Shown here: piece by piece, positions 1-32,000 of the stretch | Numbering within the stretch: position 1 is the stretch's first letter | Layout of the letters: each line of letters starts with the position of its first letter | Assembly: GCF_000018105.1 (NCBI RefSeq) | Contig: NC_009925.1 | Coordinates: 4,290,001 to 4,322,000, forward strand | Source of the DNA: Acaryochloris marina MBIC11017 | GTDB taxonomy: Bacteria > Cyanobacteriota > Cyanobacteriia > Thermosynechococcales > Thermosynechococcaceae | DNA: 32,000 nt | Direction: 5' to 3' | Translations under genes and position numbers: made by a program | The notes under the pieces: model-generated | Seen by the model: the letters and a program-made list of their open reading frames with translations, nothing else | The model's database searches: none | Told to the model about the DNA's origin: nothing

Positions 1-955
1 TCAGCAGCCATAGCAGTCCTGCTTTGTAGGTGTAGTCGATAATGCCCATGATGTGAACCCCAAAAAACATCACCACTAATCCCATTCCCATGGAAACGGC
101 GAGTAGGCTGAGGTGGGTCCCCATGGACTGGGTGCGGAGTTGCTGCAAGGGTTGCCGACAGGACGCATAGACCAGAATAACCCCCACAATTCCTAGGGGC
201 GCGACCATGGCGAACCGCATCATCAGCAAGACGATTTCCTGTAACGCTGACGGCAGCTCAATGGTGAGGCTGAGGGAAAAGGAAAACCACCAGCAGGCGG
301 CAACGCCAACTAAGCAGAGGACATAGCCGACAAATAGCGGGGGAGACAAGGGGGGACGACCATCCCGTTGAGGCTGCTGTAGAAGCCATTGCCATAGTCG
401 CCACAGGGCCAGCCCCAAGACCAAGACTAAGGAGGCAATCATCCCTCCTTGAATCACCAGATTAGGCTCTAGTTTCTCTAAGGGTAGGGGATAGTTAAAG
501 ACGCCTCGCGGTCCTCGGGTCAGCCATTCTTCATTGACGGCCACCAAGCGAACAACCTCCGAGACGCCAATGGTGACAATGGACAGGTAATCTTCCCGGA
601 GTCGTAGCGTACTGGTGCCGATGGCTAATCCCAGTAGTGCCGCTAACAAAGCCCCGGTCAGCACGGCAATCACTAAAGGAACCTGTTCCGGCAGGACATC
701 CCCTAGAAAGTTCAACATAGAGGCCAGCCCCTCTTGGTTGGCAATCGCTGGATATTGCTCCATCAGCCGCTGGGGCATTTCTTTGATGAAGTTGGGTAGG
801 GTCAAGGCAATGGTGGTGTAGGCTCCAATCGCCATAAAGGCAATATGACCAAAGTTAATGAGCCCGGTATAACCCCACTGTAAATTCAGTCCTAGACTGA
901 ATAGAGCATAAATGGTGGTGAACAGCGCCAGAGAAACAAAATAGCCAACTTCCAT
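1..955 (-). CDS. Branched-chain/neutral amino acid ABC transporter permease, LivM type (N-terminal part; the 3' end runs off the window)
   Basis: My own translation of the minus strand from the ATG at 955..953 gives MEVGYFVSLALFTTIYALFSLGLNLQWGYTGLINFGHIAFMAIGAYTT... It stays open to position 2 and is multi-TM. It fits the LivM/NatC-type signature (LNLxxGYxGxxxxGHxAF..GAY). It is absent from the ORF track because there is no stop inside the window. Confidence 0.7.
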   Translation of the reverse strand, partial: MEVGYFVSLALFTTIYALFSLGLNLQWGYTGLINFGHIAFMAIGAYTTIALTLPNFIKEMPQRLMEQYPAIANQEGLASMLNFLGDVLPEQVPLVIAVLTGALLAALLGLAIGTSTLRLREDYLSIVTIGVSEVVRLVAVNEEWLTRGPRGVFNYPLPLEKLEPNLVIQGGMIASLVLVLGLALWRLWQWLLQQPQRDGRPPLSPPLFVGYVLCLVGVAACWWFSFSLSLTIELPSALQEIVLLMMRFAMVAPLGIVGVILVYASCRQPLQQLRTQSMGTHLSLLAVSMGMGLVVMFFGVHIMGIIDYTYKAGLLWLL

Positions 956-1136
956 AGGCTTGGGAGGGGGTAAAAGCGCGGGTGCGCCGCCTAAATCAAC
1001 GTCTTCAGGATTTTATCAGGCTAGGGGATATTTCCTCTGCTCAGAAATGCTAAAGCCCATCCGAATATTTGGTCACCTTTTCAGGCCACACGCTATGGTT
1101 TAATCATCAACAAATCATTGCACTCAGGAACGATAT

Positions 1137-2726
1137 ATGGATGCAGCCGCCCTTTGGCAACGCTATCAAGACTGGCTTTATTACCACGAGCAGCTGGGTA
1201 TCTATGTAGACATCAGCCGCATGAGTTTTGATGATGCATTCGTGGAACGCTTGGAGCCTAAGTTTGTAAAGGCGTTCAAAGAAATGGATGCCCTGGAAGC
1301 GGGTGCGATCGCAAATCCTGACGAAAATCGCATGGTGGGCCATTATTGGCTCCGAGACTCCAATCTCGCCCCCACTCCTGAATTAAAAAAAGAAATTATT
1401 ACCACCTTAGAAAAAATAGAAGCCTTTGCGGCAGATGTTCATGCCGGACGGATCAAGCCCGCCACCGCCCCTCGCTTTACCGACGTGATTTCCATTGGCA
1501 TTGGTGGGTCTTCTTTGGGACCTCAGTTTGTGTCTCAGGCCTTGGCCGTGCTCCATCCTGCTTTAGAGCTGCATTTTATCGATAATACCGATCCAGCGGG
1601 CATCGATTATATTTTGGACCGGGTCCAAGATCGCCTAGATACTACCCTCGTAGTTACCATTTCTAAGTCTGGCGGTACACCTGAAACGCGCAATGGCATG
1701 TTAGAAGCGAAAAACCGCTTCAAAAATTTGGGATTAGATTTTCCCAAACATGCTGTTGCCGTTACCGGGTATGGCAGTAAACTGGCCCAAATTGCTGAAG
1801 AGGAGGGCTGGTTAGCCATGCTCCCCATGCATGACTGGGTTGGCGGACGAACCTCTGAACTGTCTGCGGTGGGCTTGGTGCCCGCTTCCTTGCAGGGCAT
1901 TGCTATTCGGGAGATGCTGGCCGGGGCCAAAGCCATGGATGAAGCCACCCGCGTGCATGATCTCAAAACCAATCCTGCTGCCTTGTTAGCCTTGTCTTGG
2001 TATTTTGCCGGGGAAGGGGCAGGCAAAAAAGATATGGTGATTTTGCCCTATAAGGACAGCTTGATGCTGTTTAGCCGCTATCTCCAGCAGCTGGTGATGG
2101 AGTCCTTAGGTAAAGAAAAAGATCTGGACGACAAAATTGTGCACCAAGGCATTGCCGTTTATGGCAACAAAGGTTCAACGGATCAACATGCCTATGTCCA
2201 AGAACTGCGGGAAGGTATTCCTAACTTCTTCCTGACCTTTATCGAAGTTTTAAAAGATCGCGATGGCACTCGCTTTGAAGTGGAACCCGGTGTGACCTCT
2301 GGGGATTACCTATCAGGGTTTCTCTTAGGGACTCGGGAAGCGCTGTATGAAAAACGGCGTGATTCCATTACCGTGACTTTGCCAGAAGTGACCTCCAAAC
2401 AGGTGGGGGCTTTGATTGCTCTATATGAGCGGGCAGTGGGTCTCTATGCGTCCTTAATTAATGTCAACGCCTATCACCAACCTGGTGTAGAGGCAGGTAA
2501 GAAAGCCGCAACGGATACCATTGCGTTGCAAAATAAAATTGTGCAAATCCTCAGAAATACCCTAACACCTTTACCTATCACCAGTTTGGCTGATAAAGCC
2601 GAAGCCCCGGACAAAATAGAGACGGTCTATAAAATTGTCCGGCATCTCGCCGCCAATAAACGGGGGGTTGAGCTATACGGTAATCCAGCTGAGCCAGGAA
2701 GCCTCCAGGTCACGCTCAAGGGCTAG
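1137..2726 (+). CDS. pgi: Glucose-6-phosphate isomerase
   Basis: 529-aa ORF with typical cyanobacterial PGI length and motifs ([54 protein letters not shown]). A terminator follows the gene. Confidence 0.95.
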
Positions 2727-2752
2727 TCAGTCTAACCTTAAATAACCGCATC

Positions 2753-2788
2753 AACGGGCCTCTGCATACAGAGACCCGTTTTTATTTT
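2753..2788 (+). terminator. Rho-independent terminator of pgi
   Basis: Stem aacgggcctctg / cagagacccgtt (one mismatch), loop cata, followed by ttttatttt. It starts 27 nt after the pgi stop. Confidence 0.7.
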
Positions 2789-2901
2789 GGTTGCGGTATG
2801 GCAAAAATCATCCGGAATCTTTCTCTGAAATGTTCATTAACTGGATGGGAATTCCCATACTAAATCTATGGCCCTTATGCCCTTGCATTTAAATCCCAAC
2901 C

Positions 2902-3804
2902 ATGACGTCTTCCCCTGCGCCCCAATTGATTATTACTGGCGAGATTCCACAACAACTTGATCTCACCAGCCAAAAAACTTGGACCCTAGGACGAAGTTCG
3001 ATTAATTCGATTGTGTTGGCGGAAGGGGCCGTGTCTCGGCATCATGCCAAGTTAGAGGTTGTGGATAATCGGCATTGCTACTTTGTGGATCTCAATAGCA
3101 GCAATGGTTCCCAACTGAATCAGAAGCGGGTCACAGAGCCGTTGCTGCTCAAACATGGCGATGTGATTACCATTGGATCCACTGATATCCGATTTCATTT
3201 TCCCTATGTCACCCATTCTGGATCTACGATTCCGTTTCGCCCTAAGCAGGTGTTAATGATGCAGGAGTCGGCCACTCAAGGCATCATTTGGCAGGAGATT
3301 CTCTGTTCTCAGGGATTTGACGTCCATTGGTTGCCCCCTTCTGCCAACATCCAACAGCGTATGAACTTGGATGCGGCTGCTAATGTTTTGCCTGATTTAC
3401 TGTTGGTGGATATCGAAGCGTATAAAGGGGATGCCTTGGCATTGTGTGCTTGGTGTCGGGATACTTACCCCCAACTGCCCTTATTTTTAACCCTCAGTAC
3501 GGTCGCTTCCGCTTCCATTGTGGAGACGAATGCAACTCTACCCACGGGAACGGGGAAAATATTGCCTGCTTTTCCTTGCGATCAGCTATCCCTGAAAATT
3601 GGTACCTTTGTGCAATCCCTAGAATCCGTCCTAGAAGGCATGGGAGGCTGCAGCTTGAATCAGCAGGATCTAATGGTGGCCCTTGCCAACTTAGATCAGA
3701 TTCTCAGTCGTTCTAGCATTCCCATTGGAGCTTCTCCGACCGTTGAGGATGATCTAGATGAATTTACGATTCTAAATAATAAGAAAAATCCCCAGGCCAG
3801 TTAA
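2902..3804 (+). CDS. FHA-domain protein with a receiver-like C-terminal region
   Basis: The N-terminus has an FHA signature (TWTLGRSSINSIVLAEGAVSRHHAKLE...YFVDLNSSNGSQLNQKRV...GDVITIG). The C-terminal part resembles a CheY-like fold (PDLLLVDIEA) but has no clear phospho-acceptor context. Confidence 0.8.
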   Translation: MTSSPAPQLIITGEIPQQLDLTSQKTWTLGRSSINSIVLAEGAVSRHHAKLEVVDNRHCYFVDLNSSNGSQLNQKRVTEPLLLKHGDVITIGSTDIRFHFPYVTHSGSTIPFRPKQVLMMQESATQGIIWQEILCSQGFDVHWLPPSANIQQRMNLDAAANVLPDLLLVDIEAYKGDALALCAWCRDTYPQLPLFLTLSTVASASIVETNATLPTGTGKILPAFPCDQLSLKIGTFVQSLESVLEGMGGCSLNQQDLMVALANLDQILSRSSIPIGASPTVEDDLDEFTILNNKKNPQAS

Positions 3805-3828
3805 GGCTGACTCAGCAATCTCTGCCCC

Positions 3829-4728
3829 TTAAGGACCGATCGATGGGATCAGCCCCAACAGTATGGGTAAGGTGACTAGGCTGAGTAAGGTGGAGCCAAT
3901 AATGGAGCGGGCAACCCGGGCGGGCTCTCCCCCAAACTCATTAACCCAAATCAGGGTGTTGACGGCAGTGGGCATGGCGCTTTGAAGCACGAGCACCTGT
4001 AAATCTAAAGGAGCGAGTCGTAGACTGGTGCCGATGCCTAGGGCGATCAGGGGCGCGAGGAGCAGCCGCAGGCTGGCAGCCATCAGTTCATACTGGCCAA
4101 TTTGTAATGGGTTTTGGGCTAGCTGCATGCCTAGGGTGACGAGGGCAATGGGGATGGCTGCATTCCCCAACATGGCGATTCCCTCATCGAGACGGAAGGG
4201 TAGCTGAAGCCCAGAGACCTGGAGCAGTAACCCAGCCAGCATGGCCCAAAATAGCGGTAGCTTGAGAGTTAACGCGAGACCAGCGCGAAGCCCTGATGTA
4301 TTCAGTAACGCCGGTCCTACTCCTGCCATCAAAATGGCGGCGGAAATGAGATAAATAATGGCCCGCTCCAATCCGGCTGCCCCTAAGGTAAAGGAGACCA
4401 TCGGTAAACCCAGGTTACCGACATTGCCAAAGAGGGTGGTGGCTAGCAAACTCATTTTGACCGGGGGGGAAAGTTTTAACCCTCGGCTGATAAGCAGAAC
4501 GATCACCGCTAGGGTCAGGGTGGTGAGCAGGTATCCGGCGATCAACCCTGCCGCGCTCTGGAGTGACAGGGTATTGCGATAGAGGCTACTGGCAATCAGG
4601 GCTGGGACCAGGATATAGATGGCCAGATGGGATAAGGTTTGGTAGTCCAGCTTTAGGGTTTTGCCTGCTAGATAACCAATGCAGATAATAAGGCTGACTG
4701 GCAGGATGGCAGGGAGTAAGGCAGTCAT
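3829..4728 (-). CDS. AEC (auxin efflux carrier) family membrane transporter
   Basis: Polytopic membrane ORF of about 300 aa with an AEC-like N-terminus (MTALLPAILPVSLIICIGYLAGK). ATG at 4728; the track's longer start at 4740 is a TTG. Confidence 0.75.
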   Translation of the reverse strand: MTALLPAILPVSLIICIGYLAGKTLKLDYQTLSHLAIYILVPALIASSLYRNTLSLQSAAGLIAGYLLTTLTLAVIVLLISRGLKLSPPVKMSLLATTLFGNVGNLGLPMVSFTLGAAGLERAIIYLISAAILMAGVGPALLNTSGLRAGLALTLKLPLFWAMLAGLLLQVSGLQLPFRLDEGIAMLGNAAIPIALVTLGMQLAQNPLQIGQYELMAASLRLLLAPLIALGIGTSLRLAPLDLQVLVLQSAMPTAVNTLIWVNEFGGEPARVARSIIGSTLLSLVTLPILLGLIPSIGP

Positions 4729-4771
4729 CGCAGCCCTCAATCAATGGGTAAGGTCATCCTAGGTTGGATTT

Positions 4772-5221
4772 ATGCGAGCGTCACTCGGATTGCTGATTGT
4801 CATGTCTAAGTTACCAGCCCCACCGTATCGTCCCTATCGTCAGGCATTGGCTGTCTGCATGGCGGTGATCGTGCCCTTGGGATTGGCCCTTAAGTTTTAC
4901 CAGGGACCAGGGCAGTCATGGCTCAATGATACGTTCGGTGGGGTTCCCTATGAGATTTTCTTTGTTTTGCTGGCGGCCTATATTTGGCCTGCGGTCTCTC
5001 CTGGAAGAATTGCGATCGCAGTCTGTCTGGCCACCTGTGGAGTGGAATTTTTACAGCTGTGGCAACCGGCTTGGCTACAGGCCATTCGAGCCACGTTGCC
5101 AGGACGCCTGGTTTTAGGCACTACCTTTAGCTGGGCGGACTTTCCCTACTATTTTGTCGGCAGTGGGTTGGGATGGTTAGGGTTGCGAGGGCTCCAGCGA
5201 AAAATATATCGCACCTATTAA
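4772..5221 (+). CDS. Small integral membrane protein, DUF2809-like
   Basis: 149-aa ORF with 3-4 TM segments. The pattern GGVPYEIFFVLL...VEFLQLWQPAWLQAIRATLPGRLVLGTTFSWADFPYYFVG resembles the DUF2809 family from memory. Confidence 0.5.
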   Translation: MRASLGLLIVMSKLPAPPYRPYRQALAVCMAVIVPLGLALKFYQGPGQSWLNDTFGGVPYEIFFVLLAAYIWPAVSPGRIAIAVCLATCGVEFLQLWQPAWLQAIRATLPGRLVLGTTFSWADFPYYFVGSGLGWLGLRGLQRKIYRTY

Positions 5222-5338
5222 TTCGCCTCATTTATTTTAGGTATAAAACATCCGATGCTGATCCGCCTCATAAATCTGCCGTGGTAAATTGTCAGATGCG
5301 CGTGTAGCACCAGCCCCGATGCCAGCAGGAGTAGAGCC

Positions 5339-6097
5339 ATGTTAATGATCATCTCCCCCTCTAAAACGCAAAACTTTGATCCGCGACCTGGGATTGACTA
5401 TACGGTGCCTGCTCAAGCTGCGCGAACTCAAAGGTTGGTCAAGCAACTGCGACAATATAGCCCGGAAGACCTGGGCAAGTTGATGAAAATCAGTCCAAAA
5501 CTGTCTGATCTCAACTGGCAACGCTACCAGGACTTTCAGGACTCATTTACCCAAAACAATGCCAAACAAGCTCTTTTAGCGTTTAAAGGAGATGTCTATA
5601 ACGGGATTGAGGTCGATACTTACACGCCAGAGGATTTTACCTTTGCCCAGAATCATCTCCGTATTCTGTCGGGGTTATATGGTCTCCTCAAGCCCCTGGA
5701 TTTGATCCAGCCCTATCGGTTGGAGATGGGGACAAAGCTCCAGACGGACAAAGGCAAAACCCTTTATGACTTTTGGGGGGCTCAAATTACCGACGCACTG
5801 AATGCTGATTTAGCCTCAGATACCACTCTGGTAAACCTAGCGTCTGGGGAATATTTCAAGGCCGTTCAACCTCAACAGCTCAACGGCAAGGTGCTCAATA
5901 TCGCCTTTAAGGAAAATAAAAATGGCACCTATAAAGTGATTGGCATTCACGCTAAACGGGCGCGAGGATTAATGGTGAACTATGCCATCCAAAACCGTAT
6001 AACTGCCCCCAAAGCTTTACAAGCGTTTGATGAAGAGGGCTATGGGTTCGAACCTAGTCTGTCGACCGAAACAGAGTGGGTTTTTTGTCGAAACTGA
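5339..6097 (+). CDS. yaaA: Peroxide stress protein YaaA (UPF0246/DUF328)
   Basis: 252 aa with the characteristic N-terminus MLMIISPSKTQ and family-typical GDVY, RILSGLYGLLKPLDLIQPYRLEM and HAKRARG motifs. Confidence 0.9.
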   Translation: MLMIISPSKTQNFDPRPGIDYTVPAQAARTQRLVKQLRQYSPEDLGKLMKISPKLSDLNWQRYQDFQDSFTQNNAKQALLAFKGDVYNGIEVDTYTPEDFTFAQNHLRILSGLYGLLKPLDLIQPYRLEMGTKLQTDKGKTLYDFWGAQITDALNADLASDTTLVNLASGEYFKAVQPQQLNGKVLNIAFKENKNGTYKVIGIHAKRARGLMVNYAIQNRITAPKALQAFDEEGYGFEPSLSTETEWVFCRN

Positions 6098-6213
6098 CCA
6101 GGCCGTATGAATAACGCCCCACTTCATATTTTCTCATCGCTACAATAATACTCACAATTTTTGAGAGTTCTGGGAACTATGTAAGTGACGAGAGTTCTAC
6201 GAATGAGGAGAGA

Positions 6214-6765
6214 ATGGGGGTATTAAGACTATATCTAGCAATCTGTGTGGTAGCTGCTCATTCTGAGCCTATTTTCCCATGGAAAGTTCATGATGGTAGA
6301 GAGGCTGTACAGATATTTTTTATGATTTCAGGGTTTTATATGGCTTTGATATCTAATAAATATACGCATAAGCTTGAATTTTACTGTAGTCGCCTTTTGA
6401 GAATATTTATTCCATATTTTGTTGTTATAACATTTATTTTATTGTCAAGTATATTGACTGGTATTTTTTTTGATAAATGGGGAGAGCTACAACCCTATAT
6501 AGAGTATTCATCTAATAAAAATGGGGTTTTGGGAGTTTTATTTGTCACTCTATCTAATATGATAGTGGCTTTCCAAGATATGGTTTTATTCCTCACTCAT
6601 GATGCAGGCCAATCTTTTCAATTTACAACCAATTTTACTGATAGTCAGCAGCCTTTATACAAGTACCTCATTATCCCTCAAGGTTGGTCTATTAGCTTGG
6701 AGCTAATCTTTTATTTACTAGCACCATTTTTGGTAAAAATGCGTACTATGCGATTGGCTGTTATA
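6214..6765 (+). pseudogene. Acyltransferase family 3 (OafA-like) membrane protein, 5' fragment cut by an IS630-family insertion
   Basis: MGVLRLYLAICVVAAHS...QIFFMISGFY is acyltransferase_3-like. An RBS (aggagag) lies upstream. The ORF ends 2 codons into the IS. The region is visibly AT-rich. Confidence 0.75.
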
Positions 6766-7907
6766 CTCTAGGCGGCTAAGATATTAACTTTCTTAAAAGA
6801 CTGAAACTTGAGTGATAGTAAGGTGGTGAGTTTCGCCTTATGCTCTCCATTACACTGGTCGATGCACTGTTGAATGGCCCCTTTGAAGGCGGGAAAATCA
6901 GCATAATACTTTGAATAGAGACATTCCTTGCGTACAAAACGCCAGAGTCGCTCAATCAAATTCAAATGGGGTGAATAGGAGGGCAGATAGACCAGCTCAA
7001 TATCGACGATCTCGGCAAAGTCCGTTACAAGCTGACATTTCTGGTATCGCGCATTGTCTAAAATCACGCTGATGGGTATGACTGGGTCAAGTAGCGCCAG
7101 CTTGGCCAGTAACAGGCACATACTGTGAGAATTGATATAGGTGTGGTTGGTAACGCTGACTAGGTCTTTGGTGATAGCGTCGAGCGCGCCCAGGACATTG
7201 AAACGTTGGCGACCAGAAGGAGAAGGGATGAAGATCCGAGTGATGCACCAGACAAACCCTAGATAAGCACGGTGAACAAAGTGAGCAGCATCCACAAAAA
7301 AGACAAGACGCTCTTGGCGTTGAGCTTCCTCTAATAAGGGTTCAAGGCGAGTGTGTCGAAACTGCTCTTGCTCCTCAATTTTCTCGGGCAGACTCGACTT
7401 TCCCGGCACATACCCCACTTTTCGATAACGACAACCGATGCGTTTGAGGAAGGCTTTGATTTGGGTGGGACTGCGTTTGATGCCTGTTAATTGCTCAATG
7501 ACCGCTTGAGCTTCTGCACTGGTGCGGGGAGGATGTTGCTCAAAGTAAGCTCTCACACTATCGCTATGAGCGTTGAGTAGACTCGGTTGACCTTTATATT
7601 CAAGGGTCTTCAGCCCTTCAATCCCTCCTTGTTGATACTGACGAAGAGTTTTGGCTAAAGTGGGGCGACTAATCTGACAAAGCTGGCAGATCTGGGTATG
7701 GGAAAGACCTTGACTCTTCAAGTAGAGCACTTCCATCCGTCGCTGCACCCGTGGGTGAGGGTGATGATAGCGTTCGTAATTGAGTTGTTGGATTTCCTCT
7801 GCGGTGAAATCAATTTTAATCATGGGAGTGGAGGATAGGTGCGGGGATACTCCCAGTGTGCCAAATCTCTCTACCACAATGTTAAGTCACAAGTCGTCCG
7901 CAGTATA
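6766..7907 (-). mobile_element. IS630-family insertion sequence (about 1.14 kb) inside the acyltransferase gene
   Basis: It contains a single DDE transposase ORF. The junctions lie in TA-rich sequence (gttaTA|ctctagg ... cgcagtata|TAgct), consistent with IS630 TA target duplication. The termini share TACT...TTAAC similarity (about 17/28 by eye). Boundaries are good to about +/-4 nt. Confidence 0.8.
6768..7823 (-). CDS. IS630-family DDE transposase
   Basis: N-terminal HTH (LSHTQICQLCQISRPTLAKTLRQY). DDE_3 motifs are FVDAAHF, ILDNARYQ and LPSYSPHLNLIERLWRFVRKE. The likely start is the ATG at 7823 (MIKIDFTAEE); the track start at 7877 is upstream and in frame. Confidence 0.85.
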   Translation of the reverse strand: MIKIDFTAEEIQQLNYERYHHPHPRVQRRMEVLYLKSQGLSHTQICQLCQISRPTLAKTLRQYQQGGIEGLKTLEYKGQPSLLNAHSDSVRAYFEQHPPRTSAEAQAVIEQLTGIKRSPTQIKAFLKRIGCRYRKVGYVPGKSSLPEKIEEQEQFRHTRLEPLLEEAQRQERLVFFVDAAHFVHRAYLGFVWCITRIFIPSPSGRQRFNVLGALDAITKDLVSVTNHTYINSHSMCLLLAKLALLDPVIPISVILDNARYQKCQLVTDFAEIVDIELVYLPSYSPHLNLIERLWRFVRKECLYSKYYADFPAFKGAIQQCIDQCNGEHKAKLTTLLSLKFQSFKKVNILAA

Positions 7908-7909
7908 TA

Positions 7910-8518
7910 GCTGCCATCTCTACAGTGATGCGAATTATGACTTATGAAATACTTCGATTGAGTAACGATCCTTGGACATATCGATTTTTCCCATTTGAGA
8001 TATCGCTTTTTATATTAGGTATTCTAAGCTATAGGCTCTATTGTAGATACAAAAAAATTATTGATAATTACCTTGCTAATTATTCGATAGAATCTACCAA
8101 AAAATATTTAACATTCGTTGTTTTATCGATATCATTCTTTTTCGAAACAAATGCTACAGAACATACTCTGTCAAAACTGATTGGGACTAACTATTCAGTA
8201 CTTATTGCTTACTATGGCTGGATTGTTGCTATCCCAATTCTGTTCTCAATTTGCAAGAATCATAAAACTGATCGGCTGATTGGTGAACTCTCTTATTCTG
8301 TTTACTTAGTCCATGTTTTTGTCATCTTTTTGGTGACTGAATTAATACAGTTTTCAAGGATTATATCAGTTGGCTGGCGTGGTGAAATTTCTGCAATGAT
8401 CTCAATCGCTTTAGCGATTGCTTTGATCAGATTTGTGATAACGCCCTTGGAGAAGAAACGTTATCAATATTCAAAAGCACTTGTGAAACACTGGGTTCAA
8501 CACAGAGCACTTCGGTGA
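7910..8518 (+). pseudogene. Acyltransferase family 3 membrane protein, 3' fragment
   Basis: GELSYSVYLVHVFVIFLV is a typical acyltransferase_3 C-terminal motif. The reading frame is open back to the IS junction (..YIAAISTVMRIM..) and rejoins the 5' fragment in frame. Confidence 0.75.
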
Positions 8519-9171
8519 ATCATGTGATGAGAGAACCACAAATGGTATCCAAATTACACGCTTTTTTGGCACAGCAGCTCGGACATCCCTCTGGTATATG
8601 GGGGCGACTCCTACTGCGATTACTCAATCGAGAAAATGCCGGGATGAATCGGTTGGCCTTTGAGCAACTGGCGATACGTCAGGGCGATCGCATCCTAGAA
8701 ATTGGATTTGGTGGGGGCAGTTTGCTGGCTCGTATCTTAGCAACAGGTCTACCCAAAACAGTGGTTGGACTGGACTATGCGGAAGATGCTCTGACTGTCA
8801 CCCAGCGAAAATTATGGCGATATGTTCATTCAGGCCAACTGACGCTACAGCAAGGCAATGCCAGCCATCTTCCGTTCCCGGACCAGCAGTTTGATCATAT
8901 TTGTACGGTCAATACTCTCTACTTTTGGCCGGATGCTCAAACTGTGTTTCAAGAATGCTATCGCGTGTTAACACCGTCAGGAACAGTGGTCGTTTGTTAC
9001 AACACCAAAGACTTTCTGGAACAACAAGGGTTAACTCAGCAAGGATTTAAGGGATATGAGGTGAAAACGGTGGAAAAGTTTTTGGATGAAATTGGATTTC
9101 AGTCAATAGAAACCTTCTCTAGACAGGATTCCAGTAATGGCCAATATCATTGCACCTGTGGAAAACGGTGA
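8515..9171 (+). CDS. Class I SAM-dependent methyltransferase
   Basis: Motif I is ILEIGFGGGSL, with a post-I acidic residue (GLDYAE) and LYFWPD. The start is uncertain: GTG at 8515 overlaps the upstream stop, with alternative ATGs at 8527 and 8542. Confidence 0.8.
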   Translation: MNHVMREPQMVSKLHAFLAQQLGHPSGIWGRLLLRLLNRENAGMNRLAFEQLAIRQGDRILEIGFGGGSLLARILATGLPKTVVGLDYAEDALTVTQRKLWRYVHSGQLTLQQGNASHLPFPDQQFDHICTVNTLYFWPDAQTVFQECYRVLTPSGTVVVCYNTKDFLEQQGLTQQGFKGYEVKTVEKFLDEIGFQSIETFSRQDSSNGQYHCTCGKR

Positions 9172-9179
9172 CATTGAAC

Positions 9180-9752
9180 CTAAGTCCAGACTGTAAATAC
9201 ATAAACAAAATAAGCCCCATATAAAGCCCCCATGATTCCCAGGGCAATGCGACCTTTTAGGGATCGATAGTGGCGAAACAGCACTACACAGCTAATCAAA
9301 ACAGCCAAGATTTCAAGACGGGTAACCACGCCTCCATAATGGTCAGGATCCCAATAAGAAACTGGACTTTCAAACCGCCAGTTGGAGAACGGAAAAAAGT
9401 GACGATGACCATCATCATGATGGAGGGGTAAATCTCCCAATGCGTGTAAGGCCATGCTGGCAAAGAGTAACATGCCAACTTGAGAGCTGGCCCAGAAGGC
9501 GAACAAACAACCGAACGCCATGATGGGTAAGGAATTGAAAATATCAATAAAGTTTTGCCAATGGATCTGGTAGTAGGCTTGTCCCCAAATATAGGGTTCA
9601 GAACTCCCCCGAATGACCTTTTCCACAAAATAGAAAACGAACATGGGGGCATCTGGTAACACACCACCCACAATAATTGAGGTGACTAAGTTGGTGGATC
9701 GATGGCGGCCCAAGCACAGCAGATTGAACACAATATGGGCAGGAGTATTCAT
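9180..9752 (-). CDS. Integral membrane protein with a His-rich motif (possible membrane-bound metal-dependent hydrolase)
   Basis: About 190 aa with about 5 TM segments. It has conserved-looking H/D clusters (PAHIVFN, LPDAP, HALGDLPLHHDDGHRHFFPFS). The function is a guess. ATG at 9752; the track start at 9758 is a TTG. Confidence 0.5.
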   Translation of the reverse strand: MNTPAHIVFNLLCLGRHRSTNLVTSIIVGGVLPDAPMFVFYFVEKVIRGSSEPYIWGQAYYQIHWQNFIDIFNSLPIMAFGCLFAFWASSQVGMLLFASMALHALGDLPLHHDDGHRHFFPFSNWRFESPVSYWDPDHYGGVVTRLEILAVLISCVVLFRHYRSLKGRIALGIMGALYGAYFVYVFTVWT

Positions 9753-9927
9753 TGGCAAAGATTAGCAAGTCTTAAAAGGCTTCAATATGCTGTAAAAAAT
9801 GCTGAGTGATATCATAACCTACCTTTTTAGCGGGAATCCTAAGTAAAGTGGGAGCTCAGCAGAAATAACGATGAACGGTGTACCGTTCGCCTAGTCATAA
9901 ATTGTCACCCATACTTCCCCTCCCCAA

Positions 9928-12300
9928 TTGTCTGTTCCCTCTCTTCCTTCTCTGAATAAGTCTCCCCAGAACAAGCGGCGTTTAAGGGGTCGCTTTCTCA
10001 TTGGCGGAATTACCCTCGTGGTTGGCGTCGCAGCCTACTATAGCTATCGGATTGTTCGAGAATTATTGTTAGATAACCTCAAAAATAATGCCCTGCTCCA
10101 AGTCCAGCAGGGGAACCAGGAGTTGAATCAATGGTTAGTGGCGCGTAAAACCGAAGCCGCCACCCTCGCCAATACCCCTAGCCTGCGGACGATGGATTGG
10201 GGAACGGTGGGACCTTTTCTCAAACCAGAGAAACAGCGCCTCGAGCATTTTTACTATTTATCGATGATCTCTCCTGATGGGTCTTACTACAGCACCAAAG
10301 GAGGAAAAGCTATAGGGAAAAATCTTAAGGACCGTAAGCATGTCCAACTTTCTTTGAAAGGGCAAACCTATGTGTCCGATCCGGTCATTTCTCGGACGGC
10401 TGAGGGAACGATTGTGGCAGTGACGACGCCCATTCGACAAACGCCCCAATCCGAGAGTCCTGTTATTGGTGTTTTGGCAGGACTAATTGATATCCACTGC
10501 TTGGAGAAGGTGGTTCAAGGATTGGAGTACGGGTCAGGTAGTTATGCGTTTGCTCTGAACTCGGAAGGCATGCCCATTGTCCATCCTGATCAGTCATTGA
10601 TGAGTACGATTAATGATCAAAACCCCACTAGTTTATTGGAGGCCAAGGATCAAAACTTAGCTGCGATCTCACAGCGGATGGTGGCTCGTTCCCAAGGGAT
10701 TGAACTCACTCGGATTAATAATCAGGCTGTATATGTCGCCTACTTGCCCTTAGCGGAGGCAGACTGGTCGATTGCCTTAGTGATTCCCCAAGGCAATATC
10801 GAGTCTCAGCTACAGCTCCTAGATCTGATTGCGATGGTGTTGGTCGGCTTAATCGTGGCCATGCTGATCTTGTTATGGCGGGTACAGACCTTTGAACGTA
10901 TTCAACTCCAACGCACGGCTGATTTAGCTGCAGCTGCCAATCAGGCTAAAAGCGAGTTTCTCTCCAATATGAGCCACGAGTTAAGAACGCCCCTCAATGC
11001 CATTCTGGGATTTAGCCAGCTTTTGCAGCAAGACCCTCAAATCCCTCCACACCAGCAAAAACAGCTCGACATCATTAACCAAAGTGGCACTCACCTACTG
11101 GCGCTGATTAACGACATTTTGGAGATGTCGAAAATTGAGGCGGGATTTAGCACCTTAAAACAGAGTCCGATTGAGTTGCAGGAGTTGCTGGACAGTGTAA
11201 AGGCGATGATGGAGCTCAAAGCAACCGCTAAGCAGCTCGGGTTCGAGTTTGTCTATAGCCCTGCCCTGCCTCAATTTATTGAGGTCGATGCTGGGAAGGT
11301 GCGCCAAATTCTGATGAATCTCCTCAGTAATGCCATTAAGTTTACGCAAAAGGGCTATGTCTCCTTAACGGTGGATGCGATTTATCCCGCTTCAGACTCA
11401 TCTGGCCTGATGCAATTGCGTTTTGCTGTTAAAGACACGGGATTAGGGATTGCCCCCGAGGAAATTGAACAGCTCTTTACCCCCTTTGTGCAGACTGCTT
11501 CAGGACGAATAACACAAATGGGAACGGGTTTAGGCTTGGCTCTGAGTCGCAAGTTTGCTCAGCTGATGAAGGGCGATATTACCGTGGACAGTGTTGTTGA
11601 CCAAGGCAGTACGTTTACTTGTTGGATTGAAGTCCAACAAATTGGCAGTGCGGTCCCCTCCCAGGTTTTTCCACAGATCAAAGGGTTAGCCCCAGGTCAA
11701 GCTCCTGTACGCATGTTGGTGGCAGAAGATCAGTGGGACAGTCGTGCCGTGCTAGCCCAACTGCTGCAATCTGTCGGCTTTGAAGTGGCTGAAGCTGCCA
11801 ATGGCGAAGAAGCGGTGCGACTGGTTCAGTCTTGGCACCCCCATCTTGTGTGGATGGATATGAGAATGCCAGTTCTGGATGGCTTGGCTGCAACGCAACA
11901 GATTAAAGCCCGATCTCAGCCTCCGATTATTATTGCGCTGACCGCGAATGCGTTTGTTGAAGATCGGCAAGAGGCATTAAGGGTGGGCTGTGACGATTTT
12001 GTCGCTAAACCCTACCAAATTGAACAAATTTACGCCAAAATCGCAGAGCATTTAGGAGTCCAATACGAGGTTGTGACGCCTGATCAGCCCAGCCATAGCG
12101 AAACTACCTCTCAAGAGATCAGCTTGCACTGTATGCCCGCGACGTGGCGATCGCAATTGCAGGAGACGGCTCAATGTTTAGATCAACTGGGTGTTCATCA
12201 ACTGTTGGAAGAGATCCCCGAGCAACATCAAGCCCTAAAAGTAAGGCTAGAACAGTTAGTTCAAGACTTTCGTTTCGATCTGATTTGTCAGCTGGTTTAA
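9928..12300 (+). CDS. Hybrid sensor histidine kinase (Cache-like periplasmic domain, TM, HisKA, HATPase_c, receiver)
   Basis: TM1, then an extracytoplasmic domain of about 250 aa, then TM2. H-box SHELRTPLNAILGFSQLL, N-box LLSNAIKFT, G-boxes DTGLGI and GTGLGLALS. Receiver RMLVAEDQ...LVWMDMRMPVLDG...ALTANA. The start is a TTG and is uncertain. Confidence 0.9.
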   Translation: MSVPSLPSLNKSPQNKRRLRGRFLIGGITLVVGVAAYYSYRIVRELLLDNLKNNALLQVQQGNQELNQWLVARKTEAATLANTPSLRTMDWGTVGPFLKPEKQRLEHFYYLSMISPDGSYYSTKGGKAIGKNLKDRKHVQLSLKGQTYVSDPVISRTAEGTIVAVTTPIRQTPQSESPVIGVLAGLIDIHCLEKVVQGLEYGSGSYAFALNSEGMPIVHPDQSLMSTINDQNPTSLLEAKDQNLAAISQRMVARSQGIELTRINNQAVYVAYLPLAEADWSIALVIPQGNIESQLQLLDLIAMVLVGLIVAMLILLWRVQTFERIQLQRTADLAAAANQAKSEFLSNMSHELRTPLNAILGFSQLLQQDPQIPPHQQKQLDIINQSGTHLLALINDILEMSKIEAGFSTLKQSPIELQELLDSVKAMMELKATAKQLGFEFVYSPALPQFIEVDAGKVRQILMNLLSNAIKFTQKGYVSLTVDAIYPASDSSGLMQLRFAVKDTGLGIAPEEIEQLFTPFVQTASGRITQMGTGLGLALSRKFAQLMKGDITVDSVVDQGSTFTCWIEVQQIGSAVPSQVFPQIKGLAPGQAPVRMLVAEDQWDSRAVLAQLLQSVGFEVAEAANGEEAVRLVQSWHPHLVWMDMRMPVLDGLAATQQIKARSQPPIIIALTANAFVEDRQEALRVGCDDFVAKPYQIEQIYAKIAEHLGVQYEVVTPDQPSHSETTSQEISLHCMPATWRSQLQETAQCLDQLGVHQLLEEIPEQHQALKVRLEQLVQDFRFDLICQLV

Positions 12301-12850
12301 AGGATTATTGGGGCTTCCATTCGTGGAGATTGCGCTTGAGAAATACGCTAAAAATAGCGCTATTTGTAAGTCGGAAAAACGACGTAAATCTTGCGATTAC
12401 TGCAATGTCTGATTCTGCGATACAGTTGTCGGGATTATTAACTCAAGAGAGGTGTCACTCCCGTTGGTAATAACTTTTGAATAGAAATTTATCTCTAGGT
12501 TGCCAAGCATATTGATCTGTAAAAACGAGGTGGTCGGCCTGCCAAGTTGAGAAATCTTATCATGTTCCTCACCCCCTCGATTTAGGGGGCATAGATTTTA
12601 CTATAAGCCTTTCTATCGAATGACTTCGACGGCTTGGACTCGTGGAAATAACATTGTAATGTTGAGTCCTCTGGCTGCCCTAACGATTTCAACCCGTCTC
12701 GTTTAGATCTACAATGCCTGAAGCCCTATAAGACCGGAACCTTAAATAGTTTTCGGTTAGGGATTAGTGACTATGACAATTCAGATTTAATTACCGATTT
12801 CTCAAATCCAATCGATGATAAGAGAACAATTCTCTTGCATTGAATGGAAC

Positions 12851-12878
12851 GCCCCAGTTTATCTGAGGCAGGTTTTTT
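12851..12878 (+). terminator. Possible rho-independent terminator at the end of an ORF-free region
   Basis: Stem gccccag / ctgaggc (7 bp, one mismatch), loop tttat, then agg + tttttt. The stem is weak. Confidence 0.35.
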
Positions 12879-12924
12879 GTGTCTATATTAATTTCATTTT
12901 TCTCAATAAGACAAGGAGAGTTTT

Positions 12925-13032
12925 ATGCCTGTTTCAAAAGATGGAGTATTGGTGCTGGGTGCTGTAGTAGGGGCCGCTTCTCTGATTGCCTATGTGGTAT
13001 ACAGCGTCATGGCGGCACAAGCCAGCTTTTAA
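12925..13032 (+). CDS. 35-aa hydrophobic single-TM peptide (not in the ORF track)
   Basis: ATG preceded by aaggagag with 4-nt spacing. Translation is MPVSKDGVLVLGAVVGAASLIAYVVYSVMAAQASF*. A strong terminator starts 19 nt downstream. Confidence 0.55.
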   Translation: MPVSKDGVLVLGAVVGAASLIAYVVYSVMAAQASF

Positions 13033-13050
13033 CCGATTTAAGCGTTATGA

Positions 13051-13085
13051 CTCCCTTCAAGCCAGATCTTGAAGGGAGTTTTTTC
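13051..13085 (+). terminator. Rho-independent terminator
   Basis: Perfect 11-bp stem ctcccttcaag / cttgaagggag, 6-nt loop, followed by ttttttc. Confidence 0.8.
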
Positions 13086-13152
13086 TGCCCGCCTTGCAGG
13101 GTGAGCACAAAATTCGAATTCAGATTGAAGGGGGGTTATGCAAGTCTGACGG

Positions 13153-13638
13153 TTAATCAGTGCCGCCCCACGTCCATCGGGGGTTGCCTTGACGGAGACC
13201 ACTCTTGATAATTTGGGTGGTAAAGCCATTGACGTCTCGCATCCCCGTCATATCTAAGATGACTGTGGCTTTGCCTTTGAACAGCTGTAACCGAATAAAT
13301 GAAAGGCCGGTATGCTCTTTCCCATCGATTTTGAACATGCCAGCAGTGCCTTCGCAGTTTTGATATTGGGGCTTGAGAGTGCCTATCCAGGTTGCGCTAA
13401 AGGGCTGTTTGGGGGCCAGGGTGATTTGGGTTGCGATCACACTCAAACTCACCATGCCATCCGTTGCATACCCTCCCTCTTGGTAGGGTTGCCTCGTTTG
13501 GTAGGCAATGACTGACTTCGGACAGCCCTGCTCTGGGCCATTGACGGGATAGACTTTCAGCTCAATGGTTTCCGCTTTGGCATTAGATACTGCCAGGCCA
13601 ATTGGAAGTGCCAAAAGTAAGGATAAACATCGTTTCAT
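13153..13638 (-). CDS. Secreted hypothetical protein
   Basis: 161 aa with an RBS (gagg). Signal peptide MKRCLSLLLALPIGLAVSNAKA|ET. I recognise no domain. Confidence 0.65.
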   Translation of the reverse strand: MKRCLSLLLALPIGLAVSNAKAETIELKVYPVNGPEQGCPKSVIAYQTRQPYQEGGYATDGMVSLSVIATQITLAPKQPFSATWIGTLKPQYQNCEGTAGMFKIDGKEHTGLSFIRLQLFKGKATVILDMTGMRDVNGFTTQIIKSGLRQGNPRWTWGGTD

Positions 13639-13836
13639 CTTTAAACCTCAGATTTTGTATGCCATAAGGGGCATCTATTCCCATGCTGGTGGGGCCAACA
13701 GTAAACGACAAGGGTTTGCCATAGAACTTGACCCTTAACAGAGGACTTTGAAACTCTCTGAATATGGCAGCCTGGGCACAAAATGCTGATGGAAGTTGAG
13801 CCTATATTTGTAATGGAACGGGTTTTACCACAGGAC

Positions 13837-14751
13837 TTACCAGTGAATGCCCGTTAATCTATCTAGGCAGATGAGAAAGAGTCTGGCATTAGGAATCGCA
13901 GCATAGCCAAAGGAGTACTTCCCTTTCCCAGACCACCAGCTGGCATCTTTATGCTTGAACTGGAAGATGCCACCCCCGAGGCGAATATCTTTCATATCAG
14001 CGACTTCGACTCTGTGGGGACCGTCTTTTTCGACAAACTCCATAAAACCAGGCCCAATTCGAACCATGCGTAAGGTCTTGCCGATGGGAAACTCGATATA
14101 CCCTAGTTGGTTGAGCTGCTCATTGATGACAGGCAAGAGATAGGTGCTCCATCGCCCTTCTGCCGCCTGGGCAAAGTGGTACAAATTATCTGCGGGTGGG
14201 GTTCCCTTTTGACTCCGGTAAGCGCCTTTTATCCTAAACTCTGGCCCCGAAAGTCGGGACCACCAATAGTTGAAGGTTGTGCCGGTATAGACGCCGTTGT
14301 AGTAATTCCGGGTTTGTTGAGTAAAGAGATTCTGACCCTCCTTAAACAGAAAAATTTGGGTTTTGGGTGGGGCAGAACGATTCCCTTTGAGACTGTAAAG
14401 GGCAATTCCATGCTCGCCTACATAAGAACATTGGTAGAAATATTGGGTAACTAAGAAACCTGTGATCGCAGCGATGACTGTACAGATCAGCGCACAAATC
14501 AAGACGGGAATCTCTGCCAAAAATGCAATAAAGCAGCCCCCCACTGCTCCTCCAGCAGCCCAAAGCATACAGTTTTTGATGCGCTCTTGCGCTTGGGTGG
14601 CCTGTTTCGAACGAGATAAGGAGCTATCTGCAGAAATAATCTCACCTATTTCGGGTGGGGGTGGCGCGAAAAACTCCATATCTGGAATAATTGGACTTCC
14701 GACATGGCGAACGACATTTTCAGATGGCGTCCAGCTCGCTTCACCATTCAT
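13837..14751 (-). CDS. Hypothetical membrane protein (TM hairpin plus a beta-rich C-terminal domain)
   Basis: 304 aa with an RBS (gagg). It has a Pro-rich N-terminal tail and a hydrophobic stretch of about 45 residues (CMLWAAGGAVGGCFIAFLAEIPVLICALICTVIAAITGFLV). I recognise no family. Confidence 0.6.
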   Translation of the reverse strand: MNGEASWTPSENVVRHVGSPIIPDMEFFAPPPPEIGEIISADSSLSRSKQATQAQERIKNCMLWAAGGAVGGCFIAFLAEIPVLICALICTVIAAITGFLVTQYFYQCSYVGEHGIALYSLKGNRSAPPKTQIFLFKEGQNLFTQQTRNYYNGVYTGTTFNYWWSRLSGPEFRIKGAYRSQKGTPPADNLYHFAQAAEGRWSTYLLPVINEQLNQLGYIEFPIGKTLRMVRIGPGFMEFVEKDGPHRVEVADMKDIRLGGGIFQFKHKDASWWSGKGKYSFGYAAIPNARLFLICLDRLTGIHW

Positions 14752-15063
14752 ACCCTTAATACCTCTGAATCACTACTGTCCCCCATAAAATTGCTACTGC
14801 AAGAGATGTGTCTGCCTAAACAACAGCATCTTTCAGCTAGGAGCATCAGGCTCAATAATATACTTTCTGTCTGACCGTTGTGCAGCTGAACGTTTAGCGA
14901 TAAAGGGATTTACCCAGCCTTCTGTCATGGTTTGATTGAATTGATATGTTCCGTTGCTCCTCCCTTCACTCCGAGAAACCTAGAATGACTCGCCCCTAGG
15001 AGAGCGGCAAAGCAGTACGCTGAAAAGGCATCTCAGCAATGATTGCTGTTTCCCAATTGACCT

Positions 15064-16860
15064 ATGACAAGACATTCTTCTGGCTCCAAGGCCCTGCATC
15101 CCCTGACTCGGCTGCTCAAGTATGGGCGGATGTATCGCTCCCAAATTTGGTCTGCAGCAGCCTGTTCTATCCTCAACAAAATTTTTGATCTGGCTCCACC
15201 GGTGTTGATCGGGGCCGCCGTGGATATTGTGGTCAAGCGTCAGGACTCTCTGATCGCGGCGCTAGGAATTACCGATGTCTTTCAGCAATTGGTGGCCTTG
15301 TCGGTGATTTCCGCCATTATTTGGGGACTCGAGTCTGTCTTTGAATATGCCTATGCGCGGCTGTGGCGCAATTTAGCGCAGACCATGCAGCATGACCTGC
15401 GCTTAGATGCTTATCAGCATTTGCAGAATCTGGAGCTGGCCTATTTCGAAGACCGTAGCACGGGAGAATTGATGTCCATCCTCAACGATGATATTAACCA
15501 GCTAGAGCGGTTTCTGGATGGTGGGGCCAACGATATTCTCCAGGTGATCACCACGGTTGTGATTATTAGTAGCGCCTTTTTTATCCTGGCTCCCACGGTG
15601 GGGTGGATGGCGATGCTGCCAATCCCCTTCATTATTTGGGGTGCCGTAGCATTTCAAAAAAAGCTGGCTCCCTTCTATTCCACCGTGCGAGAAAAGGTGA
15701 GCTTTCTCAATGGTCGCCTGGCCAATAACCTCAGCGGTATGGTGACGATCAAGAGTTTTACAGCAGAAGAATTTGAAGCCCAACAGGTGCGAACCGATAG
15801 CGACGCCTATCGCCAGAGTAACCGTCGGGCCATTGCCTTGAGTGCGGCGTTTATTCCGCTGATTCGGATTTTGATTTTGCTGGCGTTTATGGCAATTATG
15901 CTGTTTGGCGGCATGGAGGTGATGGCCAATCGCCTTGAAGTGGGAACCTACAGCGTCTTAGTTTTTCTTACCCAGCGTCTGCTTTGGCCCCTGACTCGGT
16001 TGGGAGAAACCCTCGATCAATACCAGCGAGCCATGGCTTCCATTCAACGGGTGATGGCGTTACTGGATACACCGATCCAAATCCATCCGGGGCATTTGAA
16101 TTTACCCGTTCACCAGGTTAAAGGAGAGGTGCAGTTTAAGGATGTGTCCTTTGAGTACTATCCAGGTTTACCCATTATCCATAATGTTTCCCTAACGATT
16201 CCGGCTGGTGAAACCATCGCGATTGTTGGGTCTACTGGATCGGGGAAAAGCACTCTGGTGAAGCTGCTGCTGCGCTTTTATGAAGCCCATACGGGGGATA
16301 TCACCCTAGACGGTGTGGGTATTGAGACCTTACAGCTTAAAGACTTGCGCCAAGCCATTGGTCTGGTGAGCCAGGATGTATTTCTATTCCACGGCACGGT
16401 TTATGAAAATATTGCCTACGGTCAACCCCAGATCGATCAGGCCCAGGTGGAAAAAGCAGCTAAGAATGCAGAAGCCCATGAATTTATTTCCCAATTGCCC
16501 CAGGGCTATCACACGATTGTGGGGGAACGGGGTCAGAAACTGTCTGGGGGGCAACGGCAACGACTGGCTATTGCCCGCACCCTCCTCAAAGATCCACCGA
16601 TTTTGATTCTGGATGAAGCCACCTCGGCGGTAGATAACGAAACGGAAGCAGCAATTCAGCGCTCTTTAGATCGCATTACGGTGGATCGAACGACGATAGC
16701 CATTGCCCATCGCTTATCCACCATCCGTCATGCCGACCGCATCTATGTTATGGAGCAAGGTCGGATTGTCGAGCAGGGTAGACATGAAGAGCTGCTGGTT
16801 CACAACGGCGTCTATGCCCAGCTCTGGCGTGTGCAAACTGGACAGCGGGTGGAAGTGTAA
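15064..16860 (+). CDS. ABC exporter, fused permease/ATPase (MsbA/MdlB-like)
   Basis: 598 aa with a 6-TM exporter domain followed by an NBD. Walker [10 protein letters not shown], signature [13 protein letters not shown], Walker [11 protein letters not shown]-loop IAHRLST. Confidence 0.9.
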
Positions 16861-16861
16861 T

Positions 16862-17344
16862 TTAATGGCTTGGGGGCTTGGGCTGCCATTGCCAGTAACA
16901 ACGCTGCCCTTCTTGTTGAATGATGCCTGCGCCTAATCGGTGATAAAACTGGAGACCTCGCTGATTACGAGCATCTGCAGTCCAGGCAATATGGGTGCAA
17001 TTTTGACTCGAAGCAATGTTTGCTAACTGTTGCATAAGGGCGGCACCTGCCCCCTGGCTGCGATAGTTGGCATCAATGTACAAGTCATCCAGCCAAATGC
17101 TGGGTTGACCCGCAAAGGATGAATACCGAAATCCGTATAGGGCAAAGCCAATCGACTGGTTTTGCTGTTCTGCGAACAGTACATGGGCGAAAGGATGAGG
17201 ACCAAAAAGAGTGGCTTGAATTTTGGCTTCTGATGTTTGTGGGGTGCCTTGGTACGCTCCAACACTGCGATCGAACTCGGCTTTGTGCTGAATGAACTGA
17301 TAAATCAGGCTAATGTCTGCTGGTGTTGCAGGGCGAATGTGCAT
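16862..17344 (-). CDS. GNAT family N-acetyltransferase
   Basis: 160 aa, MHIRPATPADISLIYQFI..., with an acetyl-CoA motif region YRSQGAGAALMQQL. It is convergent with the ABC gene with no spacer. Confidence 0.85.
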   Translation of the reverse strand: MHIRPATPADISLIYQFIQHKAEFDRSVGAYQGTPQTSEAKIQATLFGPHPFAHVLFAEQQNQSIGFALYGFRYSSFAGQPSIWLDDLYIDANYRSQGAGAALMQQLANIASSQNCTHIAWTADARNQRGLQFYHRLGAGIIQQEGQRCYWQWQPKPPSH

Positions 17345-17849
17345 TTCGAAGGGTAGAGAAGACTACTTCAATTGTAGTCATGGCAATACCTGTGCTGAGG
17401 TAGCCGTAATTTGAAAATTACAGTGTGATTCTCAGCATATTTATGCCTAATTTTAGGCTAATGAAATGAATTTTTCTGGGCTGATCGATGCATCTTTTCT
17501 CTGATGTATTTTTTGGTTTAAATCATGGGGTAAATGGACAAGATAGTAGCTATAACTCCATCTATGTTGAGTCTATTAAATCTCGATAAAAATCCCTCGC
17601 TACTGTCGAATCAATCTAAGTTTTATGCTTTAAATTAATATGCTGTGGCCATAAAAAGACTGCAATCGTTGTGTGTATCTACATTGTTAAATTATAAGTG
17701 TCTCTCAGAATATTTTAAAAAGATATCTTAGTATTCAAGAGGCGTAAATAAAGTTCCTACTATGGCAGAGTGATATTTATGTCTCTTGGACTAGAATCAG
17801 TATTTTTCTTTGTCAATCTATAACGTTAAAGCATTAGGGGGAGAGATAG

Positions 17850-17983
17850 ATGGACTTTAAAGTAGTACCATATTCGGCGATAGCTCCAACTTGTGGATTG
17901 CTTCTGGGCACTGGCATTATCGGAATTCAACCTGTCGCTATTGCACAACCTGTTTCTGATGCTGCGTCATACCAATTCACTTA
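17850..17983 (+). pseudogene. 5' fragment (signal peptide) of an IS-interrupted PEP-CTERM protein gene
   Basis: RBS gggggagag, then MDFKVVPYSAIAPTCGLLLGTGIIGIQPVAIA|QPVSDAASYQFT. The frame is cut at the IS junction. It supplies the signal peptide that the 19092 fragment lacks. Confidence 0.65.
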
Positions 17984-18547
17984 TTGAGTGACCTTTATAG
18001 TCAAAGCATCCAAGATATAAGAATATCCCGTTAGAGAAGCCACCACCTTCTGGGAGAGGGTATTGATATGCTCAAATAAAGCGGTCTCCAGTGCCCCAAT
18101 AGAATCAAAGTTTTTGCCTTTGAAAGGCTTTCTTAGGTCCTGCCATAATCGCTCTGCCGGATTGAGTTCTGGACTATGAGACGGCTGTACAATCGGCAAC
18201 ACATTCTCAGGCCATCGAACCCAAGTCGCCATATGGGCTGCGGCTTGATCTATTTGCATCAGATTGAGACTCTGGGGAAACGCCAAGCTGAATTGCTCCA
18301 GGAAGCGCTCAAAACAAACACTATCGAGATGAGAAAACCGATAGAAGAAACTGTCTCCTGTGAGAGGTTCGACAGCGCCATAGAGCCAGAAAGCCTCTCG
18401 GGGCCACTGTACCGTCACCACAGGTTTGACACCCCGCAACGTTAGAACCCGACCCGTGAGTGTCTTGAGTCCCCAGCGGCTTTCATCCATGCACCAGTAG
18501 CGCACTGGGTGTCCTTGGGCAAAATAGCGGGTCATTACCTCAATCAC
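17981..18547 (-). CDS. IS630-family transposase orfB (DDE catalytic part)
   Basis: Motifs CMDESRWG, QIDQAAAH and QPSHSPELNPAERLW (DDE_3). The frame stays open upstream through the A6 run (..KPIKKLPRVIEV..) and is +1 relative to orfA. Confidence 0.8.
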   Translation of the reverse strand: MIEVMTRYFAQGHPVRYWCMDESRWGLKTLTGRVLTLRGVKPVVTVQWPREAFWLYGAVEPLTGDSFFYRFSHLDSVCFERFLEQFSLAFPQSLNLMQIDQAAAHMATWVRWPENVLPIVQPSHSPELNPAERLWQDLRKPFKGKNFDSIGALETALFEHINTLSQKVVASLTGYSYILDALTIKVTQ

Positions 18548-19088
18548 ACGAGGAAGTTTTTTAATAGGCTTGTTGTTGAGCTTCCTCTGTCTTGCGTGAG
18601 CGAGGTCGAGGAACTTTGAGCTTGGCTTTGAGCCGATAATGCACGGTTTGATGAACCGTTTTGTAGGGTACGTCTAATCCACACTCATCTAAAAGCCATT
18701 GTTGAATCGCCCCGTAGCTCTCAAAGCCCCTGGGGTCAGCTAGACGAGCTTTCAGCTTTTCGAGGACCTCTCCACCAATCATGGGGGGCTTCCCAGGAGA
18801 GGTAGGAATCTCCAGCATTGCCTGTAATCCCCCTGATTTATAGAGTTTGATCCAGCGATACACCGTGGATTCCCCTCGTCCGGTCAGGGTTGCCAACTCC
18901 ATGCGAGTGGTGACTTGACCACTTTTGAGCCAGTAGAGGGCTTGCAAGCGTTCTTTGCGACGACCGGAGGATTGTTGACGTAATAAACGTTTGAGTGTGT
19001 CTTCACTTTCACAGATATCAATTCGTAAGGGTCTGGGCATGAGGGATAAGTATCAGCAACGCGCTACTCCCATAATACAAGTCACACA
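17984..19088 (-). mobile_element. IS630-family insertion sequence (about 1.1 kb) with a split transposase
   Basis: Flanked by TA (17982-83 and 19089-90). Imperfect terminal inverted repeats are ttgaGTGACcTtTAT and ATAcAaGTCACaca. It carries an HTH orfA and a DDE orfB. Confidence 0.8.
18561..19040 (-). CDS. IS630-family transposase orfA (HTH part)
   Basis: 159 aa. It has winged-helix/HTH-like segments (LATLTGRGESTVYRWIKLY) and ends in an A6 run. Confidence 0.8.
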   Translation of the reverse strand: MPRPLRIDICESEDTLKRLLRQQSSGRRKERLQALYWLKSGQVTTRMELATLTGRGESTVYRWIKLYKSGGLQAMLEIPTSPGKPPMIGGEVLEKLKARLADPRGFESYGAIQQWLLDECGLDVPYKTVHQTVHYRLKAKLKVPRPRSRKTEEAQQQAY

Positions 19089-19091
19089 TAT

Positions 19092-19736
19092 ATGGAATTG
19101 GTATTAGAAAATTTCTTGGGTCAACCCTCTGGCACGATCGATGGTCTTGGGAATGGTAATGCGACTCAAGGTTCAGCAATTAAGCAAACTTTTTCGGCAT
19201 CAGCAGGGCAAACCGTCACCTTAGATTGGAATTTTTTAACCAATGAGGCCACGCCCAATACGCCATTTAATGACTTTGCTTTTGTCTCCGTATTGCCCCT
19301 GGGAGGGACATCAACTTTAGCCGATACGAACTTGCGCTTTCCACTCCTTGGAAATAATGCTCGTTTTAATGGTGAGACGGGGTACAACACGTTCTCTTAT
19401 GAAATTCCCACCACTGGAACTTATACATTAGGGTTGGGAGTGGTTGATGTGGGAGACAGAATTGTCAGTTCCGGTTTGTTGGTAGACAACGTCAATGTGG
19501 GGACAAATGGTAGTTTCGAAACGGGTGATTTCTTGGGGTGGGAAACTATTGGCAATACGAGTGTAGCTGATTCCACTTTTGGTATTGAACCCACGGATGG
19601 GAATTCGCAAGCTTATCTGGAATCCGTGCCTGAACCTTCGACGATTTTGGGCTCGATGATGGTGCTGGGAGTGGGAACTCTACTAAAACGCACTGCTAAA
19701 CGTCAGTCTGGAAGTGTAAAAGAACGGATTGGATGA
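19092..19736 (+). pseudogene. 3' fragment of a PEP-CTERM sorting-domain protein
   Basis: The C-terminus VPEPSTILGSMMVLGVGTLLKRTAKRQ is a canonical PEP-CTERM motif plus TM plus basic tail. The body contains NGSFETGDFLGWETIG. This fragment has no signal peptide. Confidence 0.8.
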
Positions 19737-19792
19737 TAGGGGTGTTTGCGTACTATGTCCGTCGTTTATGTGTCTTGCATGAAAAACAGCGC

Positions 19793-19824
19793 AAAAAAAG
19801 GGTAGACCCGACTCGATCTACCCC
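19793..19824 (-). terminator. Rho-independent terminator of the RGPNGA-repeat gene
   Basis: On the minus strand: gggtagatcgagtcgggtctaccc followed by ttttttt. Confidence 0.7.
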
Positions 19825-19861
19825 TTGCTCCTACTCAGTGAGAAACTTATTTGTTAGCGGC

Positions 19862-20179
19862 TTAGTTGGTGATAAAAGCTGCACCGTTGGGACCGCGGGT
19901 GATGATATTTCCTGTGGGGGTGGCGGCGCTACGGGCGGTGGAATCGGTTTTGGTAATATGGGGCGCACCGTTGGGGCCTCGGTTGACGACGGAGAGGGCG
20001 TCATGGGGCTCAGTTGTAGGCTGTTGTTGAGCATCCACGGGGACTTTCTTGACGATAGAGGCTGCGCCATTGGGGCCTCGGGTCACGGTTTGGGTTTCTG
20101 CAACAGCGTTTGTGCTAAGGCCGAGGGTGATGAGGGCTGCGGCGGCGATGGTGTTGCGGGCGATTTGAGTAATGTTCAT
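19862..20179 (-). CDS. Small secreted protein with three RGPNGA repeats
   Basis: RBS ggag, ATG at 20179. Signal peptide MNITQIARNTIAAAALITLGLSTNAVA|ET. The mature part contains TRGPNGAASIV, NRGPNGAPHIT and TRGPNGAAFIT. The track ORF start at 20263 is probably too far upstream. Confidence 0.65.
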   Translation of the reverse strand: MNITQIARNTIAAAALITLGLSTNAVAETQTVTRGPNGAASIVKKVPVDAQQQPTTEPHDALSVVNRGPNGAPHITKTDSTARSAATPTGNIITRGPNGAAFITN

Positions 20180-20387
20180 AATGTCTTGCTCCAACTTCAA
20201 TGTCTTTAATGTACGAGGGCTAACTGAGGCCCAAGTTAGGGAAATCTGTGCAAAATCATCCACTTTGCTGAAACGTTCAGAAGAGTTCCCTGAGAAAACT
20301 GAGAGGATTTTTGGAGGTAGCCGGGAGGTGTTTCTAAATCCTTTATCGGAGTAAGCTACGGATACAGAAGTCCATCGATGTCATCAC

Positions 20388-21122
20388 ATGCTTTGGGAAC
20401 AACTAACGGCTAATCCTCTGATTCAGGATAGTGTCGTGATGGTGATCACCTTGATGCTCGCCCTGAGCTGGTTGCGGATCATGGATGCTCTAGCAGCTAA
20501 TGGGATATTGGAGCAAAAACTGAGCCGCAAGATCATTCATATGGGAACAGGTCCCCTATTTGTATTGTGCTGGCCCTTTTTCAGTCCCCAGCCCACCGCT
20601 TGCTACTTTGCCGCCTTGGTTCCCTTGGCGATTACCCTTCAATTTATTGGGATTGGCGTGGGCTGGATTCAAGACCCCGATGCCGTCCAAGCTATGACTC
20701 GAACCGGTAACCCTAAAGAGATTCTCAAAGGGCCACTGTTTTATGGTCTGGTATTTGTCGTTTGCACCATTGGATTTTGGCGCACCTCGCCCGTGGGGAT
20801 GTTGGCTTTAATGATGATGTGTGGGGGAGATGGCTTGGCGGATATTGTGGGCCGACGGTTGGGGGTTCACAAACTGCCCTTTAGCCCTGAGAAAAGCTGG
20901 GCCGGTTCTGCCGCCATGTTTGCAGGCAGCTTTTTGTTTGCCTTTAGTTTTTTGAGTTTGTTTAATCGCTTGAATTATTTTCAACCCCCGTTGGTTGGTA
21001 CGGTCGGCATTGTGGCAGCGATCGCACTGATTGCGACCCTCGTTGAATCATTACCCTTTCGAGATATTGATAATCTCACTTTGACAGGGGTGGCCGTAGT
21101 TTTAGGTCTTTGGTGGTTTTAA
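20388..21122 (+). CDS. Phytol kinase-like protein (VTE5 / polyprenol kinase, CTP-transferase family)
   Basis: 244-aa polytopic protein with SRKIIHMGTGPLF and CGGDGLADIVGRRLG...KSWAGSAAMF motifs, typical of cyanobacterial phytol/dolichol kinases. Confidence 0.7.
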   Translation: MLWEQLTANPLIQDSVVMVITLMLALSWLRIMDALAANGILEQKLSRKIIHMGTGPLFVLCWPFFSPQPTACYFAALVPLAITLQFIGIGVGWIQDPDAVQAMTRTGNPKEILKGPLFYGLVFVVCTIGFWRTSPVGMLALMMMCGGDGLADIVGRRLGVHKLPFSPEKSWAGSAAMFAGSFLFAFSFLSLFNRLNYFQPPLVGTVGIVAAIALIATLVESLPFRDIDNLTLTGVAVVLGLWWF

Positions 21123-22216
21123 TGGGTTAAGGCCAGACGCTCTGTTGAGGAAGCAGAAGGGGCAAACCGCTGCCAACTAAAGTGGGTCAGACACGGATCG
21201 ACCTGTCCCGTCATAATCAGGTCTGTAATCAGACGGGCCGTGATAGGTGTTAGCAGAATGCCATTCCGGTAATGTCCCGTTGCCAAAATTAGATTGTCAT
21301 AAGGACTAGGCCCCAAAATGGGCAATTCATCAGGGGTTGCGGGTCGAAATCCCCACCAACAGACTTCTAGGGGGTAGTCGGCTAAGGGGGGATAGAGGCG
21401 AATCGCCTTCGCGAGTAGGGATTGGATGCCGCCTGGCGTATTGTAAGCAGCAAACCCCACATCTTCACTTGTGGCACCGACAACGATGCGCCCCTTTTGG
21501 CGAGGGACAATATAGGTGCCTGGCCCAAACAAAACTTTGTTTAAGAGTTGTCTGGGAGGCTGTACCGCAAATAACTGACCCTTGCGAGGGGTGACGGGGA
21601 TGGGCAGTAGTTCCTGGGACCAAGATCCCGTTGCCAAAAGATAGGTTGGAGCTTGCCGAGTTCCTAGGGTGGTGTGCACCTGTTGGACTTGGTGGTCTTT
21701 CGTCTCAAACCCCGTGACATTTACCCCTTCTTCTAGGGTGACCCCGAGCTGGCGAGCGGCTTGTAGTAATACTTGGGCCAATTGCTGGTTATTGACCTGG
21801 GCATCTTGGGGAAACCACCAGCCACCGACTATCTCTGGACTCAAGTCGGGTTGATATTGGCGTATCGTGGTGCGATCGCACCATTCTGCATCTCCTGTAA
21901 ATCGAGGCGGCGAATCTGCAAAGGTTGGGGCCAAAATTCCACAGGGCCAATATCCCGTTTCTAACCCGGTCAGTTCCGTCAGTTGGCTCGTCCAGTCTGG
22001 ATATAGGTCTCGACTCCGCAGACAAAGATCTAGCATAGGACCGGGTTCTAATCCCTCAGCTTGGGGAGCTAGCATGCCTGCCGCTGCATGGAGAGCCGCT
22101 TCTTGGAAATTGCGGCTGAGGACCGTGACTTTAGCCCCTTGGCGCGTTAGTTCGATGGCAGTGGCTAAGCCCATCGCGCCACCGCCAATCACTAAGACAT
22201 CAGAACTGGAATTCAT
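21119..22216 (-). CDS. thiO: Glycine oxidase ThiO (FAD-dependent oxidoreductase)
   Basis: 365 aa. The dinucleotide fold is DVLVIGGGAMGLATAIEL, and AAGMLAPQAE...YWPCGILAP resembles cyanobacterial ThiO. It is stand-alone, not fused to ThiG. Confidence 0.75.
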   Translation of the reverse strand: MNSSSDVLVIGGGAMGLATAIELTRQGAKVTVLSRNFQEAALHAAAGMLAPQAEGLEPGPMLDLCLRSRDLYPDWTSQLTELTGLETGYWPCGILAPTFADSPPRFTGDAEWCDRTTIRQYQPDLSPEIVGGWWFPQDAQVNNQQLAQVLLQAARQLGVTLEEGVNVTGFETKDHQVQQVHTTLGTRQAPTYLLATGSWSQELLPIPVTPRKGQLFAVQPPRQLLNKVLFGPGTYIVPRQKGRIVVGATSEDVGFAAYNTPGGIQSLLAKAIRLYPPLADYPLEVCWWGFRPATPDELPILGPSPYDNLILATGHYRNGILLTPITARLITDLIMTGQVDPCLTHFSWQRFAPSASSTERLALTH

Positions 22217-22316
22217 TTATTGCTGAGGTGGGGGGTGAGAAGATATTCTAGCGGTCTAACTGTGCAGAAACAGACGACTAAACTTCCCCCAAATCCCATT
22301 CTAATCTGCGTTTGGC

Positions 22317-22901
22317 ATGACTCAACTTCCAATTGCTGCCTTTATTGCTGCGGCCCGTTCCGGTCGGCTGGTGAGCTTCCCCACGGATACGGTTCCGGCT
22401 TTAGCAGCTCGTCCCGACCAAGCTTCGCAAATCTTTGCAGCTAAGCAACGACAGCCGGATAAGCCGCTGATTTTGATGGGGGCTTCTCCAGAGATGCTTT
22501 GGCCTTATGTACGTAAGGATGGGAAGGAGCTGAACCAGTGGCAACAGATGGCGGCTGACTATTGGCCGGGGGCGTTGACCTTGGTGTTACCGGCTTGCGA
22601 TCGCGTTCCTCCAGCCATGAATCCCCTCACGCCCGACAGTATTGGCATTCGGGTGCCCAATTCCCAGGTGGCGCAAATGATTTTGCAGCAAACCGGACCC
22701 TTGGCCACCACCAGTATCAATCGCTCTGGGCAACCCGCTTTAACCACTGTTGAAGCCATCAATCAACACTTCCCCGATGTGTTTACTCCTCTAGCTAGCC
22801 TGTGGCCCGAACCTCAATCGACAGAACCTCTGCCTTCGACAGTTATCAAATGGGATGGGCAGGGTTGGGAAGTTTTGCGTCAGGGGGTAATCCAGATTTA
22901 G
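22317..22901 (+). CDS. tsaC: L-threonylcarbamoyladenylate synthase (YrdC/TsaC family)
   Basis: 194 aa containing a YrdC domain only. Motifs are FPTDTVPALAA, KPLILMG, PGALTLVLP, IGIRVP and LATTSINRSGQPA. Confidence 0.8.
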   Translation: MTQLPIAAFIAAARSGRLVSFPTDTVPALAARPDQASQIFAAKQRQPDKPLILMGASPEMLWPYVRKDGKELNQWQQMAADYWPGALTLVLPACDRVPPAMNPLTPDSIGIRVPNSQVAQMILQQTGPLATTSINRSGQPALTTVEAINQHFPDVFTPLASLWPEPQSTEPLPSTVIKWDGQGWEVLRQGVIQI

Positions 22902-23102
22902 GGCAAATGTATTTTGACTGGTTCAGGTCTCATTTGTAACACCCACATACAGCTTCCCCATCTATATACTTGGCCTTGTTGAATTATCGTTAGCTGAATC
23001 ATGCAAGAGATCTAATAAGAATAGTTGCAGAATAAAATTTAATGATTAACACTAAAAATTAAGTTAAGTAAATTAAGAAATATAGATGTAAAATAACTAT
23101 TT

Positions 23103-23834
23103 TTATTCAAAAATCTTTATATTTTCTTCGATTGTTTTGATTATATCTTCATCGAACTCCTTATTTTTATTTAAAATTACTTTATTGTCTGTATTTCGCT
23201 TTTGGGTTTTCTTGATATTATCTATTTCTTTTATGATTATCTGCATTAAATATTGATTGTCATCTATATTCTGGTGAGTAATTGTTGTATCAGACAAAAG
23301 TGTTTCAACATTAATATTTCTGGAGCCACTCATTTCCCTGACACCTTGAGGCTCCAAGAAATCCGTTGACTCTTGATAGTAATTAATTCCTGAAGTTACA
23401 TTTGTAGGTAAAGTATTATTATTTGCTTTTACTGAGTCGATCTGAATCAATAAATCGATAATTTGATCCTCAGGTAACAATAACTCTTTCGATAATTTAA
23501 TTGCCGAACGACCACCAAGACTATATCCAATTATTACTAACTTTCCTATATCACTAAATGACTTTATATACCTATAAGCTTCTTCATTTTCATGATGTTG
23601 GAATACTTTACTAGAAATAGATATTTTTAATCCACTATTGAAATTATTTCGTAAGGCTATATTTAGCTTTTCGATACCATTGGAGTTGGATGAGCTACTG
23701 CGTAATTCAGCAAATAAACCATCAAATAATACGACTACTGTTCGTTTGCCTATAGAGTTTTCAGAAGACAAGCAGGATTTAATAGGAAATAGAACTATGA
23801 AGGATGCAAAAATTATAGAAATTATTTTTTTCAT
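23103..23834 (-). CDS. Secreted/lipoprotein-like alpha/beta-hydrolase (lipase/esterase-like) protein
   Basis: 243 aa in a very AT-rich region. Signal peptide MKKIISIIFASFIVLFPIKSC. Nucleophile elbow VIIGYSLGGRSA (GxSxG), preceded by VVVLFDG. A possible catalytic His lies in TITHQNIDD. Confidence 0.6.
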   Translation of the reverse strand: MKKIISIIFASFIVLFPIKSCLSSENSIGKRTVVVLFDGLFAELRSSSSNSNGIEKLNIALRNNFNSGLKISISSKVFQHHENEEAYRYIKSFSDIGKLVIIGYSLGGRSAIKLSKELLLPEDQIIDLLIQIDSVKANNNTLPTNVTSGINYYQESTDFLEPQGVREMSGSRNINVETLLSDTTITHQNIDDNQYLMQIIIKEIDNIKKTQKRNTDNKVILNKNKEFDEDIIKTIEENIKIFE

Positions 23835-24129
23835 TGTTCATTAGTTTTATAGTTTCTCTGATACATTTTTTGGTATTTGAAGCTTTTAGCTATAGATGAA
23901 GTTAGCTATAAATTTAGCTTAATAATATACATTTTAACTTTCTTTTTGTTTTGCTCTAAATTAACCCTCTTATCCCCTTTATAAAGCCTAGTTTCACTCC
24001 TTTTCTCTTTTGAATAACAAAAGTGATAAGGCATTTAATTCGGTTCAATCTACTTATGATCATCTCTTTATATTTGATGACAGTAACTTTATGATTTGGA
24101 CTCTTAAACTAGAATCTATAAAGTATTTT

Positions 24130-27100
24130 CTAAATATAATGATCACAGGCTTGCATAGCTTCTATGACAATATCCTCACCTTTGGTTGGCTGCTTGAATA
24201 TGGAATGATAGTACAGTTGATGGCAAGCAGTTGACAGTAAAGATTTCAAATCAGAAATATTCCAGATACGGACGCTTTTGTCATCACTACTGCTGATGAT
24301 GCGCTGGCCATCAAGACTAAAAGCTACTGACATAACTGAAGACTCATGTCCTTTCAGTGGTTTGCCGATAAGGTCACCAGTTTTGGCATCCCAAAGTCGA
24401 ATAGTTTTGTCCCAACTGCCGCTGACAATGCGTTGACTGTCAGGACTAAATGCCACTGACATGATAGATAACTCATGTCCTCTTAACGGCTTGCCTATAG
24501 GGTCACCGGTTTTAGCATCCCAAAATCGTATGGTTCTATCTCCACTACTGCTGACAATGCGTTGACTGTCAGGACTAAATGCCACTGACATGACAGGCAA
24601 CTTATGCCCTCTTAATGGCTTGCCTACAGGGTCACCGGTTTTAGCATCCCAAAGTCGTAAGGTTTTGTCACCACTGCCGCTAACGATGTGTTGGCCATCA
24701 GGACTAAATGTCACTGTTCTGACCAAAGACTTATGGCCTTTTAACGGCTTGCCTACAGGGTCACCGGTTTTGGCATTCCAAAGTCGGACGGTGTTGTCAT
24801 TACTGCCGCTAGCGATGTGTTGGCCATCAGGACTAAATGCTACTGACATGACAGCTGATTCATGTCCTTTCAACGGCTTGCCAATGATTTCACCGGTTTT
24901 AGCATCCCAGACTCGTATGGTTTTGTCCCAACTGCCACTAGCGATGTGTTGGCCATCAGGACTAAATGCTACTGACCTGACAAAATCTTCATGTCCTTTC
25001 AACGGCTTGCCAATGATTTCACCGGTTTTGGCATCCCAGACTCGTATGGTTTTATCCCTACTGCCGCTAGCGATGTGTTGGCCATCAGGACTAAATGCTA
25101 CTGACCTGACAAAATCTTCATGTCCTTTCAACGGTTTACTGATAGAGCTACCAGTCTCTGTGTCCCAGAGTCGCACGGTTTTGTCATAACTGCCACTGAC
25201 GATGTGCTGGCCATCAGGACTAAATGCTACTGACATAACAGTATCTTCATGTCCTTTAAATGGTTTGCCGATCGGGTCACCGGTTTTAGCATCCCAAAGT
25301 CGCATGGTTTTGTCACTACTGTTGCTGGCGATGAGCTGGCCATCAGGACTAAATGCCACTGATTCGACCACAGACTTGTGTCCTTTCAATGGTTTACCGA
25401 TTGGGGCACCGGTTTTAGCATCCCAAAGTCGCACGGTTTTGTCATAACTGCCACTGACAATGTGCTGACCATCAGGACTAAATGCTACTGACATGACATA
25501 GGACTTATGTCCTTTCAATGGTTTGCCGATCAGGTCACCAGTCTTAGCATTCCAAATTTGTACAGTATTGTCACCACTGCCACTGACAATGTGCTGACCA
25601 TCAGGACTAAATGCTACTGACATGACAGAAGATTTATGGATAAACTGATTGCGCTCCCTGTTAGCAAGAACCGCAGTCAGTAAGCTATCGTCTACAAAAT
25701 CGAACTGTGGACGGTCGGGAAATTGAACAAACGCTGACTGGCTTAATCTCTTTGCAGCAATGGCATTAATTATTGCTTGCACAGGTTGGCTCTCAGCTAA
25801 AGCTTTAGAGTTTGTCGCCAATTGCTTTACTCGTTGCCGCTGGGCGCTTTGCGTCTGAAACAACGCAAAAATGGCAGTACCTGCCATCAATACCGAACCA
25901 ATAGATGCACCAATAGCGATACTTCTGGCTCGCTTTAATTCTCGCTTTTGAAAGCGGAGACTAGCATTTATATATTTGTTCTCATCTGCGCTGAGGGTAA
26001 GAGATTGTAATTCAAAACGATTGGAACTACGGAGCTCAATGACCTTCTCTAGGAAAGAACCCTTTAGTAATTCTTCATTCGATTGACATGTTTCATTCCA
26101 ACGCCCTAAATCCTCAACTAAACGAGATTTTATCAACAGAGTTTCCTTAGTTTCATCAATCCAACCTTCCAGCATTTTCCACGAACTCAACAGAATCTCA
26201 TGGGCAATCTCAATTGTTGCTTGTTGTGCAGAAGAGTTTTTGGTCTCTTGCTTTGGTAAGCCTGATAGGTTCAAGCACTCGCTATTGCTGACCAACAAAT
26301 TCTCATTGATGAGCCGATCAATCGTTGCTTGTACAGTAGCTCCATAGAATTTGGATCTAGCCATACTTTGGCTAACAGGCTTGCTTACACCATCTGTTTC
26401 AATAAGTTTAACTAGACTTAAGAAAATCTGCTTAACTGCTTGTTGTCCATCCGTACCAAGTTCTTCATAGATCTTGTTGACATGTTTTTCCAAGGTACCT
26501 CTCACCTTGCCAAGAGCTCGGTAATTCTGAGTATTTAGAATTCGATCATTCAGTTCATCATGTTCGAATTCGTACTTCCACAGTTGATCCAAGGTATATT
26601 GCATCAAAGGCAAAGCTCCCGCTTGTCCTTGAACATCGTGAATGATTTCTCTAACCAGCTTCGGTTCAAATCGCACTCCATGCTTCGCGGCTGGACCCTT
26701 AATTGCCAGCTCTAGTTCATCTTCTGGCATATCAGTGACGAGGTAAATTTCCTGTTGCACAGCCTTGCCAAATTGAGCATATGGGCTGAACTGTTCTAGA
26801 AAATCAGCCCGCATTGCCAACATAATCTTGAGCGAGCAATCCTTAGAGTCAGCAATTTTAGTAATACTATTTATAAAATTCTTTCGCTGTTGCAAGTTTG
26901 TACAACGAGTAAATAGTTCCTCAAATTGATCAATGAAGACTAACCACTCAGTATTTTGTTCTTTAAGGCGGTAGGCTATTTGTGAGAAAACATTGGATTT
27001 TTCCTTTAAAATAAATTCAGTTTGTGACTCATCGAAGCGATAATCTTTATCCAATCCAGTCTTATCTCTACCAATTAAACTTGTATAAAGTGACTGAAAA

Positions 27101-27477
27101 GGATTCTTCCCAGGTGTCAGAACAAAACCATGATGATTGGAACTAGTACTTAAGAACTCAGGAATAATCTTTGCTCGTACTACCGATGATTTACCACTAC
27201 CAGAAGCTCCAAGAACCAAAACCAAATTCTTGGTCTTAAGTGCTACTTGCAATGCCTGTGCAAGCTGATAGCGACCAAAAAAGTACTCAACATCGTCAAC
27301 ATCAAAACGTTTTAGCGCTTTATAGGGTGACCTTGCTTGGAATGAATTTAGTTTAATCGTCTCCGGTGTAATTAAGAGCTGTTGCTCAATATAGGTAGAC
27401 CCAATAACATTTTGGCCAATATTTCCCTTAGCACCCTGGCCAATATCAATCTTTCTAGGAGAGCTGTCATTAACCAT
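24130..27477 (-). CDS. NLR-like STAND P-loop NTPase with an N-terminal G/N/Q-rich motif, one TM helix and 11 WD40 repeats
   Basis: RBS gagagg, ATG at 27477 (the track TTG start at 27516 is less likely). N-terminus MVNDSSPRKIDIGQGAKGNIGQNVIGS. Then SPYKALKRFDVDDVEYFFGR, Walker A GASGSGKSS (27183..27210) and Walker B LVFIDQFEELF. TM helix IAIGASIGSVLMAGTAIFALF, followed by 11 WD40 units of 43 aa. Confidence 0.9.
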   Translation of the reverse strand: MVNDSSPRKIDIGQGAKGNIGQNVIGSTYIEQQLLITPETIKLNSFQARSPYKALKRFDVDDVEYFFGRYQLAQALQVALKTKNLVLVLGASGSGKSSVVRAKIIPEFLSTSSNHHGFVLTPGKNPFQSLYTSLIGRDKTGLDKDYRFDESQTEFILKEKSNVFSQIAYRLKEQNTEWLVFIDQFEELFTRCTNLQQRKNFINSITKIADSKDCSLKIMLAMRADFLEQFSPYAQFGKAVQQEIYLVTDMPEDELELAIKGPAAKHGVRFEPKLVREIIHDVQGQAGALPLMQYTLDQLWKYEFEHDELNDRILNTQNYRALGKVRGTLEKHVNKIYEELGTDGQQAVKQIFLSLVKLIETDGVSKPVSQSMARSKFYGATVQATIDRLINENLLVSNSECLNLSGLPKQETKNSSAQQATIEIAHEILLSSWKMLEGWIDETKETLLIKSRLVEDLGRWNETCQSNEELLKGSFLEKVIELRSSNRFELQSLTLSADENKYINASLRFQKRELKRARSIAIGASIGSVLMAGTAIFALFQTQSAQRQRVKQLATNSKALAESQPVQAIINAIAAKRLSQSAFVQFPDRPQFDFVDDSLLTAVLANRERNQFIHKSSVMSVAFSPDGQHIVSGSGDNTVQIWNAKTGDLIGKPLKGHKSYVMSVAFSPDGQHIVSGSYDKTVRLWDAKTGAPIGKPLKGHKSVVESVAFSPDGQLIASNSSDKTMRLWDAKTGDPIGKPFKGHEDTVMSVAFSPDGQHIVSGSYDKTVRLWDTETGSSISKPLKGHEDFVRSVAFSPDGQHIASGSRDKTIRVWDAKTGEIIGKPLKGHEDFVRSVAFSPDGQHIASGSWDKTIRVWDAKTGEIIGKPLKGHESAVMSVAFSPDGQHIASGSNDNTVRLWNAKTGDPVGKPLKGHKSLVRTVTFSPDGQHIVSGSGDKTLRLWDAKTGDPVGKPLRGHKLPVMSVAFSPDSQRIVSSSGDRTIRFWDAKTGDPIGKPLRGHELSIMSVAFSPDSQRIVSGSWDKTIRLWDAKTGDLIGKPLKGHESSVMSVAFSLDGQRIISSSDDKSVRIWNISDLKSLLSTACHQLYYHSIFKQPTKGEDIVIEAMQACDHYI
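24220..25638 (-). repeat. Tandem array of 11 coding repeats of 129 nt (WD40 blades)
   Basis: Unit consensus is HxxxVxSVAFSPDGQHIVSGSxDKTVRLWDAKTGxxIGKPLKG. Units 5 and 6 (24994..25122 and 24865..24993) differ at 4 of 129 nt by my reading. Confidence 0.9.
27410..27446. repeat. Left copy of a 37-nt perfect inverted repeat (codes for the STAND N-terminal motif)
   Basis: ttttggccaatatttcccttagcaccctggccaatat is the exact reverse complement of 27973..28009. Confidence 0.9.
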
Positions 27478-27677
27478 GTTTACCTCTCGAACATTCCTGA
27501 AGAGGAGTGACTCCAAATTATTCTCAATTAATTATCTGTAGAATGAACAAAAAATATGCAAAGAAATTCATTCCTTCGAATAAAGAACAGAATAGTGGAG
27601 TAATCTTATAAATATTTCTGTAAAAGTGCTTCCCCTCTTGACTATTCACTAACTCAATCTATTAGGAGTTTAAAATT

Positions 27678-28043
27678 ATGGATCCTATGATGCTTATTTT
27701 GACAGCTCTGGTTACTGGGGCTGCTAAAGTCGCAGGTGATGCTGCACCTGATGCTTACAAGGGATTAAAAGCACTTATTCAAAAGAAGGTTGTGGGGAAA
27801 CCAGAAGCAGAAATGGCATTAGCGAAATATGAAGAAAAACCGGATGTCTGGGAAGAACCTCTAAAGGATGCACTAGCTGAGTCGGGTATTGATAAAGACG
27901 AAGAAATTCTCAAGGCTGCACAGGAGTTGTTAGAACAGCTGCAGCCTGGAAAAACAGTGTCTGGGACTATCAATATTGGCCAGGGTGCTAAGGGAAATAT
28001 TGGCCAAAACGTCATAGGATCAAAGATTGGAATAATCAAGTAG
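27678..28043 (+). CDS. Small helical protein (Bell/HeLo-like candidate) ending in the motif shared with the STAND NTPase
   Basis: RBS aggag, ATG at 27678, 121 aa. It has a hydrophobic N-terminal helix (MDPMMLILTALVTGAAKVAG), a charged helical middle, and the C-terminus TINIGQGAKGNIGQNVIGSKIGIIK. Confidence 0.75.
   Translation: MDPMMLILTALVTGAAKVAGDAAPDAYKGLKALIQKKVVGKPEAEMALAKYEEKPDVWEEPLKDALAESGIDKDEEILKAAQELLEQLQPGKTVSGTINIGQGAKGNIGQNVIGSKIGIIK
27973..28009. repeat. Right copy of the 37-nt perfect inverted repeat (codes for the small-protein C-terminal motif)
   Basis: atattggccagggtgctaagggaaatattggccaaaa. It is in the same codon phase as the left copy. Confidence 0.9.
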
Positions 28044-28223
28044 TGTCATAACTTATTGCGAGATGTCGGAAGTTTGGGGGAAACTCGACATAATTTACAC
28101 CACTGAATATGAATCCACAGATCTAGGGCTATTTCCAGTTCACCAGAGGTAACTCAAAAACATTAGCAATTCATGAGATAGCAATCATGTTATGGAAAGT
28201 CTGGGTACACAAGAATCTTGGTT

Positions 28224-28647
28224 TCAGATTTTCTTGCAAAAACTTGAAATAGCCTTGCCCACGAAACACTGCATTAGATTGAGCAGGTAAAGATTGACCT
28301 TATAAATTTCCCACTCATCCCCCTCTGCATCGGTGACCCAGGCTTTGTCTTACAGGGCATAGTAGCAAGTAGTTTGATTGTCTGAACAGACTGGTAGGCT
28401 TAGCTTTGCTAAGCCTACCTCTTTCTTTTGCAACCTGCTCCTATGACTCCACTTCAATGCCCACGTGGTTTAACTTGCTGGTGGCTGTGGAGTTTTCGAA
28501 TAACACCAGTTTGAGTGGCGGGTTTGCGATCGCAAAGTTGGTATACCCAGGTCGACGCTTGGCCGGTTCAGTGGCAAATAGTTTGCTGTAAAAACGAGTA
28601 GCCGCTTCCAGGTCTTTGACATTAAGGGCGAGTTGGATGCGAGACAT
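28224..28647 (-). pseudogene. ArsI/CadI-family (VOC/glyoxalase fold) gene, decayed
   Basis: The N-terminal 68 codons MSRIQLALNVKDLEAATRFYSKLFATEPAKRRPGYTNFAIANPPLKLVLFEN...LNHVGIEVES match the CadI/ArsI family and end at a TAG (28441-43). The homologous C-terminal part continues in another frame (TTCYYAL*DKAWVTDAEGDEWEIYKV) with an in-frame TAA at 28350-52. Confidence 0.75.
28393..28419. repeat. Perfect 12-bp-arm palindrome inside the pseudogene
   Basis: ggtaggcttagc ttt gctaagcctacc, followed on the plus strand by tctttcttttg. It lies within the interval (about 28370-28415) where the pseudogene changes frame. Confidence 0.6.
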
Positions 28648-28742
28648 TGTTTGATCTCCAGCGCTAACTTTTTGATGGCTTCACTCCTATAGACGAGACC
28701 CTTCCGTCAAAGACGCATCCGTTCCCTGGATAGACCGCTTCA

Positions 28743-29603
28743 TCACTTTTTCTTGCGTTTTTTGTTCTTGGGTTTCACAGCCCCAAACCCCGTCGTTTTC
28801 TTTCCTGACTTTTTCCGGTTCTGGGATAAAGCACCTTTGCTAAAGTCGGGTAATTTGCTCTGTTCCCGTGCCAACTCAGTGGTCATATTTGCCAATCGAC
28901 GGATTTGCTCCATCCACTCTGGTTCCTGATGCTGAAGTTCTTCTGGAGAAAAGTCTGCTTCTGTTGCCAGTCCTAGCGCAATCTGCACTCTTGCCCAGCT
29001 GCCACAGAACATTTCGTCCATTGGGCCTTCCTTGTAAGCCCGTTCAATTACACTGACGGCTCCAGTCGCTTTTAAGTTGATTAACTCGACAACTAAACTT
29101 GCATTCGTCTCCGCTGCTTGTTCCTTATGACGAGCTAGCGCTGTCGTTAATTCATCAATGCATTCTTGGCGATAATCAGGGTTTAGTTGAGCAATTTTGG
29201 TGAGTCCTGAAGCGGCCGTAGAGATCCCTAGCCAAGGACGTTCCCCCTCAGCTAGATAACCCGAGAGTATGGGAATACAGGTTGGGCCTATTTTTCCCAA
29301 GATCGTGGGCAACTCTTCTCTTAAAAAGTCATACTCACTATCAAAGAAAGCCAACAGTGCTTGAATCGCTTTCTCTGTTTTGAGTTGACCTAATGCACGA
29401 CAAGCATGCATGGGGGAATAGCCCTCTCCCTCATCATCCCAGTTCAAGTCTTCTTCAGCAGCGAGCCGGCTGAGTTCAGGGATATGAGCTTCTGTAAATC
29501 CAAAGTTTTGGAGATAATCAATAGCCTCGGGGCTATTTAAATCTTCTGGATATCCTAGAGTGAGGAGTTGGGCTACAGGATCTTGGTACGCAGGGATAGG
29601 CAT
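28743..29603 (-). CDS. DUF1186-like protein with a Lys-rich C-terminal tail
   Basis: 286 aa. The stretch HIPELSRLAAEEDLNWDDEGEGYSPMHACRALGQLKTEKAIQALL...EELPTILGKIGPTCIPILSGYL resembles DUF1186 proteins from memory. The tail is KPKNKKRKKK. Confidence 0.6.
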   Translation of the reverse strand: MPIPAYQDPVAQLLTLGYPEDLNSPEAIDYLQNFGFTEAHIPELSRLAAEEDLNWDDEGEGYSPMHACRALGQLKTEKAIQALLAFFDSEYDFLREELPTILGKIGPTCIPILSGYLAEGERPWLGISTAASGLTKIAQLNPDYRQECIDELTTALARHKEQAAETNASLVVELINLKATGAVSVIERAYKEGPMDEMFCGSWARVQIALGLATEADFSPEELQHQEPEWMEQIRRLANMTTELAREQSKLPDFSKGALSQNRKKSGKKTTGFGAVKPKNKKRKKK

Positions 29604-29676
29604 AGCTTCAATGACAGAAATCGCGTCAATAGTAGCGTAGACTCAGTCGGCTTTGAATGCCAGTGCGGATTGTGCA

Positions 29677-30177
29677 TCAACAAAGTGTGGGATAGGAAGC
29701 TAAGTCTTGCCATCTCCAAGGACGCTCCGTCAATCCAGCTCGTTGGGCAGCCGTGTTCTTGAATCGAGAGTGGCACCAAATCCAGTTGAAATAGCTCAGC
29801 ACCAATCTTAAAGTCATCGCACTCTGTTGCCAGACTTTGCCAAACTTATTCTGTCGTCGATGCCAACGCCCGGTCTGCTGACGCACGATGCCATTGGTCC
29901 GCTCTAAGCGTTGGGTCAGGGCTTTACTCACTTCATGGACGACCTCATCGGGTAATTGTCGTGCGTACCCTTCCCAACCATCCGTTTGCCAATGATGACA
30001 GGCGGTTTTGCCCTCAGTATTTTCAATCAATTCTTGAGCTAGCTCGTCGGTATGTTTGCCAATACGGCCACTGAGCACGAGACCACTCTCTTTCGCAAGA
30101 CTCAATGCTATCCAGCAGTCGCCTACCCTCAACTCCTTCGGCTCACAGTGCTTTTGCTTTTTTTGACAAAGGACCAC
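29677..30177 (-). CDS. insB: IS1-family InsB (DDE part), expressed as an InsAB fusion by a -1 frameshift
   Basis: An A7 run (30158..30164) lies in the overlap with insA. Motifs include CWIALS, WQTDGWEGY and TQRLERTNGIVRQQTGRWHRRQNKF. Confidence 0.85.
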   Translation of the reverse strand: MVLCQKKQKHCEPKELRVGDCWIALSLAKESGLVLSGRIGKHTDELAQELIENTEGKTACHHWQTDGWEGYARQLPDEVVHEVSKALTQRLERTNGIVRQQTGRWHRRQNKFGKVWQQSAMTLRLVLSYFNWIWCHSRFKNTAAQRAGLTERPWRWQDLASYPTLC

Positions 30178-30506
30178 AACTCATCTGCATTAATGACGTC
30201 GGTCGCAACGGCCTGAACTTCCCCATTGTGAATCATTTGGGATTTATGACTCGCTGAACGAACCACACTCACACAAGTGTTATACGCTACACCCGTGATG
30301 CGAGAGAGTCCTCGTAGACTACTCCCTTCAACATGAGCTTGAAGGATGGTCTGGATCGTTTCAGGAGAGATCTGACGGCGATAACACAGGGTGTCAAAGG
30401 TCTCACTAAAGGTCTGTTGACAGTGGGGGCAACGGTAACGTTGACTGCCTTTGCTGGTCTTGCCATGTTTGTGGGTTTTAGGATGACCACATAGAGGACA
30501 TTGCAT
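30129..30506 (-). CDS. insA: IS1-family InsA (zinc finger plus HTH)
   Basis: MQCPLCGHPKTHKHGKTSKGSQRYRCPHCQQTF..., ending after DELWSFVKKSK. ATG at 30506. Confidence 0.85.
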   Translation of the reverse strand: MQCPLCGHPKTHKHGKTSKGSQRYRCPHCQQTFSETFDTLCYRRQISPETIQTILQAHVEGSSLRGLSRITGVAYNTCVSVVRSASHKSQMIHNGEVQAVATDVINADELWSFVKKSKSTVSRRS

Positions 30507-30677
30507 GAGGAAATAAAACAACTCGACTCCCTATCGGTTTAACAAACCCACACTTCTTTGATGCACGACCCCAGTGCGACCTCATAAACATACCCTGATC
30601 TAGCCACGATCAAGGGGTGTTCCCCTGACACTGCTCGTTCCGAAAATTGTTATCCACTGTGTCATGCTTTTCCTTTT

Positions 30678-31340
30678 CTAAGCTGCTTTGGTTGCCACAA
30701 TAAATGCGACCTTTCCCGAGCCCAGCTGCCAGGTGAACTCACTGGGTTGCCAGGGTTGCTCAACCTCAAAGCCTGCATCCGTCAAACTTTGCTCCAACTC
30801 TTGTACCGAAAAGACCCTGACCAGTGGAAATAGCCGCAGAAATTTGCCAATGGGGGCAACCACCTTTAGCCAATCCATCGTTCCTCCCAGGCACACCGTA
30901 CTCGTAATAAACCGTCCACCCGGTTTGAGTATGTTGTAGACCTTGGCAATTTCGGTTTCCTTGTCTTTCAGTAAATGCAAAACGTTTAGACCCAGCACCA
31001 CATCAATGCTTTGATTAGGGAGGCTCAACTCGTCAATGCTGGCTTGCTCAAAGGTGACGTTTTGGATGTTCTGGGCCTCGGCTTTGGACCGGGCGATTTT
31101 TATCATGTTGGCTGAAAAATCAATCGCCCGAATATGCTTCACATGGGGCGCATGAATCAAAGCAGTAGAGCCGGTGCCACAGCCAAATTCCAGGACCTCC
31201 ATATCTGGCTGTAGGTACTTTTGCGTCACTTCTAGCTTTTTTTCGTAAGTGGCCTGATCGGCAATGGGCTGCTTGGCATAGCTATCAGCAACTTTGTCCC
31301 AAAACTGCATCGACTGAGTCATAAGCATCTCCTTGGTCAT
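30678..31340 (-). CDS. Class I SAM-dependent methyltransferase
   Basis: 220 aa. Motif I is VLEFGCGTGSTAL, with AIDFS, VLGLNVLHLL and LKPGGRF. Confidence 0.85.
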   Translation of the reverse strand: MTKEMLMTQSMQFWDKVADSYAKQPIADQATYEKKLEVTQKYLQPDMEVLEFGCGTGSTALIHAPHVKHIRAIDFSANMIKIARSKAEAQNIQNVTFEQASIDELSLPNQSIDVVLGLNVLHLLKDKETEIAKVYNILKPGGRFITSTVCLGGTMDWLKVVAPIGKFLRLFPLVRVFSVQELEQSLTDAGFEVEQPWQPSEFTWQLGSGKVAFIVATKAA

Positions 31341-31403
31341 GCGATGAGAACGCGATTCGGTGGCTACGAGTCGTCATGGGGAACGATGGGATATCTGGCT
31401 GAG

Positions 31404-31802
31404 TTAAGCAACTTGTGGAATCGGAGGGTGTTCGGTATAAACCGATGGGATATCCCAGGCTTCCGCAATACAGCCATTGACCATTCGCCACACTACAACA
31501 GCATCCAGCTCGATGGGTTGCCCGTTCAACATCATCCGATCTTTGACATGGGTGACGATCAGCTCATCGCCCACTGCCGTAACGGAGATGGGTTCAACCT
31601 GAAAGGTTCCTGCTGTCAGCGTTTCCAATACCTCAAAGAAGGCTTGCAGGCCCGCTAACCCCACATAGTCCCCCTCAATATCGGGGAGGTGGGGATTGAA
31701 AAAATGCCAAACAAAACCAGGGGCAAACAGCGTTGGGTCTGCAGCCAGGTTACTCGGATCTAGTCGTCTAAATATAGAGATATTGGGGTGCTCCCGCCTC
31801 AT
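31404..31802 (-). CDS. SnoaL/NTF2-like fold protein
   Basis: About 132 aa from the ATG at 31802 (MRREHPNISIFRRLDP...). The pattern GDELIVTHVKDRMMLNGQPIELDAVVVWRMVNGCIAEAWD is typical of SnoaL-like proteins. The track start at 31856 is upstream and in frame. Confidence 0.7.
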   Translation of the reverse strand: MRREHPNISIFRRLDPSNLAADPTLFAPGFVWHFFNPHLPDIEGDYVGLAGLQAFFEVLETLTAGTFQVEPISVTAVGDELIVTHVKDRMMLNGQPIELDAVVVWRMVNGCIAEAWDIPSVYTEHPPIPQVA

Positions 31803-32000
31803 ATTCCATCTCCCAGCTGAATTTTGATCAAGGATTGAACGCTGATGTTGCAGCACTTCAGAAATGATGGTGCAACATGCAACGCACTCTAAGATCCTAG
31901 TATTTCTAACTCGGCTTTATCAAGCTGGCAATACTATTAGAAATAGTCCCTGTAAAAACTAATAGCTTTTCTATTTTTATCTGCCATCCCCCATAAATTA

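What the first reader, a model, noticed from the sequence alone, without database searches (positions are those of the whole stretch)
24130..28043. Adjacent STAND-WD40 NTPase and small helical protein share one 18-residue G/N/Q-rich terminal motif: candidate NLR/amyloid-signalling cell-death module
Seen in sequence: the 1115-aa minus-strand protein begins MVNDSSPRK-IDIGQGAKGNIGQNVIGS. It then continues into a P-loop STAND NTPase (Walker A GASGSGKSS, Walker B LVFIDQFEELF), one TM helix and 11 WD40 units. The divergently transcribed 121-aa protein has a hydrophobic N-terminal helix and a charged helical body, and ends in INIGQGAKGNIGQNVIGS-KIGIIK. That is 17/18 identical residues at opposite termini of neighbouring genes. 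The motif contains an internal pseudo-repeat ((D/N)IGQG .. NIGQN). Established knowledge: this layout is known from fungal HET-S/NWD2-type pairs and from Bell-domain/BASS-motif pairs described in filamentous Actinobacteria and Cyanobacteria. In those pairs a short amyloid-forming motif sits at the C-terminus of a membrane-targeting helical executioner and at the N-terminus of the adjacent NLR-like NTPase. Activation passes between them by prion-like templating and triggers cell death. Inference: this locus is such a sensor/executioner pair. The WD40 propeller would be the sensor, the NTPase the switch, the shared motif the transmission element, and the small protein the membrane effector. I cannot tell whether this motif belongs to a published BASS family or is a new one. 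The TM-containing NLR, the divergent arrangement and the neighbouring hydrolase gene are unusual additions.
Basis: partly seen in the sequence, partly recalled or inferred. Interest (0 to 1): 0.85.

Follow-up and report, generated by a model that had tools for sequence, protein, structure and literature searches.

The report
Amyloid-motif cell-death pair in Acaryochloris
Two back-to-back genes in the cyanobacterium Acaryochloris marina, a small membrane-killer-type protein and a large membrane-anchored NLR-like sensor, share a short matching tail. This is a new variant of a known bacterial "amyloid signalling" cell-death module, interesting to specialists but not a new kind of system.

Summary
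A 121-aa protein (27678-28043, +) ends in INIGQGAKGNIGQNVIGS. The divergent 1115-aa protein (24130-27477, -) starts, after 9 residues, with IDIGQGAKGNIGQNVIGS.

- **Small protein:** it is a Bell/HetE-N domain protein. It is 58% identical to a protein in the published Bell set, carries the conserved N-terminal M(D/E)P(I/V)(S/T)-type helix, and is modelled as five helices with a disordered tail.
- **Large protein:** it reads motif, nSTAND1 NTPase, one conserved N-in/C-out membrane anchor, then 11 near-identical WD40 units.
- **Co-variation:** among 55 other genomes where a motif-matching partner was found, the motif class changes but still matches the partner (permutation z = 15). A plasmid paralogue pair in a second A. 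marina strain differs at three motif positions, in both genes alike.

Fibril formation and toxicity remain inferred.

What is new:
- The motif matches none of BASS1-10 convincingly.
- The partner belongs to the nSTAND1 clade (39 of 55 pairs here), which the 2020 catalogue (NACHT/NB-ARC only) did not screen.
- The sensor is predicted to lie outside the cytoplasm.
- The divergent layout is rare.

The membrane helix is a family trait, not an oddity. The "hydrolase" neighbour is not part of the module.

The parts
27678..28043 (+). Gene for the 121-aa Bell/HetE-N protein, the predicted membrane-targeting executioner.
   Evidence: ORF. It is 100% identical to an Acaryochloris marina hypothetical protein, and its homologues carry precomputed PF20701 (HetE-N). 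The N-domain is 58% identical (E 5e-31) to the L023 protein, which is PSB32048.1 of the published Bell set. The AF2 model has five helices with pLDDT about 80-89.
27678..27947 (+). Bell helical domain, residues 1-90. The N-terminal hydrophobic helix starts MDPMMLILTALVTGAAK (Asp at position 2, invariant Gly14).
   Evidence: Alignments A1 and A2 give invariant I7, A10, L11, G14. Helices are at 3-18, 25-38, 42-53, 55-69 and 75-88. The 'MEPIS' N-terminal motif and an essential Gly in helix 1 are described for Bab and Bell.
27969..28022 (+). Effector-side shared motif INIGQGAKGNIGQNVIGS (residues 98-115), followed by KIGIIK and the stop codon.
   Evidence: This region is disordered in the monomer model (pLDDT below 40). 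83% of its residues are G, N, Q, I or V, with no P or L.
27478..27677 (.). 200-bp divergent intergenic region, presumably holding the promoters for both genes. It contains a block conserved with the plasmid paralogue at about 27521-27557 (TCTCAATTAATTATCTGTAGAA..GCAAAAAATAT).
   Evidence: Alignment with L081. The spacer is the same length in the paralogue. The simple promoter scan was uninformative.
24130..27477 (-). Gene for the 1115-aa NLR-like receptor. Its order is motif, nSTAND1 NTPase, membrane anchor, WD40 array.
   Evidence: ORF. Pfam gives nSTAND1 PF20703 at E 3e-103 (residues 51-466) and 11 WD40 stretches.
27397..27450 (-). Receptor-side shared motif IDIGQGAKGNIGQNVIGS (residues 10-27).
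   Evidence: It forms a 49-nt, 92% inverted DNA repeat with 27973-28021.
26080..27327 (-). nSTAND1 NTPase domain, with Walker A at 27187-27210 and Walker B at 26917-26943.
25840..25923 (-). Single membrane-spanning segment (residues 519-546). The predicted topology puts the N-terminus in the cytoplasm and the C-terminus outside.
   Evidence: Kyte-Doolittle 19-residue mean of 1.9. The segment sits at the same position in 27 of 30 nSTAND1 partners. Flanking K+R counts average 5.9 (N side) against 2.2 (C side), with N greater than C in 29 of 30.
24226..25644 (-). Eleven 43-aa WD40 units (a 129-nt tandem array). They are highly similar to one another, with a few hypervariable columns. This is the predicted ligand sensor.
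   Evidence: The other A. marina strain has 14 units and is otherwise 100% identical.

Best explanation
This is a two-gene effector/receptor cell-death module of the Bell/BASS-NLR type.

**Proposed mechanism**
1. The receptor is anchored in a membrane by one helix. Its motif and nSTAND1 NTPase face the cytoplasm. Its WD40 array is predicted to lie on the other side.
2. Ligand binding to the WD40 array would drive NTP-dependent oligomerisation.
3. Oligomerisation brings the N-terminal 18-residue G/N/Q/I-rich motifs together, so that they adopt a cross-beta (beta-arch) fold.
4. That fold templates the matching C-terminal motif of the small Bell protein.
5. Templating releases the buried N-terminal hydrophobic helix of the Bell protein, which attacks the membrane and kills the cell. 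The purpose would be abortive infection or another regulated death.

**What is shown and what is inferred**
- Shown here: the domain identities, the motif match, and its co-variation between partners across genomes and paralogues.
- Inferred from homologous systems (BASS1/BASS3 fibrils and prion behaviour; Bab/Agp in E. coli; HET-S/NWD2): amyloid formation, templating, membrane attack and the trigger.
For: **1. Family membership of the small protein**
- 213 relatives, nearly all carrying PF20701 HetE-N.
- The N-domain is 58% identical (E 5e-31) to the Stenomitos/Leptolyngbya frigida ULC18 protein. That protein's pair, PSB32048.1/PSB32049.1, is listed in Table S2 of Dyrka et al. 2020.
- A profile search finds 2917 cluster representatives, mostly 120-140 aa. 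They include a direct Bell-STAND-TPR fusion (P0159) and a Bell protein with a Pfam RHIM motif (P0266).
- The model has five helices plus a disordered tail. The N-terminus is of the M(D/E)P(I/V)(S/T)L type with an invariant Gly in helix 1, as described for Bell and Bab.

**2. Receptor**
- nSTAND1 at E 3e-103, plus 11 WD40 units.

**3. Co-variation**
- In 55 of the 80 other loci, a large ORF carries the small protein's C-terminal motif at its N-terminus. In 54 of these it lies immediately downstream. The motif class differs between loci.
- With partners chosen by position only, the sum of own-pair scores is 3742. Permuted pairings give 2006 +/- 114 (z = 15.3).
- The chromosomal A. marina pair has G-N-IGQ-N-VIG-S in both genes. 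The plasmid paralogue pair has G-I-IGQ-T-VIG-A in both genes.
- Two of these three paired changes lie where every synonymous site differs between the partners. They are therefore not explained by the recent conversion tract.

**4. Motif character**
- Its composition (83% G/N/Q/I/V, no P or L) and its period-8 Gly-punctuated pattern match published BASS properties.

**5. Mechanistic precedent**
- BASS motifs form fibrils and act as prions, and NLR-side motifs convert Bell-side motifs (abstract).
- Bab/Agp shows phage-triggered amyloid activation of a Bell-type domain, with membrane alteration.
Against: - No experiment or amyloid predictor was run on this motif. AF2 gives no structure for the tail.
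- The fold search of the Bell model against the PDB gave nothing significant. The profile search of PDB sequences gave nothing either. The link to HeLo/MLKL-type folds is therefore not shown here.
- The local Pfam copy (PF20701.3) does not hit the window protein itself. Only the precomputed newer version does.
- The motif fits none of BASS1-10 beyond a partial resemblance to one BASS3 sequence.
- If the WD40 array is extracytoplasmic, the usual model of an NLR sensing a cytoplasmic phage protein does not apply, and the trigger is unknown.
- This strain's receptor has 11 WD40 units against 14 (two propellers of seven blades) in the other strain. It might be a crippled allele.
- PADLOC has no model for either protein.
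Confidence: 0.7

Rival explanations
1. The shared motif is a docking tag, not an amyloid. The two termini form a defined, stoichiometric hetero-complex, for example by beta-strand pairing. This would work like the 'effector-associated domain' coupling of neighbouring genes, recruiting the Bell protein to the activated NTPase without prion-like templating.
For: Co-variation of adjacent copies is also the signature of EAD-type adaptor coupling (Kaur et al. 2020). No fibril evidence exists for this motif. AF2 gives no fold for it. It matches no validated BASS family.
Against: The motif is only about 18-25 residues, G/N/Q/I/V-rich, Gly-punctuated and disordered in the monomer. That matches BASS and fungal amyloid motifs rather than a folded adaptor domain. 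Every BASS motif tested so far formed fibrils.
Confidence: 0.15
2. The small protein is not the executioner. It is instead a regulator, inhibitor or membrane co-receptor of the NTPase, and the lethal or other output lies elsewhere.
For: No toxicity data exist. The receptor is itself membrane-anchored. The fold search did not link the small protein to pore-forming folds.
Against: The same domain occupies the N-terminal effector position of a STAND-TPR protein (P0159). Dyrka et al. report the same for Bell-NLR fusions. The receptor carries no other effector domain. The Bell-type domain of Bab executes abortive infection, and a Gly mutation in its helix 1 abolishes this.
Confidence: 0.08
3. The match is a by-product of DNA history, such as a recent duplication or gene conversion of a short repeat, and has no signalling role.
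For: The two coding stretches form a 49-nt, 92% inverted repeat. They share an 11-codon run identical at all synonymous sites (P about 2e-4). This is the longest identical run among the 55 pairs compared (the window's pair included).
Against: The last five codons all differ synonymously yet encode the same residues. The plasmid paralogue pair has no conversion tract but still matches. The match also recurs with different motif classes and different NTPase clades in 55 other loci. Conversion is better read as one way of keeping the partners matched.
Confidence: 0.03

Closest known systems
Bell-domain / BASS-motif / NLR gene pairs of filamentous Actinobacteria and Cyanobacteria (Dyrka et al. 2020, bioRxiv 10.1101/2020.01.06.895854; BASS1-10)
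   Same: A helical effector of about 120 aa with a hydrophobic N-terminal helix and an acidic residue at position 2. A G/N/Q-rich motif of about 20-25 aa at its C-terminus, repeated at the N-terminus of the adjacent STAND NTPase with WD40 or TPR repeats. The small protein is a direct homologue (58% identity) of a protein in that data set.
   Different: The partner NTPase is nSTAND1, not NACHT or NB-ARC, which were the only clades screened. It has a conserved membrane anchor. The motif strings of this class and of other nSTAND1-linked classes are absent from Table S2. The genes are divergent, whereas 91% of published pairs are collinear. From my own knowledge, the host is a unicellular cyanobacterium.
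Bab/Agp (BASS11) antiphage abortive-infection system of E. coli ECOR25 (Ibarlosa et al. 2024, bioRxiv 10.1101/2024.11.07.622273)
   Same: A small Bell-type ('Babybell') effector with a C-terminal amyloid motif shared with the N-terminus of the neighbouring sensor. The N-terminal helix is of the MEPIS type with a central Gly. This is the only experimentally shown function for a bacterial pair of this kind.
   Different: [quoted passage not shown] The effector domain is shorter (about 80 aa). The BASS11 sequence could not be compared here.
Fungal HET-S / NWD2 (HeLo domain + HRAM prion motif + NACHT-WD40 NLR)
   Same: The logic is the same: a WD40 NLR whose N-terminal motif templates the C-terminal motif of an adjacent membrane-targeting helical protein. 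The WD40 units are highly similar to each other, with hypervariable positions and copy-number changes (the fungal side is from my own knowledge).
   Different: No sequence or fold relationship was detected here. The fungal motif is a two-repeat beta-solenoid of 21-residue units. The fungal NLR is cytosolic, with a NACHT domain.
nSTAND1 conflict-system NTPases (Kaur et al. 2021, PMC8195603; Pfam PF20703), including transmembrane nSTAND1 proteins with C-terminal lectin-fold (CLec) sensor domains targeted by diversity-generating retroelements (bioRxiv 10.1101/2023.09.22.558884)
   Same: The same NTPase clade (E 3e-103). The layout with a transmembrane segment between the NTPase and a variable C-terminal sensor is also reported there.
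   Different: Those descriptions pair nSTAND1 with folded effector or adaptor domains (EADs, TIR, peptidases). They mention no amyloid or Bell coupling.

Membership tests
Bell / HetE-N domain (Pfam PF20701) | Sequence homology to established members. | tested here: met
   58% identity (E 5e-31) over the N-domain to the L023 protein, which is PSB32048.1 of Dyrka Table S2. Relatives carry precomputed PF20701.5. However, the local PF20701.3 model does not hit the window protein.
Bell / HetE-N domain (Pfam PF20701) | An all-helical domain of about 100 aa (five-helix bundle). Its N-terminal hydrophobic helix carries an acidic residue at position 2 or 3 (MEPIS-type) and a conserved Gly. | tested here: met
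   The AF2 model has helices at 3-18, 25-38, 42-53, 55-69 and 75-88. The sequence starts MDPMMLILTALVTGAAK, and G14 is invariant in A1/A2.
Bell / HetE-N domain (Pfam PF20701) | Fold related to HeLo, Hell or MLKL 4HB membrane-targeting domains. | tested here: inconclusive
   Foldseek against the PDB gave a best E of 2.8. The PDB sequence-profile search found nothing.
Bell / HetE-N domain (Pfam PF20701) | Membrane-disrupting, cell-killing activity. | not testable with these tools
   This needs expression and toxicity assays.
BASS-type amyloid signalling pair (operational definition of Dyrka et al. 2020) | The same short motif occurs at the C-terminus of the effector and the N-terminus of an NLR-like protein encoded within 5 kb. 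| tested here: met
   17 of 18 residues are identical, and the start codons of the two divergently transcribed genes lie 200 bp apart. Score 86 against a shuffle maximum of 55.
BASS-type amyloid signalling pair (operational definition of Dyrka et al. 2020) | The motif is co-conserved (co-varies) between partners across genomes. | tested here: met
   55 other loci have matching partners. Permutation z = 15.3. There are three paired substitutions between the chromosomal and plasmid paralogue pairs.
BASS-type amyloid signalling pair (operational definition of Dyrka et al. 2020) | The partner is a NACHT or NB-ARC NLR. | tested here: not met
   The partner is nSTAND1 (PF20703). This was a criterion of the screen rather than of the mechanism.
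BASS-type amyloid signalling pair (operational definition of Dyrka et al. 2020) | The motif forms cross-beta fibrils, behaves as a prion and cross-seeds. | not testable with these tools
   Only the composition and the Gly-punctuated period-8 pattern are consistent. ArchCandy was not available.
Published motif families BASS1-10 | A match to a family consensus. | tested here: not met
   The motif strings are absent from Table S2. Against representatives of each family, only one BASS3 cya_15 sequence scores above shuffles (45 and 41; p 0.0005 and 0.003, uncorrected). The match is limited to INIGQG..GN. The G-(I/V)-Q-(I/V)-G-D-x-N-x-Q-x-N-x-F core is missing. The family HMMs themselves were not available.
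BASS11 (Bab/Agp) | A match to the BASS11 motif. | not tested
   The motif sequence is given only in figures.
nSTAND1 STAND NTPase (PF20703) | A full-length match above the curated cut-off, with intact Walker A and Walker B. | tested here: met
   346.8 bits against a cut-off of 27.1, covering model positions 1-377 of 379. GASGSGKS and LVFIDQFEE are present.

The most novel reading that the evidence does not exclude
The nSTAND1 partners of Bell proteins would be transmembrane NLRs. The WD40 sensor would sit outside the cytoplasm, in the periplasm or thylakoid lumen. The NTPase and amyloid motif would sit inside. An extracytoplasmic cue would then be converted, across the membrane, into a cytoplasmic prion-like signal that arms a membrane-killing protein. 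This class uses its own motif families, including the INIGQGAKG(I/N)IGQ family seen here, and would be the majority partner of this Bell subfamily. The 2020 catalogue did not screen this NTPase clade, and I found no later description.
Probability: 0.3. Interest if true: 0.7.

Novelty: new variant of a known kind. Interest (0 to 1): 0.5.

Why it matters
Bacterial Bell/BASS-NLR pairs are the prokaryotic counterpart of fungal HET-S/NWD2 and of RHIM necroptosis signalling. Their natural triggers and functions are still unknown outside one E. coli system.

This locus, and the 39 related nSTAND1 pairs found around it, extend the paradigm in three ways:
- to a third STAND clade;
- to receptors that are membrane-anchored with a probably external sensor;
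- to a unicellular cyanobacterium.

That widens where amyloid signalling should be looked for. It also questions the proposed link to multicellularity.

The two A. marina paralogue pairs are a natural specificity experiment, because they differ at three co-varying motif positions. They could be used to test whether such small differences insulate parallel amyloid pathways from cross-talk.

Tried and rejected
- **Local Pfam, NCBIfam and PADLOC scans of the small protein:** no significant family. The name HetE-N came only from precomputed annotation of its relatives and one weak local hit.
- **PDB searches:** the sequence-profile search and the Foldseek search of the AF2 model found nothing significant. 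The HeLo/MLKL fold link could not be tested.
- **Motif-only alignment as a database query:** A concatenated 80-aa motif query returned only HetE-N proteins of about 120 aa and no other effector type. Receptor-side copies were too divergent to be recovered.
- **EACC1:** considered as the identity of the small protein because nSTAND1 occurs in EACC1 systems. Rejected, because EACC1 is a single-TM domain paired with caspases and there is no Pfam hit.
- **243-aa GYSLGG hydrolase-like neighbour as a third component:** rejected. It is absent from all 83 loci outside A. marina; among the other 86 loci it occurs only in L084.
- **CHAT-TPR neighbour of the plasmid paralogue as a second motif-bearing partner:** its N-terminus has no motif.
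- **Promoter and terminator consensus scan of the intergenic region:** uninformative.
- **Phage collection:** no relatives.
- **Inverted repeat as an inversion switch** that would fuse Bell in frame to the receptor: considered, but no inverted or fused allele was seen in the two strains available. It remains speculation.

Full report
**1. The observation**

One search lists a plus-strand ORF at 27678..28043 (121 aa) ending ...TINIGQGAKGNIGQNVIGSKIGIIK. It also lists a minus-strand ORF at 24130..27516. From the ATG at 27477 the latter reads MVNDSSPRKIDIGQGAKGNIGQNVIGSTY... (1115 aa).

Homologues begin in the same way, and an AGAGG-like ribosome-binding site precedes that ATG. I therefore take 27477 as the start. 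The two 18-mers (27969-28022 and 27397-27450) are identical at 17 of 18 positions. They are the only copies in the window.

The local alignment score is 86. In 5000 shuffles the mean is 25 and the maximum 55.

**2. Source**

The small protein is 100% identical to an Acaryochloris marina hypothetical protein found on a contig of 6,503,724 bp.

A second strain (GCA_024347835.1; its plasmid record is named A. marina MBIC10699) carries the same chromosomal locus (L084). It also carries a paralogous pair on a 303-kb conjugative plasmid (L081).

The segment from 23 to 28 kb has lower G+C (0.28-0.46) than its flanks (about 0.48-0.53). IS1-type transposase ORFs lie next to it. This is consistent with acquired DNA.

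**3. The small protein**

- Local Pfam, NCBIfam and PADLOC scans are silent.
- All close relatives carry the precomputed family PF20701, named HetE-N. Kaur et al. 2021 describe this as an uncharacterised effector domain. They find it in TPR-GreA/B-C-PIN systems and at the N-terminus of fungal HetE proteins.
- Its N-terminal 92 residues are 58% identical (E 5e-31) to the small protein of locus L023. The motif pair at L023 is exactly the PSB32048.1/PSB32049.1 pair in Table S2 of Dyrka et al. 2020. The window protein is therefore a homologue of a published Bell-domain protein.
- A profile search of 1.84 billion cluster representatives finds 2917 relatives, most of 120-140 aa. One (P0159, 880 aa) has the domain fused directly to a STAND NTPase plus TPR repeats. 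Another (P0266) carries a Pfam RHIM motif.
- AlphaFold2 with a 55-sequence alignment gives five helices at pLDDT about 80-89. The tail, residues 91-121, is disordered.
- The family N-terminus is M(D/E)P(I/V/M)(T/S)L..AL..G, with an invariant Gly14. This matches the conserved 'MEPIS' helix 1 and the essential central Gly reported for Bab and Bell domains.
- Fold and sequence searches of the PDB were uninformative.

**4. The large protein**

Pfam gives nSTAND1 (PF20703; E 3e-103; residues 51-466) followed by 11 WD40 repeats. There is no other effector domain. Residues 1-9 are a leader, 10-27 the motif and 28-50 a linker.

Residues 519-546 form a single hydrophobic segment. An equivalent segment lies at the same relative position in 27 of 30 nSTAND1 partner proteins from other genomes. 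The 15 residues before it carry on average 5.9 Lys+Arg, against 2.2 after it. The N-side count is larger in 29 of 30 proteins.

By the positive-inside rule (established knowledge), this is a genuine N-in/C-out anchor. The NTPase and motif would be cytoplasmic, and the WD40 array would lie beyond the membrane. The topology is a prediction, not a demonstration.

**5. The decisive comparative test**

A scan of one genome per species found 227 relatives of the small protein, and 80 loci were kept.

- In 55 of these loci, a large ORF of at least 250 aa carries at its N-terminus a match (score at least 44) to the small protein's last 32 residues.
- In 54 of the 55, the partner lies immediately downstream on the same strand. 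One is convergent. The window's pair is the only divergent one.
- The Bell domain is conserved but the tail falls into distinct classes. Examples are INIGQGAKGIIGQTVTGATITGNIS, FQGEVKG.QVGDRNTQ.N.F (RHIM/BASS3-like), VQISGGTVQGLTQQNTGT, DVYGVAG.N.GTVNQ and NVKYAATSGSGNASIS. The partner's N-terminus follows the class.
- When partners are chosen by position alone, own-pair scores sum to 3742. Permuted pairings give 2006 +/- 114 (z = 15.3). The window's own partner ranks first among 65.
- Thirty-nine of the 55 partners are nSTAND1-like (Walker A GASGSGKS). Among the rest are NACHT-type and NB-ARC-type NTPases. Pfam confirmed a sample of each type.

Within A. marina, the chromosomal pair has G-N-IGQ-N-VIG-S in both genes. 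The plasmid pair has G-I-IGQ-T-VIG-A in both genes. That is three paired substitutions.

**6. How the match is maintained**

The two motif-coding stretches form a 49-nt, 92% inverted repeat. Codons 3-13 are identical at every synonymous site. That is a run of 11 codons, with P about 2e-4 given the genes' codon usage. All five following codons differ only synonymously.

The plasmid pair shows no such tract. Across the 55 pairs scored in that analysis (the window's pair among them), identical codons are in modest excess (368 against 319.5 expected; z = 3.9). The excess is concentrated in a few pairs, and the window has the longest identical run, 37 nt.

I read this as occasional short gene conversion on top of selection for matching. 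Two of the three co-varying residues, N14 and S18 of the motif, lie outside the tract.

**7. Relation to published motif families**

- Dyrka et al. screened only NACHT and NB-ARC neighbours and defined BASS1-10. In their set, 91% of pairs were collinear.
- The strings IGQGAKG, GIIGQ, QGEVKG, VYGVAG and KYAATS are absent from their Table S2. The NACHT-linked GGTVQG pair is present.
- I compared the window motif with representatives of each family taken from that table. It scores above shuffles against only one sequence, the cyanobacterial BASS3 sequence EINIGQGGTGNTQNNTFN (p 0.0005 and 0.003, uncorrected).
- That resemblance stops after INIGQG..GN. The RHIM-like core is missing.
- BASS11 could not be compared, because its sequence is given only in figures.
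- Papers mentioning nSTAND1 do not mention Bell, BASS or amyloid coupling. I found no later BASS families in the library.

**8. Mechanism**

The best-supported model is the Bell/BASS-NLR model.

1. Ligand-induced, NTP-dependent oligomerisation of the receptor clusters its N-terminal motifs into a cross-beta nucleus.
2. That nucleus templates the tail of the small protein.
3. Templating frees the hydrophobic helix 1 of the small protein to damage the membrane.

The precedents are as follows.
- BASS1 and BASS3 motifs form fibrils and prions, and NLR-side motifs convert Bell-side motifs.
- In E. coli, Bab/Agp gives phage-triggered, amyloid-dependent abortive infection with membrane alteration.

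The motif's composition is 83% G/N/Q/I/V with no Pro or Leu. Its Gly-punctuated period of eight residues fits short beta-arches.

What is shown here is identity, architecture and co-evolution. Fibril formation, templating, toxicity and the trigger are inferred.

The main rival is a non-amyloid docking tag, and the present data cannot exclude it. A reading based purely on DNA history is contradicted by sections 5 and 6.

**9.

- The membrane helix is a conserved family trait.
- The 243-aa neighbour (GYSLGG motif, signal-peptide-like N-terminus, G+C 0.28) occurs beside the pair only in A. marina. It is not part of the module.
- The divergent layout is rare, but it is conserved with the same 200-bp spacer in the plasmid paralogue. 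The two spacers share a conserved block.

**10. Verdict**

This is a correctly recognised, real Bell/amyloid-motif/NLR module. It is a new variant of a known kind. The new elements are a motif family that is not catalogued, an NTPase clade (nSTAND1) that the catalogue did not cover, a predicted external sensor, divergent gene order and a unicellular host (the last from my own knowledge).

Interest is moderate (0.5). My confidence that it belongs to this class of system is about 0.9. My confidence that it works by amyloid templating to a membrane-killing effector is about 0.7.

Noticed in passing
window 24226-25644 (compare L084 4066-7800): The WD40 array differs in copy number between two A. 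marina strains: 11 units here and 14 in GCA_024347835.1. The proteins are otherwise 100% identical (1115 of 1115 aligned residues). The units are 43 aa (129 nt, 81% DNA matches), with variation concentrated in a few columns (unit positions 5-6, 24, 37-38). From my own knowledge, this resembles the internally conserved, hypervariable WD40 repeats of fungal NLRs. Eleven units do not make two seven-bladed propellers, so this allele may be impaired.
   Followed up: partly
window 27398-27446 and 27973-28021: The motif-coding DNA forms an inverted repeat with an 11-codon stretch identical at all synonymous sites (P about 2e-4). This is probably a short gene-conversion tract. Recombination across it would, on paper, fuse the Bell domain in frame to the receptor body. 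No such allele was seen.
   Followed up: partly
window 25840-25923 and 30 partner proteins in L003-L079: The membrane anchor between the nSTAND1 domain and the repeat array is conserved, with a strong positive-inside bias (K+R 5.9 on the N side against 2.2 on the C side). This implies that these NLR-like receptors have an extracytoplasmic sensor domain.
   Followed up: yes
window 23103-23834 (-): A 243-aa ORF in a very AT-rich stretch (G+C 0.28). It has a signal-peptide-like N-terminus and a GYSLGG nucleophile-elbow motif, and no family hit in Pfam or PADLOC. Among the 87 loci examined it is present only in the other A. marina strain.
   Followed up: partly
window about 27521-27557 (compare L081 about 5845-5882): A conserved block in the divergent promoter region, TCTCAATTAATTATCTGTAGAA...GCAAAAAATAT, is shared by the chromosomal and plasmid paralogue loci. 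The intergenic DNA is otherwise only about 70% similar. It could be a shared regulatory site.
   Followed up: no
L081 (A. marina MBIC10699 plasmid NZ_AP026078.1, 94648-107016): The plasmid paralogue pair sits among an integrase, a CHAT-TPR protein (1177 aa, no shared motif), a TnpV-like gene and a large SNF2-type helicase. This is a mobile or defence-island-like context.
   Followed up: partly
L001-L080: 39 of 55 Bell partners in this survey are nSTAND1-WD40 proteins. Their motif classes (for example QGEVKG.., DVYGVAG.., NVKYAATSG..) are absent from the 2020 BASS pair table. The published catalogue therefore probably misses the commonest partner class of this Bell subfamily.
   Followed up: partly
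window 28441-28647 (-) and 29677-30177 (-): A 68-aa glyoxalase-family fragment lies immediately downstream of the Bell gene and is probably a gene remnant. An IS1-type transposase ORF lies beyond the 286-aa HEAT-repeat ORF (28743-29603) that follows that fragment. Both suggest rearrangement at the edge of the inserted segment.
   Followed up: no
P0146 (1784 aa): A long protein matches profile positions 28-56 of the Bell alignment 15 times over, and has no informative Pfam hit. This repetitive architecture is unexplained.
   Followed up: no
window 24278-25447 (+): Several plus-strand ORFs of 52-199 aa lie antisense to the WD40 array. They are repetitive mirror images of the repeat units and are almost certainly not genes.
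   Followed up: no

Follow-up and report, generated by a model that had tools for sequence, protein, structure and literature searches.

A perfect 37-nt inverted repeat in the common motif of a predicted Bell-type effector and its NLR-type neighbour in Acaryochloris marina: a probable gene-conversion tract at the junction of a mosaic receptor gene

AM1_4296 and AM1_4295 of Acaryochloris marina MBIC11017, a unicellular cyanobacterium, are divergent neighbours that lie 200 bp apart on the open reading frame map and encode a predicted small cell-death effector and its predicted NLR-type sensor, respectively. Each protein carries a copy of an 18-residue motif (IDIGQGAKGNIGQNVIGS on the NLR side and INIGQGAKGNIGQNVIGS on the effector side), the two copies being identical at 17 of 18 residues, and the DNA that encodes them contains a perfect inverted repeat. 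The question raised by this locus is how two otherwise unrelated genes came to hold the same stretch of DNA, whether through selection on the peptide, through transfer of DNA from one copy to the other, or through a function of the repeat itself. The initial annotation of the window (the whole 32-kb stretch of DNA that was analysed) had proposed that the first two acted together. Within the window, the motif pair is the only long inverted repeat of high identity (49 nt, 92%). The chromosome of MBIC10699 (L001), a second independent A. marina assembly, is identical over window positions 26000-29500, and the repeat is therefore not an artefact of assembly. The features of the gene pair, in window coordinates, are as follows.

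24130..27477, minus strand: AM1_4295, NLR-type receptor gene, 1115 aa, with its ATG at 27477
24259..25719, minus strand: tandem 129-nt WD40 repeat units (sensor domain), 10 copies with 63-80% identity
25858..25920, minus strand: hydrophobic TM-like segment IAIGASIGSVLMAGTAIFALF, read from the sequence by eye, which separates the NTPase from the WD40 repeats
27397..27450, minus strand: NLR-side motif copy, residues 10-27, from the translation and codon table
27410..27446, no strand: arm 1 of the inverted repeat, 37 nt and perfect, within the NLR-side motif; putative gene-conversion tract
27478..27677, no strand: divergent intergenic region of 200 bp, from the open reading frame map
27678..28043, plus strand: AM1_4296, effector gene, 121 aa, with a Bell/HetE-N helical domain (residues 1-90) followed by a disordered, motif-bearing tail
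27969..28022, plus strand: effector-side motif copy, residues 98-115, from the translation and codon table
27973..28009, no strand: arm 2 of the inverted repeat, the exact reverse complement of arm 1, within the effector-side motif

The product of AM1_4295 is an exact match to WP_049783760.1 / ABW29274.1 and consists, in order, of a 9-aa leader, the 18-aa motif, an nSTAND1 STAND NTPase, the TM-like segment and about 11 WD40 repeats (Pfam nSTAND1, 3e-103; WD40, 1.4e-145), with the Walker A sequence GASGSGKSS encoded at 27184-27210. A Shine-Dalgarno-like GAGG lies upstream of the ATG at 27477, and homologues start with MVDDSS or MTDSS. The NLR-side motif aligns with the N-termini of NLRs from 17 related loci. 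The WD40 units have high identity among themselves, and the MBIC10699 orthologue is longer by 129 aa; no NLR orthologue closer than 69% identity was found outside A. marina itself. A segment similar to the TM-like segment is also present at L042, where a Bell-WD40 fusion was considered as a case of motif-mediated fusion and rejected, its NTPase being deleted and its join not lying at a second motif copy.

AM1_4296 begins MDPMMLILTALVTGAAK, and its N-terminus (MDPMMLILTAL) forms a hydrophobic first helix with an acidic residue at position 2; its relatives begin MEPISLI. The AF2 model has five helices over residues 3-88 at a pLDDT of about 85, followed by a tail (residues 91-121) at about 43, and the motif occupies the same C-terminal position in most homologues among the 120 matches listed, from a total of 213 homologues. 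The HetE-N assignment is based on precomputed PF20701.5 matches (E <= 1e-5), which cover the protein identical to AM1_4296 and 119 of the 120 homologues listed, together with homology to the proteins that carry these matches; with PF20701.3, AM1_4296 falls below threshold and its relatives score 15-16 bits (cut-off 25). Foldseek, run with the Bell model on the PDB, returned no significant match (best E = 3.4) and nothing that would tie the domain structurally to HeLo, MLKL or Bab. An NCBIfam scan of AM1_4296 gave no match, nor did a PADLOC scan, in which the matches of AM1_4295 were weak or repeat-driven only. The intergenic region presumably holds the promoters of both genes, at positions that are predicted ones only, a scan of it for consensus promoters having given nothing convincing.

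By its sequence, the pair belongs to the Bell/BASS-NLR amyloid-signalling architecture, known from filamentous bacteria through the gene pairs of Dyrka et al. 2020 (bioRxiv 10.1101/2020.01.06.895854). A short Bell effector is closely linked to a STAND-plus-repeats partner, and the two have a common motif of fitting composition (G5 I4 N3 Q2 V1 A1 K1 S1, with P and L absent). In common with the published pairs, the locus lies in a cyanobacterial host and encodes a helical effector of about 120 aa, the first helix of which is hydrophobic. The effector carries at its C-terminus a G/N/Q/I/V-rich motif of about 20 aa that recurs at the N-terminus of the neighbouring STAND NTPase-WD40 protein, and the WD repeats of the latter are highly identical among themselves. 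However, 91.3% of the published pairs are collinear whereas AM1_4296 and AM1_4295 are divergent; the NTPase of AM1_4295 is nSTAND1, whereas the published partners are Pfam NACHT/NB-ARC, as the screen demanded; the motif, NIGQGAKGxIGQ, is not found among the BASS1-10 pairs listed; and neither a DNA-level conversion tract nor a mosaic NLR was described. The motif also lacks the G-phi-Q-phi-G core of BASS3, and a string search of the supplementary tables of Dyrka et al. found none of GQGAKG, IGQGA, GIIGQ, GAKG, IIGQ or Acaryochloris. It is most suitably regarded as an additional BASS-like family without a name so far, set apart from BASS1-10 by these table strings. In about 60 related loci from cyanobacteria, the tail of the Bell protein likewise matches the N-terminus of the NLR next to it; almost all of these pairs are collinear, and their motif copies are thus direct repeats.

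The Pfam names nSTAND1 and HetE-N share an accession block with families of the group of Kaur, Burroughs, Iyer and Aravind. The effector-associated domains (EADs) described by that group also couple STAND NTPases to effectors (PMC7159879, PMC8195603), in cyanobacterial conflict systems where the NTPase carries N-terminally the adaptor that a neighbouring effector also has, but they are folded homotypic domains, whereas the element common to AM1_4296 and AM1_4295 is a short peptide, about 20 residues long and unstructured. A likeness in layout is offered by HET-S/NWD2 of Podospora anserina and other fungal clusters, in which effector and NLR genes are adjacent and divergent and one copy of the C-terminal amyloid motif of the effector stands at the NLR N-terminus (PMC3321046, PMC4344463, PMC4518210). 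The motifs and effector domains of the two systems are unrelated in sequence (HeLo versus Bell/HetE-N), and HET-S has two pseudo-repeats. Likeness of the fungal motifs is higher within a cluster than between orthologues, which these papers name co-evolution or concerted evolution; the argument is made at the protein level, and the term 'gene conversion' does not occur in the passages searched. In Escherichia coli, the templating signal and the death of infected cells were demonstrated by experiment for Bab/Agp (BASS11; Ibarlosa et al. 2024, bioRxiv 10.1101/2024.11.07.622273), in which a sensor and the small Bell-related effector beside it likewise have a 20-residue amyloid motif in common. Bab/Agp differs in motif family and in its shorter 'Babybell' domain, and, unlike it, the Acaryochloris pair has no known phage link and adjoins housekeeping genes.

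The initial annotation had described 7 differences in the 54 nt of the two motif copies, arranged around an exact inverted core, and the codon table bears this description out. Positions 27410-27446 are the reverse complement of 27973-28009; distal codons 14-18 (N V I G S) differ at third positions only; and on the proximal side, codon 1 differs synonymously (ATT/ATC) and codon 2 by D/N (GAT/AAT). The distal flank has about 4 synonymous sites and carries 5 synonymous differences, and its boundary to the core is sharp. The depression of dS that had been suggested as a check is indeed confined to the core, being 0 in the 37 nt and saturated in the distal flank; the dS of the Bell paralogue is 0.8-0.9. 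With the codon usage of the window and independent codon choice, the 11 core codons would be identical with a probability of 1.9e-5, and an exact run of at least 37 nt between coding sequences for the two peptides would arise with a probability of about 1e-5 to 5e-5. That all 6 synonymous differences should fall outside the 11-codon run has a probability of 5.7e-4, and the placement of all five flank differences at third positions one of 3.3e-4.

Other motif pairs provide a yardstick for these values. In the plasmid paralogue pair, 6 of 15-16 identical-residue codons match (in a 20- or 23-residue alignment) and the longest run is 10 nt, while in 55 other pairs the codon is common at 354 of 709 identical residues (50%), and runs in the first set reach 22 nt at most. 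All runs in 306 non-partner comparisons are 26 nt or shorter, and those between the window motif and any foreign motif copy do not exceed 12 nt. Because runs of 19-26 nt occur between non-partners, moderate runs at other loci are no proof of conversion. The NLR core of the window is identical at 33/33 nt to the Bell copy of its own locus, compared with 24-28/33 to every other motif copy, and this coding of the 33-37-nt core is not universal among Acaryochloris motif copies (those of L005 and L139 differ). The identity run is overlong and sharp-edged, and the tract groups by locus while its flanks group by lineage. Since the core has a dS of 0 beside a saturated flank, and no such run exists in the plasmid paralogue pair, the best reading of the core identity is a recent non-reciprocal transfer, that is, a putative short gene-conversion tract. 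A dispersed repeat, the source of identity against which the annotation had cautioned, did not come to light: the window holds no further copy of the 37-mer, the plasmid collection contains nothing related to the motif region except the known paralogue, and the back-translated IGQGAKGNIGQN pattern has no match in 185,579 species genomes, a collection evidently without this A. marina genome.

The initial annotation had coupled conversion with selection for peptide identity between the partners. Conversion and a coupling of the motifs are both upheld, but strict identity is not. Over 18 same-family pairs, which are not phylogenetically independent, partner motifs are identical at a mean of 15.06/20 residues versus 13.61 +/- 0.27 with partners permuted (p ~5e-5). 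Partners agree at the variable motif position 10 (N/I/V) in 18/18 pairs versus 11.3 expected, and the independent evolution of the two copies that would have spoken against coupling is not seen. Typical partners are identical at only 9-18 of 20 residues, and for this reason the requirement on partner motifs appears to be compatibility and not strict peptide identity. The matched rare V10 is written in differing codons (GTA/GTG in L131 and GTG/GTT in L134), and N14, I16 and S18 also have differing codons in the two motifs of AM1_4295 and AM1_4296. The two motif copies are old, have been inherited separately with their genes and are both kept by purifying selection, and it is mostly such selection, acting throughout the family on each of the two lineages, that accounts for the peptide identity of the flanks. 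As an alternative to parallel selection, conversion of an earlier date, with synonymous drift since then, may lie behind the flank identity, and the co-variation of partners could come from repeated older conversions instead of selection for matching. As a clue to the donor copy of the conversion, the 'QGAKG' of the NLR side is Bell-like, yet it is present in several NLR-side copies too.

The DNA around the tract has a composite history of its own, and the mosaic 5′ end of the NLR gene, with its junction in the motif, had been overlooked by the earlier reader. Two further features belong here.

27400..28106, no strand: cassette shared with the plasmid paralogue (blastn), which takes in the motif and leader of the NLR gene, the intergenic region, and the Bell gene with about 60 nt beyond it
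28058..28108, no strand: imperfect hairpin element at the right edge of the cassette, with copies on Acaryochloris plasmids

In the blastn comparison, the cassette is 75.9% identical over 713 nt to positions 5724-6428 of the plasmid locus L005 (AP026078.1), and the intergenic region is homologous to the NLR1-Bell spacer of that paralogue; on the left, the homology stops at 27400, inside the motif. The leader of AM1_4295 is identical to NLR1-type leaders at 32/42 nt versus 9-23/42 for the other type. Beyond the motif the relationship is reversed, as the next 25 codons are identical at 48-57/75 nt to five co-aligned other-type NLRs (L139_NLR2, 48/75; L136, 52/75; L128, L012 and L129, 54-57/75) versus 24-26/75 for the NLR1 type. 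The value of 21/75 for L134 stems from an alignment out of register, and its NTPase is 66.7% identical. Amino acid identity of the NTPase is 61-67% to collinear-type NLRs and 26-30% to the NLR1 type. On this sequence evidence, the 5′ end of AM1_4295 is a three-part mosaic of a leader and intergenic region of plasmid-paralogue type, a core matching its own Bell gene, and an NLR body that belongs in its entirety to another NLR lineage, as does the distal part of the motif. Because the mosaic junction sits in the motif, the motif DNA probably acted as a recombination joint. Copies of the hairpin element lie on AP026078.1 after the Bell gene and at the start of a tyrosine-recombinase gene, and also at recombinase genes on three other Acaryochloris plasmids; as RNA the element folds no better than shuffled sequence (z = +1.4).

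A junction within the motif invites the suggestion that one crossover or inversion, the event which gave rise to the chimeric NLR gene, left the identical core behind and that no separate conversion followed later. The candidate event is recombination between inverted motifs in a three-gene ancestor, NLR1(-)/Bell(+)/NLR2(+). This is the layout of L139, where one Bell gene lies between a divergent and a collinear motif-bearing NLR, and an m1 x m2 inversion of that layout would yield exactly the arrangement in the window; the NLR1-type leader and the other-type body do meet within the motif. Nevertheless, this explanation is considered unlikely. An NLR x NLR crossover alone would not equate the core with that of the Bell gene, and the reciprocal product (leader2-motif-NLR1 body downstream of Bell) is missing, with no remnant detectable. 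A divergence of about 24% separates the cassette from its plasmid relative, which makes the exchange probably older than a tract with 0 differences.

It is very improbable that the inverted repeat is a cis-acting element, either an invertible switch between the two-gene form and a Bell-motif-NLR fusion or a regulatory stem. Inversion between the arms in silico does give an in-frame 1203-aa Bell-motif-NLR fusion and a 33-aa stub, both promoters would ride on the invertible segment, and all-in-one HetE-N-nSTAND1 proteins exist (P0135). RecA-type recombination requires a minimum of about 25 bp, which the 37-bp arms exceed. But no invertase or recombinase gene lies beside the locus, an exact look-up in a collection of about 15 billion proteins returned neither of the two inversion products, and both assemblies (MBIC11017 and MBIC10699) hold one orientation only. 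Moreover, the copies in related pairs, almost all collinear, are direct repeats, the known all-in-one form (P0135) has no motif, and the arms lie on different, divergent transcripts, so that an RNA stem is impossible. Finally, the notion that no DNA was transferred and that the same peptide simply met the same preferred codons deserves almost no credence: ATT (0.61) and AAT (0.67) are favoured in the window and even motif copies from different genomes share runs of 19-26 nt, but G and A codons are nearly unbiased (P(same) 0.25-0.27), the 11 identical codons are jointly as improbable as given above and a simulated run of at least 37 nt has P 1e-5, a same-species paralogue pair with the same codon usage matches at so few codons, and the flank codons differ at 5/5.

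The explanation preferred here, and thought quite likely to be correct, is that the locus is a two-gene Bell/BASS module under NLR control, the 37-nt core of which was recently converted and the motif of which is the junction of a mosaic NLR. By analogy with systems tested by experiment, the WD40 repeats of the nSTAND1 NLR would sense a cue, upon which the NTPase would oligomerise and gather the N-terminal 18-20-residue G/N/Q/I-rich motifs into a cross-beta nucleus. This nucleus would template the same motif where it recurs in the small Bell/HetE-N protein, on a disordered C-terminal tail, and the hydrophobic N-terminal helix of the Bell domain, once freed, would attack the membrane in abortive infection or regulated cell death. 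At the DNA level, homologous non-reciprocal recombination between the inverted motif copies would have overwritten the 11-codon core (37 nt), and the motif DNA would have served as a homology patch for the exchange of NLR bodies behind one signalling leader.

The inverted tufA and tufB genes of Salmonella undergo concerted evolution by RecA-dependent gene conversion between the duplicates. The likeness lies in the non-reciprocal homogenisation of inverted copies and in sharp-edged tracts of identity within diverged DNA. In contrast to the tuf genes, AM1_4295 and AM1_4296 offer a substrate of only about 54 nt, in two otherwise unrelated genes, and the tract is accordingly very short. A broader role can be put forward tentatively, as a possibility at well below even odds: that the motif coding DNA is a portable homology patch that matches partners, swaps NLR bodies and could flip inverted pairs into an all-in-one gene. 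This suggestion arises because the motif is the only stretch common to effector and receptor genes and to different receptor lineages.

These findings do not overturn current understanding; they describe a known kind of system with a DNA-level footprint. A clear Bell/BASS-type pair is added from a unicellular cyanobacterium, with a motif family missing from the BASS1-10 lists, probably since its receptors are nSTAND1 and not NACHT/NB-ARC proteins. The published Bell/BASS census is incomplete in that it lacks this nSTAND1-linked motif family. The locus also provides DNA-level evidence of how the 'co-evolution' of effector and receptor motifs, recognised at the protein level in fungi, can arise, namely by short conversion tracts atop purifying selection. 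The new point is the mosaic NLR 5′ end with motif DNA as its recombination joint: the motif can be a breakpoint for the exchange of sensor modules, which bears on how NLR repertoires diversify. If general, motif-mediated recombination would be a mechanism that shuffles receptors and effectors in the NLR immune loci of bacteria and fungi.

The window pair has the architecture of a Bell-domain effector, BASS motif and NLR, and exact look-up of the proteins identifies the minus-strand gene as AM1_4295 (the NLR) and the plus-strand gene as AM1_4296 (the effector) of Acaryochloris marina MBIC11017. Pairs of this kind were described by Dyrka et al. (bioRxiv 10.1101/2020.01.06.895854), and later experiments on Bab/Agp of E. 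coli (10.1101/2024.11.07.622273) demonstrated sensor-to-effector amyloid templating that causes abortive infection. The window pair resembles those of Dyrka et al. in architecture and by analogy would share amyloid formation and toxicity. An 18-residue amyloid-type signalling motif is encoded in both genes.

Features of the AM1_4295/AM1_4296 locus (window positions)
24130-27477, minus strand: AM1_4295, NLR; ATG start; nSTAND1 STAND NTPase (3e-103) and ~11 WD40 repeats
24259-25719, minus strand: WD40 region; at least 10 tandem 129-nt units, 63-80% identical
25858-25920, minus strand: hydrophobic TM-like segment IAIGASIGSVLMAGTAIFALF (NLR residues 520-540), read from the sequence, between NTPase and WD40
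27397-27450, minus strand: NLR-side motif copy, encoding IDIGQGAKGNIGQNVIGS (translation of the reverse complement)
27678-28043, plus strand: AM1_4296, effector of 121 aa, N-terminus MDPMMLILTAL
27969-28022, plus strand: effector-side motif copy, encoding INIGQGAKGNIGQNVIGS (translation)
28058-28108, just 3′ of the Bell gene: imperfect hairpin element of ~35-50 bp, GGGATGTCGGAAGTTTG.G.GAAAC.CGACATA
29677-30177 and 30129-30521, minus strand: two overlapping ORFs, 1.6 kb from the NLR-Bell pair

The two motif copies differ at 7 of 54 nt, and 27410-27446 matches the reverse complement of 27973-28009 perfectly over 37 nt (the core, 11 codons); these coordinates and counts, taken from the initial annotation, proved exact when the sequence was rechecked. 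Outside the core, motif codon 1 differs synonymously, codon 2 reads GAT/AAT (D/N), and differences in codons 14-18 (the distal flank) are confined to third positions. The window holds no other long inverted repeat of such quality, and a second, independent assembly, from strain MBIC10699, carries the repeat without any change.

This 37-nt identity is more than shared coding. With window codon usage and independent codon choice, the probability of a run of at least 37 nt is ~1e-5 (5e-5 when the calculation was repeated on a slightly altered ORF set) and that of 11 identical core codons is 1.9e-5; in 55 other pairs, codons are shared at 50% of identical residues (354/709). A paralogous pair, its effector 84% identical, lies on plasmid AP026078.1 of A. 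marina MBIC10699; the motif copies of that pair share codons at 6 of 15-16 identical residues (by alignment length), with a longest run of 10 nt. Codon bias alone is excluded. Relatives were sampled at 79 loci from genomes and 41 from metagenomes, with 13 more from exact look-up, and the window's motif family (NIGQGAKG-x-IGQ...) occurs in 18 non-redundant pairs. Among these, exact runs averaged 16.3 nt between partners versus 9.2 in non-partner combinations (permutation p ~5e-5). The longest, 37 nt in the window and 33 nt in one relative (L008), exceed all 306 non-partner values (maximum 26), and the window copies match any foreign copy over at most 12 nt. Tested against each locus's own codon usage, runs with p < 0.05 occur in 8 of the 17 other pairs (Fisher 1e-10). 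Because runs of ~20 nt also arise between genomes, only the longest are safe evidence.

The expectation that dS would be low in the core only was borne out: core dS is 0, and the distal flank is saturated, with 5 synonymous differences on ~4 synonymous sites. All five distal-flank codons would differ under independent choice with a probability of ~0.1, and this flank therefore resembles two unrelated codings of one peptide; dS between the two Bell paralogues (window vs plasmid) is 0.8-0.9. On these sequence comparisons, the straightforward reading is that the core would stem from a recent, short, non-reciprocal transfer (gene conversion).

Comparison with relatives identifies the differences outside the core as inherited side-specific states, not new mutations: K-I-D precedes IGQ in both A. 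marina NLRs and x-N in both effectors, and position 19 is K in both effectors and T in both NLRs. The 5′ end of the window NLR has three ancestries. Its leader and ID codons are identical at 32/42 nt to the plasmid-type NLR (NLR1) versus 9-23/42 to the other type; the NLR-side core is identical at 33/33 nt to its own locus's Bell copy versus 24-28/33 to all others; and the distal motif with the next 25 codons matches the collinear NLRs of L139 (NLR2), L136, L128, L012 and L129, all loci from relatives, at 48-57/75 nt, and NLR1 at 24-26/75 (locus L134 scores 21/75 solely through out-of-register alignment). Protein identity of the NTPase module is 61-67% to collinear NLRs (L134 included) and 26-30% to NLR1-type proteins. 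The stretch 27400-28106, which runs from the motif through leader, spacer and Bell gene to 60 nt past the latter, is 76% DNA-identical to the plasmid locus, and this homology ends inside the motif. These alignments show that NLR bodies have been exchanged, with the junction within the motif.

The hairpin element 28058-28108 is the right edge of the cassette common to the window and the plasmid paralogue. On AP026078.1 (locus L005) its copies lie either side of the NLR-Bell pair (1808-1858 and 6380-6428), one of them where a tyrosine-recombinase gene begins, and it is also found at recombinase genes of three other Acaryochloris plasmids; the element may serve as a recombinase site or cassette boundary. 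A strong terminator-like hairpin at 28393-28419 (12-bp stem and T tract), between the Bell gene and a convergent 68-aa ORF, may be a bidirectional terminator. At the identical MBIC10699 locus the gene corresponding to the 29677-30521 ORFs has a DDE_Tnp_IS1 Pfam match, and the split into two frames points to an IS1-type frameshift. Housekeeping functions (PGI, sensor kinase, ABC transporter) make up the rest of the neighbourhood, which is not a defence island.

In L139 (Logan SRR12447957, 1-5238) one Bell gene lies between two motif-bearing NLRs, the divergent one being NLR1, with an N-terminus identical to that of the MBIC10699 plasmid NLR, and the collinear one of the window's type; in this layout one effector may serve two receptors. 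The window layout may derive from recombination between the two inverted NLR-side motif copies of such a three-gene cluster, which would give the window arrangement. The reciprocal product is not present. The repeat could conceivably be an invertible switch, since inversion between the arms in silico yields an in-frame 1203-aa Bell-motif-NLR fusion and a 33-aa stub; however, no recombinase gene adjoins the pair, the locus has the same orientation in both assemblies, and exact look-up found neither product in the protein collection. The NLR-side flanks are homologous to NLR-side flanks elsewhere, which makes it unlikely that the motif was newly duplicated into the NLR. An RNA stem between the arms is ruled out, as they are divergently transcribed.

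Besides gene conversion or duplication, the initial annotation proposed selection for peptide identity. Partner motifs do co-vary: over the 18 pairs, identity is 15.06/20 versus 13.61 ± 0.27 permuted (p ~5e-5).

Partner matches by motif position (18 pairs)
Position 10 (N/I/V): 18/18, expected 11.3
Position 14: 12, expected 7.8
Position 16: 7, expected 4.1
Position 18: 13, expected 9.2

Partners need not be strictly identical, their identity ranging from 9 to 18 of 20. Matched rare residues often have different codons in the partner genes (V10 by GTA/GTG in L131 and GTG/GTT in L134; N14 by AAC/AAT, I16 by ATA/ATT and S18 by TCA/TCT in the window) and so cannot be put down simply to very recent conversion; they would be explained by selection for compatibility, or by an older conversion after which synonymous sites drifted. 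With the core dS of 0 against a saturated flank and the co-variation of partners, the original interpretation was essentially right.

AM1_4296 has 213 homologues, nearly all cyanobacterial, which combine a strongly conserved helical domain with one of several C-terminal motifs. Pfam HetE-N (PF20701) is matched on an identical database copy of AM1_4296, and falls below threshold with the other Pfam version searched. In the predicted model, five helices (residues 3-88, pLDDT ~85) precede a disordered tail (residues 91-121) in which the motif sits; a fold search of the Bell model against the PDB gave no significant neighbour. In ~60 gathered loci the small protein's tail aligns with the N-terminus of the adjacent large STAND protein; nearly all these pairs are collinear, divergence being confined to those of A. 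marina. The NIGQGAKG-x-IGQ string is missing both from the pair table that supplements Dyrka et al. and from the searchable literature, so the window motif is best regarded as one more BASS-like family, probably overlooked because its receptors have an nSTAND1 domain instead of NACHT/NB-ARC. Among proteins P0011-P0120, from different cyanobacteria, five or more unrelated families of C-terminal motif, including a G-phi-Q-phi-G type (BASS3/RHIM-like) in Nostoc, sit on the same highly conserved Bell/HetE-N domain, and motifs are therefore swapped as modules on a constant effector.

Other arrangements were observed. At L132 (1842-4489) the genes next to that of a Bell protein of this family, on its downstream side, are iSTAND and AAA in place of nSTAND1-WD40, the first of them with a degenerate N-terminal motif copy, TSIGRRAQGIIGESV. 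HetE-N is joined directly to nSTAND1, without an amyloid motif between, in the all-in-one protein P0135, and thus both two-gene and fused architectures exist. In Nostoc sp. CHAB 5715 (L042, 5928-8550) Bell and a RHIM-like motif (GAQVGDRNTQ) run in-frame into the post-NTPase TM segment and WD40; as the NTPase is deleted, this is probably a decayed pair. Its TM segment resembles the TM-like one of AM1_4295. The MBIC10699 orthologue of AM1_4295 is longer by 129 aa (three units), a repeat-number variation of the kind known from the sensor domains of NLRs in fungi and bacteria.

Concerted evolution has already been noted at the protein level in fungal effector/NLR clusters (PMC3321046, PMC4518210), in texts that do not invoke gene conversion; the evidence from the Acaryochloris pair is at the DNA level. 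Together, conversion tract and mosaic receptor suggest that the motif may act as a recombination joint, and they add modest new details to a known Bell/BASS/NLR kind of system.
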